DNA of 64,000 nt, from assembly GCA_963663895.2 (NCBI GenBank), contig CAXXRD010000005.1:32001-96000 (forward strand), given 5' to 3'. Positions within the stretch are counted from its first letter, which is position 1. Every line of letters starts with the position of its first letter. Shown piece after piece: positions 1-64,000 of the stretch. This DNA is from Dehalococcoidia bacterium. GTDB taxonomy: Bacteria; Chloroflexota; Dehalococcoidia; Bin125. The position numbers were made by a program, and so were the translations under genes. Below the pieces are notes generated by a model that was not told the origin of the DNA, did not search any database, and saw nothing but the letters and a program-made list of their open reading frames with translations.

Positions 1-322
1 GAGCTCACTGTGCAGATGGTCGTTGAGGGTGCCCTCGAGCTTGGCGTTCAGCAGGGATCTGCTCCCAGAGTCGATCGTGAACCGTTGTCTCTAGCTTGGC
101 ATTGGCTCCGCCCTGTGTCACGACCTCGGTCGTTGCGAAGGGCGCGTCCCAGCCGTTGGTCCATGCTCGTGCTTCCGATACTGGGGGAGCGCCAAGAGCA
201 GGCTGCCGAAAGCGATGACCAATGCGAAGGCGAAGGGTGCCATCCCACTTCCGGTTGCCTCGCGGACCGGGATGCACCAGGCGCCACAGTACGCCCCTGA
301 GATCGTAGCCAGGCGGGCGCGC

Positions 323-398
323 TGGTGCCCCCAGGGGAATTCGAATCCCCGTTACCAGCTTGAAAGGCTGGCGTCCTAGGCCTCTAGACGATGGGGGC
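323..398 (-). tRNA. tRNA-Glu (anticodon TTC)
   Basis: Reverse complement GCCCCCATCGTCTAGAGGCCTAGGACGCCAGCCTTTCAAGCTGGTAACGGGGATTCGAATTCCCCTGGGGGCACCA is 76 nt, folds as a cloverleaf, has a TTCGAAT T-loop and encodes CCA. Confidence 0.96.
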
Positions 399-564
399 TT
401 GCGCGTTGGGTGCGCCCGCTTGCTTTTAGGCTAGCACGTGCGCCGGCCTTTTCTTTTGTGACCGCCAACACGGCCCGGCCTGAGGATGCTTGCTCGCAGC
501 GGCTATCATCTTCCAGGCCGCTGATGGCCGACCCGTGGAGAGATGCCAAGAAGGAGAGCAACCC

Positions 565-1050
565 ATGCCGATCGCTGCCGGAGCCAAGCTCCCCGCCGAT
601 GTCACCGGCTTCGTGATGGAGAACGAGAAACCGACAGCGAAGACGCTTGAGGATCTCACCGCCGGCAAGACGGTCGTCATGTTCGGCGTCCCCGGCGCCT
701 TTACGCCCACTTGCGATCAGCAGCACCTCCCGAGCTACGTCCAGGAGCTCTCGAACCTGCACGCCAAGGGCGTGGACCAGGTGATCTGCATGTCCATGAA
801 CGACATCTTCGTCCTCCAGGAGTGGAATAAGGTCAGCGGCGCCGCGTCCATCCTCATGCTGTCGGACGGCAATGGGGAGATCACCAACGCGCTCGACCTG
901 GCTCTCGACGGCACGGGTTTCGGCTTGGGGCAGCGGACGACGCGGTTCGCGCTGATCGCGGAGAACGGCACGGTGAGCGCCATCGAGGTGGAGGCGAAGG
1001 CGGGCGAGTGCAGCGTCAGCGCGGCCCCCAACATCCTCAGCCGGCTGTAG
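565..1050 (+). CDS. Peroxiredoxin (Prx5/redoxin family)
   Basis: VPGAFTPTCDQQHLP peroxidatic motif; AAGGAG Shine-Dalgarno before ATG 565. Confidence 0.92.
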   Translation: MPIAAGAKLPADVTGFVMENEKPTAKTLEDLTAGKTVVMFGVPGAFTPTCDQQHLPSYVQELSNLHAKGVDQVICMSMNDIFVLQEWNKVSGAASILMLSDGNGEITNALDLALDGTGFGLGQRTTRFALIAENGTVSAIEVEAKAGECSVSAAPNILSRL

Positions 1051-1559
1051 ACGCGGCCGCGGTCGACGCGCATCCTCGCCTGCGCGGGCGTGACGCGCGC
1101 GCCGTCGGCGCGCTGGGGGATGTCCAAGCCACGCACCCGTACGAGGGAAGCTGGTACAACAACGCCACCTTCGTGCTGCCCCTGCTCGGCGCGATCGGCG
1201 TGCTGATCGCCTGGGCAGTCAGCGGCAGCCTCGAGCTGCTCGGGCTGAGCATGTTCCTCTTCGCCGTCACGGGCGTGATGCTGCCCCTGGTCTGGCTGAC
1301 GTGGCGGCGCACGCCCACGGTGATCGTCGTGCGCACGGCCGGTCTGGACGCCCTGCACCAAGGCCGCACGCTGCAATCGCTGGTGTGGAGCGATGTCACC
1401 GAAGTGCGGCGCGTCGAGACCATGGGCAATGTGCGCTGGTACGTGCTGGCCCAGGATGGAGAGCGCATCGCGATCGAAGGGGAGATCGCGGACGTTCCGG
1501 CGCTGCTTGCCGCTGCTCGGCGCCTTGCCGGTCTTCCCGAGGAGGCGTCCGCGTCATAA
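1008..1559 (+). CDS. Hypothetical membrane protein (two TM helices plus a small soluble domain); start uncertain
   Basis: Two hydrophobic segments followed by a beta-rich region; fills the gap between neighbours. Confidence 0.6.
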   Translation: MQRQRGPQHPQPAVDAAAVDAHPRLRGRDARAVGALGDVQATHPYEGSWYNNATFVLPLLGAIGVLIAWAVSGSLELLGLSMFLFAVTGVMLPLVWLTWRRTPTVIVVRTAGLDALHQGRTLQSLVWSDVTEVRRVETMGNVRWYVLAQDGERIAIEGEIADVPALLAAARRLAGLPEEASAS

Positions 1560-1662
1560 TGGCGTCAGCGTTGACGCCGTGCCGTTCCACGGTTCCGGGA
1601 AGGTCGTAGGCTGATCGCAACCATCCTGGTGGGTTCCCAGCGGTTCGTGGAGAGGAATTCCC

Positions 1663-1863
1663 ATGCCAGAGATCACTGTGTTCTCCGACGGCCCCTATCT
1701 GATCGATGCCGATGACTTGATCCTCAAGGATCAGGACGGCAACGCGATCCCGCTCGGTAAGGGGAAGCAAGCCGCCCTCTGCCGCTGCGGCCACTCCGAC
1801 AGCAAGCCGTTCTGCGACGGCACCCACAAGCGCGTGGGGTTCACGCACAGTCCCAATCGCTGA
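1663..1863 (+). CDS. CDGSH iron-sulfur domain protein
   Basis: LCRCGHSDSKPFCDGTH motif; GAGG SD upstream. Confidence 0.93.
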   Translation: MPEITVFSDGPYLIDADDLILKDQDGNAIPLGKGKQAALCRCGHSDSKPFCDGTHKRVGFTHSPNR

Positions 1864-2064
1864 TCGCGTCTCACGAGCGCGGCCGCTGGCCGTCTGCGCT
1901 GTTGCGTTCCCGGATAGGCCGCTCCGTCGGCGATCGCCGAACGTCTACGTAACGGTCGCCGTTACCCGTTCGTTACGAAAGCGGCGGCCCGACCGTGCTA
2001 CGCCGCGCCTCTACCATCGCTCTGGTAGCGCCCCCTGAACGGCGCCGCCGCTGGGAGTGTTGCC

Positions 2065-3285
2065 GTGCCGTTGGATCCCCGTCTCGTCTTCACACCGGAC
2101 TGGTTCAAGAACGAGTTCATCGGCGTCGCGGTGGAGCAGTGGATCGGCGTCGGGGCGCTTGTCGCCATCTTCCTCGTCGCGACGTTCGTTCTCCGGCTGC
2201 TGATCACGCTCTACGTGCGGCACGTCGTTAGCTCGACGAACCGTGACTTTTGGAACCAGGAACGGAAACGTCTCAACCGGCCACTGCTCCTGCTCGCGTT
2301 GGCTGCCACCGTCCTGATCGGCTTTCCCGTTCTCGATTTCGACTCCGACATCGAAGGTGTCGTCAATCTGATCGCGCGCGTGTTCGGCTCGATCGCGGTG
2401 GTGCTGCTGCTGTTCCGCGCGATCGACATCTTCGCGGACACGCTGCGGCAGCGGGCCGAGTCCACCGAGACGAAGTTCGACGATCAGCTTGTGCCGATCG
2501 TCCGCACCGCGCTCAAGATTTTTGCGGTGATCGTGGGCGGGCTCTTTGTCCTGGCCAACCTGGATGTCAACATCGCCTCGCTGGTCGCGGGAGCCGGCAT
2601 TATCGGTCTGGCCGTCGCCCTCGCTGCCCAGGACACGATCAAGAATCTCTTGGGCGGTCTCACCGTCTTCACAGACAAGCCGTTCGAGGTCGGCGATTGG
2701 GTCGTCATCGGTGGCGATGAGGGCACCGTAGAGGAGGTCGGCTTCCGCTCGACGAAGATCCGTACCTTCTACAACTCGAAGGTCACGATCCCGAACATGA
2801 AGATGACCGAGGGAGTCGTCGACAACATGGGCGCGCGTCAGTGGCGGCGCTACAAAAGCACACTGGGGCTGGCCTACCACACGCCGCCGGAGAAGGTGCA
2901 GGCGTTCGTGGAGGGGGTGCGGGCGATCATCCGCGCCAACCCCTCCATGCGAACCGACTACTACATGGTCGAACTGCACGGCTTCGGCGCCTCCACGCTG
3001 GATGTGCTGCTCTACTGCTTTATCCGCGCGCGCGATTGGAACGAAGAGCTGCGCGTCCGCCATGTCCTCAATCTGGACATCCTGCGCTTGGCGGAGTCCC
3101 TGCAGGTCGAGTTCGCGTTCCCCACGCAGACGCTGCACGTGGTTGAGACGCCGGAGCGCAAGCCCAGCTATCCCCCGCTTCCCTCGGATGCCGAGCTGGC
3201 CCGCACGATTGAGGACTTCGGCCCGGAAGGGAGCGCGGGCCAGCGCGTCGACCGGCCTTTGACGGCCGGATACGATAACGGCTAG
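2065..3285 (+). CDS. Small-conductance mechanosensitive channel (MscS family)
   Basis: GAGIIGLAVALAAQDT, DKPFEVGDWV and GTVEEVGFRSTKIRT motifs. Confidence 0.92.
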   Translation: MPLDPRLVFTPDWFKNEFIGVAVEQWIGVGALVAIFLVATFVLRLLITLYVRHVVSSTNRDFWNQERKRLNRPLLLLALAATVLIGFPVLDFDSDIEGVVNLIARVFGSIAVVLLLFRAIDIFADTLRQRAESTETKFDDQLVPIVRTALKIFAVIVGGLFVLANLDVNIASLVAGAGIIGLAVALAAQDTIKNLLGGLTVFTDKPFEVGDWVVIGGDEGTVEEVGFRSTKIRTFYNSKVTIPNMKMTEGVVDNMGARQWRRYKSTLGLAYHTPPEKVQAFVEGVRAIIRANPSMRTDYYMVELHGFGASTLDVLLYCFIRARDWNEELRVRHVLNLDILRLAESLQVEFAFPTQTLHVVETPERKPSYPPLPSDAELARTIEDFGPEGSAGQRVDRPLTAGYDNG

Positions 3286-3419
3286 CCGCGTCTCTGGGCC
3301 TTGACGGCGCGTCTTTCTCCGGCCTACGGGTTGCGCCCTCCTCGTCCCGGCCCGGATAATTACCTTGACCGGCGCTTGAGCGAGCGCGGGTTTCCTCAAT
3401 CCCTGGGAAAGGGTGCACC

Positions 3420-5286
3420 ATGGCCGAAGAGCGCGCATACAACGGCAAGATCTTGAACGTCCATCTGGGCTCTGGGGAGGTCACTCCGGAGGGGCTGCCG
3501 GAGCAGATGTATCGCGACTTCCTTGGCGGGTACGGGATCGGCGTGCGCCTGCTCTTCGATCGGATTCCCCAAGGCGCCGATCCGCTGGGCCCGGATAACG
3601 TGCTCGGCTTGATCTCCGGCCTCATGACGGGGACGCCGATCTTCGGCAACCGCTTCCAGGCCGTGTGCAAGAGTCCCGCGACGGGTGGCTGGGGCGACGC
3701 CAACTGCGGCGGCGATTTCGGCCCCTACCTGAAGTTCGCGGGTTGGGACGGGATCTTGATCTACGGCCAAGCGGACAAGCCAGTCTACATTTTCATTGAT
3801 GACGATGCGGTGAGCGTCGAAGACGCCTCGGAGTACTGGGGCACCGATGCGATCACCGTTGAGAAGCAACTCAAGGAGAAGCACGGCAAGAAGGCGTCGG
3901 TCGCCGTGATCGGGCAGAGCGGGGAGAAGCTCTCCTACATGGCGGGGATCTGTAATGATCACGGGCGGCTCGCCGCCCGCTCCGGGGTCGGCGCGGTGAT
4001 GGGGTCCAAGAATCTGAAGGCGGTGGTGGTCAAGTCCAGCCGCCAAATGATTCGCCAGCACGACAAGGCAGCCCGTCAGGTGATGCGCTCGTCGCTGGAC
4101 GACTTTGTGGCTCCGGTGCGCGACTTCTTCCGCTCCGTCGGCACCACTGGCATCACCGCCAAGTCTGCCCACAGCGGGGACTCGCCTGTGCAGAATTGGG
4201 GGGGCGTCGGGGTGGAGGTCTTCCAGGATGTCGCTGGCCTGAAGGGCAGGGGTCGTCAACGAGAAGATGGAGAAGCACTACGCCTGCTGGCACTGCCCCC
4301 TGGCGTGCGGGGCGGAGAGCGTCGAGTCCACCAACAGCAAGTACCCCTACCCGCGCCACACCCACCGCCCCGAGTACGAGACGATGGGCTCTTTTGGGAC
4401 GATGAATCTCATCAACGACCTGGACGCGTTGATCTACGCGAACCATCTTTCCAACGAGTACGGCATCGACACCATCAGCGCTGGGGGCACGATCTCCTTT
4501 GCGATCGAGTGCTTCGAGAACGGCATCCTGACCGAGGAGGATACGGACGGTCTCGAGCTGCGTTGGGGCAACGACGAGGCGATGATCGAGTTGCTCAAGA
4601 TGATCGGCGAGCGCCGCGGCATCGGGGATGTGCTCGCAGACGGGGTGAAGGTGGCCGCGGAAAAGATCGGGAAAGGGTCCGAGCGGTATGCGATGCACAT
4701 CGGTGGCGAAGAGCTGCCGATGCACGACCCGAAGCTGCAGCCGGAGTACTTTACCGCTTACAAGATCGACCCGACTCCCGCGCGTCACACCCAGTACGAG
4801 GGTGCAAAAAACTTGGGAGTGCGGTTCCCGCGGGCTCCCAAGGATCGGCAGGATTACACCAGCCGGGGCGAGCACCACAAAGGTGCCGCGGAATACATGC
4901 ACGTCGTCAATGCGACGGGCATGTGCATGTTCATCATGTCGGCTGCGCCGACGGATCGGTTCCCCGAATGGATCAATCAGGTCACCGATTGGGGTATCAC
5001 GGCCGAAGAGCTGCAGAAGGCGGGCGAGCGGATCGGGAATCTGCGGATGGCCTTTGAGGTGCGTGAGGGCAACAACCCGGCGAAGCGCGCGGTGCCCGCG
5101 CGCGTGACCGGGGCCGGCGATGCCGCGCAAACCGTGGGCCCGCTGGAAGGCGTGATGATCGACGTGGATACGATGCAGCGGGACTTCCTGGCGGCTTGTG
5201 ACTGGGATCAGGAGACCACGCTACCCAGTCGCGCGAAGCTGGAGGAGCTTGGCCTGAAGGATGTCGCGGATGTCGTCCATGCCTAG
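3420..5286 (+). pseudogene. Aldehyde:ferredoxin oxidoreductase (W/Mo AOR family), split by a +1 frameshift near 4250 (pseudogene or sequencing error)
   Basis: N-half has KSPATGGWGDANCGG and RSGVGAVMGSKNLKAV; C-half (4267..5286) has CWHCPLAC, PEYET and GIDTIS; the halves join if one G is removed from the run at 4249-4252. Confidence 0.88.
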
Positions 5287-5391
5287 GCCGACACCGCGGT
5301 GATCCCGCTGCCCTGATCCCCGCCGAGAGTGCGCCCGCTGGGACGCGCTCTATACTGCTGCTGCTGTTAGTACTTGGCGAAGGGAGTCTCA

Positions 5392-6291
5392 ATGGCCGAC
5401 CCGAAAGTCATCCTGATTACAGGCACGTCCACCGGCATTGGCGCGGATACCGCGCGTGAACTGGCCGCTCGCGGCCACCATGTTATCGCTACGATGCGGA
5501 ATCCCGATCGGGATGGTCCGCGGGTGCAGGCCGGATTCGAGGCGAGCATGGACGTGGCTCGGTGCGATGTCACCGACCAGTCCAGCATTGATGCGGCATT
5601 CGCACTCACGCAGGAGAAGTACGGGCGGCTGGACGCGCTGGTGAACAACGCCGGCTACACGACCTATGGCGCCGTTTTGGAGCAGACCGAGGAGGAGATC
5701 CATCGGGTCTTTGATACGAATCTCTACGGCGTGGTCCGGATGATGCGCGCTGCCGTGCCGATTATGCGGGAGAGCGGGGGCGGCAAGATCCTCAATGTCA
5801 CCTCGATCGCCGCGCGCCTGATCGGCCCCTTGTTTGGCGTCTATTGCGCGACGAAGACTGGCTTGGAAGCTGTCTCTGAGGCGACTCGCTACGAGCTCGC
5901 CCGGCACGGCATCCAGGTCTGTCTGGTCGCGCCCGGGATCGTCAAGACGGACAACCAGTGGCGGTCGTTCGACACGTCGAACGCCTTCAACGACGGGGTC
6001 AGCGAGTATCAGGAGACCATGCAAGGCATGCTTGACGAGGTGCGGAAGGTCGCGTCCGGCCGGCCCGGAGGCCGTCTGAACGCCGTGCAGATGGCAGACC
6101 TGATCGAGATCGACGAGCAGCCGCTGCCTCTGCGTGTCCCCGTCGGCGAGGACACGATCCGGGCGTTCGCGAACCGGGCGGCGATGAGCGATGACGAGTG
6201 GGAAACCATGCTCTGGACCACGGACCAGGAAGGCTATCCCTTCGGATTCTTCAAGAACGAGCGGGCCGCGCGCGCCCAGCACTTCGGCTAG
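5392..6291 (+). CDS. SDR family oxidoreductase (paralog 1)
   Basis: TGTSTGIG, NNAG and YCATK motifs. Confidence 0.93.
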   Translation: MADPKVILITGTSTGIGADTARELAARGHHVIATMRNPDRDGPRVQAGFEASMDVARCDVTDQSSIDAAFALTQEKYGRLDALVNNAGYTTYGAVLEQTEEEIHRVFDTNLYGVVRMMRAAVPIMRESGGGKILNVTSIAARLIGPLFGVYCATKTGLEAVSEATRYELARHGIQVCLVAPGIVKTDNQWRSFDTSNAFNDGVSEYQETMQGMLDEVRKVASGRPGGRLNAVQMADLIEIDEQPLPLRVPVGEDTIRAFANRAAMSDDEWETMLWTTDQEGYPFGFFKNERAARAQHFG

Positions 6292-6348
6292 CGTTGACGA
6301 TCAACACGGCTGCGCCGGCTGTCCGCAACCATGACGGGAGCGACCTCC

Positions 6349-7236
6349 ATGGCTGATCCGCAAGTCGTTCTGATCACCGGCGCTTCGCAGGGATTCGGCG
6401 CCGCCACCGCGCGAGAGCTCGCCGAGCGCGGCCACACAGTCATCGCGACCATGCGCAACCCCGACCGCGATGCGCCGGCTCTCGTCGAAGGATATGCGGG
6501 CCGCATCTCCCCCCAGCGGCTCGACGTGACGGACGCGGGCACGATCAGCGCCGCCGTCTCCGCCGCCCTGGACCAACACGGCCGGATCGATGCCCTGATC
6601 AACAATGCCGGCGTGAGCCTCTTCGGCGCCGTGGAAGAGATCACGGATGCAGAACTCCATCACATCTTGGACGTCAACGTGGTTGGCGCGATGCGCGTGA
6701 TCGGCGCCGTCGCTCCCAGCATGCGCGCGCGATGCAGCGGCAAGATTATCAACGTCTCCTCCGTGGCGGGGCTGATCGGCGGCCCCGCAGTGGGTGCCTA
6801 CTGCGCCTCCAAGTTCGCGCTCGAGGCGATCACGGAAGCGCTCCGCTATGAGATGCAGCCTTGGAGCATCCAGGTTGTCGCCGTGGAGCCGGGGGTCGTC
6901 AATACGGAGATGCTTCACGGCAATCTCTCCGCTATCGCGAGCGTTCGCGAGGGCCGCAGTAGGTACCAAGGCCCCGTCGAGGCCCTCATCAAGGGCCTCC
7001 GGGCCGCTGCCAACCGCCGCCAGGGCCCGCGCAGCGTCGCTTCCCAGCTCGCCGATCTGGTCGAGATCGCCGAGCCGCTGCCCCTGCGCGTCCCCATCGG
7101 GGACGACGCGATCCGCATCAGCCAGCAGCGCGGCTTGATGACGGACGACGAGTGGGAGGGGTTCCTCACCTCTTTGCGAGACGAAGGCTTCCCCGGATCC
7201 TACTTTCAGGCCGTCGAAGAGCAGGGCGTCGGATAG
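6349..7236 (+). CDS. SDR family oxidoreductase (paralog 2)
   Basis: TGASQGFG, NNAG and YCASK motifs. Confidence 0.93.
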   Translation: MADPQVVLITGASQGFGAATARELAERGHTVIATMRNPDRDAPALVEGYAGRISPQRLDVTDAGTISAAVSAALDQHGRIDALINNAGVSLFGAVEEITDAELHHILDVNVVGAMRVIGAVAPSMRARCSGKIINVSSVAGLIGGPAVGAYCASKFALEAITEALRYEMQPWSIQVVAVEPGVVNTEMLHGNLSAIASVREGRSRYQGPVEALIKGLRAAANRRQGPRSVASQLADLVEIAEPLPLRVPIGDDAIRISQQRGLMTDDEWEGFLTSLRDEGFPGSYFQAVEEQGVG

Positions 7237-7264
7237 CCGCCTCCAGGCTGGGAGGGGTCCGCTG

Positions 7265-8176
7265 ATGGAAGTCGCTGAGAAGCTCGCTCCGCGTGTCGTC
7301 ATCGTCACGGGCGCCTCCCGCGGTGTCGGCCGCGAGACCGCCCGTGAACTTGCCTTTCGCGGCCATCAAGTCGTCGCGACCATGCGCAATCCGGACCGTG
7401 ACGGTCCTGCCGTGGTGCAGGGCTTCGAAAGCCATATCCGAGTCATCGCCTGCGATATCACGAGCCGCGACGCGACAGAGGCCGCTGCCGCTTTCGCTCT
7501 GGAGCAACACGGCCGCATCGACGCCCTGGTAAACAACGCGGCGCTGCTCCTCATCGGCGCGATTGAAGAGGTCGTGGATCAGGAGATTCACAGCCTCTTC
7601 AATACGAATCTCACGGGTCAGATGCGCATGACGCAGGCCGTTCTGCCAGCGATGCGCCGGCAACAGGGCGGCAAGATCATCACGGTGTCTTCACTGGCCG
7701 GGCGCATCGCCGGGCCTGCTTTCGGCAGCTACTGCGCCTCCAAGTGGGCGCTGGAAGGGCTCATGGAATCGCTGCGCTACGAACTTGCGCCCCTCGGCAT
7801 CGAAGTCAGCCTCATCACGATGGGCGCCTATCGGACGGAGATGCAGTTCAAGAGCACCTTCGTCACCCAAAAGCTGCAGGACGGTACGAGTGTCTACCAA
7901 GCGCCCTGCGAGGCCTTCATTGAGGGAGAGAAGGTCCGCGCCAACCTCAATCCCGGTGTACGCACCGTGGCCTGCAACATCGCTGACGCCGTCGAGTTCC
8001 CGGACCCCTTGGCTCTGCACATCCCCGTTGGCTTCGACGTGCACCGCGTGATGCCCCTTCGCGAGCGCATGAGCTACGACGAATTCGAGGCGATGATCAG
8101 CGGCATGCGCAACGAAGGCTTCCCGGGGTCCTGGTTCGGTACGATCGAGGAGAATCCGCCCGTCCCCGTCGCTTAG
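7265..8176 (+). CDS. SDR family oxidoreductase (paralog 3)
   Basis: TGASRGVG, NNAA and YCASK motifs. Confidence 0.93.
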   Translation: MEVAEKLAPRVVIVTGASRGVGRETARELAFRGHQVVATMRNPDRDGPAVVQGFESHIRVIACDITSRDATEAAAAFALEQHGRIDALVNNAALLLIGAIEEVVDQEIHSLFNTNLTGQMRMTQAVLPAMRRQQGGKIITVSSLAGRIAGPAFGSYCASKWALEGLMESLRYELAPLGIEVSLITMGAYRTEMQFKSTFVTQKLQDGTSVYQAPCEAFIEGEKVRANLNPGVRTVACNIADAVEFPDPLALHIPVGFDVHRVMPLRERMSYDEFEAMISGMRNEGFPGSWFGTIEENPPVPVA

Positions 8177-8237
8177 TAGTCCGCGTTCAGTAGCGCGGAG
8201 CCGGTGGTGTGCGCCGGCGAACGCTTGAAGGAGCCTC

Positions 8238-9128
8238 ATGGCCAGTCCTCAAGTCGTCATCATCACCGGCAGCTCCAGCGGTTTTGGCGCCGCCGCGGCG
8301 CGGGAGCTCGCGGTCCGAGGCCACCATGTGATCGCCACCATGCGCGACCCCGATCGCAGTGGCGCCGCCGTCGCGCAGTCAATGGGCGACAACCTCGAGA
8401 TCCACCGTCTTGATGTCAGGGACCGGGCCTCGATCGACGCTGTCGTTGCGATGGCGCTTGGGCGGCACGGCCGGATCGACGCGCTGGTGAACAACGCGGG
8501 CTACCTCTTGTTGGGCGCCGTTGAGGACCTTGACGAGGACGAGCTTGTCAGCCAGCTCGACACCAACATGATCGGCAGCGTGCGCACGGCGCAAGCGGTC
8601 CTGCCTGCCATGCGCCAGCGGAGGACGGGCAAGATCATCAACGTTTCCTCGGTCGCCGGCCGCATGACCGGTCCCGCCTTCGGTGCCTACTGCGCCTCCA
8701 AGTGGGCGCTCGAAGCGATGAGCGAGGCGCTCCGTTTTGAGGTTGCCCCCTGGGGGATCGATGTCGTGATCGTCGAGCCGGGGACGCAGCACACTGGGGC
8801 GCAGTTCGACAACATGGTGCTCGCCCGCAGGCTTCGGGAAGGCGCCAGCCCCTATGCCGGCCCTTGCAATGCGCTCGTCCAAGGGCACCAAGGGTATGCC
8901 GGCCAGCGACCCGGCCCCCGTACCGTCGGTTCCATGATCGCCGACTTGGTCGAGACCGTTGACCCGCTTCCTCTCCGTCTTCCCATCGGCGACGAAGCTG
9001 CTCTCGTCTTGGGGATGCGCGCTCGTATGTCGGACGAGGAGTTTGAAGAGGCGATGCGGACGATGGACAACGATGGCTTTCCCGGCGCCTACTTCAAGGC
9101 GGTCCGCTCGGAAGCCCCTCCGTCGTAG
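8238..9128 (+). CDS. SDR family oxidoreductase (paralog 4)
   Basis: TGSSSGFG, NNAG and YCASK motifs; AAGGAG SD. Confidence 0.93.
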   Translation: MASPQVVIITGSSSGFGAAAARELAVRGHHVIATMRDPDRSGAAVAQSMGDNLEIHRLDVRDRASIDAVVAMALGRHGRIDALVNNAGYLLLGAVEDLDEDELVSQLDTNMIGSVRTAQAVLPAMRQRRTGKIINVSSVAGRMTGPAFGAYCASKWALEAMSEALRFEVAPWGIDVVIVEPGTQHTGAQFDNMVLARRLREGASPYAGPCNALVQGHQGYAGQRPGPRTVGSMIADLVETVDPLPLRLPIGDEAALVLGMRARMSDEEFEEAMRTMDNDGFPGAYFKAVRSEAPPS

Positions 9129-9131
9129 CGG

Positions 9132-9974
9132 CTAGCTTGGCGTCCAGGTCACGAGCACGATGGTATCCACCGGCCCTTTGAGCGCGTAGCCGTCGTCGCG
9201 CGCGACAAGATGATCGCCGATCACCTGTCGCAACAGACGCGCTTTATCCGATCCTGCACGCAGCCACAGCCGCCGGCGGGCATCGCTGGTCGCCGCCTCC
9301 CACGAGTCGAAGCCCCAGGCACGTTCGGTGATCTTTCGCAGCGCGGGGCGACGGCCGCGCGCTTCCAATAGACGCAGGAACTCAGGCAGCGCCGGCAACG
9401 GCGCGTAGGGCGATCCGTGGACGGCCTTCCACAAGCCTGCGAACGCTGCTCCCGGTGCGCGATCGAGCAGGAGCGCGACGCAAAGCCGTTTCGCCGCCGC
9501 CTCGAACGCTTCAAGGAAAGGGCCGATCGCCTCAACGTCGTAGCCGACGTGGGTGATCAACGCGACGTCCGCTTGCAGCGCGCGCTGGAGGGGCCAGCGT
9601 TCGCCGATCAGATCGAGGTTCTCGATGCCGTGCTGGGCGCGCACCTCCTCCAGCACCGTCCGCATCGCCTCACTGGGCTCGACGGCGACGACCCGCCGGA
9701 CATGGCGGGCCAGCGCCAGCGTGAAGCGGCCGCCTCCTGCGCCGACATCAAGCCAGGTCTCCTGGGGCTGCGCCAGCGCCAGCAGGGCGTTAAGGCAGGC
9801 ATCGTCCCTGCGGGTGGGATCGGCACGGAATCTCTCGGCGATGGGTGCGTAGAAGTCACTGCCGTCGTCCCGCTCGGCGAGGCGCTCCACCTGTGCGTTG
9901 TTGGCGCGCACGCGGGCTCTCCAGTCGGCGAGGCAGAGCGGGTAGTCCGGCATGCTTGTGCTCCCGCTGGTCAT
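9132..9974 (-). CDS. Class I SAM-dependent methyltransferase
   Basis: WLDVGAGGG motif I and VVAVEPS; start approximate. Confidence 0.85.
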   Translation of the reverse strand: MTSGSTSMPDYPLCLADWRARVRANNAQVERLAERDDGSDFYAPIAERFRADPTRRDDACLNALLALAQPQETWLDVGAGGGRFTLALARHVRRVVAVEPSEAMRTVLEEVRAQHGIENLDLIGERWPLQRALQADVALITHVGYDVEAIGPFLEAFEAAAKRLCVALLLDRAPGAAFAGLWKAVHGSPYAPLPALPEFLRLLEARGRRPALRKITERAWGFDSWEAATSDARRRLWLRAGSDKARLLRQVIGDHLVARDDGYALKGPVDTIVLVTWTPS

Positions 9975-10084
9975 TCGATTGCCCGCCCTGCGGCGGCCGG
10001 CCCGGCGAGCGGAGATGCGCGACTCCACTGACGCGACCGCGCTACGGTAAGGGGGCGGCTCAGCTACAATTACTGGAGCATCTT

Positions 10085-10999
10085 ATGCATCCCGACTTGC
10101 ATCTCGACAAGCCTCCGCCACTGCGCACGCCCGCCATGATCCTGGCCTGGGGCGGCTGGAGCGACGCGGGCAGTGCCGCCACTCATGGCCTCCGTACGCT
10201 GGCCAACGCCATCGACGCGCAGCCCTGCGGGTCCATCGACCCGGAGAACTACTACGACTTTTCCGTGACGCGGCCGTTCGCCCGCTACCGCGATGGGGAG
10301 CGGGAGATCGTCTGGCCCAGCACGGACTTCTACTACGGCGCGCCGGCCGACGCCGATCGCGACTTGGGCATCGCCATCGGCTCCGAACCGGCCAATCGCT
10401 GGCGAAGCTACACGGAGGCGCTGTTTGACGGGGTGGAGGCCTTCGGCACCGAGCTGGTCATCTCACTGGCGGCGGTCGCCGCGCCCGTCCCCCATACGCG
10501 GCCCGTGGTGGTCTGGGGTGCCGCCAACACGGCTGCGCTGGCGGAGAAACATAACATGCAGCCCCCTGCTTACGAAGGGCCGACCGGCATCGTCGGCGTC
10601 TTCCACGACTACTGCCGTCGCAAAAGCGTCGGCGCGATCAGTCTCTGGGCGAGCGTGCCCCACTATCTCGGCGACACCACGAATCCCGTCGGATCACTGG
10701 CGTTGCTCGAGCGTCTGCAGAAGGTCCTCGATCTGCCCCTCCCGCTCGCCGGGCTGCGCTCGGAGATTTCGCAGTTCCAGGAACAGGTCGACCGTGCGAT
10801 CGCTCGTGACGATGACCTCGCCTCCTATGTGCGCCGCCTGGAATCGTCCGGCAGCCAGCTCGCCTCCTTCGAACCGCCCGCGCCGCGTTCGGAGGAACTG
10901 CCTCCGGCCGAGTCGCTGATCGAGGACTTGGAGCAGTTCCTGCGTGGCACCCAGCAAGATGGCTCCTCACAGCAAGAAGGCGAGCCTCGCGGTGGTTGA
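10085..10999 (+). CDS. PAC2 (proteasome assembly chaperone-like) family protein
   Basis: GWSDAG, PHTRP, YEGPTGIVG and WASVPHY motifs; GGAG SD before ATG 10085. Confidence 0.88.
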   Translation: MHPDLHLDKPPPLRTPAMILAWGGWSDAGSAATHGLRTLANAIDAQPCGSIDPENYYDFSVTRPFARYRDGEREIVWPSTDFYYGAPADADRDLGIAIGSEPANRWRSYTEALFDGVEAFGTELVISLAAVAAPVPHTRPVVVWGAANTAALAEKHNMQPPAYEGPTGIVGVFHDYCRRKSVGAISLWASVPHYLGDTTNPVGSLALLERLQKVLDLPLPLAGLRSEISQFQEQVDRAIARDDDLASYVRRLESSGSQLASFEPPAPRSEELPPAESLIEDLEQFLRGTQQDGSSQQEGEPRGG

Positions 11000-11492
11000 T
11001 GTCCCCAGCGCCGACGACCACAAAGAGGCTTCCGAGAAAAGCCTCAATAAGATGTGGAAATTCGTCCGTTCCTACGCGGAGAAGAGCGGTACTTTTCTGC
11101 ACCCCCAGCCCGAGATCACCGAGGCGCTGGTGATCGGTCTCGCCAAGCATGTGGATGAGTTTGGGCGGCCCCTCTGTCCCTGCAACTTTTACGAGGACAA
11201 GGCGGAGGAAGTTAAATCATCGACCTGGATCTGCCCGTGCGACGAGATGCAGAAGTGGAAGTACTGCCACTGACTGCTCTTTTGCGATCCGGAAGGTCTT
11301 CCGATCACCGAGTACCTCCCCAAAGACCACGAAGGCCGTGAGATCTATGGGGTGATTCGGGACCCGACGCCCGACAAAGGGCGGGCGATCGGGAGGCTGC
11401 AGGAGAAGACGGGCCGCACGATTCAGAAAAAGAAGCGGGGAGAGGAAAAGAAGCGAGGAGATAGCGAGAGCGTCAAGGACTCGGGCGGCTAA
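10992..11492 (+). CDS. Ferredoxin:thioredoxin reductase catalytic subunit, probable selenoprotein (Sec at TGA 11271-11273)
   Basis: PLCPC...ICPC...YCH-TGA-LLF matches the family CPC/CPC/CHC-LLF pattern; the frame stays open for 72 codons to TAA 11490-11492; start approximate. Confidence 0.85.
11286..11306 (+). promoter_or_regulatory. Candidate bacterial SECIS hairpin
   Basis: GATC-CGGAA-GGTC-TTCCG-ATC stem-loop with AGGTCT apex 21-26 nt after the TGA; the E. coli fdhF SECIS has the same apex sequence. Confidence 0.75.
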
Positions 11493-11627
11493 ACGGCCGT
11501 GCTCGGTCCGTCGGTTGCGCTGAGGGTGCTTCGCTTGCTTGCTCGGGGTCGCGCCCCGCCGCTACTCTGAGCCGTAATCAGTCACGCGCCGGACGAGCAG
11601 CGGGCCGCGCGGCATCGGGATGGAGCT

Positions 11628-11933
11628 ATGGCGAAGAAAAGCCAGGTCGCCCGCGACGCGAAGCGCCGCGCCATGTACGACAAGCACAGCGCGCGCCGCG
11701 CCGAACTCAAGGCCAAGCTCAAGACTTCCTGGGACGCTCCCATGGCTCGCTCGGAGATTCAGGCTGAGTTGCAGTCGATGCCGCGCAATAGCAGCCCGAC
11801 CCGGCTCAAGAACCGCTGCGCCGTCACGGGACGATCGCGAGGCTACATGCGCAAGTTCGGGCTCTCCCGCATCAGCTTCCGGGAGATGGCTTCCGAAGGT
11901 CTCTTGCCGGGTATTCGCAAGGCCTCCTGGTAG
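11628..11933 (+). CDS. rpsN: 30S ribosomal protein S14, long zinc-independent (C-) form, outside the spc operon
   Basis: MAKKS N-terminus and [37 protein letters not shown]...LPGIRKASW; 101 aa with a single Cys. Confidence 0.95.
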
Positions 11934-12111
11934 CGCGCGCGGCTCGCTCTTTCTCTCCGATCGCCTTCCCGTCCCAGCGAGCTGTGCTCTGCCCGTTCCG
12001 GCGGCCCCTTGCTTCGCTCGTGAGGGATCTGTGCTTTGGGAGACACCGCGCGAGGATCTGATCGCCCTCGGTTGATCCCGTGGCCGCCTTCGCCGTCGGT
12101 AGGTCCAGGTC

Positions 12112-12348
12112 TTAGTCCGCGTCTGGCGGAGAGATCTGTAGCGCGCGCTCCTTGCGCTCCGCGCGGCGCCGGGCTCGGGCCAGCGAGCGCGCCATCATGC
12201 CGTCGAGGTAGGTGGGGTCGTAGCGCCGTCGATAGCGGGGCGGCATGAGTTCGCCGAGCACGACGCGATCAAACGGTCGCCGAGCTTTCCGAGCGTGCTC
12301 TCCCCCGGTGCGGGCGATCGGGAGCAAGGAGCGCAAGCCTCTGGTCAT
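12112..12348 (-). CDS. Small Arg-rich hypothetical protein
   Basis: 78-aa ORF in an otherwise empty gap; no family recognised. Confidence 0.35.
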   Translation of the reverse strand: MTRGLRSLLPIARTGGEHARKARRPFDRVVLGELMPPRYRRRYDPTYLDGMMARSLARARRRAERKERALQISPPDAD

Positions 12349-12440
12349 CGATCCATCGCCGCTGCTGGAACGAGCAACTCTCCTATCGGCTTAGTGTAAT
12401 GATACCACATCTTACTGTGCAAGGCCTCTTACTCTCTATA

Positions 12441-12482
12441 AAAATAGGTATTGATAATATGTATTAAGATTACCTAATATTT
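12441..12482. promoter_or_regulatory. AT-rich promoter/operator, probable iron-regulator site (DtxR/IdeR- or Fur-like)
   Basis: TAGGTA...TACCTA inverted repeat around GATAAT in an AT-rich island about 85 bp upstream of the Fe ABC operon. Confidence 0.55.
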
Positions 12483-12563
12483 GGCACGGCTTCCGATGAC
12501 GCACACGACACCCGGCTGATCCAACACCTTGGATCGCAGACCGCAACAGGAGGACCCCAACCC

Positions 12564-13787
12564 GTGGCTGCTTCAATCCCAAGGCGATCGCCTTACCTTC
12601 TCATCGCCATAGCGTTATTGGCTTTCGCCCTGGTTGCCGCATGCGGCGGCGACGACGGCGATAGCTCCGCTGCTCCGCAACCATCGGTGGCCGAACAACC
12701 GGCCGCTGAGCCTGCTCCCCCGGAACCGGTGTCCGCTCCAGAGCCGGCGGCGGTCGAGGAGGAGATGCCTGCTGCGGAGGAGATGCCCGCTGAGGAAGAG
12801 ATGTCCGCCCAGGAGGAGATGCCCGCCCAACAGACCGTCTCCGAAGCCGACGTGGATGGTCCGCAGACACTTACGGTCTACTCCGGCCGCAAGGAATCGC
12901 TCGTGGGGCCGCTGCTCGATCAGTTCGAAGTTGATACCGGCATCGATGTGCGGGTCCGCTACGGCGGCACCGCGGAGCTCGCGGTGGCTATCCTGGAAGA
13001 GGGCGACCGCTCGCCCGCAGATGTCTTCTTTGCTCAGGACGCCGGTGCCTTGGGGGCGCTACAGGACCACGGCCGCTTCCTCGATCTGGATGATGCACTC
13101 CTGAACCGGGTCGATGCCGTGTTCCGCTCCGCGACCGGCGGTTGGGTCGGTGCGTCCGGCCGCGCGCGCGTCGTCGTGTACTCCACCCAGCTGAGTGAGG
13201 AGGAGCTTCCTGCTTCCATCTTCGATCTGATTGAGCCGGAGTGGAGTGGACGTGTGGGCTGGGCCCCGACCAATGGCTCCTTCCAGGCTTTCGTCACGGC
13301 GATGCGCCAGGTCCACGGTGACGCGGCGACCGCTGACTGGCTCCGCGCCATGATCGACAATGGTGTGCAGGAATATCCTAAGAACACTCCCATTGTGCAG
13401 GCGGTGGGCGACGGGGAGATCGACGTTGGGCTCGTCAACCACTACTACCTCTGGCGCTTCATCACCGAAGATCCCGATTTTCCCGCCGCCAACCACTACA
13501 CCGACGCGGGCGAGCCGGGTGCTCTTGTGAACGTCGCGGGAGTCGGTATCTTGGATTCCTCGACTAATCAGGAGGCCGCGCGTGCGTTCGTCGACTATTT
13601 GCTGAGTGAGACGGCGCAACAGTACTTCGCGACGGAGACGCATGAGTACCCGCTGATCACGGGTGTCGATCCCAACCCCGGCATCCCCGGTCTCGACACG
13701 CTCGACCCGCCCTCACTCGCGCTCACCTCGCTCGCTGATCTGGAAGGGACACTCAATCTCTTAAGGGAAGTCGGCGCGCTGCCTTAA
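12564..13787 (+). CDS. Fe(III) ABC transporter substrate-binding lipoprotein (FutA/FbpA family)
   Basis: Lipobox LVAAC; LTVYSGR, SPADVFFAQD and GLVNHYYL (iron-binding YY). Confidence 0.9.
   Translation: MAASIPRRSPYLLIAIALLAFALVAACGGDDGDSSAAPQPSVAEQPAAEPAPPEPVSAPEPAAVEEEMPAAEEMPAEEEMSAQEEMPAQQTVSEADVDGPQTLTVYSGRKESLVGPLLDQFEVDTGIDVRVRYGGTAELAVAILEEGDRSPADVFFAQDAGALGALQDHGRFLDLDDALLNRVDAVFRSATGGWVGASGRARVVVYSTQLSEEELPASIFDLIEPEWSGRVGWAPTNGSFQAFVTAMRQVHGDAATADWLRAMIDNGVQEYPKNTPIVQAVGDGEIDVGLVNHYYLWRFITEDPDFPAANHYTDAGEPGALVNVAGVGILDSSTNQEAARAFVDYLLSETAQQYFATETHEYPLITGVDPNPGIPGLDTLDPPSLALTSLADLEGTLNLLREVGALP
12756..12830 (+). repeat. 18-bp tandem repeat, about 4 copies, encoding (xEEMPA)n in the binding-protein linker
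   Basis: GAGGAGATGCCTGCTGCG / GAGGAGATGCCCGCTGAG / GAAGAGATGTCCGCCCAG / GAGGAGATGCCCGCCCAA. Confidence 0.85.
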
Positions 13788-13806
13788 GGCAGCGCCTCCC
13801 CGCTCC

Positions 13807-15414
13807 ATGGCCGGAGTCGCTGCTCGCTCAACGGTTCTCGCTCACCGTAGGCGGCTCCCAGGCCCAGCATGGCCGCTGGCCCTCGTTGTGGCCGCGGCCA
13901 TGTTGCTTCCCCTTATCTATCTCATCATCCGGGCGCTTGATGCCGACGCGGCCGCCTGGAGCGCATTGGGTGACGCGTCCTCCCTGCGCCTTGTCCTGCG
14001 TACGGCCCTCCTCGCCCTCGCCGTCGCCGGCGCCTCGCTGGTGCTGGCGCTTCCAATGGCTTGGCTCACGGTTCGGACCGATCTCCCGCTTCGCCGGCTA
14101 TGGAGCGTGCTTGCGATCGTCCCGCTCGTCATCCCCAGCTATGTTGGTGCGGTTGCGTTCATAGCTGCGTTCGGTCCTCGCGGCACTCTGCAGGAGATCC
14201 TCTCGCCGCTGGGAGTCGATACCGTCCCGCAGATTTACGGCTTTCCAGGCGCCTTCCTGGCTCTCACGCTGTTCAGCTACCCCTACCTCCTCCTGGTTCT
14301 GCGGGCGGGCTTGCGCGGGATCGATCCGGCACTCGAGGATGCCTCCCGCAGCCTGGGGATGGGATCCTGGCGGACGTTTTTCCGCGTGACCGTCCCGCAG
14401 CTGCGGGTACCCATCACGGCGGGGTCCCTGCTTGTGGCGCTCTACGTCGTATCGGACTTCGGCGCCGTGTCGCTTTTACGGACCGATACCCTCACCCGCG
14501 CCATCTTCATCCAGTACCAGACCTCGTTCGACCGGGCGGCGGCGGCCGTGCTCGGACTTGAGCTCGTCGGGCTGGTCGCACTCATTCTGGTGCTGGAGTG
14601 GCTGTATCGCAGACGCGGTCGCTTCCACGGCGCCGGCCCAGGCACACCCGGACCGCCGCGGCTCCTGCGGCTGGGCCGTTGGCGTTGGCCGGCGCTCGCC
14701 TTTCTCGCCGTGATCGTGCTTGTCGCCTTGGGCGTGCCCGTGGGCGTCCTCCTGCATTGGCTCGTGCGGGGGCTGCAAGCCGGTGAACCGTTCGCGGGCG
14801 CATGGGGCGCCGCGCTCAACTCCGCCTGGGTCTCTGCGGTGGCGGGGCTGGTGGCGGTGGTCGTGGCGATTCCCGTCGCGATCGTCGCCGTGCGCAAGCC
14901 GTCGCCGCTCGCGGCCTTGGTGGAGCGCGTCGGCTATACGGGCTTTGCCCTCCCCGGCATCGTGGTCGCGCTGTCGCTGGTGTTCTTCGGTTTGCGGGTC
15001 GTACCGGCCGTGTACCAGAGTTGGGTGCTGCTGGTTTTCGCCTATCTCGTGCTCTTTTTCCCGCTGGCGCTGGGGGGCATCCGGACTTCGTTGGTCCAGA
15101 TCCGTCCCGGGATCGAAGAGGCCGCCCGCAGCTTGGGCGGATCGCCGGGGCGCGTGCTGGCCACGATCACGATTCCCCTGCTCGTCCCTGGACTCGTGAG
15201 CGGCTTTGCGCTGGTTTTCCTCACCGCTATGAAAGAATTGCCCGCGACGCTCCTTCTCGCACCGATCGGATTTGATACCCTCGCTACTGAAGTATGGTCT
15301 GCCTCTTCCGAAGCCTTCTTCGCCCGTGCGGCGGCGCCTGCACTCATTCTGATCCTCGTGGCGGCGCTGCCGCTGGCGCTGTTGGTCGCCCGTGAACACC
15401 GAGTTGAACGCTGA
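13807..15414 (+). CDS. Fe(III) ABC transporter permease (FbpB family)
   Basis: Two EAA loops (LEDASRSLG, IEEAARSLG); DFGAV and MKELPATLLL motifs. Confidence 0.92.
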   Translation: MAGVAARSTVLAHRRRLPGPAWPLALVVAAAMLLPLIYLIIRALDADAAAWSALGDASSLRLVLRTALLALAVAGASLVLALPMAWLTVRTDLPLRRLWSVLAIVPLVIPSYVGAVAFIAAFGPRGTLQEILSPLGVDTVPQIYGFPGAFLALTLFSYPYLLLVLRAGLRGIDPALEDASRSLGMGSWRTFFRVTVPQLRVPITAGSLLVALYVVSDFGAVSLLRTDTLTRAIFIQYQTSFDRAAAAVLGLELVGLVALILVLEWLYRRRGRFHGAGPGTPGPPRLLRLGRWRWPALAFLAVIVLVALGVPVGVLLHWLVRGLQAGEPFAGAWGAALNSAWVSAVAGLVAVVVAIPVAIVAVRKPSPLAALVERVGYTGFALPGIVVALSLVFFGLRVVPAVYQSWVLLVFAYLVLFFPLALGGIRTSLVQIRPGIEEAARSLGGSPGRVLATITIPLLVPGLVSGFALVFLTAMKELPATLLLAPIGFDTLATEVWSASSEAFFARAAAPALILILVAALPLALLVAREHRVER

Positions 15415-16588
15415 GGCGCCGGCTGCGTTGGAGTGTGCGGGCCTGCGGAAGAGCTTCGCGCAGGGTTCGGCTCGCGAGGTGCGCGCCGTTGACGATCTGT
15501 CCCTGACCGTCCGCTCCGGTGAAACCGTCGCTCTCCTTGGTCCCAGCGGCTGCGGCAAGACTACGACCCTGCGGCTCATCGCCGGCTTCGAGTGGCCCGA
15601 CATGGGGCGCGTGGTGATCGCGGGACGTGAGGTGGTCGGCGCGGGCGCCTTCCTCCCTCCCGAGCGGCGCCGGGTGGGAATGGTCTTTCAGGACTATGCG
15701 CTCTTCCCCCATCTCACCGTGGCGGACAATGTCGCCTACGGCTTGGAGAATTCTACCGTCGGGCGCTGGACTCCTGCCCTGCGGCGTCCCCTCGCTGCGC
15801 TTCGTGGCCGCTTTCGCTTTGGTAGCGCTGCGGCGGCGGCGATCGACGCGCGTGTTCAGGAGGCGCTTGAGCTTGTGGCGCTGCCGCACGTCGCCGGGCG
15901 CTTCCCGCACGAGCTTTCCGGCGGTGAGGCGCAGCGTGTCGCGCTTGCGCGGGCGCTGGCGCCGGGGCCCGCGCTGCTGTTGCTGGATGAACCCTTCTCA
16001 AACCTGGATGCGCCGCTCCGCGCCAGCGTTCGGAGCGAGGTGCGTGAGATCCTGCGCCGTGCTTCCACCGCGTCCATCTTCGTTACCCACGATCAAGAGG
16101 AGGCGTTCGCTATCGCCGATAGGGTGGCCGTACAACTGCGAGGTCGGATCGAGCAAGTGGGTTCGCCCGTCGAGATTTACCATCGCCCTGCGACACGCAG
16201 CGTCGCTGCTTTCGTTGGAGAGGCCGACTTCCTTCCCGGCACCTTGACGTCCGACGGCGTCGAGACCGAGATCGGCCGCATCCCGATCGAAGACGATTCC
16301 GGCGCGGCTGCCGGATCGGTCGATGTGATGCTGCGCCCCGAACGCGTTCAGCTCGCTGCGGCGGGCGCTACGGGGCCGGGTCATGGTCAGGCGGTCGTCG
16401 AGCGGCGGGAATTTTACGGTCACGATCAGCTCGTGACGTTGCGTCTCGATTCAGGAGCACGTATCCGCGCGCGTCTCGGTCCCGATGCCGATTTTCCTCC
16501 GGGACGCCGCGCCAGCGTCTTCGCGACGGGCGCGGGGATCGTCTACCCGCCGCTCTCCGGCGCTCAAGGACCGGTGCTGGGAGAGTGA
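15392..16588 (+). CDS. Fe(III) ABC transporter ATP-binding protein (FbpC family, C-terminal TOBE)
   Basis: GPSGCGKTT, LSGGE, LLLDEPFSNLD and VTHDQEEA motifs. Confidence 0.92.
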   Translation: MNTELNAEAPAALECAGLRKSFAQGSAREVRAVDDLSLTVRSGETVALLGPSGCGKTTTLRLIAGFEWPDMGRVVIAGREVVGAGAFLPPERRRVGMVFQDYALFPHLTVADNVAYGLENSTVGRWTPALRRPLAALRGRFRFGSAAAAAIDARVQEALELVALPHVAGRFPHELSGGEAQRVALARALAPGPALLLLDEPFSNLDAPLRASVRSEVREILRRASTASIFVTHDQEEAFAIADRVAVQLRGRIEQVGSPVEIYHRPATRSVAAFVGEADFLPGTLTSDGVETEIGRIPIEDDSGAAAGSVDVMLRPERVQLAAAGATGPGHGQAVVERREFYGHDQLVTLRLDSGARIRARLGPDADFPPGRRASVFATGAGIVYPPLSGAQGPVLGE

Positions 16589-16847
16589 GTCACGCCCTGC
16601 ACAGGATGGCCGAGCGCTTCGCCAACTCGCCGGCGGGCAGTGCAAGACCATCGCCCGGACGCTGGCGGCGATCGGTGCGCTGATCGATCTGCCGATGGGG
16701 CTACCCCGTGCCTGTCTCCGTGCGCTCTTTTCCCTGGGAGCGGGAGACCGCCGCCACGGCCGGCTGGGCTCCGCCGGGCGACGCTCTCTGCTCTTTCGCT
16801 TATCATGCCCCTTGCTGTCGCGGCCCAGCAGCGCGAAGGGAACCACC

Positions 16848-17369
16848 ATGAAAGAGACTGCCTTCCTCCATCACTTTATCGGCAAGCTCCACGACGACAT
16901 CGCCAAGGCTGTCGGCGAGCTGTCGGACGAGCAGCTCTACTACTACCCGGAGGGGGGCGTGCACGCTGCCTTCCACGCGTGGCACGTCATTCGTACGGTG
17001 GACAACGTGATTAACTTCGTGTGCCAGGACCGCAAGCGGCCCGTGTGGATGCGCCAGAATCTCCACGAGGAATGGAGTTTGCCAAAGGCCGCGCAGGGCA
17101 CCGGCATGGATCTTGCCCAGGCCCAGGCGCTCCGCCTCCCCAGCAACCAGGAATTTCAAAGCTACATCGCCGCTGTGAAGAGCGATGTGCTCGGCTACTT
17201 CGACGCGATCGATGACAACGATCTGGCGGTCGAGACGGAGGTGAAGCCGTTCGGCGTGAAGCCGAAGCTGCAGCACATCGGGCAGACCATCCTCTCGCAT
17301 GGCGGCACCCACCTGGGGCAGATCAAGATGTTGCGCACGATGCAGGGTCTGAAGGGCGATGAGATCTAG
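16848..17369 (+). CDS. DinB family protein
   Basis: FHAWH near the N-terminus and HGGTHLGQI near the C-terminus (His triad). Confidence 0.8.
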   Translation: MKETAFLHHFIGKLHDDIAKAVGELSDEQLYYYPEGGVHAAFHAWHVIRTVDNVINFVCQDRKRPVWMRQNLHEEWSLPKAAQGTGMDLAQAQALRLPSNQEFQSYIAAVKSDVLGYFDAIDDNDLAVETEVKPFGVKPKLQHIGQTILSHGGTHLGQIKMLRTMQGLKGDEI

Positions 17370-17370
17370 C

Positions 17371-18321
17371 TCAGCCCGAGCGCGGTCCCTGCGGCGGCGC
17401 GCTTAGCACGGGCCCGGCGCGGAGTTCCGCGGCGATCATTGCCAGCGCCGCTGCGTCGTCGTTGCGTGCGGCGCGCGCCGCTGCGCGGACCGAGACAGCG
17501 GTACCCAACAGCCGCACGCGCCGCAGCACATCCGCGCCTATGCGCCCGCCTCCGCGCCGGTAGGCATCTACGACGCGCCAGCTGAACTCGGCGCCGGTGC
17601 AGCGCACCAATCCCGCGAAGTCGATCGCCGGGTCCCCGAGCGCGGCACTCTGAAACCCGTCGACCGCGATCAGCTCCGTCTGCTCGGGATCGACGAGCAG
17701 ATCGCCGGGCCGCAGATCGCCGTGCACCAAGGTTGGCTCATCGCTCCAATTGCGATCATCCGCCGTGAAGTTGCGCCACCAGCGCCGCAAGCGTCCGAAC
17801 TCGGAGAAGCTGAGCTCCCCGCGCAGTGGCGGCAAGCCCTCGCGTCCCGCCTCATCGAGATGCTGGCGCCAAGCCCGCGGCCCCGGGACGGCGAGACCCT
17901 GCGCCTGTTTGACCGGAAAGCGGTGCAATCCGAGGAGGAACGTCGCGATCGACCCCGCCACCCGCGTGATCAATCGGTCCGGTACCGTCTCTACGCTCAG
18001 GGGCACGCCCGGCAGCTGTCGCTGCCCCCAGAGGCCGAAGGGCGCCTCATCGGAGGGACCGCTCTCCCAGGCGGGCTGGGACAGCGTGGGCTCAACGTGA
18101 CCGCGCAGGAAGGGAAGCAGGCGTGTCTGGACGCCGGCGGCATCGACGCCTCGCTCGCTCAGGGGTAGGTGAAAGCGCTCGCCCCCGGCCGTTCGCACGA
18201 CCAGCAAGTCGGCGTCGCGCTCGACGAGCGTCAGCGGCTCGACATCCCGGAGGTTCGGCGCCGCCGTTCGTACCGCGACTGCACAGCGTGCTAGTTCGAG
18301 ATCGTCTGCGGCGGTGATCAC
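17371..18321 (-). CDS. Aminoglycoside phosphotransferase-like (APH/choline kinase fold) protein
   Basis: LVHGDLRPGDLLV and GDPAIDFAGL motifs; GTGA overlap with the upstream gene. Confidence 0.8.
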   Translation of the reverse strand: MITAADDLELARCAVAVRTAAPNLRDVEPLTLVERDADLLVVRTAGGERFHLPLSERGVDAAGVQTRLLPFLRGHVEPTLSQPAWESGPSDEAPFGLWGQRQLPGVPLSVETVPDRLITRVAGSIATFLLGLHRFPVKQAQGLAVPGPRAWRQHLDEAGREGLPPLRGELSFSEFGRLRRWWRNFTADDRNWSDEPTLVHGDLRPGDLLVDPEQTELIAVDGFQSAALGDPAIDFAGLVRCTGAEFSWRVVDAYRRGGGRIGADVLRRVRLLGTAVSVRAAARAARNDDAAALAMIAAELRAGPVLSAPPQGPRSG

Positions 18322-19454
18322 GGGTGCAGCTCCGCCTCCAGCCACTGTAATGGGTCGACATCCCGGCCGTTGACGATGACTTCCCAATGGAGATGCGGGC
18401 CGGTTGAGGCGCCGGTCGATCCGATCAGCCCGATCTCCTGGCCTGCCCGCAGTTCCATGTCTGGGACGACGCTGATCGCCGCCATGTGCCAGTAGCCGCT
18501 GAAAACGCCCGCCCCATGATCGACGATCACACCTTGGCCGTGGATCGGCAGCGTTCCGGCGAAGACGACCACGCCCGCTGCCGCAGTCCAAATGGGCTGG
18601 CCCTGGTCCGCGACGATGTCATGGCCGTGGTGCCAACTGGTCACGGGGCCGCCGTTGTATGAGCGTGGGATGCCGAAGGGACTGTCGTCTTGGCCGTCGA
18701 CGGGCCGGATCCAGGGCCCCGACCAACGCGGAGGGCCGCTAACGTTGCTGTGCAGTTCGAATCGTACCGTGTCATCGATTGCGGCGTTCTCGGGCGTGAG
18801 CAACGTGATCACCTCGGGCGGCAGCGTGATCGCTTCTACCGGCTCTTGCGCGGCCGTCTCCTCCGGAGCGGGAGGCGGGAGTGACGGCGGGGGCTCCACC
18901 ACGAACTCCCCTACGAGAGAGTCCAGCAGCTCTCCGTCTGCGTTCAAGAGGCCGACCGTGAGCGTGCGGGCGCCTTCTGCCGCGATCGGGGTCACGGAGA
19001 CGTAGCCGAGCCAAACGGCGTCGTTGATCGAGACGAGCGGCGCCGTGCGACCTTCCGCCGTAACGCGCGCTTTCGCTGCGCCGGCCGCTCGGACCTCGAC
19101 GCGTGCGCTCTCTCCGGGGTGGATCGTCTCCGGCACGATGATGAGGCTGGCTTCCGGCTTGGGCGGCGGTTCCGGTTTCGGTCGTGACCTGGGCTCGGGA
19201 AGCGGGGGCGGTGAAGGCGGCGGCTCCGGCCTGGGCTTTGCTTCCGCGAGCGGTGATCCTCCTGGCATGGCGCTCGGCATCGTGACGACGGGCTCTGCGG
19301 GCGCTGGCGGAGCCGGCGGCGGCGCTTGGGACTCTGCCGGGGGCCCCTCGACTCCGTCACATGCTGCGTAGGTAAGGATCGCCGTTGCGCAAAGCACCAG
19401 GGAGAGCCACGCTGGCCAACGCCAAGCGTACAGTCGGTCTCTGGACAGGGCCAT
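18318..19454 (-). CDS. M23 family metallopeptidase, probable lipoprotein with a Pro-rich linker
   Basis: HHGHD and STGPHLHWE motifs; signal peptide ending in AAC. Confidence 0.9.
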   Translation of the reverse strand: MALSRDRLYAWRWPAWLSLVLCATAILTYAACDGVEGPPAESQAPPPAPPAPAEPVVTMPSAMPGGSPLAEAKPRPEPPPSPPPLPEPRSRPKPEPPPKPEASLIIVPETIHPGESARVEVRAAGAAKARVTAEGRTAPLVSINDAVWLGYVSVTPIAAEGARTLTVGLLNADGELLDSLVGEFVVEPPPSLPPPAPEETAAQEPVEAITLPPEVITLLTPENAAIDDTVRFELHSNVSGPPRWSGPWIRPVDGQDDSPFGIPRSYNGGPVTSWHHGHDIVADQGQPIWTAAAGVVVFAGTLPIHGQGVIVDHGAGVFSGYWHMAAISVVPDMELRAGQEIGLIGSTGASTGPHLHWEVIVNGRDVDPLQWLEAELHP

Positions 19455-19530
19455 TTAAACCTCGCCCCGCGCCATGGAGAAGTCTTGGATAGGGTACGGT
19501 ACCCTGCGCGCTAAAGCCCACCGGGAGCCG

Positions 19531-19929
19531 ATGTCTGTGGCAGAACCTGACCCCTCTCTCCAACCGCGCAAACCGCGCATCATTGAGAAGCCGTGGGGAC
19601 GCGAGACGATCTTGGCCGAAACCGAGTGCTACGCGGGCAAGATCTTATTTGTGGCGCGTGGGAGCCGCCTGAGCCTGCAGCACCACGAGCACAAGAGCGA
19701 GACCATGTATCTCCTGCATGGTCGCATCCGGCTCTCCGTCGGTCGCTCGCAGGACGACCTGCAGGAGGTCGAGCTCGGCCAGGGCGAGCTGATCGACCTG
19801 CCGGTGGGGACGGTCCACCGCGTGCAGGCGCTTGAGGATTCGCAGATCATCGAAGCCTCGAGTCCGGAGCTGGATGACATCGTCCGGCTGGCCGATGACT
19901 TTGGGCGGGAGGGCACCTCCGCCCCTTAA
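19531..19929 (+). CDS. Cupin domain protein (mannose-6-phosphate isomerase C-terminal-like)
   Basis: EKPWG, LSLQHHEHKSET, HRV and DDIVRLADDFGR motifs. Confidence 0.85.
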   Translation: MSVAEPDPSLQPRKPRIIEKPWGRETILAETECYAGKILFVARGSRLSLQHHEHKSETMYLLHGRIRLSVGRSQDDLQEVELGQGELIDLPVGTVHRVQALEDSQIIEASSPELDDIVRLADDFGREGTSAP

Positions 19930-20127
19930 TCCGGGTCCCGGTTCCCGCTCGTCCGTTCCGCCGCCTGATCGGCCGCCCGGTAACGGGCGTGGCGGCCGGC
20001 GTCCGCCGGGAGAGTGCGCCGGGGTATCGCGTTCCCCAGCCGATCCGGCGTGGTGTCGCCGCTGCCGATCTCCCGCTTATCATCCATGCACCGGCGGCAG
20101 GCGGCTGCCACCGAGCTGTGGAGGTGT

Positions 20128-20712
20128 GTGACGGACCGCGACGTGGTCGCCCGCCTGCTGCAACGGGTCGCCGAGGGCGACGAGGAGGCGCTGCGTCTCC
20201 TCTGGCGGGAGAACGGGCGCTTGGCTTTCACGATCGCCTTCCGGATCCTCGGCCGCGAAGACCGCGCCGAGGACGTAGTCCAAGAGCTCTTTATCCGGGT
20301 CTGGAGGAACGCGGCATCGTTCCACTCAACCCGCGCGGGTTTTCACACGTGGCTCACACGCGTGGTGCGGAACCTTTGCGTCGATATGATCCGGCGCGAG
20401 GACCCGATCGAGCGCGCGGGTGCCATCACGGACGTCGAGCACTGGCTTTCCTTCAGTGATCCCGTTGATCCGATCGCCGTCAACCGGTTCGCGGTTCGGG
20501 AGGCCTTCCTCCAGGTCCCGGTCACGCAGAGTCGCGTGCTTGAGATGGCCTACTTCGAAGGGCTCACGTATGGGGAGATCGCCGAGCGGCTGGGGATTTC
20601 CACGGGCACGGTCAAGTCACGCATGCGGCTGGGGCTGCGGGGCATGCGGCGGTATCTGGAAGAGCTGCGGCTCGGGGAGTCGCAAGCGGCGCAGGGAGCG
20701 AGCCGGCGCTGA
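20128..20712 (+). CDS. ECF sigma-70 factor (SigK-like)
   Basis: AEDVVQELF region 2 and YFEGLTYGEIAERLGISTGTVKSRMRLGL region 4; start may instead be 20086. Confidence 0.9.
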   Translation: MTDRDVVARLLQRVAEGDEEALRLLWRENGRLAFTIAFRILGREDRAEDVVQELFIRVWRNAASFHSTRAGFHTWLTRVVRNLCVDMIRREDPIERAGAITDVEHWLSFSDPVDPIAVNRFAVREAFLQVPVTQSRVLEMAYFEGLTYGEIAERLGISTGTVKSRMRLGLRGMRRYLEELRLGESQAAQGASRR

Positions 20713-21410
20713 TGGACCGCGAGTCCGCCCGCGATCTGCTTGCTCCCTATGCGCTGGGCGCCTTGCCGGAAGAGGAGGCGCGCGCGCTCCAGCAGGCGCT
20801 GCTGGAGTGGCCCGAGGGACGCGCCGAGCTCGCGCAGCTGATCGCCGTCGCCGACGCATTGCCCGTCGCGCTCACCGAGGAACGGCCGCCTTTGGGTCTA
20901 GAGGGCCGCATCATCGCGAAGGCGCGCCAGCGCCGCCGACCGTTCCGTTCCCTCATGATCGGGCGGCGGCCGCAGCGGGCCGCTTTGCGCTTTCTCCCGC
21001 ATCTGCTGGCGGTCGGCTTCGCGGCGGCCGCGGCGGTGCTGGCCGTGATGCTGTTCGTGGAGATCGGGAGCGACGGCGTTCCCTCCGGAGGCCGCTGGAT
21101 CGACCTCGCCGGCACGGACAGTGCCGGTGCTTACGTGACCTACACCGACGGCCGGCCGATCGGCATCGTGTTCCGCGGCCTCGATCCGCCGCCGGAGGAT
21201 CGGATCTACCAGCTGCACCGACTCCGTTCGGATGGAGTTCGCGTTTCCGACGTGCACTTTCTCCCTCGGGACGACGGGTGGGCAGCCGTGGCGCTGGTCC
21301 TGCCTGTAGACGAGATGCTCGTTGGATTCGGGATCACGATCGAGCCGATCGAAGAGGACGATCCGGATCCTTCCAGCGAATTCCCGCCGATCACGTTCCC
21401 CGCCCGCTAG
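20712..21410 (+). CDS. Anti-sigma factor (RskA-like)
   Basis: LLAPYALGAL N-terminus, one TM helix, YQL...FGITIEP C-domain; overlaps the sigma stop codon. Confidence 0.85.
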   Translation: MDRESARDLLAPYALGALPEEEARALQQALLEWPEGRAELAQLIAVADALPVALTEERPPLGLEGRIIAKARQRRRPFRSLMIGRRPQRAALRFLPHLLAVGFAAAAAVLAVMLFVEIGSDGVPSGGRWIDLAGTDSAGAYVTYTDGRPIGIVFRGLDPPPEDRIYQLHRLRSDGVRVSDVHFLPRDDGWAAVALVLPVDEMLVGFGITIEPIEEDDPDPSSEFPPITFPAR

Positions 21411-21541
21411 CGATATTGCGCGTTGAACGGCTGGGCGGACCGAACGGAGATCCTTGTCCCGCTGAGTGACCGATGTGGAGTGGTTCCTCCGTATAGGTTT
21501 CAGCAATCTAGCCCTACTGCGACCCCGCCGCTCCTCGTAGC

Positions 21542-22258
21542 ATGAGCGGGATGTCGACGGCTGAGCTTCCGAAATCGACAAAAGAGCGGCCGCCGCTGCA
21601 TCCTTCCACGCGCCTGGTGCTGGTGCGTCACGGACAGGCGGGAGGCGCCGGTGTCCCGTACGCCGACGATGTGCCGCTGACGGCGACCGGCCGGCGGCAG
21701 GCCGAGCGTACCGCGGAGGTGATTGCGCTAAATGGATCAGGCGCTGGGATCGCCGCGATCTATAGCAGCCCGCACCGCCGCGCGCTCGACTCGGCCCGCG
21801 CACTGGCGGCACGCATGCCGTGTGAGCCGCAGGTCGACGATCGCCTCATGGAGTTCCGGTTGGGCTGCGAGGACACGCAGTCGATCGACGAGATCGTGGA
21901 GGAGCTGCGCTACCTCATGCTCTGGCGTCCTCACGATAAGGAGAGCGATCGAGGAGAGAGCCTGTGGCAGTTCCAGTCCCGGGTCTCCGCTTTCCTGGAC
22001 GAGGTGAGCAACGCTTGTCTGGGCCGCACCGCGGTCATCTTCACGCATGGGGGCACGATCGCGGCGGCGATGCGCTGGGCCTACGGCCTCACGCCCGAGC
22101 ACGATTGGCACTCCGATGTCGAGCTCTTCAACGCTTCCATAACCGAGGTGGAGTTTTGGCCCAACGGGCGGCATGCTCTGAGTGCGCCCTACGCGTCTGT
22201 CATCCATCGCCTCAATGACATCCGGCATCTGCCTGCCGACTTAGTCACGGCCTACTAG
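21542..22258 (+). CDS. Histidine phosphatase (phosphoglycerate mutase-like) family protein
   Basis: LVRHG, YSSP..RA, THGG and NASIT motifs. Confidence 0.88.
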   Translation: MSGMSTAELPKSTKERPPLHPSTRLVLVRHGQAGGAGVPYADDVPLTATGRRQAERTAEVIALNGSGAGIAAIYSSPHRRALDSARALAARMPCEPQVDDRLMEFRLGCEDTQSIDEIVEELRYLMLWRPHDKESDRGESLWQFQSRVSAFLDEVSNACLGRTAVIFTHGGTIAAAMRWAYGLTPEHDWHSDVELFNASITEVEFWPNGRHALSAPYASVIHRLNDIRHLPADLVTAY

Positions 22259-22296
22259 CTATTCCCGCGCTCGGCGCGGGCGGTATCCTGAACCGC

Positions 22297-23202
22297 ATGG
22301 ATGCGTTGACCGTTCGCGACCACCCTCCCTTGGAGCGGCCTATCCTGGTCGCCGCCTTTCTCGGCTGGAATGACGCAGCCGAGTCGGCGAGCAACGCAGT
22401 GCGCTATCTCCGCCGGCTGAAGCCCACCAAGCATTTCGCCGAGATCGATCCCGAGGAGTTCTTTGTCTTCACGGAGCGGCGGCCTCAAGTGCGCTTGACG
22501 CTCGGGCGCCAGCGGGAGATTAGCTGGCCGAGCATGAAGTTCTCCTACCTCCAGCTTGATCAGCCGAAGCTCGATCTCGTCCTCGGCCTCGCGACGGAGC
22601 CCCACCTCCAATGGAAGCGGTTTACCCGCCTGATCGTGCAGTTCGCGAAGGAGTTGGAGGTGCGGGAGGTCGTGACGCTCGGCGGCTTGCTGGCCGACAC
22701 GCCCCATACAAGGCCCGTGCCGCTCACGGGCATCGCGAGTGATCCGGAGCGCGCCGAGGCTCTCGGGTTCAAGCCGTCGCATTACCAGGGACCGACTGGG
22801 ATCGTCGGCGTGCTCAACGACGCTTGCCGTCGTGAGGGTCTCCCCTACATCAGCCTCTGGGCCAATGTCCCCCACTACGTCGCTGGCATCCATAACCCGC
22901 GGGCTACGCAGGCCCTCTTGCGCCAGTTCAGCATGATCTACGGGTTGGACCTCAACCTGGACGACCTCGACCGTCGCGCCGTGCGCTATGAGTCGGAGAT
23001 CGAGAAGGCCATCAAAGACAATCCGGAGATCCAGGAGTATGTCCAGCGCCTTGAGGCAGCGGCCGATGAGTCGGAGGATGAAGATGCCGCCGCGCCGCCC
23101 CCTCGTCCAGAGCTGCACAGCTCCGATGTCCTCGCGGAGGTGGACCGGCTGCTCCGGCGGGATGACTCCCCGCAGGATCCGGGTCCGCTGGCAGAGCGCT
23201 AG
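22297..23202 (+). CDS. PAC2 family protein (second paralog)
   Basis: GWNDAAE, PHTRP, YQGPTGIVG and WANVPHY motifs. Confidence 0.88.
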   Translation: MDALTVRDHPPLERPILVAAFLGWNDAAESASNAVRYLRRLKPTKHFAEIDPEEFFVFTERRPQVRLTLGRQREISWPSMKFSYLQLDQPKLDLVLGLATEPHLQWKRFTRLIVQFAKELEVREVVTLGGLLADTPHTRPVPLTGIASDPERAEALGFKPSHYQGPTGIVGVLNDACRREGLPYISLWANVPHYVAGIHNPRATQALLRQFSMIYGLDLNLDDLDRRAVRYESEIEKAIKDNPEIQEYVQRLEAAADESEDEDAAAPPPRPELHSSDVLAEVDRLLRRDDSPQDPGPLAER

Positions 23203-23213
23203 CCGTTCCGCTG

Positions 23214-23897
23214 ATGCCTGACGCCAGCGAAGCGCCCTTCGTCAACGAGCTTGAAGTCCGGGGCGTGGTCGTCGGCGTGTTCCAAGAGAATTGCTGGATC
23301 ATCGGCAACCGGCGCACACACGAGGCGATCTGCGTCGATCCGGGCGGGCAGCCCGATGAGATCCTGCATCTCGCGAGCGAGATGGGGATGACGATCAAGC
23401 TGATCGCCTGTTCGCACGCGCACATCGACCACGTGCTCGGCGTGCGGGCGATCCAGGCCCAGACGGGAGCCTCTTTCTTACTGCACGCTGCGGACCTGGA
23501 GATTCTGCGTACGGTCCCCCTCAGCGCCCAGCGATTCGGTCTGAACGCGGAGGCTCCGCCCGCGCCCGACGCCACTCTCGACACCATTACCAAGCTTGAG
23601 ATCGATGGGCTGTCGCTGGATGTGATCCACACGCCCGGCCATACGCCCGGCAGCACCTGCTTCTATACCAACGAGCTCCTCTTCAGCGGCGATACGCTCT
23701 TCCAGGCCAGCATTGGCCGAACCGACCTGCCCGGCGGCGACCATGCCCAGGAGATGGCGAGCATCGTCGATAAACTGCTGCTCCTTCCGGACGAGACGAT
23801 CGTCTTGCCCGGACACATGGACCAGACGACCATCGGCCACGAGCGTGAGAAGAATCCCTTCGTGCGCATGGAGCTACAGGCGCGCGGCCGCGCCTAG
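23214..23897 (+). CDS. MBL-fold metallo-hydrolase (glyoxalase II-like)
   Basis: SHAHIDH, TPGHTPG, SGDTLF and GRTDLPGG motifs. Confidence 0.92.
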   Translation: MPDASEAPFVNELEVRGVVVGVFQENCWIIGNRRTHEAICVDPGGQPDEILHLASEMGMTIKLIACSHAHIDHVLGVRAIQAQTGASFLLHAADLEILRTVPLSAQRFGLNAEAPPAPDATLDTITKLEIDGLSLDVIHTPGHTPGSTCFYTNELLFSGDTLFQASIGRTDLPGGDHAQEMASIVDKLLLLPDETIVLPGHMDQTTIGHEREKNPFVRMELQARGRA

Positions 23898-23914
23898 CAA
23901 GCAAGGAGGTCACG

Positions 23915-24376
23915 ATGCCCAGCAAGGCCGAAGAGCTCAGCGCGATGGATGCCGCTTTCCAGCGGCTCATCGACATCGTTCGTCCTATTGATGACGCCCA
24001 CGGCACTTGGAAAGAGGCGCACGGTACCTGGTCCGTCGTGAACCTGCTCCAGCATATGGACGGGTGGTTGCGTGAGATGACTCCTGCGCTCGAGCGGCTC
24101 GCCCAGGGCGAACGTCCGACCCCCGCGGGCGTCGACTACAGTAACTTCGACGCGTGGAACGCGAAGTTCGTCGAGGTGCGCGGCGAGCAGACCGTGGCCG
24201 AGGCGATCGCGGCGATCGAAGAGAGCTACGCTGCCTTCCGCGCCGGTGCGGAAGAGGTCGACACCGGCCGTTTCGGCGACAACAAGACCGCCAATCGCCT
24301 TGTCGACGCCAGCGGTACGCACCACTTTAACGAGCATGCCGACGACATCGAGAAGTACCTCGCCGGCACCCACTAA
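23915..24376 (+). CDS. DinB/ClbS-like four-helix bundle protein
   Basis: WSVVNLLQH and HHFNEH motifs; AGGAGG SD. Confidence 0.75.
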   Translation: MPSKAEELSAMDAAFQRLIDIVRPIDDAHGTWKEAHGTWSVVNLLQHMDGWLREMTPALERLAQGERPTPAGVDYSNFDAWNAKFVEVRGEQTVAEAIAAIEESYAAFRAGAEEVDTGRFGDNKTANRLVDASGTHHFNEHADDIEKYLAGTH

Positions 24377-24386
24377 ACTGGCGCGC

Positions 24387-24893
24387 ATGTCCGAGCCAAC
24401 AGGCGCCCGCGATGGGCAAGCTGCCGACGAGAGCCTGATCACGCCCGCGATGCAAGCCGCCATCGGGAGCGAGGGCGAGCCCGTGCGCGTCGAGATCAGC
24501 CGCGAAATCGTGCGGCGCATGGCGGAGGCGCTCGACGAGGATGATCCCGCTATCCTCGCCGCCATTGACGGCGACGATCCCCATCCCGTTGTTCCCTCGT
24601 ACGCCTTGATCTGCATCCTCTCGCACATGAGCGAGATGCGCGTGCCCGACGTCCCCGGCCACGGGCTCATGGCCGCCGACGACTGGACGTACCTCAACCC
24701 AGTGCGGGTGGGCGATCGCATCACGGTCCGCCCGCGTGTCGCCGATATCCAGGAGCGCATCGGCGGGCGCGTGGGACATTCGCTGTTCGTGCGGCATGAG
24801 TGGATCTGTGAGAACCAGGCCGGGGTCGAGATCGCTCGCGTGCGGCGGACGATCGCGCACTATCCGGAGCGCGATCCCGCGGGGAGCGCATGA
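24387..24893 (+). CDS. MaoC-like dehydratase N-terminal/hot-dog protein
   Basis: WTYLNPVRVGDRIT and CENQAG hot-dog motifs. Confidence 0.75.
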   Translation: MSEPTGARDGQAADESLITPAMQAAIGSEGEPVRVEISREIVRRMAEALDEDDPAILAAIDGDDPHPVVPSYALICILSHMSEMRVPDVPGHGLMAADDWTYLNPVRVGDRITVRPRVADIQERIGGRVGHSLFVRHEWICENQAGVEIARVRRTIAHYPERDPAGSA

Positions 24894-25312
24894 ACGCGCC
24901 GCGTACGTATGCCGAGATTCGGGAAGGGGAGGAGCTGCCGCCGCAGGAGCGCCTCCCCACGCACCGCAAGGTCCTGATGTTCATCGGCGCCTCGTGGCAG
25001 TGGGTGCCGCAGTTCCACGAGCAGGCGACCGCGGAGCGGATGGGACTAGAAGGCCCTATCGTCCCCGGTCCCGCGCGGATGGCTTTCTTGGAGCAGTTCC
25101 TGCGGCGCTGGCTCGGCGGCGCCGGGACCCTCAAGCGCATTCATATCACCCACCGCCGGCCCGATTACCACGACCGGCCGATCACGATCGGGGGAATGGT
25201 CACTCGCAAATACGAGGAGGAGGGCGGCAAGCTCGTCGATTTCGAGCTGTGGATCGAGAACCAGGCGGGCCTGCCCTCGGTCCGCGGCAACGCCACCGTC
25301 GCCTTCGACTAG
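24890..25312 (+). CDS. MaoC family dehydratase (hot-dog fold)
   Basis: EGEELP, FHEQATAERMGLEGPIVPG and GMVTRKY...WIENQ; ATGA overlap. Confidence 0.8.
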   Translation: MNAPRTYAEIREGEELPPQERLPTHRKVLMFIGASWQWVPQFHEQATAERMGLEGPIVPGPARMAFLEQFLRRWLGGAGTLKRIHITHRRPDYHDRPITIGGMVTRKYEEEGGKLVDFELWIENQAGLPSVRGNATVAFD

Positions 25313-25395
25313 CCCTCACGGTCTTTCCAGCGGCTATCATTCAGCCTGCTTCCCCGCAGCGAGCCCCTTGGGCACTTGGAGGAAAACGCAAGAAG

Positions 25396-25797
25396 ATGTC
25401 TCTCAGCACCGAAGACCGACAAGCCATACTCGACCTCGCCGCCCGCTATAACCAGGCCATCGATAGCGCCGACATTGATGGTTGGATCGCTTGCTGGACC
25501 CCGGACGCCCACTTTGACCCGCCGGGCAGGGCCGTGTTCGACGGCCCGGATGGCCTCCGGCAGTTCGCCGAGGGGCACATCGCCCAGTTCCCCAATACCC
25601 GGCACTGGAACGCGAATCATGTGATCGCCGGAGCCGGCGAGAGCGCCACGATGTCGTGCTATCTCAACTTCTTCGGCGTGAAGGGCGGTCCCAAGCTGCT
25701 TGCGGCCGGGACCTACCAGGACACGCTGCGCAAGGTCGATGGCGCATGGCTGTTCGCGACGCGCAAGGTGATGATCGACCGCGCGCCGGACGGCTAG
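25396..25797 (+). CDS. SnoaL-like/NTF2 family protein
   Basis: DRQAILDLAARYNQAID, TRH..NHVI and GTYQDTLRKVDGAWLFATR. Confidence 0.85.
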   Translation: MSLSTEDRQAILDLAARYNQAIDSADIDGWIACWTPDAHFDPPGRAVFDGPDGLRQFAEGHIAQFPNTRHWNANHVIAGAGESATMSCYLNFFGVKGGPKLLAAGTYQDTLRKVDGAWLFATRKVMIDRAPDG

Positions 25798-25802
25798 GCG
25801 CG

Positions 25803-26234
25803 ATGCCCCTCACCGCGGCCGACAAGCTGGAGATCCTGGATCTCGTGGGCCGCTATTGCCAGGCGGTCGATGCGGGTGATGGCCCCGGCTACGCCGATAC
25901 GTACGTTCCGGACGGGACGTTCGAGATGCCTGTCGGCCGCGTCGAGGGACGCGAGGCCTTAATTGAAATGGTCGACGTGATCCAGGCTGCCATGCCGGGA
26001 GTCCGCCACATGTCCAGCAACTGGGTCATTGAGGGCGATGAGGACCTGGCGACGATGCGCTGCTACATGTTGATCAAGGTCCACGATCCCGACAGCGGTG
26101 GCCAGAAGACGCCGCCGCCGAAGTTGGTGGCCACGGGGATTTACGACGATAGGCTGCGCCGGGTCGAGGGCGCTTGGAAGTTCGTCTCCCGCAAGATCAA
26201 CGTCGAGTGCTGGGACTGGCCCGACTGGCCTTAG
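25803..26234 (+). CDS. SnoaL-like/NTF2 family protein (tandem paralog)
   Basis: DKLEILDLVGRYCQAVD and GIYDDRLRRVEGAWKFVSR. Confidence 0.85.
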   Translation: MPLTAADKLEILDLVGRYCQAVDAGDGPGYADTYVPDGTFEMPVGRVEGREALIEMVDVIQAAMPGVRHMSSNWVIEGDEDLATMRCYMLIKVHDPDSGGQKTPPPKLVATGIYDDRLRRVEGAWKFVSRKINVECWDWPDWP

Positions 26235-26248
26235 CAAATCCGGTGGCG

Positions 26249-27676
26249 CTAGGCGCCGTCGTCGGGCGCCGGCGCCTCGCTCCCACTGTCGCCCTCGGCA
26301 GGCGGCTCCTCGGCCGGCACTGCTTCTGTCGGCTGGAGGGGCACGGCGCCCCCCGAGAAGCCGACGGGGATCAGCAATGGGTCGCCGACCGCGATCTGGT
26401 TTGGGTTCGTGATGCCGCTGAGGACGGCGATCGCCGCCACCGAGGTGTCGAACTCCTGGGCGAGCGCCGAGAGGGAGTCGCCTTCCTGCACCGTCCAGGG
26501 AATTTGGTTGGGCCAGTCCCGCAGCGCCTCCACCACCGCGGGCGGCAGGGCCACGATCGCGGCGCCGAACGGGTCGATGGGCGCAGCCGGGGTCGGCTCC
26601 ACGGGCTCTTCTGATGTCTCGGGCTCGGCCAGGTCCAGAGCGAACCCGATGGGGACGTCGAGCACTTGTCCTTCGAAGATCCTTCCGGGATCGTCGAGTT
26701 GGTTGTAGATCGCGATCGCCTCGATCGTCGTCCCGAACTCCCGGGCGATCGCCGCCACCGAGTCCCCGCTGCGTACGGTCCATTCCTGGATGACCGGCCA
26801 CGCCTCCAACTGCTCGAGTGGGGTGAGCTGCTCCTCTGCGGCGACTGCGGCGGCCGGCGTGGCGGCGTCCACGTCCGCCGTGTCGGCGGGCGCTGCCTCC
26901 TCCGTGCTGCTGCCTTCGCCGGCGGGCTCCTGCGCCGCCGCCGCGCTCTCGGCGGCTGGGGAGGGATCGTCTGCGGGCGCCGTGGCGTCGATGGCGCTGG
27001 TTTCGTCCACCGTCGCAACGATCCCGAGATCGTCCTCGTCGTCGCTCATGAGTGCGACCACGGTTCCCAGCACGGCGGGGACGAGCACCACGAACAGTCC
27101 CAGGAGAGCCCACTGCAGGGGCGTCGCTGGCAGAGGCACGCGGTGGCGGAGGCGGCGGCCGATGGCGATCCAAGAAGGCGCGGGCCCCGGTGGCTGCTCG
27201 CGCTTGCCCACGAAGACTTGGCAGGTGCGGAATTGGAACTGATCGCCGATGCAGAACGTCGTCTGATAGCGCTCGTGGATGGCGGCGGCCGCGCCGGTTC
27301 GCGTGCAGACGTGGTCCTCGCGTGCGTAGGCTGCCGCGGTCGCGGAGTCGTCGCGTAGAGCGAGATAGGGGCAGATCGTCGACGGGGTGGGGATCGTGTA
27401 GGGCTCTTCGTCCGCCTCTGCGCGTTCGACAACGGACGGTTGCCGTTCGAGCGGCGCGATCGGGGGCGGCGGGACGGGCAACGCTGGCCCGTGTGCGGAC
27501 GGCGTTGCCGTTTCAGCGGTTGCCCCCATCGCGTCTGCGGGTTGGTCGTCTGCCTGTGGGGACTCTTGTGGGGCTCCCGGTGCCTGAGGCGGCAGCGGCA
27601 GAGGCGGGTCGGGCTGGCCGTTAGCGATCTCTGGGGACAAGCCGCACCTCGTTGCCCCGCCCCAACTATTGTGCAT
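26249..27676 (-). CDS. Membrane-anchored protein with a Cys-rich N-domain and two LysM domains; start uncertain
   Basis: WTVRSGDS and WTVQEGDSLS LysM repeats, one TM helix, CPYL...HVC...FC...TC. Confidence 0.85.
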   Translation of the reverse strand: MHNSWGGATRCGLSPEIANGQPDPPLPLPPQAPGAPQESPQADDQPADAMGATAETATPSAHGPALPVPPPPIAPLERQPSVVERAEADEEPYTIPTPSTICPYLALRDDSATAAAYAREDHVCTRTGAAAAIHERYQTTFCIGDQFQFRTCQVFVGKREQPPGPAPSWIAIGRRLRHRVPLPATPLQWALLGLFVVLVPAVLGTVVALMSDDEDDLGIVATVDETSAIDATAPADDPSPAAESAAAAQEPAGEGSSTEEAAPADTADVDAATPAAAVAAEEQLTPLEQLEAWPVIQEWTVRSGDSVAAIAREFGTTIEAIAIYNQLDDPGRIFEGQVLDVPIGFALDLAEPETSEEPVEPTPAAPIDPFGAAIVALPPAVVEALRDWPNQIPWTVQEGDSLSALAQEFDTSVAAIAVLSGITNPNQIAVGDPLLIPVGFSGGAVPLQPTEAVPAEEPPAEGDSGSEAPAPDDGA

Positions 27677-27820
27677 CCACTATCCCTACCCGGCAACTGT
27701 GGACTGTCTGCTGGTGCGAAATGGGCCGGGTGTCTTGTTGCCGCCTTTCTCTTTCCTTGCACCGCGATGCGGCCCGTCGTACAGTGCCTGTCTTGCGTAC
27801 CCGGTTCGGGAGCGCTGGCG

Positions 27821-29593
27821 GTGAGCGGGGATAGTTCGGGTGCTGCCATCCGCTGGCTGACCCTGTTCCTACCCGCTCGGCGTTCGGCGCGCTGGCTCGG
27901 CGCGGTGGCCATGCTCGTGGGTCTGGCTGCCCACGCTTCTCTCGCTCCGCCCTCGATCACCGCCGACACGTACGAGGTCCAGCCTGGTGACAGCGCTTCG
28001 GCGATCGCCGAGCGTCTCGGAGTGCCGACTCACCTACTCCTCGCTCTGAATCCCCAGATCGAATCTCCCAACTTGCTGTTCGCGGGCCAGATCCTTACCG
28101 TCCCGGACGGATATGGGTTGCCCGAGGGATCCACTCTGCCCGCCGCTGCCCAACTGGTGCATACGGTGCAGGAGGGGGACACGCTCAGCCTGATCGCGGA
28201 TCGCTACGGCGTCTCGACGATCGATCTGCTGTTGCTCAACCCTGGGTTGGATCCGGACCTGATCGCCATCGATGCCCAGATCGTCGTGCTCTCCGAGGGC
28301 GGCGCCCCTGTGGTTTCAGGTCCGGCTCCGCCGCTCGCCGTCGATTCCGATCCGGCGGTCGTCTCCTACCGCGTACAGCCCGGCGATACCTACAGTGCGA
28401 TCGCGGCGCGGTTCGGCCTCAGCCAAGCAGAGCTGTTCGCGCTCAACCCCACCATGCCGCTTACCGACGTTCTCTTTGTGGGCGACTCGCTCTTGGTGCC
28501 TGCGGCCGCCGCACCGGAGCCTCCTGCAGGCGACCCGCTGCAGGCGCCGCGCACCATCTACGTCGTACAGCCCGGCGACACGGCGCTCGCGCTGGCGGAG
28601 CTGTACGGCGTGACCTTGGCGGAGCTGCGCATTCTCAATCCGGGCCTCAACCCCGATCTACTCAGCATCGGCCAAGCCCTCGTCCTTCCGGACACCGCAC
28701 CACACGCTGCTGTTGTCGGAGCGGACATGGGAACGCTCACGATTTACACAATCCAGGCGGGCGACACGCTGAGTGAGATCGCGGACCGCGGAGGGTTTTC
28801 CATCGACTCGCTGCTGGCGATCAATCCCGGCGTCAACCCGGACTTGATCACCCCCGGCGCCACGCTCTTCCTGCCCATCTCCCCGCCCCCTCCGATCAGC
28901 TATTCGACATTTGTCGTCGAGGCCAGTGATTTCCCCGAGTACGTCGCGGCGGATATCGGAATCCTGCCGGAGACACTCTTTGCGAACAATCCCGGACTCG
29001 ACCCGAGCGGGATCATCGTTGCCGGAACAGAGCTGACCGTTCCCGATGTCGAGGGCGTCATCGTCACGGTGCAGCCGGGGGACACGCTCGCTGCGATTGC
29101 GGCCATCCAGGGCTCTACGGTTGATGCGATCTTGGCGGATCCGCGCAATGTTGGGCTCAGCGCCACCGCATTGGTCGTCGGCCAGCAGATCGTCGTCCCG
29201 GTTGCGACGCCGTTTTTCGTTTGGCCGACGAACGGCGAGATCAGTGACTACTTCGGTATCTGCCGCTGGGAGTGCGCGAGCCGCCACAATGGCTTAGACA
29301 TCGCCACCACTGCGGGCTCTGATATCCGTGCGATCGCGGGGGGCATTGTCACATTCTCGGGCGGGTCGGTTTGTTGCGGACTCGGACTCTACGTGGAGAT
29401 CGATCACGGTAATGGCTGGGTCAGCCGCTATGCCCATCTCGCGTATCTTGGCACCGTCGTCGCGGGACAGTTCGTCGCCCAGGGCGAGGTGATTGGCGCG
29501 ATTGGTTGTACGGGTCTCTGCACCGGGCCCCACTTGCACCTGGAGATCGCGCACAACGGCTGGCTCCTGGACCCGTTGAACTACCTGTCCTGA
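27821..29593 (+). CDS. Multi-LysM (about 7) M23 peptidase; start uncertain
   Basis: Repeated xVQPGDT...LNP LysM units; HNGLD, RYAHL and TGPHLH motifs. Confidence 0.9.
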   Translation: MSGDSSGAAIRWLTLFLPARRSARWLGAVAMLVGLAAHASLAPPSITADTYEVQPGDSASAIAERLGVPTHLLLALNPQIESPNLLFAGQILTVPDGYGLPEGSTLPAAAQLVHTVQEGDTLSLIADRYGVSTIDLLLLNPGLDPDLIAIDAQIVVLSEGGAPVVSGPAPPLAVDSDPAVVSYRVQPGDTYSAIAARFGLSQAELFALNPTMPLTDVLFVGDSLLVPAAAAPEPPAGDPLQAPRTIYVVQPGDTALALAELYGVTLAELRILNPGLNPDLLSIGQALVLPDTAPHAAVVGADMGTLTIYTIQAGDTLSEIADRGGFSIDSLLAINPGVNPDLITPGATLFLPISPPPPISYSTFVVEASDFPEYVAADIGILPETLFANNPGLDPSGIIVAGTELTVPDVEGVIVTVQPGDTLAAIAAIQGSTVDAILADPRNVGLSATALVVGQQIVVPVATPFFVWPTNGEISDYFGICRWECASRHNGLDIATTAGSDIRAIAGGIVTFSGGSVCCGLGLYVEIDHGNGWVSRYAHLAYLGTVVAGQFVAQGEVIGAIGCTGLCTGPHLHLEIAHNGWLLDPLNYLS

Positions 29594-29602
29594 GAGACGG
29601 CG

Positions 29603-31324
29603 CTAGAAGCCTCGGTAGCGATTGGCGATCGGGAAACGGCGCTCCTTGCCGAAGGCCCGCGGGGTGATCTTGATCCCCGGCGCAGCCTGTCGCCGTTTGT
29701 ACTCCGCCGCCGTCACGAGTGACATCACCCGCCGGACCTCCTCCTCCGCGTGGCCGTCCGCCACGATCTCCTCCAAGCTCCGATCTTCCTCCACGAACGC
29801 TTCAATAATGGGGTCGAGCCGCGCGTATGGCAGCAGGCCCTCTTCATCGAGCTGTCCGGGTCGGAGTTCCGCGCTGGGGGGTTTCTCCAAAACCGAGCGG
29901 GGGATCAAGGCACGTCCCGCCTGCTCGTTCAGGTACCGGCTCAGCCGCTGCACCAACAGCTTGGGTACGTCTTGGAGTACCGCCAATCCGCCTGTCATAT
30001 CGCCGTACAGCGTGGTATATCCCGTTGCCGTTTCGCTCTTGTTGCTCGTGCTTAGGGGGAGCCAGCCGAACTTATTGCTCAGGGCCATCACCAACGTTCC
30101 GCGGATACGCGCCTGCAGGTTCTCCTCGGTAACGTCTGGCTCCGTGCCGTCGAATGACTTGTGCAGCGCGTCCAGCATGGCCTGGAAGGGTCCTTCTATG
30201 GGGATGGAGAGCAACCGGATTCCGAGGTTCTCCGCCAGCGCGCTGGCGTCTTGCACGCTGCCCTCCGACGAATACCGCGACGGCATTGACACGCCGACGA
30301 CGTTCTCCGCTCCCAGGGCGTCCACCGCGACTACGGCCGTGAGGCTCGAGTCGATGCCGCCGGATAGCGCGACCACCGCTTTCTCAAAGCCGGTCTTATG
30401 CAGGTAGTCGCGCGTGCCGAGGACGAGCGCCGCGTAGATCTCCGCCTCTTCGCGCGGGCGCTGCGATAACACGGGCGCAGGGAGCGGATCCCGAGGCGCG
30501 GTTGGGCTCGAAACTCGCACTGCGCGTGAGCCGGGCGCGCCGAGGCGCCGGAGACGCGGATCGTGGAGTCGTACCTGTAACACCGCGTCCGGGTCGAGGT
30601 CGACCGCCAGCATAGCTTCCTCAAACAGTGGTGCCGCCGCGATCAACTCGCCTTGCGCGTTGTAAATCATGCTGCCGCCGTCGAAGACGAGCGCATCCTG
30701 TCCACCGACGAGGTTGAGATAGCAGAGGGTCACCGCGTTGTCGGATGCGCGCGTCGCCAGCATCTGCTCGCGTTCGGCGCGCTTCCCGGCATGGAAAGGC
30801 GAGCCGTTGATGTTGACGATCACCTCGGCGCCGGCCAGCGCTTGTTCGCGCACCGGGCCCGACGAGTACCAGATGTCCTCGCAAATGCTCAAGCCGACCC
30901 GCGTCCCTGCGATCTCGAATACCGGCGCCTCTTCGCCTGCGCGGAAACAGCGGCTCTCGTCGAAGACGCCGTAGGTGGGAAGGAACTGTTTGTGGTAGAC
31001 GCCCTTCCGCTGGCCGTCGTGGAGGACGGCGGCGGCGTTGTAGGTATCGACGCCGAGGTCGATGAACCCGACGATGGCCGTGACGTGCCGTCCCGCCGTT
31101 GCCTCCTGCACGCGTTCGAGTGCTGCGAGGTTGTCGCGCACGAAGCGCCGCCGTAGCGCTAAGTCCTCGGGCGGGTAGCCCGTGATCGCGAGTTCCGGGA
31201 AGGCGACGAGATCCGCTCCCTGGGCTTCCGCAGCCGCGATCTGCGCCGTGATCGCGCGCACGTTGCCGTCGAAGTCCCCGACCGTGCAGTTAATCTGCGC
31301 TAGCGCGACTCGGAAACGACGCAT
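29603..31324 (-). CDS. nadE: Glutamine-dependent NAD+ synthetase
   Basis: Nitrilase domain (FPEL, ICEDIW) plus SGGIDS, ENLQARIRG and PPSAEL. Confidence 0.95.
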   Translation of the reverse strand: MRRFRVALAQINCTVGDFDGNVRAITAQIAAAEAQGADLVAFPELAITGYPPEDLALRRRFVRDNLAALERVQEATAGRHVTAIVGFIDLGVDTYNAAAVLHDGQRKGVYHKQFLPTYGVFDESRCFRAGEEAPVFEIAGTRVGLSICEDIWYSSGPVREQALAGAEVIVNINGSPFHAGKRAEREQMLATRASDNAVTLCYLNLVGGQDALVFDGGSMIYNAQGELIAAAPLFEEAMLAVDLDPDAVLQVRLHDPRLRRLGAPGSRAVRVSSPTAPRDPLPAPVLSQRPREEAEIYAALVLGTRDYLHKTGFEKAVVALSGGIDSSLTAVVAVDALGAENVVGVSMPSRYSSEGSVQDASALAENLGIRLLSIPIEGPFQAMLDALHKSFDGTEPDVTEENLQARIRGTLVMALSNKFGWLPLSTSNKSETATGYTTLYGDMTGGLAVLQDVPKLLVQRLSRYLNEQAGRALIPRSVLEKPPSAELRPGQLDEEGLLPYARLDPIIEAFVEEDRSLEEIVADGHAEEEVRRVMSLVTAAEYKRRQAAPGIKITPRAFGKERRFPIANRYRGF

Positions 31325-31358
31325 CGCACCTCACCGTTCCCGCTGGGACTCGCTGCGG

Positions 31359-31383
31359 AGTTAGTGTCATCCATACACTAACT
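31359..31383. promoter_or_regulatory. NrtR-like operator upstream of nadE
   Basis: AGTTAGTGT-CATCCAT-ACACTAACT has perfect 9-bp arms and a GT-N7-AC core. Confidence 0.7.
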
Positions 31384-31458
31384 GTCTTCAACTCTACGTG
31401 TGGGCCGGTGGGGCGGTCAATCAACGGGACCGATACACTCGACGCGTTTGATGGCTAG

Positions 31459-32445
31459 GTGAATGTGTTGCTGAGTACCGTGCAAGAAGCAAACGCCTTC
31501 CCGCAAGAGTCTGTGGTCGCTCTGGAGCGAGCCTGCTTCCGCTACGCAGGCGGTTACGGTGTCCGAGAGATCACCCTCGATCTCCCAACCGGCGCCATCC
31601 TTGGGTTACTCGGTCCGAACGGAGCTGGTAAAAGCACCATCCTGAGCCTCGCTGCTGGCTTTCGCGCGCCCCAGGAGGGTGCCGTACGCGTTCTGGGTGC
31701 TTCCCTCGCCGAGCAGGGCGGCGATCGCCTGCGCGCTCGTGTTGGTGTGCTGTTTCAGGACACGAGTCTCGACCCGCTGATGTCCGTCCGCGAGACGCTG
31801 TGGCTGCATGGGCGCCTCTTTGGCTTAGCCACTGGTGATCTTCACGCGCGCATCGATGAGCTGCTCGTTCTCATTGGGTTAAGCGACCGAAGCTCCGACG
31901 CCGTCGGGGCGCTCTCCGGCGGCATGCAGCGCCGGCTGGAGCTTGCGCGGGCGATCCTGCATTGGCCCGATCTCCTCTTGCTCGACGAGCCGACGCTGGC
32001 TTTGGATCCGGATTCCAAGGCGGCTCTCTGGCAGCTGCTGCAAAACGTCAACGCACAAGGGACGGCGCTTCTCGTCGCAACGAACGATGTCGGGGAGGCG
32101 GAGCGCTATTGCCATACGGTCGCTTTCCTGGACGCCGGCCGCCTGGTTCGGAGCGGTACTCCAGCCGAGCTCAAGCGCGGCCTGCGCCGTGATTCGGTTC
32201 GCGTGGAGTGGGCTGATCCTCCTGATGCGATCGAGGGCACCCTGTCGGCCTGGGAGGGCGTCGGCTCCGTGACCCGCGCCGGTCCGCACCTCCACGCCAC
32301 CGTCGACGATGCCTCCGTCTTTGTGCCGCGTCTGTTCGCGTTTGCTCAAGGCGGCATTCGCGCCGTCCAGATCCACGAGTCGACCTTGGAGGATGCCTAC
32401 TTCCAGGCCGTCCGCCACCCCTTCGCTCCCAACGGCCGTGAGTAG
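31459..32445 (+). CDS. ABC exporter ATP-binding protein (DrrA-like)
   Basis: GPNGAGKST, LSGGMQRR and LLLDEPT; the H-loop reads ATND. Confidence 0.88.
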   Translation: MNVLLSTVQEANAFPQESVVALERACFRYAGGYGVREITLDLPTGAILGLLGPNGAGKSTILSLAAGFRAPQEGAVRVLGASLAEQGGDRLRARVGVLFQDTSLDPLMSVRETLWLHGRLFGLATGDLHARIDELLVLIGLSDRSSDAVGALSGGMQRRLELARAILHWPDLLLLDEPTLALDPDSKAALWQLLQNVNAQGTALLVATNDVGEAERYCHTVAFLDAGRLVRSGTPAELKRGLRRDSVRVEWADPPDAIEGTLSAWEGVGSVTRAGPHLHATVDDASVFVPRLFAFAQGGIRAVQIHESTLEDAYFQAVRHPFAPNGRE

Positions 32446-32499
32446 CTCTGCGGCCTACGGCGGCGGTGCGCCTACCGTCCTGACCGTTACCCTCGCCTT

Positions 32500-33366
32500 G
32501 TGATGACGATGCGCACGATCTCGGCCACTGCTGCCACGGCGGAGCGTTCGCCTGTCCGGAGACGCTCAGGGCCGCTGGCTGGCGCCGTCATCGCTTGCTG
32601 GGCGCTGCTCTGTCGCGATCTGCGCGTCGTCCTGCGATCTCGCTCCCAGCTCTACTCTTCGCTGCTGCTTCCCTTGATGTTGCTCGCTGTTTTGGGGATC
32701 GGCATCTCCGATGGGTTGGAGCCTTCCTCCTCCGTCATTCGCGATGGCGACTACGTCTCGTACCTTGCTGCGGGCATGATCGCGCTCACTGCCCTTTTCT
32801 CATCCACGTTCTCCAGCGCGTCGTTCTACCGTGACCGCGATAGCGGTATGTTGCGCACGGTCCTTGCCTCCCCCCACAGTCCTCGCACGATCTTCTTGGG
32901 GAAGGCGCTCGCCGCCATCGTTATCGGCTCGGTGCAGGCACTCGTCCTCCTCGCGGTCGCCGTCGTGATCCCGGGGATCGATCTCGACTGGCAGTACGGC
33001 TGGCTGGGGGGCTTGGGCATGGCCGTCGCCGCCGTACTGCTGCTGAACTTGCTGCTCTCCGGTTTCGCCCTCGTCGTCGCTACCCGCATCCGGACGATGC
33101 AGGGCTTCCATCTGGTCATGAACTTGGTGCTCTTTCCGCTCTTCTTTCTCTCCGGTGCCTTCTTTCCTCTCGGCGACCTTCCTGGGTGGCTCTATGTCAT
33201 TGGGCTCGCCAATCCGCTCAGCTACGCGGTGGACGCGCTCCAAGTGGCTGCCTATGCGGCCGACACGCGTGGCTTTATCGGCCCGGCTATCGACTTTGCG
33301 GTGCTCGGTGGTCTGGCCGCGGTCCTCTTTACTCTGGGACTCAAGCGCTCGCCGCAGGTTGTCTGA
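32500..33366 (+). CDS. ABC-2 type permease
   Basis: Six TM helices; FFLSGAFFP and NPLSYAVD motifs. Confidence 0.9.
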   Translation: MMTMRTISATAATAERSPVRRRSGPLAGAVIACWALLCRDLRVVLRSRSQLYSSLLLPLMLLAVLGIGISDGLEPSSSVIRDGDYVSYLAAGMIALTALFSSTFSSASFYRDRDSGMLRTVLASPHSPRTIFLGKALAAIVIGSVQALVLLAVAVVIPGIDLDWQYGWLGGLGMAVAAVLLLNLLLSGFALVVATRIRTMQGFHLVMNLVLFPLFFLSGAFFPLGDLPGWLYVIGLANPLSYAVDALQVAAYAADTRGFIGPAIDFAVLGGLAAVLFTLGLKRSPQVV

Positions 33367-33447
33367 CCAAGCGGATCACCATCAAGAGCGGGGCGCACGC
33401 GACTTCTACGCGGTCAAGAATGGTTGGACGGCGTTCCCTGGGAGCCG

Positions 33448-34389
33448 CTAGAGGACAGCGTCCAGTCCGGCCACGATGAACAGCACCGGAAGGTACGCGA
33501 TCGAGGTGAAGAACACCGACATCGGCTGGACCCGCCCTCGCCACAAGAACCCCGCCATCCCTACGAAGCCCGCCCCAAGCGCCAGCGCCACCCCGAGGTA
33601 GAGCCAGCCCGCTCCGCTCAAGGGAAAAAGGAGAACCGACGCCGCCGTTAGTAGCAGGGCGTAGAGAAGAATCTGTCGTTTGGTCGTGGCCTCACCGCTG
33701 ATCACCGGCAACATCGGCACTTGCGCGCGCGCGTAGTCGTCCTTATAGCGCAGCGCTAAGGCCCAGAAATGCGGCGGCGTCCAGAGGAAGATGATCAAGA
33801 AGAGGAGCAGCGGCGTAAGATCCAGGTCGTTCCGCACTGCCGCCCAGCCCACCAGCGGCGGTATCGACCCGGCGGCGCCGCCGATGACGATGTTCTGCGG
33901 CGTCCAGCGCTTCAGCCAGATCGTGTAGACGAGCACGTAGAACGCTACGGCCCCGAGAGCCAATCCCGCGCTCAGGAGGTTGACCGTGAGTGCCAGTTGC
34001 ACGCCGCCCACCGCGGCCAATGTGCTGCCGAAGAGCAGCGCGTGCCTGGGCGTCACCCGTCCCTGCGGGATTGGGCGGTTGCGGGTGCGGTGCATCAGCG
34101 CGTCGATATCGCGGTCGAACCACTGGTTGAGCGCGTTGGCTCCACCGGACGTCAGCACGCCGCCGAAGAGCACGAGCGTGACGAGATCGAGCCCCGGCCA
34201 GCCCTGCTCCGCCATGACCATCGCGGGCACCGTGGTGACTAGCAGCAGCCAGATGATCCCCGGCTTGGCGAGCGTCGCGTAGGCACGCGCTGTGAGCCAC
34301 GCTTCGCGCGGCCAGGAGCGATTTTCGAGTAGGAAGGCCGTTGCGCGGGTTGCCGTTGGGGATGAACGCAACACTGGCTCGCTAGTCAC
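33448..34389 (-). CDS. cyoE: Protoheme IX farnesyltransferase (heme O synthase)
   Basis: DRDIDALMHRTRNRP, QNIVIGG and WTPPHFWALA motifs. Confidence 0.95.
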   Translation of the reverse strand: MTSEPVLRSSPTATRATAFLLENRSWPREAWLTARAYATLAKPGIIWLLLVTTVPAMVMAEQGWPGLDLVTLVLFGGVLTSGGANALNQWFDRDIDALMHRTRNRPIPQGRVTPRHALLFGSTLAAVGGVQLALTVNLLSAGLALGAVAFYVLVYTIWLKRWTPQNIVIGGAAGSIPPLVGWAAVRNDLDLTPLLLFLIIFLWTPPHFWALALRYKDDYARAQVPMLPVISGEATTKRQILLYALLLTAASVLLFPLSGAGWLYLGVALALGAGFVGMAGFLWRGRVQPMSVFFTSIAYLPVLFIVAGLDAVL

Positions 34390-35371
34390 CCGAGTGGCTT
34401 CCTTCCGCTTTGACGCGTGATCCGGCGCGGAGCGTGGGAAACGGCCGCTCCGAGCGGACATCCGGGATCCACCCGGCCCGGTACGCCCCAAGTGCTGTGA
34501 GCATGATCACGACGATCCAGAGCCACGAGGCGAGGACGACGTGCGCGACGCGCCAGCCCTCGGCCAGTGTGGTCCAGATGTTCGCGGCTCCCACCATAAT
34601 CTGCGCGATGTAGAGTGCCGCCGCCAGCAGCGACAGACTGAGGAGCAGCGTACCTTGCTGTCGGCGTCCGGCCCAGGCTGAGATGACGAGCGCCACTACG
34701 AGCAGCGCCACGAAGGCGGCGAGGTAGCGGTGCGCGACCTGGATGCTGGCCGCCCGGCCGCCTGGCAGCAGCGAGTCGTTGCAGAGCGGCCACCCCGAGC
34801 AGGCGAAGCCGGCGTCGGTGCCGGAAACGTAGGCGCCCAGCAGGATCACGGACAGGATCCCCCCGGCGGTTGCCAGGGCCAGCCGGGTCGTGCGAGTCGT
34901 GTGCCTGGAGTTCGGCGGCCGGGGGTTGTCCCTTGCCCGTGCGAAGCTGGCGAGCAGGCCGAGCGTCAGCAGCATCGCGATTAGCAAGGCCACCCCCAAG
35001 TGCGCCGTCACGATCTGCGCCGGCAGGTCTTCGGTCACGGTGAGCCCCCCGAGCACCACTTGGATCCCCAGCGCGACCAGCGCGGCGATGATGGGCCACA
35101 GTACCCAGGGCCGTGCGCGGTATCGCACCCAGGTCGTGACGACGAAGGCGAGGATGATCAGGCCGACGACGCTCGCTACCAGCCGGTGGGTCCATTCGAT
35201 CCAGACGTGGTAGTCGCCCGCGGGAATGACGCGTCCATGACAGAGGGGCCAGTCCGGGCACGCGAGCCCGGAATCGGTGACGCGCACCGTCGCGCCGAGC
35301 GCGATCAGCGCCAACACGCCGAGAAGGGTTGCGATCCCCAGTCGCTGGTAGCCGCTGATGTGTTTCCTCAT
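34382..35371 (-). CDS. ctaA: Heme A synthase (CtaA/COX15)
   Basis: SGLACPDWPLC, EWTHR, ACSGWPLC and AHR motifs. Confidence 0.92.
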   Translation of the reverse strand: MRKHISGYQRLGIATLLGVLALIALGATVRVTDSGLACPDWPLCHGRVIPAGDYHVWIEWTHRLVASVVGLIILAFVVTTWVRYRARPWVLWPIIAALVALGIQVVLGGLTVTEDLPAQIVTAHLGVALLIAMLLTLGLLASFARARDNPRPPNSRHTTRTTRLALATAGGILSVILLGAYVSGTDAGFACSGWPLCNDSLLPGGRAASIQVAHRYLAAFVALLVVALVISAWAGRRQQGTLLLSLSLLAAALYIAQIMVGAANIWTTLAEGWRVAHVVLASWLWIVVIMLTALGAYRAGWIPDVRSERPFPTLRAGSRVKAEGSHSGD

Positions 35372-35431
35372 ACTCCAATTCCCCGCGCCGATTTAGGGTC
35401 GCGCCCTCTCCGCCGGCCGGTCAAGCTGGGA

Positions 35432-36409
35432 TCACGGCGCCCGGCGCTCCGCGAGTTCGCGGAGCATGTCCCCGCGGCGCCCATTGAAGTGCTCGCGCTC
35501 TGCCCAGTAATACACCGTCACCAGGATGCCGAAGAAGAACATCATCGCTCCGGGAACCCACATCACGCCGGCGCCGATACGTTGATCGATCAGGGCGCTC
35601 GGTCCCCAGTCCCGCGTGAGGTCCACGTATCGGTCGTAGATGGGCTCGTCGATGCTCGTGAGGATGAGCGCGAGAGCGATGTTTTGCAGAAGCGCTGCGA
35701 TCAGCAGCGCGATGCGGCCGACATGGGCGGGCCGCAGCCGTGTCGCGTCCACCGCGACCACGAGCCACCAGAAGAGGATCGCGCCGCCGAGGAAACTGCC
35801 GTGCTCGAATGCGTGCAAGGCGGCATTGTCGATCGCTGCTTCATAGGCCACAGGAAGATGCCAGACCCACATCGACGCGACGAACAGCAAGAGGGCGACG
35901 GGGGGGTACGTGATCACGCGGGCGAAGCGGCTTTCGATGAGCGGGATCAGGTATTCGCGCCGCACGTGGTTGGACGAGGCCCGTAGCGCCAGCGTGACGG
36001 GGGCGCCCAGCAGGAGTAGCGGCGCCACGAGCATCACCATGATCATGTGTTGCACCATGTGCACCCAGAAGAGGTCGTCGCCGTAGCTGTCGATCGGCGA
36101 GACGAGCGCCAGCAGTAACAGCAGTGCCCCCGCTCCGAACGCCGCGAGGTGCCAGCGGGGGAAGTGGAAACGTCGAGGATCCCGCCGCAGCCGCCAGTAG
36201 GCCCAGGCGTACAGTCCGACGAGGAGGGCCACGATGCTGAACCCGAACGGCTCCAGCGACCACTCTCCAAGCGCATCCGGGAACCGTCCAGATACGTCGG
36301 CTCCGCTGTGGGCGGCTGCCGTGCCCGTCGTTGCCAGCCAGCCAGCGCCGCCCAGCAGCCCCGCGACTGCCGCTAACCCCGGCCGCCTCAGTCGGTTGAC
36401 GTCACACAC
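35432..36409 (-). CDS. Cytochrome c oxidase caa3 assembly factor (CtaG-like)
   Basis: HMVQHM, WHLP..Y, HAFEH and DQRIGAGVMW motifs. Confidence 0.88.
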   Translation of the reverse strand: MCDVNRLRRPGLAAVAGLLGGAGWLATTGTAAAHSGADVSGRFPDALGEWSLEPFGFSIVALLVGLYAWAYWRLRRDPRRFHFPRWHLAAFGAGALLLLLALVSPIDSYGDDLFWVHMVQHMIMVMLVAPLLLLGAPVTLALRASSNHVRREYLIPLIESRFARVITYPPVALLLFVASMWVWHLPVAYEAAIDNAALHAFEHGSFLGGAILFWWLVVAVDATRLRPAHVGRIALLIAALLQNIALALILTSIDEPIYDRYVDLTRDWGPSALIDQRIGAGVMWVPGAMMFFFGILVTVYYWAEREHFNGRRGDMLRELAERRAP

Positions 36410-36475
36410 GGCTCGATCCTAGCGGCGCCAGCGAGCCATCCGGCGCCGTTACCACGCGCAGGCCGTGCAGATGTC

Positions 36476-37087
36476 TTATGCCAAGAAAATCAGGGAGAAA
36501 ACCAAGATCCAGACGACATCCACGAAATGCCAGTACATCGACGCCGCCTCTACGGCCGTGTTGCGTTCTGCGTCGAAGTGGCCCAGGTAGGTCCGCAACC
36601 AGAGCGTGAAAATGAAGATCAACCCACCGATCACGTGCGCTCCGTGGAACCCGGTAAGGATGTAGAAGGTTGCGCCGTAGGGTCCGTCGCCGATTCCGAA
36701 GTCGAGCATTGCCCACTCCACCCCGGTGTTGATGATGAAGGCGATCCCCAGGAACAACGTCAGGAACAGCCCCCAGCGGAGCTGCCTGCGCTTGCCTTGG
36801 CGGATCGCCATCGCGGCCCACTGCATGGGGATGCTGCTCAGTACGAGCAGGATGGTGAAGAACACGGGCCGGAAGTCCGCTCCCAACACGTGGCCGCCGT
36901 TGGTCGGTGCCCAGACCACCGCGTCTTCCCGCAGCGCTAGGTAGGCGGCGATCAGCCCGGAGAAGAACATGAGCTCCGAGAAGATGAAGAAGACCATGCC
37001 CCAAAGTCCGACGGTCATGGGTTCGTCCCCAACGAAGATTCGCCGGAGGAAGGGGGTCTGCGGCAGCGGCCGCGCCTGAGTCGCCAT
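36476..37087 (-). CDS. ctaE: Cytochrome c oxidase subunit III (short form)
   Basis: SELMFF, LTGFHGAHV and YWHFVDVVW motifs. Confidence 0.93.
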   Translation of the reverse strand: MATQARPLPQTPFLRRIFVGDEPMTVGLWGMVFFIFSELMFFSGLIAAYLALREDAVVWAPTNGGHVLGADFRPVFFTILLVLSSIPMQWAAMAIRQGKRRQLRWGLFLTLFLGIAFIINTGVEWAMLDFGIGDGPYGATFYILTGFHGAHVIGGLIFIFTLWLRTYLGHFDAERNTAVEAASMYWHFVDVVWILVFSLIFLA

Positions 37088-37095
37088 AGCCGTCC

Positions 37096-38790
37096 TTAGC
37101 CGTCCTGTGGCGCGGCCGGCTGCGCAGCCGATGCGCCGCCCGCGTCCGTTCCACTCTCCGCCATCCGGTGATCGAACAGGGGCCGCTCGGACTTCACCGG
37201 GATCAGCCGGTCGAAGTTATGGGCCGGTGGCGGGGAGCTGGTCGCCCACTCCAGCGTGTTCGCCTCCCAGGGATCGTCGCCCGCCTCTTCGCCGTACTTC
37301 CACGAGTAGAGGATGTTGAAGAGGAAGGGGATCATGCCTGCGGCCACGACGAAGGCCCCGACTGTCGAGACCAGGTTCATCAATTCCCAGCCGCCATAGG
37401 CCGCGTAGTCGTTGATCCGGCGCGGCATCCCATCCAATCCCAGCATCAGTTGGGGCCAGAACAGCATGTTGGCGCCGATGAAGGCGGACCAGAAGTGCAG
37501 CTTGCCCAGCCCTTCGTTCAAAAGCCGCCCGGTCATCTTGGGGAACCAGAAGTACACCGCAGCCAGAATCCCAAAGGCCGCGCCGGTGGCGAGGACGTAG
37601 TGGAGGTGGCTCACCACGAAGTAGGTGTCATGGAGGTGGAAGTCGACCGGCACCGCGGCATGGAAGACTCCCGTGATCCCGCCGATCAGGAACAGCATGA
37701 GGAAGCCAATGGCGAAGAGCATCGCCGTCGGCAGGGTCACGGCTCCCCGGAACATCGTCGCGATCCAGTTGAAGAACTTCACGCCCGTCGGCACCGCGAT
37801 GAGGAAGGTGGAGGCCATGAAGAACGGCAGGAAGACGCCGCCGGTCGTGAACATATGGTGCGCCCAGACGATGAACCCCAGGAGCCCGATCCCCACGATC
37901 GCCAGCACCATGGAGCGGTAGCCGAAGAGGGGTTTGCGGCTGAAGACGGGGATGATCTCGGAGACGACCCCCATGGGCGGCAAGATCATGATGTAGACCG
38001 CTGGATGCGAGTAGAACCAGAAGAGGTTCTGCCACAGCAGCACCTGTCCGCCTTGGCCCGTCGGGTCGAAGAAGGCGCCACCCGCGCCGTTGCGGTCCAC
38101 GAACAGCATGATCAGCGCCGAGGCCAGCACCGGCGTCGCGAGGAGGATCAGGAACGAGGTGACGAGCGTCGTCCACGTGAACAGCGGTAGCCGGAACATC
38201 GTCATTCCGGGTGCGCGCAGCTTGAAGATCGTCGTGAGGAAATTGATGGCGCCGGCGGTTGACGCAGCTCCGAGGACCACGACGCCGACGAGCCAGAGAT
38301 CCGTCCCCGCTCCTAGCGGTTGCGCGTTCGCGCCCGTGTTGCTCGCCACGGGCGGGTACGAAGTCCAGCCGGCCGAGGCGCTGCCACCGGAAAACGCGAA
38401 GGAGCTGACCATCATGATCCCGCCAAAGGCGAACATCCAATAGGACAGCGCGTTCATCCGCGGGAACGCCATGTCGGGCGCGCCGATTTGCAGGGGCACG
38501 ATGTAGTTCATGAAGCCCGCGGCGACGGGCAGGATGAACAGGAACAGCATGATGCTGCCGTGCATCGTGAAGAGCTGGTTGTACGTTTCGTCGCCGATGA
38601 TGGTCCCGGTCTGCGCCAACTCGGTGCGCATTACCAGGGAGAACGCTCCGCCCACGAGGGCGAATCCCAGCGCGGTGAAGATGTAGAGGAGCCCGATCTT
38701 TTTGTGATCCGTAGTGGACAGCCACTCAATGATCACATCGACGGCGCGCATCCCTGCGTAACCGGGGGCTGTTGGTGCGGCCGTTGCCAT
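37096..38790 (-). CDS. ctaD: Cytochrome c oxidase subunit I, A2 type
   Basis: TTDHKKIG, DMAFPR, YSHPAVY (A2 signature), WAHHM, HLHY and MPRR. Confidence 0.96.
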   Translation of the reverse strand: MATAAPTAPGYAGMRAVDVIIEWLSTTDHKKIGLLYIFTALGFALVGGAFSLVMRTELAQTGTIIGDETYNQLFTMHGSIMLFLFILPVAAGFMNYIVPLQIGAPDMAFPRMNALSYWMFAFGGIMMVSSFAFSGGSASAGWTSYPPVASNTGANAQPLGAGTDLWLVGVVVLGAASTAGAINFLTTIFKLRAPGMTMFRLPLFTWTTLVTSFLILLATPVLASALIMLFVDRNGAGGAFFDPTGQGGQVLLWQNLFWFYSHPAVYIMILPPMGVVSEIIPVFSRKPLFGYRSMVLAIVGIGLLGFIVWAHHMFTTGGVFLPFFMASTFLIAVPTGVKFFNWIATMFRGAVTLPTAMLFAIGFLMLFLIGGITGVFHAAVPVDFHLHDTYFVVSHLHYVLATGAAFGILAAVYFWFPKMTGRLLNEGLGKLHFWSAFIGANMLFWPQLMLGLDGMPRRINDYAAYGGWELMNLVSTVGAFVVAAGMIPFLFNILYSWKYGEEAGDDPWEANTLEWATSSPPPAHNFDRLIPVKSERPLFDHRMAESGTDAGGASAAQPAAPQDG

Positions 38791-38811
38791 CGCTTCTCTT
38801 CTCTTCTTTCG

Positions 38812-40170
38812 CTACTGGCTTGGCAGGGTTTGCAGCCAGGCGTAGGTGTCGGCTATGTCCTCGTCGGGTATCACATCGGGGGGGAAGACCGGCATTTGAT
38901 CGCGCGGGTTGCGGTACTGGCTGATCACTTCCTCCAGCGGCAGTGCGGTCCCCGCGATCGGCAGTCCGATGCCACCCTCTCCCTGGTCGCCGTGGCAGAC
39001 GTTGCAGCCGTTGATAAAGAAGAGCTGCTGCCCCCGCACCGGGTCGCCTTGCGGTCCGGCATCTGGGGCGGCTTGACCAGAGGGCTCTGCGCCTGGGGCG
39101 GGTGCCGGAAGCGGCTTCAGGCGTTCCAGCGCCTCCGCCAGTTGGGTATCGAACCACTCCGTGTACGCATCAAGCGGCAGGGCGTGGACCGTGAACAGCA
39201 TACGCGCGTGCTCGCGTCCACAGAACTCCGCGCACTGCCCCTCGTAGTACACGCCCTCCGGCCCGACATCTTCTTCATTGAGATCCACCCACATGGCATG
39301 CACCCGACCAGGCACCAAGTCCAACTTGTAGAGAAACTCCGGCGTATAGAAGGAGTGGATCACGTCCACCGCCGCGAGATTGAAGCGCACCGTTTTGCCG
39401 ATGGGTACGGTCACCACCGGGGTGGGAACGCCGTCTTCCTCCAAGCCGCCCAAGCGCTCCTCGGCCCGTGTCTCCGTGCCGTCGAACAGCAGCCAGATCT
39501 TCGATCCGCTGGGATGCTCCTCCGCGACCGTTCCATCGATCGCGCGGTCGACGACGATGCTGTCGTCTTGCACTTCGACCAGGCGCACATGCTCCACGTC
39601 GATCCGGAGCGAAGTGGTGAACGGCGCCAACTCCGCAAATGCATCGGGGTTCGTGACGGCGAGAGTGCTCTGGGCCTCTCCCTCTGGCAGCATGGAGGCC
39701 GTTGCCGTATTCAGCTCGGCCGAATAGCGGAAGGCCCAGGTCCACTGCCGCCCCAGTACATCGATCGTTTCGACGGGCTCCCCGGCCTCCGGCGACGATT
39801 CAACGTTCTCCAGGATGATGAACGAGTAGACGAAGAGGGCGATCACGATGACCGCCGGTGTGACTGTCCACACTACCTCGGCCATCATGTTGCCGTGTGT
39901 CTGCTTGGGCAGTGCGTCCCCGCGCCGCCGGTAGCGGAAGATTATGTAGACGATCGCGATCTCGACCGCGACGAACACCACCGCCGCCACGATGAAGACG
40001 ACCATATAGAGCGTACGGATCTCGTTTCCCTGCTCGGTGCGCGCCTGGGGCGGAAAGGCCTGTGCGCCGACCGCCTCCAGCGTCGCCAGCATCGCGAGGA
40101 GTGCAGCGGCCACGGCAACGACCGTCAGCCGCAGCATTCGAGAACTCCAGAGGTCGTGCAGCGTCTCCAA
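38812..40170 (-). CDS. ctaC: Cytochrome c oxidase subunit II with a fused cytochrome c (caa3) and an internal insertion
   Basis: QWTWAFRY, DVIHSF, CuA motif CAEFCGREHARM and C-terminal CNVCH. Confidence 0.93.
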   Translation of the reverse strand: METLHDLWSSRMLRLTVVAVAAALLAMLATLEAVGAQAFPPQARTEQGNEIRTLYMVVFIVAAVVFVAVEIAIVYIIFRYRRRGDALPKQTHGNMMAEVVWTVTPAVIVIALFVYSFIILENVESSPEAGEPVETIDVLGRQWTWAFRYSAELNTATASMLPEGEAQSTLAVTNPDAFAELAPFTTSLRIDVEHVRLVEVQDDSIVVDRAIDGTVAEEHPSGSKIWLLFDGTETRAEERLGGLEEDGVPTPVVTVPIGKTVRFNLAAVDVIHSFYTPEFLYKLDLVPGRVHAMWVDLNEEDVGPEGVYYEGQCAEFCGREHARMLFTVHALPLDAYTEWFDTQLAEALERLKPLPAPAPGAEPSGQAAPDAGPQGDPVRGQQLFFINGCNVCHGDQGEGGIGLPIAGTALPLEEVISQYRNPRDQMPVFPPDVIPDEDIADTYAWLQTLPSQ

Positions 40171-40209
40171 TGCCGTTCCGTTTCTTGGCCCGCCGCGGCT
40201 ACGTTCGCC

Positions 40210-41235
40210 CTAATGACCGGTGGCGAAGCTTTTGATGTCTTCGCCCAGCCAGCCCAAGGTCCCCAAAATCGCGAGCGTCAGGCCGGCGCCCAGCAACTCC
40301 GCCGGAAACACCATGCCGAATGCGGTCATGACCGCGCCGATCGCGACGATGATAGGGCTCCAGGAGGGGGGTGCGGTATGGAAGCCCTCCGGCAAGTCCG
40401 CCGCCGCTTCGTGTTGCGCGGCCGCAGGAGCAGCGTCGTCGTCGTGTCCCCCGGCTCCTCCCGTCTCACGGGTGAAGTTCAGAATGTCTTCCCAGAGCCA
40501 GCCGAGCGTGCCGAGGATAGCTGTCGCCAGGCCCGCCCCGAGGAGTTCGGCGGGGAATACCATTCCAAAGGCGGTGAGCGCGGCTCCCAATCCGATCAGA
40601 ATCGGGAAGGGCGATGGCGGCGCCGTGTGGAATGCGTGTTCCTCTGTCGCAGCTCCCGCTTCCAGCAGGGCTGCGGTTCCCGCGGGTAGGGCCGTCCTAG
40701 CGGCCGGCGCGGAGTAGGCTGCCTCTTGCTCGCGCCGCGGCCGCTGATAGCTCCGCGAGCGTAGGAACGGCGGCAGAATCGCGGCGACGAGCCCCCCCAC
40801 GTCGACGCCCGTGTACGCTTCTTCGACTTCAAGCCCGAAGGCGCGCGTCCACCTCCATGCCCGGATCCCCGCGAGCGGGATGCCGAGTTCGTTGCAGAGT
40901 CGATTTGCCCTGCCCGCTTGCCCGGCCGGAACGAACAGGTAGAGCGGCCCCGCCTTGGAGAGCGGGAGCCAGTGCTTCCGCGCGGTTGTCTCCGTTACTT
41001 CATGGCGCAGTGCGATGAGGCCGAGTAGCTCGATGAAGTGGCCTGGCTCCTCGACGACGACGATATCGGGGTAAATCCAGCCTCCCCCGCGCACCTGTAT
41101 CCCAATCTGCTCGTTGGGCACGTTCACGAAGGTTTGCCAGCTGGGATGATCGGCGTTTGGGTACGAGAAGCGCTCCGCAGCGATCTGCTCGACGATATCT
41201 GCTGCCCTGGTGCGCTCTACATCAACCGTCGGCAT
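40210..41235 (-). CDS. Hypothetical membrane protein heading the oxidase operon, with two tandem two-helix hairpins
   Basis: Soluble N-domain (YPDIVVV) and two copies of HTAPPS.P...G..TAFGMVFPAELLGAGL..AILGTLGWL.EDI. Confidence 0.8.
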   Translation of the reverse strand: MPTVDVERTRAADIVEQIAAERFSYPNADHPSWQTFVNVPNEQIGIQVRGGGWIYPDIVVVEEPGHFIELLGLIALRHEVTETTARKHWLPLSKAGPLYLFVPAGQAGRANRLCNELGIPLAGIRAWRWTRAFGLEVEEAYTGVDVGGLVAAILPPFLRSRSYQRPRREQEAAYSAPAARTALPAGTAALLEAGAATEEHAFHTAPPSPFPILIGLGAALTAFGMVFPAELLGAGLATAILGTLGWLWEDILNFTRETGGAGGHDDDAAPAAAQHEAAADLPEGFHTAPPSWSPIIVAIGAVMTAFGMVFPAELLGAGLTLAILGTLGWLGEDIKSFATGH

Positions 41236-41294
41236 GCGGACCGCGCGCTCCCCACCCCGTTTGGGCTGCCCGGCTCGATCGCCAGTGTGACCGA

Positions 41295-41312
41295 TTGTGC
41301 ACGATCGCACAA
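41295..41312. promoter_or_regulatory. Rex/CRP-family-like palindrome upstream of the oxidase operon
   Basis: TTGTGC-ACGATC-GCACAA (TTGTG-N8-CACAA), 60 bp upstream of ATG 41235. Confidence 0.6.
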
Positions 41313-41407
41313 CCAGACACCACCGATAACGCGGTCGACGATCCCGGAGCGTGACGTGGTCTGGGGTGCGCTGCGACGATCAGATGCGCAAGCACACAGG
41401 CGGCCGG

Positions 41408-42577
41408 TTAGGGCGAGAGGGTCTGCGTCGGCTGGTTGACCGGCACGTACTTTGGGCGGTAGATCGCTACCCCCTTGCCGTTGCGGAAGGCCAGGCGCTC
41501 GTCGACGATCTGGGCTCCGATGCCTGCGATTCGTGCCCAGCCGAAGAGCGTTGTGTAGTACTCCGGATCGGTGAACCCGACTGCGTTAAGCAGACTGCCT
41601 GAGACGAGGTCCACGTTGGGGTAAGGGTTGGCGATCTTCGGGTTCTCCTTGAGGATCGGGGGCACGACCTTACGCAGGATCTTCACGATCCGAAACTCGC
41701 GGTTGTCCGGCGCGATCCGCTCGCCCACGGCGATCTGCACCTGTGCTCGCGGATCCTCCTCACGCAATACGGCGTGTCCGAATCCGAAGATCAGCCCGCC
41801 CTCCGCAATGCGCTTCCGCACCCAGCGCTCGACCAAGGCTTCGTCGTCCGTATTCACTTGGCGCACGAACTCCAGGCAGTCTTGATTCGCCCGGCCGTGT
41901 CGCGGCCCCGCCAACCCATTCATCGCCGAAGCAAGGGATTGATAGAGGTCCGCCAGACCGGAGGCCACTGCCTTGCCCGTGAAGGTCGAGAGGTTCCCTC
42001 CGCCGTGATCCATGTGGAGGACGTAGAAGGTGCGCAGCAGGATTGTGAGCTTTTCCAAGTCGCCGCTGGGCATGCCCAGCATGTGGACGAAGTTCGCCAC
42101 GTAGTCCAACGATTGGTCAGCTTCGATCGGGTCGCCCCAGTCCTCTCGGATGCGGAAGATCGCCGCCAACACGCTCGGGATCCGCGCCACCAGGTTCAAG
42201 GCGTCTTCTTTGTAGTCGCCGGTCTTGGCGGTCATTCCGAGCAACTGAATTCCCACGCACAGCATCTCCATGGGATGGGCGCCGGACGGCAGCCCCTTGA
42301 GCGAGGAGTACACCGCTGGGTCGACCTCGGCCCGCTGCTGGAGGTCGCGCCTGAAGGCTGCGGCCTCGTCCGCGCTCGGCAGGTGCTTGTGGAAGAGGAG
42401 GTAGATCACGTCCTCGGGTGGAAGATGCGCGATCTCCGCGATCGGATAGCCGACGTACGAGACGCCCCGCTGCGGATCGACGCCGCTGGTCCAGCATGTT
42501 CCTACGGGGTAGCCGCGGAGGCCGGTATCCAGCTGCTTCTCCGTGATGGTGAACTCGATCGCGGGCCGGTCGCTCAT
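41408..42577 (-). CDS. gltA: Citrate synthase
   Basis: DHGGGNLST, GLAGPRHGRAN, GFGHAVLREEDPR and YPNVD motifs. Confidence 0.92.
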   Translation of the reverse strand: MSDRPAIEFTITEKQLDTGLRGYPVGTCWTSGVDPQRGVSYVGYPIAEIAHLPPEDVIYLLFHKHLPSADEAAAFRRDLQQRAEVDPAVYSSLKGLPSGAHPMEMLCVGIQLLGMTAKTGDYKEDALNLVARIPSVLAAIFRIREDWGDPIEADQSLDYVANFVHMLGMPSGDLEKLTILLRTFYVLHMDHGGGNLSTFTGKAVASGLADLYQSLASAMNGLAGPRHGRANQDCLEFVRQVNTDDEALVERWVRKRIAEGGLIFGFGHAVLREEDPRAQVQIAVGERIAPDNREFRIVKILRKVVPPILKENPKIANPYPNVDLVSGSLLNAVGFTDPEYYTTLFGWARIAGIGAQIVDERLAFRNGKGVAIYRPKYVPVNQPTQTLSP

Positions 42578-42611
42578 CGTCGCTCCATTGTCAATATGCC
42601 GCGTCGACCCA

Positions 42612-43415
42612 TCACCCGACGACGGTTTCGATCCGGAAGCGCACCTTACCCGAGGGGATCGTGACTTCGACTTCGTCCCCCGGCCCGCGCCCAACGAATG
42701 CCTGACCCACTGGGCTGGCTATCGAGATCTTGCCAGCGGTCGCGTCGACCTCATTGTGACCGACGAGAGTGTAATCAACGGTCCTACCTGAAACAAGATT
42801 GGTTGCCGTGACGCTGCTTCCGAGGTGCGCGCGGCCACTCTCCTCTTCCCCGGCTACGACCACGGCGTACTTGATGTCGTACTCGAGCTGGCGGATGCGC
42901 CCCTCCAAGTGCCCCTGCGCATCGCGGGCGGCGTCCAGCGGGGCGTTCTCACGGAAATCCTTGTCCGCCATCGCCAACTTCAGCGCTTGTTGGATCTGGG
43001 GCCGCTGCGCGTGCAATCGCTCGAGCTCTGCCTTGGCGGCGGCCAGGCCGTCCGAGGTCATTTCCACGACTTCGGCCTGTTCGGGGACGGCCGTTGCGCT
43101 CGCACTGGCTCTCTTCGTGCGCTTGACGCGCAAGTGCGCGCCTAAGTTGGTCGCGGTCCAATTCTTCTTTTTTGCGTAGGCCAAGAACTCCTTGACGGGC
43201 GGCAGGCGGTCCATCACATCGGTTGTGGTCCCGAGCGCCTCCTGGTATTGCGTTACTTGGTGCCCTGTGAGGGCATCGAGCCTGCGATCCGATCCGTACC
43301 ATGATGTGAAGCGGGTAATCTCGACCCGAGCCCGCTGATCCACTGATTGGGCTACGGCCTCTAAATACAAGGTCGCGGCCTCTTCAAGCGTCGTGGGTCG
43401 TTGCTGGTCCGCCAC
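42612..43415 (-). CDS. greA: Transcription elongation factor GreA with a ~110-aa N-terminal extension
   Basis: DKDFRENAPLDAAR and GKISIASPVGQAFVG motifs. Confidence 0.88.
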   Translation of the reverse strand: MADQQRPTTLEEAATLYLEAVAQSVDQRARVEITRFTSWYGSDRRLDALTGHQVTQYQEALGTTTDVMDRLPPVKEFLAYAKKKNWTATNLGAHLRVKRTKRASASATAVPEQAEVVEMTSDGLAAAKAELERLHAQRPQIQQALKLAMADKDFRENAPLDAARDAQGHLEGRIRQLEYDIKYAVVVAGEEESGRAHLGSSVTATNLVSGRTVDYTLVGHNEVDATAGKISIASPVGQAFVGRGPGDEVEVTIPSGKVRFRIETVVG

Positions 43416-43602
43416 CGTCCGCTCCTCTTCAGACCGCTCCGCCTGGGGATGCAGGCTGGGATCGGCGCTGCTGCATGCCCATCGTACGAGCGCCGCGCCG
43501 TGGGATTCAACGCGTTCGGGGCTCCACGGGGAGAATTGGGAGCTTGCCCGCGACGCGCACGCGCCGCAGCATGCCGTGGTGGCGATCGGCAAACGAACTC
43601 AG

Positions 43603-44337
43603 ATGCATCCTCCCCCCCCCTCTCCTACTCCCGGCGATGTTCGGGCCGCTCTGACCGCCGCTGGCTTGCCGCTCGACCCCGACGCCGTCCATCGCTTGGC
43701 TGCCTTTCTCGGCGCACTGCTGCGCGCCAACACGCGTCTCAACCTGACCCGCATCACCGATCCCGGCGATGTGCTTGTTCGTCACGTGATCGAGCCGCTG
43801 GCGGGCTGGCGGCTCTTGGCCCCGCGCCTCGCATCGGGCTCCTTGTTCGATGTGGGCAGCGGCGGCGGCACGCCTGGCCTCCCGATCGCTATCGCCGATC
43901 CCAGCCGCGAGGTAGTACTCGTCGAAGCGCGCCGGCGGAAGGCCGACTACCTCCAAGCGACCGTGGAGGAGCTGGCTTTGCCGAACGTTCGCGTGATCCA
44001 AGCGCGTGCCGAGGCCGTCGCTCGTGGAAGGGAGCGCGGGACGGCGGCCGCGGCGGTGGCGCGCGCGCTGGCCCCGCTGCCCGCTGCGCTAGAGCTGCTT
44101 CTGCCGATCGTTGCGGTCGATGGCTGGACGGCGGTCTTCGCTGGCCCTGCGCTGACATCGCAGCTTCCCGCTGCCGCTCGCTCCGCTGCGCATCTCGGCG
44201 CTGAGCCCCCCCTCGTTCTCGACGTGACTTGGGTCGGCTCGTCGCGCGCCGCGAAGCTGGCGCTCGCACGGAAGCGCGTGCCGACTCCCGACCGCTTTCC
44301 GCGCGCACCTGCGGCGATGCGCCGTCCCCCGGGCTGA
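43603..44337 (+). CDS. rsmG: 16S rRNA m7G527 methyltransferase
   Basis: NLTRIT, DVGSGGGTPGLP, RAE, ARALA and TPDRFPR motifs. Confidence 0.9.
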   Translation: MHPPPPSPTPGDVRAALTAAGLPLDPDAVHRLAAFLGALLRANTRLNLTRITDPGDVLVRHVIEPLAGWRLLAPRLASGSLFDVGSGGGTPGLPIAIADPSREVVLVEARRRKADYLQATVEELALPNVRVIQARAEAVARGRERGTAAAAVARALAPLPAALELLLPIVAVDGWTAVFAGPALTSQLPAAARSAAHLGAEPPLVLDVTWVGSSRAAKLALARKRVPTPDRFPRAPAAMRRPPG

Positions 44338-44341
44338 GGCG

Positions 44342-45370
44342 CTAGGGCTCGAGGACCAGCCGGCCGTACACTTCCCGGCTCTCGATCAGGGTCTGTGCCG
44401 CGCCCGCGTCCGCGAGGGAGAACCGCTGCTGGATGACCGGTTGCAACTTTCCTTCGGCGACGAGCTCCAGTACCCGTTGTCCGATGGCTCGTGTCGAGCG
44501 TCCACAGCCGTGCAACGTCGCGTGCTTGCGAAACAGCTGGATCATGTCCACCGGAACGACCTCGCCCGCGTGCGCGCCGACGCTCAGCAGCCGGCCCCCG
44601 GGTGCGAGTGCGGCGATGCTCTGCTGCAGGACGTTGCCGCCGACGCAATCGAAGACACAGTCCACGCCGCGGCCTTCGGTGAGGTCGCGCACGCGCGCCT
44701 CGATCGGCTCGTCGCGGTAGTTGATCGTGCCTTCGGCGCCGGCGGCGCGAGCTCGCTCGAGCTTTGCCGCCGATCCCGCCGTTGCGATGATCCGCGCTCC
44801 CGTCAGCGCCGCGACCTGCAGACCCGCCGATCCGACGCCGCTGCCCACCGCGTTAATGAGCAGCGTCTCTCCTCCTTGCAGATGTCCCACCTCGATCAAG
44901 GCTTCCCAGGCCGTCGCGAACGGGATGTAGGCTGAGACGGCTTCCGCGTCGTCGGGGCCGTCCGGAACGCGTACGAGGTGCTGGCGTCCCACTTTGACGT
45001 ACTCGGCATAGGTGCCCCAGACGGTCGCTCCCAGGATGCCGGCTGCCTGGCAAGTGTTCTCCCGTCCCGCCGTACAGTCGGCGCATGAGCCGCAATGCAG
45101 GATGAAGTGCGGGACGACTCGCTCGCCTAGCTGCCACTCTTCGACGCCCGTGCCGAGGGCTGCCACCTCGCCCACGGCGTCCACCCCCATGACATGTGGG
45201 AAGGGACTGGCGATCCCCGCACTGCCATTGCGGATGTCGAGGTCGATATGGTTGACGCCGGCCGCGCGCACCCGCACCAGCACTTCGCCGGGACCAGGAT
45301 CGGGAGTGGGGAGGGTTTCGTAGTGCAGGGCGTCGACGCCGCCGTGCTGGTGAAGAGCGATCGCTTTCAT
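44342..45370 (-). CDS. Zinc-binding (MDR) alcohol dehydrogenase/quinone oxidoreductase family protein
   Basis: GVNHIDL, structural-Zn motif CGSCADC...C, and GSGVGSA. Confidence 0.9.
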   Translation of the reverse strand: MKAIALHQHGGVDALHYETLPTPDPGPGEVLVRVRAAGVNHIDLDIRNGSAGIASPFPHVMGVDAVGEVAALGTGVEEWQLGERVVPHFILHCGSCADCTAGRENTCQAAGILGATVWGTYAEYVKVGRQHLVRVPDGPDDAEAVSAYIPFATAWEALIEVGHLQGGETLLINAVGSGVGSAGLQVAALTGARIIATAGSAAKLERARAAGAEGTINYRDEPIEARVRDLTEGRGVDCVFDCVGGNVLQQSIAALAPGGRLLSVGAHAGEVVPVDMIQLFRKHATLHGCGRSTRAIGQRVLELVAEGKLQPVIQQRFSLADAGAAQTLIESREVYGRLVLEP

Positions 45371-45795
45371 AGATGCATTGGCTTCCTGCACTGTGGATGG
45401 AGGTCACTGCAAGGGCCGTCGGTATGGGGCTTTCGAACGCCGCCGGCTCGAACACCGCTCGGCGCCGGTCCGCTTATGGACCTGCGCGCTGGATTGTGTC
45501 ACAAGTGCGGGTCACTGGACGCGGGCCGTGGTCTCGCGGAATGTGGACGTGCCGCTTCCTAGAATCGCGAGGTCGGCTGGACGGGCGGGCACGAAATCGC
45601 GGAAGTCTGCGCGGGGCCGAAAGTCGCGACGGGAGGGCAGGCCATACCATCGACTGATGCGAGTTATGGTCGCCGCTTTGCAGTGATCGTCGCATCACCG
45701 GAAGGTGACTCGCTTCTGAACGCGGTTTCATTGACCGAGTGACGGTGCCCTTCGGATAATCGATTACACGTGCCCAACAGAAGGATTGCGGTTCC

Positions 45796-48282
45796 ATGAC
45801 GAAGTCAGCGGCGTCAAGCGGCGCGGAGCTTCCTGCCTACCGGCCGAGCGTGATCGAGCCGAAATGGCAGGCGCGCTGGGAGGCGGACGGGCTCTATCGG
45901 GTGCCGGATGACGACGTTACGCCGCGCGATCGCTGGTACTTGCTGACGATGTTTCCCTACACGAGTGGGGATCTGCACATCGGGCATTGGTACGCGATTG
46001 CGCCGTCCGATACGGCAGCGCGCTACCAGCGGATGCGGGGCAAGGACGTGCTGTTCCCGATCGGCTTCGATGCGTTCGGGCTGCCGGCGGAGAATGCGGC
46101 CATTCGCGAGGGGATCCACCCCATGACTTGGACGGCCGCGAACGTGGAGGCCATGCGGGAGCAACTGCGGCGGATGGGGCCGTCTTTTGACTGGGCGCGC
46201 GAGATCGTGACGTCGGATCCGGACTACTACCGCTGGACGCAGTGGTGGTTTCTCCAGTTACTGCGGCACGATTTGGCTTACCGCAAGCTGGCGCCGGCGA
46301 ATTGGTGCCCCTCGTGCCAGACGGTACTGGCGAACGAGCAGGTGATCCGGGGAGATGACGAGGTGGGGCGCTGTGAGCGATGCGGGTCCGTGATGGAGAG
46401 GCGGAACTTGGAGCAGTGGTTCTTCCGGATTACGAAGTACGCCGATGAGTTGTTGGACTTCCGCACGATCGACTGGCCGTCGCGGATCGAGACGATGCAG
46501 ACGAACTGGATCGGCCGCTCGGAGGGAGCGGAGATCCGCTTTCCGCTGGGGGCTGGGGTGGGAGGCGGCGCGATTCCGGTCTTCACGACGCGCGCGGACA
46601 CGGTCTTCGGCGTGACCTATCTGGTGTTGGCGCCGGAGCATCCGTTGGTCGAGGTACTGACCATGCCGGAGCAGCGGGACGCCGTGGAGGCATATGTGGC
46701 GGCAGCGCGGCAGGCGTCGGAGATCGAACGGCAGTCGACGACACGGGAGAAGACCGGGGTGTTCACTGGTGGGTCTGTGCTGCATCCGCTGACGGGAGCG
46801 GAAGTCCCCGTGTGGGTGGCGGACTATGTGTTGCCGTCTTACGGGACCGGCGCGGTGATGGGAGTGCCGGCCCACGACACGCGCGATTTCGAGTTCGCGA
46901 CGAAGTTCCAGTTGCCGATCGCGGTGGTGATCGCGCCCCCGGATTGGGACGGTCCGCCGTTGATCGAGGCCTACGTGGGGGATGGGCGGATGGTGAACTC
47001 TGGGGAGTTCGATGGATTGAGCGTGGAGGCAGGGAAGGCGGCGGTGACGGCGAAGCTGGCGGCAGTGGGCTTGGGAGGCGCCAGTGTGAGCTACCGGCTC
47101 CGCGACTGGCTGATCAGTCGGCAGCGTTACTGGGGCGCACCTATTCCCGTCGTCTATTGCGATCGCTGTGGGATCGTCCCGGTACCGGAAGACGAATTAC
47201 CCGTCCTGCTTCCGCCCGACGCGGAATTCCTGCCGACGGGTGAGTCGCCGTTAGCGCGACACGATGGCTTCACGCAGGTCGCCTGTCCTGAGTGTGAGGG
47301 ACCCGCGCGGCGTGAGACGGACACGATGGACACGTTTGTCTGTTCGTCGTGGTACATGTTCCGCTACCTCGATCCGCACAACGATGACGCGCCGCTGCAG
47401 ATGGAGCAGGCGCGGCGCTGGCTGCCTGTCGACCAGTACACGGGCGGAGCAGAGCACGCGGTCATGCACCTGCTTTACGCGCGCTTCTTCACGAAAGCGG
47501 CGCGCGATATGGGAGTGCTGCCGGTGGGAGAGCCGTTCCAGCGGCTCTTCAATCAAGGGACGATCCTCAAGGGCGGCCAGAAGATGTCCAAGAGTCGAGG
47601 CAACGTGGTGAACCCGGATGCGTTCGTACAACGCCTCGGTGCCGATGTCGTGCGCTCTTATCTGATGTTCTTGGGACCGTGGGACCGGGGTGGCGATTGG
47701 GACGACAGCGGGATCCAGGGGCTCTGGCGCTGGCTGAATCGGGTCTGGCAGCTCGTGCTGGGGCCAGTGAAGCGCAGCGAGGATGCGGAAAGCGCCCGCG
47801 CGATTCGGCGACGCACGCACCAGATGATCCGCCGGGTGACGGAGGATATGGAGCGGTTCCACTTCAACACGATGCTGGCGGCGATGATGGAGTTCACGAA
47901 CGCCCTTGCGGGAGAGCGAGAGCGCGGTTGCGTGGACGGGGCGGCGTGGGATGAGGCGATCGAGGCGTTGGTGCTGTGTCTGGCGCCATCGGCACCCCAC
48001 GTGGCGGAGGAGCTATGGGAGCGCTTGGGCCGGCCGTACTCAGTGCATCAGCAGGCGTGGCCGGCGTGGGATGCGGAGTTGGCGGCGGCGGCGGCGGTGA
48101 CGCTGGTCGTGCAGGTCAACGGGAAGGTACGCGACCGGCTGACCGTAGCGGTTGGGCTGGGGGAGGAGGAGGCGCGGGCAGCGGCGGAGGGTTCGGCGAG
48201 GGTGGCGGCTCAGCTAACGGGCATGTCGATCCGGAAGATTGTGTACGTCCCGGACAAGTTGATTAACTTAGTGGCGAGCTAG
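45796..48282 (+). CDS. leuS: Leucine--tRNA ligase
   Basis: MFPYTSGDLHIGH, DWLISRQRYWG, KMSKS and VQVNGKVR motifs. Confidence 0.97.
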   Translation: MTKSAASSGAELPAYRPSVIEPKWQARWEADGLYRVPDDDVTPRDRWYLLTMFPYTSGDLHIGHWYAIAPSDTAARYQRMRGKDVLFPIGFDAFGLPAENAAIREGIHPMTWTAANVEAMREQLRRMGPSFDWAREIVTSDPDYYRWTQWWFLQLLRHDLAYRKLAPANWCPSCQTVLANEQVIRGDDEVGRCERCGSVMERRNLEQWFFRITKYADELLDFRTIDWPSRIETMQTNWIGRSEGAEIRFPLGAGVGGGAIPVFTTRADTVFGVTYLVLAPEHPLVEVLTMPEQRDAVEAYVAAARQASEIERQSTTREKTGVFTGGSVLHPLTGAEVPVWVADYVLPSYGTGAVMGVPAHDTRDFEFATKFQLPIAVVIAPPDWDGPPLIEAYVGDGRMVNSGEFDGLSVEAGKAAVTAKLAAVGLGGASVSYRLRDWLISRQRYWGAPIPVVYCDRCGIVPVPEDELPVLLPPDAEFLPTGESPLARHDGFTQVACPECEGPARRETDTMDTFVCSSWYMFRYLDPHNDDAPLQMEQARRWLPVDQYTGGAEHAVMHLLYARFFTKAARDMGVLPVGEPFQRLFNQGTILKGGQKMSKSRGNVVNPDAFVQRLGADVVRSYLMFLGPWDRGGDWDDSGIQGLWRWLNRVWQLVLGPVKRSEDAESARAIRRRTHQMIRRVTEDMERFHFNTMLAAMMEFTNALAGERERGCVDGAAWDEAIEALVLCLAPSAPHVAEELWERLGRPYSVHQQAWPAWDAELAAAAAVTLVVQVNGKVRDRLTVAVGLGEEEARAAAEGSARVAAQLTGMSIRKIVYVPDKLINLVAS

Positions 48283-48286
48283 CGGT

Positions 48287-48877
48287 TCAGTCGGGCTCGC
48301 TGGGAGCGTGCTGCTCGCGGATGCGAGCGTCGCGAAGGGCGACAGAGCGCTGCTCCTGTTCCTGATCGAGCTTTTGGCTGAGTTGCTCGATCCCGGCGCG
48401 GATGCTGGTGAGCAGGGCGGCGAGCTGACTCTCGAGGCGCCGGAGTACGTCGAGGGAGTAGCGGTCGGCTTCGATCGCTTGTTCGATCGCCTGGCTCGTG
48501 GCGCTGCCGCGGATGGCGGTGGCTTCGGTCCGTGCCTCTTTCGTGATCTGCTGGGCTTGCTGCGTAGCTTCTTTGATGATCTCGGCGGCACGGAGCTGAG
48601 CCTGGCGGACCAGGTCGTGTCCATTGAGTTGGGCGTCGGCTTCCTGCCGGGCCTTGGCGACGATCACTTCCACTTCCTCGTTGGCGCGGGCAATGATCTG
48701 TTGCCGGTCGTGGAGGACGTTCTGGGCGTCTGCGATGGCTGTGGGGACGGAGGCGCGAATTTGATCGACGAGATCGAGGAGGCGATCACGATCGACGGAG
48801 ACGCCGCCACCGAACCGCGCCCGCCGCCCGGCGAGCAGCGTCTCTTCGAACTGGTCGATGAGCTCCAAGATATTGAT
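48287..48877 (-). CDS. Conserved coiled-coil protein downstream of coaD (DivIVA/ATPase-subunit-like); start at ATC 48877 or TTG 48868
   Basis: NILELIDQFEE...VDRDRLLDLVDQIRASVP followed by a long coiled coil; common rsmD-coaD-X synteny. Confidence 0.8.
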   Translation of the reverse strand: MNILELIDQFEETLLAGRRARFGGGVSVDRDRLLDLVDQIRASVPTAIADAQNVLHDRQQIIARANEEVEVIVAKARQEADAQLNGHDLVRQAQLRAAEIIKEATQQAQQITKEARTEATAIRGSATSQAIEQAIEADRYSLDVLRRLESQLAALLTSIRAGIEQLSQKLDQEQEQRSVALRDARIREQHAPSEPD

Positions 48878-48897
48878 GGCCGGTTCCTTCGATTCGG

Positions 48898-49383
48898 CTA
48901 GTTCGGGCGCAGGGGGCCAAGCTTTGCTTTGAGTGCCTCGGCCACATGCGCCGGGACGAGATCGTCGACGGGATGGCCGAGACCGGCGAGCTCGCGGATA
49001 CGGCTGGCGGAGATGTAAAGGTGCTCGAGACTGGCCATGAGATAGACGGATTCTATCTCCGGGGCCATTTTGTTGTTCATCAAGGCCATGTCGAACTCGG
49101 CTTCGAAGCCGGTGACGGCGCGGATGCCACGGACGAGGACGGTGGCGCCGAGCGCGCGGGCAAAGTCGACGACGAGGCCATCGAAGGCGGCGACGCGGAC
49201 GTTGGGGTACGAGCGGACCGCCTCCTCAATGAGGACGCGGCGCTCTGGGAGGGTGAAGAGCTGCTGATCGCGCTGATAGATGCCGACGGTTAACTCGTCG
49301 AAGAGACGGGCGGCGCGCGCGACGATATCCAAATGCCCGTTGGTGACTGGATCGAAGCCGCCGGGGTAGACCGCTGTGGTCAT
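48898..49383 (-). CDS. coaD: Phosphopantetheine adenylyltransferase
   Basis: YPGGFDPVTNGHLDI and VRGIR motifs. Confidence 0.95.
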   Translation of the reverse strand: MTTAVYPGGFDPVTNGHLDIVARAARLFDELTVGIYQRDQQLFTLPERRVLIEEAVRSYPNVRVAAFDGLVVDFARALGATVLVRGIRAVTGFEAEFDMALMNNKMAPEIESVYLMASLEHLYISASRIRELAGLGHPVDDLVPAHVAEALKAKLGPLRPN

Positions 49384-49973
49384 GGTGCGCTCTCGTCTTG
49401 GCCTGGAGATGGGTCACCCACCGCGAGGCGATAGGTTTCCAGGACTGCATCACCGTAGCGACGCGTGTCGCGGCGTGCCAGCGTTCCAAGCGCCTCGGGG
49501 GCGGGGCGGCTCCGGGGATGACGCCAGAGGACGAGAGCGGTCGGGGCGAGGAGGCCCATGTGGACGACCGCTTCGGCGACTGCCGTGGCGTCCTCTCGGT
49601 ATGGCGGGTCCACAAAGCACAGGCCGTAGGGCCCTTGTAACCGCCGGATTGCCCGCTCGGCTGAGAGACAGAGGACACGTGCCCCGGCGGAGATCTCTAG
49701 CGTGGCAAGGTTGCGACGGATGACGTCGCAGGCGGTGCGATCGCGCTCGACGAAGTCGACGCCGGGGGCACCGCGGCTGAGCGCTTCGATGCCGAAGAAG
49801 CCGGCACCGGCGTAGAGGTCGAGAACTGGTGCGTCCAGGCAACTGCGCACGTCAAGACGGTTGAAGATGGAGTCGCGGAGCCGGGCAGTGGTGGGACGGG
49901 TACCCGTGGCGGGGGCGAAGAGGCGTCGCCCCTTGAGCTGTCCGCCGGTGACGCGAGGTGGGGAGAACGCCAG
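49380..49973 (-). CDS. rsmD: 16S rRNA m2G966 methyltransferase; probable CTG start
   Basis: RVTGGQLKGRRL and TRPTTARLRDSIFN lie in frame upstream of the listed ORF; LDLYAG and DPPY motifs. Confidence 0.88.
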   Translation of the reverse strand: MAFSPPRVTGGQLKGRRLFAPATGTRPTTARLRDSIFNRLDVRSCLDAPVLDLYAGAGFFGIEALSRGAPGVDFVERDRTACDVIRRNLATLEISAGARVLCLSAERAIRRLQGPYGLCFVDPPYREDATAVAEAVVHMGLLAPTALVLWRHPRSRPAPEALGTLARRDTRRYGDAVLETYRLAVGDPSPGQDESAP

Positions 49974-49982
49974 GGGGTGCTC

Positions 49983-51713
49983 CTAGGGCTCCACGGTGAC
50001 GGCGAGCGCGCGGCCCACGCGTACATTGCCGTCGCTGAGGATGAGACGTGCTTCGTACTGACCGGGAATGGCTGGACTCTCCCAAACGACCCAGCCTTCC
50101 CTGCCGGAGCCGCTGAGCTCACCGGCGTCAACCTCCCAGATTGGGACGAAGAGTTGATCGTTCGGGAAAGTGGGGCTGACGGTGCCCTGCTCCAGGAATT
50201 CGATGACGGGCTCCCATACGTCGGCAGCGCCGTCCGTGGCCGAGATATCCTCAATGGCGAGGCCGCCGAGTTCGAACTCGCTGATCGCTTGGAGCTTGAA
50301 GGCGATGCTGAAACGGTTCTCGATCCAGACCGTGACCGGATCTTCGGTCTGTCCGGCCGCGACAAACGAGACCATGCGCGCGAATCGGTCCCAGAAAAGT
50401 CCACTGGCGCCTGCGTCTTGGAAGATGTTATCGCCGACCAGCGTGACGCGCTGGCCGGAGCGGATCGGTCCAGCCTCCCGCACGCTGATCTGGGCAGCGA
50501 GTCCGAGCGCTTCGCGTTGCGTGAGCAGGCGAAAGCCTTGCAAGCTCTTCTCGACGCTATGCGATGAGAGGGAGAGGAGGAGCTTCTCGGCGGGAACGCG
50601 GTCCAGCACCCAAGGCAGGGCGACCTGGATGCTGTCCAGCCAGATCGATGGGTCGCGAGGGGGGACGAGCTTGACGAGGTCTGCGGCAGCGCCGAGGGCG
50701 GTGATGTTATAGGCGCCCTCGTTGATCCCTGAGGCGTCGCGACGAGGCAGGGGGACGGCGATGGTAAGGCCGCGGCCGTCGCGACGAAGTTCGTCCGCGA
50801 GCGTGGTGACGAATTCCGTGAAGGCATCCCGGAGAGCCGGGCTGATGACTTGGTAGTCGATGTCGACGCCATCGTGGCGGCCGGTCTGCACCATCAGCAG
50901 AATATTGTTGATGTGTTGTCGCCGCAGTTGGGTAGAGGCGATGACTTGATTGACGATGTCGGCCTCGGGCTCCCCGGCGAACACGACGGGGTAGACGGGT
51001 TGGGTGAGGTCCGGTGGGATCGTTTCAACGCGTCCGAGGAGGGAGGCGTCCTCGCCCGGGGTGAAGCCGACCGGGTTGATGATGGTGAGGTTGTTGGTGG
51101 CGACGGCCGAGATCTCCGCGCCGGCCGGGAGGCGGCCGGTGACCGTGTTGCGGAACTGCCGGCGGCGCAGGATAGCGATGTTCGCGGGGGCGACTTCCAG
51201 AGCGATGCGGGCACTGGTGCCATCGTCGGTAAGGATCGCGGAAGTGAGACGCTCCCATGCGCCGCCCTGGAATGTGTAGGCGCCGAGGTTGCGCTGGTCT
51301 TGGGTCGGTTGGATGAGACGGAGGGTAAAGGCGTAAGGGCCTGGGAGCCGTGCGGGGACTCGCACGGTGTAGAGGAAGCTGGCAGGCGTGAGAAAATCCG
51401 GGAGATCGGGCATCTGGTCGACGGTGGCGACCTCGACATCTGAGGCGGGTATCACGGTGTCGGCGGCCGTTGCTGAGGCCGGATCGGATTCCTCATCACT
51501 GTTGAGCAGGGCGATGGGAGGAACGAAGAGGATGACGATCAGCGCGGCGATCGCGACGGTGGCGGCGAGGAGGAGGACGACGAAGAAGATCCCACCGCGG
51601 TCCTTCGAACGCTCTGGGGCCCGTTCCTCAGGTTCGGGAGGGTCGTAGGGCCGAGACGCGCCGGCGCTGATCCGGCGCGGCTGCCGTGGGCGGAAGGGGC
51701 TGTCTTCAGTCAT
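49983..51713 (-). CDS. Membrane-anchored glycoside hydrolase family 18-like protein
   Basis: TM anchor, DGVDIDYQ, VPAEKLLL and VWIEN..S..KL...LGG motifs. Confidence 0.72.
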   Translation of the reverse strand: MTEDSPFRPRQPRRISAGASRPYDPPEPEERAPERSKDRGGIFFVVLLLAATVAIAALIVILFVPPIALLNSDEESDPASATAADTVIPASDVEVATVDQMPDLPDFLTPASFLYTVRVPARLPGPYAFTLRLIQPTQDQRNLGAYTFQGGAWERLTSAILTDDGTSARIALEVAPANIAILRRRQFRNTVTGRLPAGAEISAVATNNLTIINPVGFTPGEDASLLGRVETIPPDLTQPVYPVVFAGEPEADIVNQVIASTQLRRQHINNILLMVQTGRHDGVDIDYQVISPALRDAFTEFVTTLADELRRDGRGLTIAVPLPRRDASGINEGAYNITALGAAADLVKLVPPRDPSIWLDSIQVALPWVLDRVPAEKLLLSLSSHSVEKSLQGFRLLTQREALGLAAQISVREAGPIRSGQRVTLVGDNIFQDAGASGLFWDRFARMVSFVAAGQTEDPVTVWIENRFSIAFKLQAISEFELGGLAIEDISATDGAADVWEPVIEFLEQGTVSPTFPNDQLFVPIWEVDAGELSGSGREGWVVWESPAIPGQYEARLILSDGNVRVGRALAVTVEP

Positions 51714-52154
51714 GGCTTAGTCACGTGTGCCAGGGTTGCTGACGACGCCCGCGTCGGGCAAGGCGATCTCTTTGCGGAAGGGATCGCCGATCGTGATGAC
51801 AGACTGGCTCGACCAGGAAACGTCCGGCGCGCCGACGGTGCGGGATCGGTCAGTGATGCTGCTTGGAATGCCGGCGCCGGTCGCCGTGAGGATGCTGTGA
51901 GGCACGGAGTTCTTCAAGGGGTCGCCGGGTTGTGTGCTCCGGGGCGCGGAACACTCCAGTCCCGCCCCTACCATACGCCAGTCTATCACTGGCACGGGCT
52001 CCCGCCGCGTGGTGAGGCGGGCGACATGTTCCCGTGCGATCGAGGCGACGACTATACTGTTTTGGTCGATAGCAACTGACCGTTCGTGGCCGGAGCGCAG
52101 ACTCCAGGATGGTTCCGTTCAGGCCGCCGGACGTTCAAGAACGGAGTGCGCGAG

Positions 52155-52631
52155 ATGGCGGCCCAGAAGCCCGTCCCTATCACTCGCCAAGGGCTGGCGC
52201 GGCTGCAGGAGGAGTTGGACGAGCTCGTCACCGTGAAACGTGTGGCGACTGCGGAGCGGATCCATCAGATCCGCGAGCTGGCACCGACGACGCAAGGAGA
52301 CGGCGAGTTCGAGGAGGCGAAGAACGCGCAGGCTTTCATTGAGGGCCGGATCTTGACGATCGAGAAGATCCTGGCGAACGCGGAAGTGATCGATGAGAGC
52401 CAGGCGCACGACGCGAGCGCGGTGCACTTGGGAGCGACGGTGGAGGTGACGGTGGGGGGGACGGTACAGCAGTTCACGATCGTGGGAATGGCGGAAGTCG
52501 ACCCGTCACATGGGTTCGTGAGCGATGAATCGCCGGTGGGACGCGCGCTGCTGGGGCACAAGATCGGCGAGACTGTTGAGGCGGACGCTCCAGCCGGCAA
52601 GATCAAGATCAAGATCGAGAAGATCCACTAG
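52155..52631 (+). CDS. greA: GreA/GreB family elongation factor (second, divergent tip)
   Basis: ITRQGLARLQEELDEL, EAKNAQAFIEGRI and VSDESPVGRALLG; upstream of lysS. Confidence 0.88.
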   Translation: MAAQKPVPITRQGLARLQEELDELVTVKRVATAERIHQIRELAPTTQGDGEFEEAKNAQAFIEGRILTIEKILANAEVIDESQAHDASAVHLGATVEVTVGGTVQQFTIVGMAEVDPSHGFVSDESPVGRALLGHKIGETVEADAPAGKIKIKIEKIH

Positions 52632-52771
52632 CGCAGGCTCTCTGCACGCTCCACGTTGTCCTTGAAATCCTTGAGCCCACTGAGACGACAGGGAGAGCGT
52701 CTGCAGTCGGTCGGCTCTACCATGCCTGCAAGGGTGTCGGCGATGATCTGGGGGCAGAGGATCCAGCCCGG

Positions 52772-54271
52772 ATGACTGAGGAACTCAGCGCGCGGCAGCG
52801 CGAACTCCAGCAGCAGCGAAGGCAGAAGGCCGAGTCGCTCCGGGCGGCGGGCATCGATCCCTATCCCGCCCGTACTTCGCGTACGCACACGCTTGCGCAA
52901 GCGAAAGCGGAGTTCGTCGCCTGTGAGGAGGCGAGCGGTACAGCGCCTTCGGTAGTGGTGGCCGGCCGGGTAACGGCGCTGCGGAACCTCGGGAAGATCG
53001 CTTTTCTTGACCTCCGGGATGGCAGCGGCGAGCTGCAGCTGCATTGCGGCCGAGACGCGATGACGCATGAGGGGGAGTCGGCGGGGTGGGGGCTGCTGGA
53101 GTCGCTGGATTTAGGGGATTTTGTGGAGGCCAGAGGGTCGATGATGCGGACGCGACGGGGCGAGGTGTCCGTGGATGTGGAGGGATGGTGCCTGCTGGCG
53201 AAAGCGTTGCGGTCGCCCCCAGAGAAATTCCATGGGTTGCGGGACGTAGAGGCGCGCTATCGCCAGCGCTACTTGGACATACAGAGTAATCCGGGGTCGC
53301 GGGAGGTATTCGAGGTACGGTCGCGCGTGATTGCGGCATTGCGACGTTGGATGGACGAACGGGGGTTTCTGGAGGTGGAGACGCCGGTGCTGCAGCCGGA
53401 GGCGGGAGGAGCGGCGGCACGCCCGTTCCGGACGCACTTCAATGCACTCGATGAAGCGCGGTACTTGCGCATTGCCTTGGAACTGCATCTGAAGCGGTTG
53501 ATCGTGGGTGGGTTCGACAGGGTGTACGAGATCGGGCGGATCTTCCGGAACGAAGGCGTGTCAACCCGTCACAACCCCGAGTTCACCATGATGGAGTCCT
53601 ACGAGGCCTATACGGATTACTTGGGTGTGGCAGCGATGGTGGAGGAGCTCGTGGCCTATCTGGCGGCGGTGGCGACGGGATCGACGCGTGTGCCGTGGGG
53701 CGATGCGACGATCGAGCTGGCACCGCCGTGGCGGCGCCTGACCGTGGCAGAAGCGGTGCGGGATTACGCGGGGATCGATCTGGAGCAGTACCGTGATGAG
53801 ACGGATCTCCGCACGTGGCTGCGCGATCAAGGGATTGCGGTGCCGGAGCAGGGGGGCTGGGCGAAGCTGTTCGATACGCTGCTGAGCGAGCGCGTGGAGC
53901 CGGAGTTCGTGCAACCGACGTTCCTTCTCGACTGGCCGGTGGAGACCACGCCGCTTGCGAAACGAGTGGCGGATGATGCCTCGCGAGTGGAGCGGTTCGA
54001 GGCGTTCGTGGCGGGGTGGGAGATCGCGAATGCCTACAGCGAGTTGAACGACCCGGACGACCAACGGTGCCGCTTTGAGGAGCAGCAAGCATTGCGACGA
54101 GCGGGAGATGAGGAGGCGGAGATGATGGATGAGGACTTTCTCGTGGCGCTGGAGTACGGGATGCCGCCGACGGGGGGATTGGGTATGGGGATCGACCGGC
54201 TGGTGATGGTGCTGACGAACTCGCAATCGATCCGGGACGTGATCCTGTTCCCGCAGATGCGCCGTGCTTAA
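52772..54271 (+). CDS. lysS: Lysine--tRNA ligase (class II)
   Basis: RYRQRYLD, GGAAARPF, FRNEG and YGMPPTGGLGMGIDRL motifs. Confidence 0.97.
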   Translation: MTEELSARQRELQQQRRQKAESLRAAGIDPYPARTSRTHTLAQAKAEFVACEEASGTAPSVVVAGRVTALRNLGKIAFLDLRDGSGELQLHCGRDAMTHEGESAGWGLLESLDLGDFVEARGSMMRTRRGEVSVDVEGWCLLAKALRSPPEKFHGLRDVEARYRQRYLDIQSNPGSREVFEVRSRVIAALRRWMDERGFLEVETPVLQPEAGGAAARPFRTHFNALDEARYLRIALELHLKRLIVGGFDRVYEIGRIFRNEGVSTRHNPEFTMMESYEAYTDYLGVAAMVEELVAYLAAVATGSTRVPWGDATIELAPPWRRLTVAEAVRDYAGIDLEQYRDETDLRTWLRDQGIAVPEQGGWAKLFDTLLSERVEPEFVQPTFLLDWPVETTPLAKRVADDASRVERFEAFVAGWEIANAYSELNDPDDQRCRFEEQQALRRAGDEEAEMMDEDFLVALEYGMPPTGGLGMGIDRLVMVLTNSQSIRDVILFPQMRRA

Positions 54272-54292
54272 TCGTGTTCGCGGTGTCGGCAG

Positions 54293-54808
54293 ATGCAGCG
54301 TCACTTGACGGTGACGGCATTCGTCTCGGCGGAGGGGGCGACGCTGCTGCACTGGCACGCGAAGAACCGCATGTGGTTGCCGCCCGGGGGGCATATCGAA
54401 CCCGATGAAGATCCGCTGGAGGCGGCCTTGCGGGAGACAATGGAGGAGACGGGGATCGCGGTGACGGTGCTGCCGACATCCGAGCCATTCGGCTTTGCCT
54501 CGCCGAGGCAGCTACCAGCGCCCGTGACGATCATGGTGGAATCGATTCCCGCGTCAGCGGGTGATCCGGCGCATGAGCATCTGGACCTGATCTACTTCAC
54601 GCGACCCCAGATCGAGGGGCGTCCGGAGGTAGACGAGGCGGGCCCGTCGGCTCGATGGCACTGGGTCGACGCGGCGGCGCTGCGGACGAACGCAGCGCTG
54701 CCGCTGTCGGACGGAGGGATGCGGGACGGTGATCGCTCGGCGCGTGTCCCGCAGGATGTCCGTGTCCTGGGGCTGGCGGCGATCGAGCGGGCGGCGCGGG
54801 AGCGGTAG
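54293..54808 (+). CDS. NUDIX hydrolase
   Basis: Nudix box PGGHIEPDEDPLEAALRETMEETG. Confidence 0.9.
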   Translation: MQRHLTVTAFVSAEGATLLHWHAKNRMWLPPGGHIEPDEDPLEAALRETMEETGIAVTVLPTSEPFGFASPRQLPAPVTIMVESIPASAGDPAHEHLDLIYFTRPQIEGRPEVDEAGPSARWHWVDAAALRTNAALPLSDGGMRDGDRSARVPQDVRVLGLAAIERAARER

Positions 54809-54827
54809 CCATGGAGAGCCGGTAGCC

Positions 54828-56093
54828 GTGCTGGCGATGCAGTTTATCCGTGAGCACCCGGATGCGGTCCGGCGTTCGCTGGCGTTACGGCATGTGGAGG
54901 CGCCGTTGGAGAAGGCTCTGTCGCTGGACAAGGATCGGCGGCGGCTGCTGGGAGAAGTGGAGGCGCTCAAGGCTGATCGAAACGAGGCCGGGAGGGCGAT
55001 CGGAAAAGCGCGGGACGGCGCCACGCGGGAGCGGCTGATCGCTGCGCAACGGGAGGTAGCGGATCGCATCGACGCCTTGGATGTCGAGCTGCGGGAGGTG
55101 GATCGGCGGCTGCGCGATGCCTTGTCGGCGATCCCGAACATGGTGGATTCGTCGGTGCCGGAGGGGACGGGAGAGGAAGACAACGTCGTGATGCGCGAGG
55201 AGGGGGAACGGCGGGTGTTCGACTTCGAGCCGAAGCCGCACTGGGAGATAGGGGAGGCGTTAGGGATCATCGAATTCGAGGCGGCGGCGGCGATGGCGGG
55301 GACGCGGATGTACGTACTGAAGGGGAAAGGCGCGCAGCTCCAGCGGGCCCTCGTGGGCTACTTCTTGGATACCCACGCTTCGAACGGCTACACGGAGGTG
55401 TATCTGCCGGCGATAGTGCGTGAGGAGTCGATGTGGGCGTCGGGGCAGCTACCGAAGTTTCGCGACAACCTGTACCACGATGCGGAAGAGGATTACTGGC
55501 TCATCCCGACGGCCGAGGTGCCGCTGACGAATCTGCACCGGGGTACGGTATTGGACGAGGCGGACCTCCCGCTGCGCTACGTCGCGCATACCCCCTGCTT
55601 CCGCCGCGAGAAAATGAGTGCGGGGCGGGACGTGCGGGGTGTCAAGCGCGTGCACCAGTTCGAGAAAGTGGAGATATATCAGTTCACGACGCCCGAACAA
55701 TCCGCCGCGGCGCACCAGGAGATGCTTGCGGCGGCCGAGCTGCTGCTCCAGGAGTTGGGGCTGGCCTACCGGGTCGTACGGCTCAGCAGCGGCGACTTGG
55801 GGTTCAGTGCCACGGCAAGCTATGACCTGGAGGTATGGTCGCCCGGTGTTGGGGAGTGGGTGGAGGTCAGCAGCATCTCCAACTGCGCCGCATTCCAAGC
55901 GCGCCGCGCCAATGTGCGGGTGCGTGGTTTGAAGCGGAAACCGGAGTTCGTGCACACGCTGAACGGCAGCGGCCTGCCGACAGGTCGTGTGCTGGCGGCG
56001 ATCTTAGAGACCTATCAGAGAGCCGATGGTGGCGTGGCGGTGCCGGATGTGCTCCAGCATCGCATGGGCCGCCTGATGCAAGTGACGCCTTAG
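54828..56093 (+). CDS. serS: Serine--tRNA ligase
   Basis: LIPTAEVP, CFRRE, HQFEKVE, FQARR and HTLNGSGL motifs. Confidence 0.96.
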   Translation: MLAMQFIREHPDAVRRSLALRHVEAPLEKALSLDKDRRRLLGEVEALKADRNEAGRAIGKARDGATRERLIAAQREVADRIDALDVELREVDRRLRDALSAIPNMVDSSVPEGTGEEDNVVMREEGERRVFDFEPKPHWEIGEALGIIEFEAAAAMAGTRMYVLKGKGAQLQRALVGYFLDTHASNGYTEVYLPAIVREESMWASGQLPKFRDNLYHDAEEDYWLIPTAEVPLTNLHRGTVLDEADLPLRYVAHTPCFRREKMSAGRDVRGVKRVHQFEKVEIYQFTTPEQSAAAHQEMLAAAELLLQELGLAYRVVRLSSGDLGFSATASYDLEVWSPGVGEWVEVSSISNCAAFQARRANVRVRGLKRKPEFVHTLNGSGLPTGRVLAAILETYQRADGGVAVPDVLQHRMGRLMQVTP

Positions 56094-56248
56094 CGGCGCG
56101 ACGCTACCGCGGGAGCGATGGCGGGGCTTGCCTGAGGGCCCGGTGACGAAGAGAGGCAGGCGGCTGGGCGGCGCATGACAGCGCGCTTGCCCAAGAGGGG
56201 CCGCACCCTTGTGGCTACGCCGATGCGCGTCGTCGGCGATTGGAGTGG

Positions 56249-56779
56249 CTAGGCGGGCACTTTGACGGGCGCGGCCTCGCGCCAGCCGGGGATCTCGAGG
56301 CCGTAAAAGTAGCCGAGGATCATGATCGCCAGGCCCTGTTTGGTCTTACCGATGCCTGGGATGGTACCGATTCGTTTCAAAACGGTGGCGGCGTCGGGCT
56401 GGTCCCTCCAGATGTTGTCGGCCTTGCCTCCGTAATCCTCGGCGATGACGGCGCATGCTTGCTGAACACGGCGGCCCATGCTTTTCGGGAAGCGATGAAC
56501 GGCGGGTTTCTCCGACATGACCTGGATGAATTCTTCCTCGGGCATCGCCGCGATGCGCTTGGGGTTGAGGTGCCCGAGGCGGCGTTTGAGCAGGTAGGGC
56601 CCCATCCAAGCTCTGGCCATCGGGATCTGCTGATCCAGCACCAGGCCGATCAGAAAAGCGTTGGCGCTGCGGCCGAGGAGCTTGTTGGCGGCGCGACTCT
56701 CTGTGAAGGGAGGGACGGGCGTGCCGTCGGCCTCGAAGGCGGGCTTGAAGTCACGGCAGAGGGCCGCCGGATCTCCCAT
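56249..56779 (-). CDS. HhH-GPD-type base excision repair family protein
   Basis: LIGLVLDQQIPMARAW, VHRFP, YGGKA..IW and IPGIGKTK motifs. Confidence 0.82.
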   Translation of the reverse strand: MGDPAALCRDFKPAFEADGTPVPPFTESRAANKLLGRSANAFLIGLVLDQQIPMARAWMGPYLLKRRLGHLNPKRIAAMPEEEFIQVMSEKPAVHRFPKSMGRRVQQACAVIAEDYGGKADNIWRDQPDAATVLKRIGTIPGIGKTKQGLAIMILGYFYGLEIPGWREAAPVKVPA

Positions 56780-57043
56780 GGCATGGTGCTCCTCTCGGAA
56801 GCGGTTTTGCGACTGGACGATTGTAACGGAGCGTGCCGCGATCCCGGTTCCGCTCGCGAGGGCAACGCGGGATGGCGGGGTCGGCTGCGCGTGGCGACGA
56901 GCGAATCGCGGAGGCGCGAGACCGCACACCCCAAGGGTTTCGCGCGCTCGGCCGAGTCTTGCCCGTAGCCGGCGCGTCGCTGTGCGCGCGGCGCACGCGC
57001 ACCAGGAGCCGAGGAGCTTGCGCCCTTCTCGCGAGCTAGAGGG

Positions 57044-58078
57044 CTAGGGCACCGGCATCCATTCGCCTCCGGCCTGAATCTCTTTGGCCTTGGGGATGAT
57101 CTCTTCTCCGACTCGCTGGGCCCGCTCGAAGAACTCGTCGACGGTACCGCTCGGGCAATCCTGGAAGAAGACCATCAGCGAGTAGCCGGCCTCGGCGAAG
57201 GCTGCGAGGTCCTCAAGGATCATCTCCGGTGTGCCCGAGCAGTTCGGGCGTCTCTTCCCCGTCGAGAGCCAGGGGTCGTCCGGCGCGGTGATGCGGCAGG
57301 ACGAGAGCCCGATCAACTGGAACTGCGAGAGGTCTTTGCCCACGCGGTCGGCCTCGCGGCGAATCTCGTCGAGGAAGTGGTCGAGGTCGTGGGGCCCGAC
57401 TTGGGGATTGGAGAAGATGGGGTAGAAGCCGTCGCAGAGACGGGCGGCGCGGCGGGCGCCGGCCCGGGACTGGCCGCCGAAGATCAAGGGCGGGTAGGGC
57501 TTCTGGACGGGCTTGGGATCCATGGAGAGGTTGGCGAAGTCGTAGAACTCTCCATGGAACTCGACGATCTCCTCCGTCCAGCAGCGCTTGTAGATCTCGA
57601 TGCACTCGTCGGTCTGATCGCCGCGGCGCTCGTAGTCGAGGCCCAGCGCTTCGAACTCCTCGATCGCCCAGCCGGCGCCGACGCCGGCGATCACGCGCCC
57701 GTTGGAGAGCCAGTCGACGGTCGCGAACTGCCGGGCGTCGTGGAGGGGTGGGCGGTAGGGCGAGATCAGGACGGAGGTGGCGAGCTTGACGCGCTCGGTG
57801 GCGACGGCGACGCCGGCCATGGTGGCGAGGGCGTCGTACATGGAGGGGCTGACGGGGTAGTGCCGCCGGCCGGTTTCCGGGTTGACGATGTTCACGTTGG
57901 TGGTCTGGCGCGGGAGGGTCACGTGGTCGGGGAACCACAGCGAATGGAAGCCCTGCCGCTCCGCGAGCTGGGCGAACGCGACCGGCTTCTGGTCCTGCGG
58001 CTCCGCGCGTTCCAGCCAGAACTCGTTTTCGTTGCGCATGAAGACCCCGTGGGTGGGCATGTAACTGCCGATCTGCAT
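57044..58078 (-). CDS. LLM class (luciferase-like, probably F420-dependent) oxidoreductase
   Basis: SLWFPDHV, LATSVL, GVGAGW..EEF and PKPVQKPYPP motifs. Confidence 0.9.
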   Translation of the reverse strand: MQIGSYMPTHGVFMRNENEFWLERAEPQDQKPVAFAQLAERQGFHSLWFPDHVTLPRQTTNVNIVNPETGRRHYPVSPSMYDALATMAGVAVATERVKLATSVLISPYRPPLHDARQFATVDWLSNGRVIAGVGAGWAIEEFEALGLDYERRGDQTDECIEIYKRCWTEEIVEFHGEFYDFANLSMDPKPVQKPYPPLIFGGQSRAGARRAARLCDGFYPIFSNPQVGPHDLDHFLDEIRREADRVGKDLSQFQLIGLSSCRITAPDDPWLSTGKRRPNCSGTPEMILEDLAAFAEAGYSLMVFFQDCPSGTVDEFFERAQRVGEEIIPKAKEIQAGGEWMPVP

Positions 58079-58098
58079 CGCCTGTTCCTTTCCGCTGA

Positions 58099-59031
58099 CT
58101 AGGGCTGCAGTGCGAGGAGCGCGCCGCGGATTTCGGCCGCGCGCTCAATGGTCTCTTCGAGAGTGGCCTGGACGGGGATGAGGCTGAAGTGCCGAGCGCC
58201 GAGCGCAACGTAGGGGGCAAGGTGCTCCGCGATCTCCTGTGCTGAACCGTAGGGCGTGTAGCGCTCGAAGCGATCGAAGGGGATGCGGTAAACGTCCTCC
58301 ATGGCGGCGGCGACTCGTGTGCGGGCCGCGCCGCGATGATCGTCAACGCTGGTCCACACTTGGAGGCCGAGTTCGACGGCGCTGGCATCGCGGCCGGCTT
58401 CCGTGGCCGCTGCCGCGATCGTCTCCGCGGCGCTGCGGAAACGATCGCGGGAAAGCCAGATGCCGGTATAGCCGTCGGCGAGGCGGCCGGCGCGCTCAAG
58501 GGCTGCGGTGCTGCGACCGCCGATGTGGATGGGGATGGGGCGGGTGGGCTTGGGGTTCATGCTGATGTCGCGCAGCTGATAGTGGTCGCCTTCGAAGGTG
58601 ACGTGGTCCCGGCTCCAGAGCAGCCTGATGATCTGAATCGCCTCATTGGTGCGGGCGCCGCGGGTGTGGACATCGACGCCGCAGGCCTCGAACTCCTTGG
58701 GATCCTCCCCGCCGACGCCGATGCCGAAAATGAGCCGGCCGCCGGAGAGCTGGTCGAGTTGCGCGGCTTGTAGGGCGACCGGCGAAGGATGGCGCAGCGG
58801 CAGCAGATAGACGCTGGTCTTGAGCTCGATCCGCTCGGTGACGGCGGCGATGGCGGCGAGCGTGAGGAGGCCGTCCGTGCCCTTGCCGTAAAAGGTGACG
58901 TGGTCGCCGGTGTGGATGCCGTCGAGGTTGGCGGCCTCGGCGCGACGACCGGCTTCGAGGGCTTGCTTGGGATCGCGCGCGGTTGCGGCACCCCAGCCGC
59001 GCGCTGTGACCCCGACCTTGAGATTGACCAT
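58099..59031 (-). CDS. LLM class flavin-dependent oxidoreductase
   Basis: TGDHV, LPLRHP, LSGGRLIFGIGVGGE and PIHIGGRS motifs. Confidence 0.9.
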   Translation of the reverse strand: MVNLKVGVTARGWGAATARDPKQALEAGRRAEAANLDGIHTGDHVTFYGKGTDGLLTLAAIAAVTERIELKTSVYLLPLRHPSPVALQAAQLDQLSGGRLIFGIGVGGEDPKEFEACGVDVHTRGARTNEAIQIIRLLWSRDHVTFEGDHYQLRDISMNPKPTRPIPIHIGGRSTAALERAGRLADGYTGIWLSRDRFRSAAETIAAAATEAGRDASAVELGLQVWTSVDDHRGAARTRVAAAMEDVYRIPFDRFERYTPYGSAQEIAEHLAPYVALGARHFSLIPVQATLEETIERAAEIRGALLALQP

Positions 59032-59293
59032 GGCGTTGCTCCAGCGGCGCAGGGTACTGCGGCGCGAGCGCGTATGGGGAGGGTTTCTAGGATGGCATAA
59101 CGCGATGGGTGTGGCCGCACGATCAGAAACCTAGGGGGTTGCGGGTCTGACTGCGCGGTTGACGGCCATCCTGCGGGAGCGCACGCAGGCCGTCATTGTA
59201 TGTACTGCGCGGGTTGGCGAGCTACCACAGTTGGCGGTGATGACGTTCAGGGAAGGTCACTCATTGAGTGAGGCTCCGCCGTAAACTGGCCGG

Positions 59294-59929
59294 GTGAACG
59301 CGCAGTACGACCCGGAACCGTTTAGCGTCGCGATCCTGGCGGGCGGTTTTGGGAAGCGACTGGGGATGGAGAAGGCTCGGGCCCTCGCTGCCGGCCGTCC
59401 GTTGCTGCACTGGACTGCCGCAGCGGTCGCGTGTCTGACGGACGATCTGATCGTGGTGCGCCGGGTGGATCAGACGATAGCGAGGGCTGAGGGGGTTGTC
59501 TGGCGGGAAGCGGTCGACCGGGAGGCGGAGCGAGGACCCCTGGCCGGGATCGAAGCGGCGCTTGGGGCTGCTCGGCACGACTTGCTGCTCGTGTTCGCGT
59601 GCGACATGCCGCTCTTGCGGCCGGCGCTGGTGCGATTGCTGGCGCGGGCGGCGGTTGGCGTTGACGTCGCGATTCCGGTAGTCGAAGGACGGGCGGAGCC
59701 GCTCGCGGCCGCTTATCGTATGAGTTGCCTGGAGTCCGTGCGAAGCGCGTTGGCCACCGGCGAGGGCCGTCCGGTCGCGATTCTCAAGGAGCTGTGGGTT
59801 CGGCGATTGACCGCGGCGGAATTGCGTGTGGCGGACCCGCGTCTGGTGTCGCTGACGAACGTCAACTATCCAGAAGATCTGGAACGAGTCGAACGGGAAT
59901 TGGAAGCGCGCGCCGCGGCGAATTCGTGA
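59294..59929 (+). CDS. mobA: Molybdenum cofactor guanylyltransferase
   Basis: ILAGG..KRLG, GPLAGI, ACDMP, EPLAAAY and NVN.PED motifs. Confidence 0.9.
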   Translation: MNAQYDPEPFSVAILAGGFGKRLGMEKARALAAGRPLLHWTAAAVACLTDDLIVVRRVDQTIARAEGVVWREAVDREAERGPLAGIEAALGAARHDLLLVFACDMPLLRPALVRLLARAAVGVDVAIPVVEGRAEPLAAAYRMSCLESVRSALATGEGRPVAILKELWVRRLTAAELRVADPRLVSLTNVNYPEDLERVERELEARAAANS

Positions 59930-59951
59930 GCGGCATAGAGGAGGCCGAGCA

Positions 59952-60272
59952 ATGTACCGACGCGTATTCCGGGGGCAGGTGGCGCCGGGACGCCACGGCG
60001 AGTTCTTGGCGGCAGTGGAGGAGGCGCTTCTCTACCAGCATCAGCGCGGGATCCGTGCCCGCTACTCGGTCTGGGACGCGCTCACGGGGCGCGCGAGCGA
60101 GGTAGAGATCGTCTCGGAATTCGAGTCGTTGCAGGACTTGGAGCAATTCGAGGAGCTCGTGGCACAGGACCAGGCTTTTGCGGGCATCCGGCAGCGCGTA
60201 CGGGCGGCGATGATGTTCGAGAGTACGATGGTCACGTTGTACCGCCAGCTGGACGTGAGCCCGACGAGCTAG
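59952..60272 (+). CDS. Hypothetical protein (NIPSNAP/dimeric alpha-beta barrel-like)
   Basis: GGAGG SD; LTG...EFESL..LE pattern. Confidence 0.65.
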   Translation: MYRRVFRGQVAPGRHGEFLAAVEEALLYQHQRGIRARYSVWDALTGRASEVEIVSEFESLQDLEQFEELVAQDQAFAGIRQRVRAAMMFESTMVTLYRQLDVSPTS

Positions 60273-61847
60273 GCGCCGCCGGCGGCCTCGCGCGTGGGGA
60301 GGAGTCCGAGCGTTGCGCTCCATTCCTCCTGCACGCGGGCGACGGCGGCCGCATCGGTGCCGATCACGGCCCAGACTTCCGTGTCGTTCCTCGCCACCCA
60401 GATCGAGCGATTACCGTCGGTGGCGGTGACGGCACCGCCGGCCGTGAGCTCGACGACGTTGTCCGCGGTTTCGCTCAGGAGCCGGGCATACTGCTCGAAG
60501 AACTCACTGGCGTCCTGACGCGTGTCCCACGCGGTGTGCCATGCGAGCAGGCTGGTGTCGTTGGGTCCGATATAGAGGCTAAGGCGGTCGCCGCCCCAGC
60601 CGGCGCCCGCGCGGGCGGCGTCTGCACGGGGAAGGAAGTGGTCTAGATACTCGGTGATGATGAACTCGCCGATGGTGTCGTGACCGATCGGCAGCCAGTC
60701 GGCGCCGCTAAGCGCCGTGCGGAGATCGGGGTTGGGAAGGACGATGGGCTCCAGCGACGCGGGGTCGGCCGGAGGGTCGATGGAGTGGAGGAGTTGCTCG
60801 GTGGACTTAGGAGATATGGCAAGGACGCCATTAATGCCCTCGAACCCGGATCTGTCGCGGATATGAGCGGCGATCAAGGCGCCTTCGATGTAGGGAGAGA
60901 AGAAGATCTCTTTAACGATGGTTGGGGATGGCCAGGCGCGGGGCGGGCAGGACGTCTAGTGCAGTGGGGAGTTGTGGTCCGTACCGTTCGATGAGGTCCC
61001 TGAAGAGACTTTCGGCGACTGTGGCATCGCCTTCGACGATAAAGCGGAAGGCGAGGCGAGCGTCGGAGTTGCCGGAGAGTTCCTCGAACGTGTCTCCGAT
61101 CTGAAAGTGCTGGTCCTGCAAGGCGTGTATGAACTCGTGGGTAACGGTGTCGAGATCACGGGAGGAGAGGCCGTCGTTGCCGCTAACGATGACGAAGGAT
61201 GCGATATCCGGATCGTAAAAGCCAAGCACCCCGCTCTCGATCAGGTCCCGTTGCAGCTCGACCAAGCTGTCCTTCTCGTCGAGCAGGCCGAGGAGCCGGA
61301 GGGCGAACTCGGAGGCAAGATCCTCGCGCCGATCGGCATCGTCGGTGCCGGATTCGAAGTAGGTGACGATGTCGCTTCGGCGGATGAGGTAGACGGGGAC
61401 TTCTCGGAGAAGTGGAAGGCCGCGCCGCTCGGCGACGGTTTGCCCGATTTCGTTCAGGATCTCTTTGTCCGCCGGGTCGGTCAGCGCGATGAGCAGGTCT
61501 ACTCGAAGTCCCGGTGGGGCGCTTTCGAGGCTGGGCGCGGGGACTACGGGTTCGCCGGCATCCGGTGGAGAGGGTGGTTCAACGGGTTGGGGAGGAGGGC
61601 GCTCGTTAGGGGGCGGTTGCGCGACGAGGGGCGGCTCGGCGGATGTGGGCGATATGGGAGGCGATTGGGCGTCAGGAGGTGGTTCGTTGGTGGCTGGCGG
61701 TGCGGGCGGCGGCTCGATGTCCTCCCAGGCTTGCTGGCGGGGAGCTTCGCTGGCGCGGGGCGGGGGGTCCTCACCGCAAGCAGTGAGGAGGAAGGCGAGC
61801 GTCGTGGCGAATGCGATGCAGGCAGCAGGGAAACGAAGGACCGCCAT
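60269..61847 (-). pseudogene. Zincin-like lipoprotein (HEFIHALQDQHF), split by a frameshift near 60920
   Basis: Lipobox LTAC, GFYDP, HExxH and EGDA; the alternate frame continues IVKEIFFSPYIEG...PKSTEQLLH...GWGGD. Confidence 0.78.
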
Positions 61848-61922
61848 TGGAGAGAGCTCCGTTTATATACTCAAGGTAGCCAGTCGGCGAGCGCAGACCG
61901 CGATCGGAGTAAAGAGGAGAAC

Positions 61923-62180
61923 GTGATAGTCGAGCGCGACGCGAGTGTGGTAGCGGAGTATCGGGAAGCGTGGGACGCTTGGCAATTGCAGTTAGAGAGG
62001 GTGCACCAGACGTTTCTGGATGGTGTGCCGTTGGGGGCCCCGCAACTCAAAGGGTTGCTGAACCGGGAGACGCGCGCCAAGGAACGCTACGACGCGGCGC
62101 GGCGCAAGCTGCTGGGTCTGCCCTATACAGGAGCGGAAGCGGATGGATTCGCGATCCCTCCCGGACCGCCGGCGCGGTAG
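61923..62180 (+). CDS. Small hypothetical protein
   Basis: GAGGAG SD before GTG 61923; helical 85-aa product. Confidence 0.6.
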   Translation: MIVERDASVVAEYREAWDAWQLQLERVHQTFLDGVPLGAPQLKGLLNRETRAKERYDAARRKLLGLPYTGAEADGFAIPPGPPAR

Positions 62181-62395
62181 GGGCCTGCGGCGGTGGTGGA
62201 TTTGGTGATAGCGACGCCGCGGTCGCGCCGATCCCGTGGGATCCGCCAGTGGTGAGAGCATTGCGTCCGGATCCCTCGACGTTGGGCTCGTGCTCGTTGG
62301 GGGACAGAAAATTGATCGGGCCGAATTGGCAGCCGTAGACTGACTACAGCGCGCGAGGGGCGACCTGCGAGTCGCTCGCGCGGCACGGGGATGCC

Positions 62396-62842
62396 GTGGA
62401 CGAATACGGGGTCGATCTAGACGAGATCGGGCGCGTCATTGATGCGGCGGAGGTGTTGGTGGTGCGCTTCCAGGTGGTGGAGGCGCGGCTGTTGCTCGAT
62501 TTTCGAACGTCGCCCAGCGAGGAGCCGCTGGTCAAGGTTGTTCCACGTGCCGGGTCGGTGGAGGAGCGCTTCCGTAGCCTGAAGAAGCTGCGCCCGGCTT
62601 TCCCCCTGCCCGATCGGATTCTTTCCTTCCTGTGGCCGCGTGGCGTGCTGGCACTGGAAGAGTCCGGCGTCCTTGGTCGATTGGAGCGTCGCTTGGGCGA
62701 GTTGGGCGGCGCGGCGGCGCAGACCGCGTGCACAGAGGCCTATGACGAGCTGCGGCGCGAGGAGTCGGCGATGCTCGTGGCGGCGATCCGGGGTGGTGAC
62801 GGGTTTCAGACCTTGTGGCAGCGGGATCCCGAGATTGACTAG
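62396..62842 (+). CDS. Conserved hypothetical protein
   Basis: Protein-like 148-aa ORF (RLLLDFR...[12 protein letters not shown]) directly before ltaE. Confidence 0.7.
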
Positions 62843-62858
62843 CGCAGTGGGGCCTGCT

Positions 62859-63908
62859 GTGGCGATCGACCTGCGTAGCGACACCGTCACGCAGCCGACG
62901 CCGGCTATGCGGCGTGCAATGGCGGAGGCGGTGGTAGGAGATGACGTCTTCGGCGAGGACCCAACCGTCAATGCGCTGGAGATGGAGGCGGCGCGGCGGT
63001 TGGGCAAAGAGGCTGCGCTGTTCGTCGCAAGCGGGACGATGGGGAATTTGGTTGCGCTCCTGACGCACTGCGAGGCGGGCGATGAGGTGCTCGTGGGCGA
63101 TCAGGCGCACATTTTTCAGCGTGAAGTGGGGGCGGCGGCGCGCGTAGCGGGTTTGATGATCAGCACACTGCCAAACGAGTCCGATGGAGGATTCGATCCG
63201 GAGCGTGTGCGCCGGATGGTGCGCGGATCGGACTTGCACGAACCCCGGACTCGCTTACTGACGCTGGAGAACACGCACAACTATCTGGGTGGGGCGGTGC
63301 TGAGCGTTGCGCGGACGCGTGCACTCACTGATATCGCGCGGGAGATGGGTCTGCGCAGCCATTTGGATGGGGCACGGATATTTAATGCCGCGTTGGCGGC
63401 GGATGCGTCGGCGGCGGAGCTTGCGGCGAGCTGTGATTCGGTGGGGTTCTGCCTGTCAAAGGGGTTGGCGGCGCCGGTGGGATCGCTGCTCTGCGGAGAG
63501 GCGCCTTTCATTGAGCGCGCGCGCAAGTATCGCAAGATGCTGGGTGGTGGCATGCGCCAGGCGGGGGTGCTGGCGGCGGCGGGCTTGGTGGCGCTGCGTG
63601 AGATGGTGTCGCGGCTGGAGGCGGACCACGCCAACGCGCGCCGCTTGGCCTGGGGCTTGGCGGAGCTCGGCCTGCCGGTCGACGTGGAGGGCGTCCAGAC
63701 GAACATCGTGGTGGTGCCGGTTCCCGGCGGCGCGGGGCAGGCTTTCCAGCGCGCGCTGGCGGAGCGGGGAGTGCTGGCGACGGTGATTAGTAGTGGGCGG
63801 GCGCGGTTCGTGACGCACTATGGGATCGAAGAGCAGGACGTGGACGAGGCGCTGAGCCGGGTAGAGGCCGTGTTACCGGAGCGGTTTGTGAAGGCTGTTG
63901 CGGAGTGA
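62859..63908 (+). CDS. ltaE: Low-specificity L-threonine aldolase
   Basis: [36 protein letters not shown] and CLSKGL motifs. Confidence 0.94.
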
Positions 63909-64000
63909 GGGGCCGGTGGCGGCAGCGCCTGCTCGCCGTCTGTGCGGTAGTGGTTGTCCTCGCCGTTGCCTGTAGCGAGGAGTCCGAGTTTCCCGATCCT

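What the first reader, a model, noticed from the sequence alone, without database searches (positions are those of the whole stretch)
10992..11492. Hidden selenoprotein: ferredoxin:thioredoxin reductase with CH-U at the catalytic site, plus a SECIS hairpin
Seen: the ORF track stops at ...CPC...CPC...KYCH, but the TGA (11271-11273) sits exactly where the family has the last Cys of CHC. The frame continues as LLFCDPEGLPITEYLPKDHEGREIYG... for 72 codons to TAA 11492. A hairpin CGGAA-GGTC-TTCCG lies 17-30 nt downstream, with the AGGUCU apex also found in the E. coli fdhF SECIS. Known: in FTR the final Cys of CHC is the active-site disulfide residue that contacts the 4Fe-4S cluster. Inference: Sec replaces it, giving a selenenyl-sulfide/Fe-S site, with a C-terminal extension and no variable subunit nearby. 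Sec-FTRs have been predicted from metagenomes, but I know of no biochemical characterisation, and standard annotation would truncate this gene.
Basis: partly seen in the sequence, partly recalled or inferred. Interest (0 to 1): 0.88.

Follow-up and report, generated by a model that had tools for sequence, protein, structure and literature searches.

The report
Selenocysteine ferredoxin:thioredoxin reductase homolog
This gene for a small iron-sulfur disulfide reductase reads an apparent stop codon as selenocysteine at its active site; it is a real hidden selenoprotein, but one of a kind first predicted in 2008.

Summary
An FtrB/FTR-catalytic-subunit gene (start ATG 10959 or GTG 10992, stop TAA 11490-11492) carries an in-frame TGA (11271-11273) exactly where the family has the last Cys of CPC-x16-CPC-x8-CHC. 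The 72 codons after it are strongly conserved in Cys-bearing homologs. A bulged hairpin with a GGUC loop (11286-11306) follows the TGA. It is kept in TGA-bearing relatives with compensatory changes and is lost in Cys forms. The genome has selA, selB, a Sec-containing selD and tRNA-Sec. In a scan of 301 genomes of the same class, 42 of 64 full-length loci have TGA at this codon, including 18 of 18 in the window's family. Independent contigs from three studies show no difference at the codon.

It is not new in kind. Sec-FTR was predicted from ocean metagenomes in 2008, reviews of 2022 and 2026 list it (CxU), and NCBIfam has a double-Sec FtrB model, which this protein does not reach.

Three points go beyond the finding. 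The Sec/Cys state changed at least 4 times on the tree. One Cys form keeps a fossil SECIS. This genome and 9 of 17 family relatives show no NADPH thioredoxin reductase, so Sec-FtrB may be their main thioredoxin reductase. The 'C-terminal extension' is family-wide, not Sec-specific. No biochemistry exists.

The parts
10959..11492 (+). Sec-containing FtrB (ferredoxin:thioredoxin reductase catalytic-subunit homolog) coding sequence, read through the TGA. Alternative in-frame starts are GTG 10944 and GTG 10992. The stop is TAA 11490-11492.
   Evidence: Translation with TGA=U. Pfam PF02943 at 90.4 bits against a cut-off of 22. PDB FTR catalytic chains at E 2e-25. AF2 model with pLDDT 84.7, whose best Foldseek hits are FTR catalytic chains.
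11175..11183 (+). First CPC motif. By homology these are a cluster ligand Cys and the exposed redox-active Cys (Cys55/Cys57 in Synechocystis numbering, which is recalled).
   Evidence: Invariant in 60 of 60 aligned homologs. Aligned to the CPC of the PDB chains.
11232..11240 (+). Second CxC motif, here CPC (two cluster ligands by homology).
   Evidence: Both Cys are invariant. The middle residue is Pro in 25 of 42 Sec forms. It is Ala in the other 17 Sec forms and in all 22 Cys forms.
11265..11273 (+). The C-H-U triplet. TGA 11271-11273 is read as selenocysteine in place of the last Cys of CHC.
   Evidence: Aligned to an invariant Cys in 59 of 59 Cys homologs in A2 and in the PDB chains. TGA at this codon in 42 of 64 loci across the class.
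11286..11306 (+). Bacterial-type SECIS: an 8-bp helix with one bulged C (11289/11290) and a GGUC tetraloop (11295-11298).
   Evidence: In 30 distinct Sec loci, 90.4% of cells are paired against 83.7% in shuffles (0 of 500 reach it) and 25-64% when slid. Three pairs show changes on both sides. Synonymous sites are frozen in Sec forms and free in Cys forms. The loop is the same as in E. coli fdhF.
11274..11408 (+). Conserved post-Sec segment of about 45 codons, shared with the Cys homologs of this bacterial clade.
   Evidence: Nearly invariant columns up to residue 148. pLDDT is 83-96 over residues 111-150. The codon-position diversity pattern is that of coding sequence.
11409..11489 (+). Lys/Glu/Gly-rich, poorly conserved tail.
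   Evidence: No conservation in A1 or A2. pLDDT is 61-69.

Best explanation
The gene encodes a single-subunit homolog of the ferredoxin:thioredoxin reductase catalytic chain (FtrB). UGA 11271-11273 is decoded as selenocysteine by SelB and tRNA-Sec, directed by the GGUC-loop hairpin at 11286-11306.

Shown here:
- The UGA sits at the last Cys of the CPC-x16-CPC-x8-CHC signature.
- Translation must continue past it.
- The SECIS is conserved in Sec forms only.
- The Sec machinery is present in the genome.

Inferred from the solved FTR mechanism (recalled from Dai et al. 2000 and 2007, which the papers read here cite):
- Four Cys (78, 97, 99, 108 in the numbering) hold a 4Fe-4S cluster.
- Cys80 and Sec110 form a selenenylsulfide next to the cluster.
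- The first electron from ferredoxin breaks this bond. Selenium attaches to a cluster iron, and Cys80 attacks the thioredoxin disulfide.
- The second electron frees the selenolate. It resolves the mixed disulfide and releases reduced thioredoxin.

Selenium would therefore act as the cluster-contacting, resolving residue.

This genome has one canonical WCGPC thioredoxin and no detectable NADPH thioredoxin reductase. The enzyme is thus likely the main, perhaps the only, thioredoxin reductase of the cell (inferred).
For: - Family and site. Pfam FeThRed_B scores 90.4 bits. PDB FTR catalytic chains score E 2e-25 to 2e-21, with the TGA aligned to the CHC Cys. The AF2 model has pLDDT 84.7, and Foldseek's top hit is 7bzk_A (TM 0.74 normalised to the target, rmsd 1.8 over 89 columns).
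- Read-through. 2282 homologs were found. Full-length Cys forms conserve about 45 residues past the site. Third-position diversity after the TGA is 0.493, against 0.217 and 0.166 at positions 1 and 2.
- Recurrence. TGA occupies this codon in 42 of 64 full-length loci from a 301-genome class scan, and in 18 of 18 loci in the window's family. One of the 42, L039, comes from the unpublished genome G244; without it the count is 41 of 63.
- SECIS. The hairpin is absent from 12 of the 13 Cys forms with the standard spacer. It is retained in L053 (TGC), whose sister L056 has TGA.
- Machinery. selA, selB, selD (with 1 in-frame TGA) and tRNA-Sec with anticodon TCA are present.
- Not an assembly error. 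Contigs of runs X3, X4 and X10, from three studies, span the site without change.
- TGA is otherwise a stop. The upstream PAC2 gene ends at TGA 10997-10999, and many relatives' FtrB genes end in TGA.
- Physiological role. The genome has one WCGPC thioredoxin. Its best TIGR01292 match is 47.9 bits against a cut-off of 343. TrxB-like genes occur in 279 of 301 class genomes, but none was found in G000 or in 9 of the 17 other genomes of its family, including one-contig assemblies.
Against: - There is no direct evidence of selenium incorporation, of a 4Fe-4S cluster, or of ferredoxin or thioredoxin as partners.
- The RNA run that was laid does not bridge the TGA.
- G000 is 91% complete, so the absence of TrxB and of the variable subunit is 'not found', not proven.
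- Eight of 17 family relatives, and most FtrB-bearing genomes of other families, do have a TrxB-like gene. FtrB is therefore not a general replacement for TrxB.
- The protein scores only 40.3 bits against NCBI's curated Sec-FtrB model (cut-off 160).
- Related PDB entries are ferredoxin:disulfide reductases with other partners (4tpu, 7pwe), so the substrate could be something other than thioredoxin.
- Folding energy of the hairpin alone is not significant.
Confidence: 0.9

Rival explanations
1. It is a Sec-containing ferredoxin-dependent disulfide reductase, but thioredoxin is not its substrate. It would instead reduce another disulfide protein or small disulfide, as proposed for the archaeal FDR and the glutaredoxin-FDR fusion.
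For: PDB relatives include 4tpu (M. acetivorans ferredoxin-dependent disulfide reductase) and 7pwe (glutaredoxin/FDR fusion). No thioredoxin or ferredoxin gene lies next to the gene; its neighbours are PAC2, ribosomal protein S14 and an ABC transporter. Most FtrB-bearing genomes in the class also keep a TrxB-like gene.
Against: It is much closer to true FTR catalytic chains (E 2e-25, 47% identity, rmsd 1.8) than to FDRs (E 4e-9 and 3e-3, 22-25% identity). G000 and 9 of its 17 family relatives show no TrxB-like gene yet do have a thioredoxin.
Confidence: 0.2
2. The TGA is a true stop or a pseudogene lesion. The product would be a 94-109-residue truncated protein lacking the last active-site residue, and the downstream frame would be untranslated.
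For: Table 11 reads it so. Public databases hold a 104-residue truncated entry at 93% identity (P0060). The single-sequence hairpin energy is not significant.
Against: The downstream frame is open and conserved in 42 of 42 TGA-bearing loci, with a coding pattern of substitution. The TGA falls on an invariant catalytic Cys. The SECIS shows covariation, and the full Sec machinery is present.
Confidence: 0.02
3. The UGA is read through, but mostly as Cys or another residue rather than Sec (for example under selenium scarcity). The working enzyme would then often be the ordinary CHC form.
For: Nothing here measures which residue is inserted. Sec/Cys interconversion is evolutionarily easy in this family, with at least 4 changes on the tree, which shows both forms are viable.
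Against: A dedicated SECIS is maintained under selection in Sec forms only. The cell keeps selA, selB, selD and tRNA-Sec.
Confidence: 0.05

Closest known systems
Sec-containing ferredoxin-thioredoxin reductase predicted from the GOS metagenome (Zhang & Gladyshev 2008, PMC2398784), listed as 'CxU' in reviews PMC9312934 and PMC13188914
   Same: Same protein family (COG4802/FtrB). Sec replaces a redox-active Cys of the active-site disulfide. Same CxU motif, and a bacterial SECIS directly downstream.
   Different: The GOS report rested on 2 reads, one of them with two Sec, and called the family rare. Here the gene is single-Sec, sits in a near-complete genome with the Sec machinery, and is the majority state in a 301-genome class sample (42 of 64 loci). 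I read passages and tables only. Figure 6A and Dataset S2 are not held, so I could not compare the sequences directly.
NCBIfam NF041072 'FtrB family double-selenoprotein'
   Same: An FtrB-family selenoprotein, and the only NCBIfam model hit.
   Different: It scores 40.3 bits against a cut-off of 160. The first CPC keeps Cys, so there is one Sec, not two. It is not a member of that equivalog.
Heterodimeric FTR of cyanobacteria and chloroplasts (PDB 1dj7, 2pu9, 7bzk)
   Same: The catalytic-chain fold and the full six-residue CPC/CPC/CHC signature with identical spacing; 43-47% identity over about 88 residues.
   Different: Sec stands in place of the cluster-contacting Cys. No variable subunit (PF02941) was found in the genome. 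There is a conserved C-terminal segment of about 45 residues beyond the canonical chain. The host is a non-photosynthetic member of the class (homologs are named Dehalococcoidia), and near-identical DNA occurs in sponge and coral metagenome runs.
E. coli fdhF SECIS
   Same: A hairpin starting a few codons after the UGA, with a GGUC apical loop and a bulged pyrimidine on the 5' side of the stem.
   Different: The loop lies 3 nt further from the UGA, the lower stem is shorter, and the flanking sequence differs.

Membership tests
FTR catalytic subunit / FeThRed_B (PF02943) | Profile match above the curated threshold | tested here: met
   90.4 bits against a cut-off of 22, residues 33-117.
FTR catalytic subunit / FeThRed_B (PF02943) | CPC-x16-CPC-x8-CHC signature (4 cluster ligands and 2 redox-active residues) | tested here: met
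   All spacings are identical to PDB FTR chains. The last Cys is encoded by TGA (Sec).
FTR catalytic subunit / FeThRed_B (PF02943) | Catalytic-chain fold | tested here: met
   AF2 pLDDT 84.7. Foldseek hit 7bzk_A at E 8e-7, TM 0.74 normalised to the target, rmsd 1.8 over 89 columns.
Heterodimeric FTR (photosynthetic type) | Partner variable subunit (PF02941) | tested here: not met
   No match in G000 (91% complete), while the control Synechococcus genome is hit.
FTR (functional) | 4Fe-4S cluster and ferredoxin-dependent reduction of thioredoxin | not testable with these tools
   Inferred from conserved ligands only.
Bacterial selenoprotein gene | In-frame UGA aligned to Cys in homologs, with conservation on both sides | tested here: met
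   22 of 64 class loci have TGC or TGT at the same codon.
Bacterial selenoprotein gene | SECIS hairpin immediately 3' of the UGA, with G-containing apical loop | tested here: met
   Window 11286-11306. The hairpin is absent in Cys forms except the recent convert L053. No Rfam family matched.
Bacterial selenoprotein gene | selA, selB, selD and tRNA-Sec in the genome | tested here: met
   All are over their curated cut-offs. Anticodon TCA.
Bacterial selenoprotein gene | Selenium in the protein | not testable with these tools
   Needs 75Se labelling or mass spectrometry.
NF041072 FtrB double-selenoprotein | Score over the equivalog cut-off, and two Sec (both redox-active positions) | tested here: not met
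   40.3 bits against 160. The first CPC is TGT-CCC-TGC with no second TGA.

The most novel reading that the evidence does not exclude
In a family of sponge- and coral-associated Dehalococcoidia, the single-subunit Sec-FtrB may be the cell's only thioredoxin reductase. Thiol redox homeostasis in a non-photosynthetic bacterium would then run entirely on ferredoxin, through an iron-sulfur cluster that makes a transient Fe-Se bond. The Sec form would have been gained or lost several times because selenium tunes this cluster-coupled disulfide chemistry.
Probability: 0.35. Interest if true: 0.6.

Novelty: new member of a known kind. Interest (0 to 1): 0.4.

Why it matters
Standard annotation truncates this gene: a 104-residue entry at 93% identity sits in public databases. 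The redox enzyme is therefore mis-recorded in many Dehalococcoidia genomes.

The comparative set assembled here consists of 42 Sec and 22 Cys orthologs. It includes a Sec/Cys sister pair in which the Cys form keeps a fossil SECIS. That makes a ready natural experiment on why selenium replaces sulfur at a residue that binds an Fe-S cluster. No Sec-FTR biochemistry turned up in the library searched.

If the lack of TrxB in this family holds, the enzyme would be central to the cell's thiol metabolism rather than an accessory.

Tried and rejected
- Co-evolution of Cys at +4 with Sec. 35 of 42 Sec forms have Cys four residues after the Sec, against 1 of 22 Cys forms. On the tree this Cys arose once, in a clade of 36. 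Two other Sec lineages (L057 and a clade of 6) lack it. The independent-pairs test has only 2-4 pairs. There is therefore no evidence of co-evolution. The AF2 model puts residues 113-114 in an extended bridge, which does not suggest contact with residue 110, and no coordinates were available to measure it.
- Single-sequence folding of the region. It is not better than shuffles.
- Rfam scan of 11150-11450. It gave only chance-level hits, E 0.57-3.2.
- Genome-wide scans for other TGA-plus-hairpin selenoprotein candidates. They returned 4364 raw candidates (1065 after a nearby-Cys filter), and 258 with a second, stricter loop rule. The output is noise in a GC-rich genome, so I dropped them. I did not determine the selenoproteome of the genome.
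- RNA evidence. Contigs of run X19 cover 10952-11086 and 11494-11600, with adapter-like loose ends, and do not bridge the TGA. RNA libraries can also hold DNA. Transcription across the site is therefore not shown.
- Complex prediction (FtrB with thioredoxin). Not run: an enzyme-substrate pair resembling solved structures would pass by likeness.
- The search of protein representatives, the protein-atlas search and the search for related loci. Not used, because the family was already clear.
- Twelve of the 76 matching genomes gave only split or partial matches with no TGA inside. I did not fetch or examine them.
- Supplements are closed and figures are not held. I therefore could not see GOS Figure 6A or 7 or Dataset S2 to compare the published Sec-FTR sequences and SECIS with this one.
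- A literature search for bacterial FTR together with Chloroflexi and 'variable subunit' found 0 papers. Balsera et al. 2013 is known to me only through citations in PMC9025218.

Full report
**What is there.** On the + strand an ORF ends, under table 11, at TGA 11271-11273 after ...KYCH. Read with TGA=U, the frame runs on for 72 codons to TAA 11490-11492. Possible in-frame starts are GTG 10944, ATG 10959 and GTG 10992. A close relative in public data starts at the equivalent of 10959, and more distant full-length homologs start near the equivalent of 10992. The start is therefore not settled.

The protein matches Pfam FeThRed_B (PF02943, 90.4 bits, cut-off 22). It also matches the solved catalytic chains of plant and cyanobacterial ferredoxin:thioredoxin reductase (E 2e-25 to 2e-21). 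Those alignments place the TGA on the last Cys of the CPC-x16-CPC-x8-CHC signature, and all spacings are identical. An AlphaFold2 model built on 60 homologs has mean pLDDT 84.7. Its best Foldseek matches in the PDB are the same FTR chains (7bzk_A: TM 0.74 on the target, rmsd 1.8 over 89 columns, 47% identity). Two ferredoxin-dependent disulfide reductases follow at a distance (4tpu, 7pwe).

**Is the TGA read through?** Four independent lines say yes.

- Downstream conservation. A database search gave 2282 homologs. The full-length ones (about 135-175 residues) have Cys at the site and conserve about 45 further residues, with many invariant columns up to residue 148.
- Recurrence in relatives. 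In a six-frame scan of 301 genomes of the same class, 76 had a match. I examined all 64 full-length loci, one per genome. The other 12 genomes gave only split matches without an internal TGA and were not examined.
  - 42 of the 64 have TGA at this codon.
  - 13 have TGC or TGT with the standard spacer.
  - 9 have TGC plus an insert between the first two motifs.
  - All 18 loci of the window's own family have TGA.
  - One of the 42 (L039) comes from the unpublished genome G244. Without it the count is 41 of 63.
- Coding pattern after the TGA. Among the 42 TGA-bearing loci, nucleotide diversity in codons +13 to +45 is 0.217, 0.166 and 0.493 at codon positions 1, 2 and 3. That is the pattern of a translated sequence.
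- Independent assemblies. Contigs from three other studies (runs X3, X4, X10) span the site with 2-6 differences over about 600-700 bases. None of the differences falls at 11271-11273.

TGA is an ordinary stop elsewhere. The upstream PAC2 gene ends at TGA 10997-10999, and many relatives' FtrB genes themselves end in TGA. A recoded genetic code is therefore not the explanation.

**SECIS.** This is an 8-bp helix with one bulged C and a GGUC tetraloop at +25..+28 from the U of UGA.

Folding energy alone is not significant (z -0.3 to -0.9). The same is true of the proven E. coli fdhF SECIS, which I read from NC_000913.3 (z -0.67). That element has the same GGUC loop at +22..+25 and a bulged U.

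The comparative evidence is good.

- In 30 distinct TGA-bearing sequences, the helix is paired in 90.4% of cells. Column shuffles give 83.7 ± 1.1% (0 of 500 reach the observed value), and sliding the 3' partner by 1-3 columns gives 25-64%.
- Three pairs change on both sides: 16-36, 18-34 and 19-33. Pair 19-33 shows G-C in 20 sequences, U-G in 6 and C-G in 3. It links the first base of one codon to the wobble base of a Pro codon four codons later.
- The codons for E-G-L-P are almost frozen at synonymous sites in Sec forms. The same amino acids are written with varied codons in Cys forms.
- The one exception is instructive. L053 has TGC but keeps the hairpin, and its sister L056 has TGA. This looks like a recent Sec-to-Cys switch with a fossil SECIS.

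The structure was derived from these sequences, and the sequences are related, so the shuffle counts are not probabilities. No Rfam family matched.

**Machinery.** The genome (2.37 Mb, 5 contigs, 91% complete) has the following, all above curated cut-offs:

- selA, 498 bits;
- selB, 327 bits, with its C-terminal part in the same frame;
- selD, 359 bits, with its own in-frame TGA;
- tRNA-Sec, 71 bits, anticodon TCA.

**What it most likely does.** By homology, four Cys bind a 4Fe-4S cluster, and Cys80 and Sec110 (numbering) form the redox-active pair beside it. In the solved FTR mechanism (recalled from Dai et al. 2000 and 2007, which the papers I read cite), the residue replaced here plays two roles. 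It attaches to a cluster iron after the first electron, and it resolves the enzyme-thioredoxin mixed disulfide after the second. Selenium at that position implies a selenenylsulfide resting state and an Fe-Se intermediate. This is inference; nothing here measures it.

The context points to thioredoxin as the substrate. The genome has one canonical WCGPC thioredoxin. It has no NADPH thioredoxin reductase: the best TIGR01292 match is 47.9 bits against a cut-off of 343. Across the class, a TrxB-like gene is found in 279 of 301 genomes. It is not found in G000 or in 9 of the 17 other genomes of its family, several of which are single-contig assemblies.

Against a simple 'replacement' story, 8 of 17 family members and most FtrB-bearing genomes elsewhere have both enzymes. 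No variable subunit (PF02941) is present. The literature reports that this subunit is restricted to oxygenic phototrophs (PMC9025218, passages read).

**Evolution.** A maximum-likelihood tree of the 64 proteins, with the Sec/Cys column masked, needs at least 4 Sec/Cys changes. Well-supported branches alone force at least 2. The window's protein sits in a supported clade of 17 sequences, all Sec. The tree is unrooted, so gains cannot be told from losses. The exception is the L053 case, where the fossil SECIS indicates loss.

**Known or new.** Sec-containing FTR was reported from the GOS metagenome in 2008. That report had two sequences, one with Sec at both redox-active positions (PMC2398784; abstract and passages read). 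Reviews of 2022 and 2026 list it as a CxU selenoprotein (PMC9312934, PMC13188914; table passages read). NCBIfam holds NF041072, the 'FtrB family double-selenoprotein'. The window's protein does not reach that model's cut-off (40.3 against 160 bits) and has a single Sec.

Searches for 'ferredoxin-thioredoxin reductase' with 'selenoprotein' found only these three papers. A broader search added nothing on biochemistry, so I found no experimental characterisation in the library searched. The finding is therefore a genuine, well-supported member of a known but uncharacterised selenoprotein family.

Four observations here go beyond what I could find in print:

- the Sec form is prevalent in this class;
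- the Sec/Cys state has switched repeatedly;
- the SECIS shows covariation;
- TrxB is missing from part of the window's family.

I could not see the supplementary data of those papers.

**Verdict.** Novelty: new member of a known kind. Interest: 0.4.

Noticed in passing
G000:C2:665290-665824 (locus L088 1266-1812, - strand): The genome's only canonical thioredoxin gene (108 aa, WCGPC) lies about 140 nt upstream of the tRNA-Sec gene on the same strand.
   Followed up: partly
G000, whole genome; class scan: No NADPH thioredoxin reductase (TIGR01292) was found in G000 (best 47.9 bits against a cut-off of 343) or in 9 of the 17 other genomes of its family. By contrast, 279 of 301 class genomes have a TrxB-like match.
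   Followed up: partly
G000:C2:752950-753168 (locus L086 about 1462-1760, - strand): A second, divergent FTR-like small ORF (Pfam FeThRed_B, 24.3 bits). Its motifs are CPC, CVC and CFC with different spacings and no His. It sits between a CoaBC-like gene and a leucyl-aminopeptidase-like gene; those two names are my reading of the sequences, not a tool result.
   Followed up: partly
G000:C2:564495-565427 (locus L010): selD itself carries an in-frame TGA in its N-terminal Gly-rich motif, so it is a Sec-containing SelD.
   Followed up: partly
L053 (TGC) and L056 (TGA), same genus: This sister pair differs in Cys versus Sec at the active site. The Cys form still carries the GGUC hairpin, an apparent fossil SECIS.
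   Followed up: yes
window 11283-11285 (Cys114) and homologs: Cys lies four residues after the Sec in 35 of 42 Sec forms, against 1 of 22 Cys forms. It arose once on the tree, so no co-evolution can be claimed.
   Followed up: yes
window 11235-11237 and homologs: The middle residue of the second CxC motif is Pro in 25 of 42 Sec forms. It is Ala in the other 17 Sec forms and in all 22 Cys forms. Phylogenetic independence was not tested.
   Followed up: no
L069, L073, L078-L084: Nine Cys-form orthologs, mostly from one family of the class, carry an insert between the first CPC and the second CxC motif.
   Followed up: no
window 9845-10999 and 10944-10999: The upstream PAC2-family gene ends at TGA 10997-10999. 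It overlaps the 5' end of the FtrB frame whichever start is used. The two genes may be translationally coupled.
   Followed up: no
window 10900-11600 in public runs: Near-identical DNA (0.68-1.00 of sampled words) is held in 18 runs of 12 studies, several of them labelled sponge or coral metagenome. The same metagenomes also hold related Cys-form and Sec-form FtrB contigs.
   Followed up: partly
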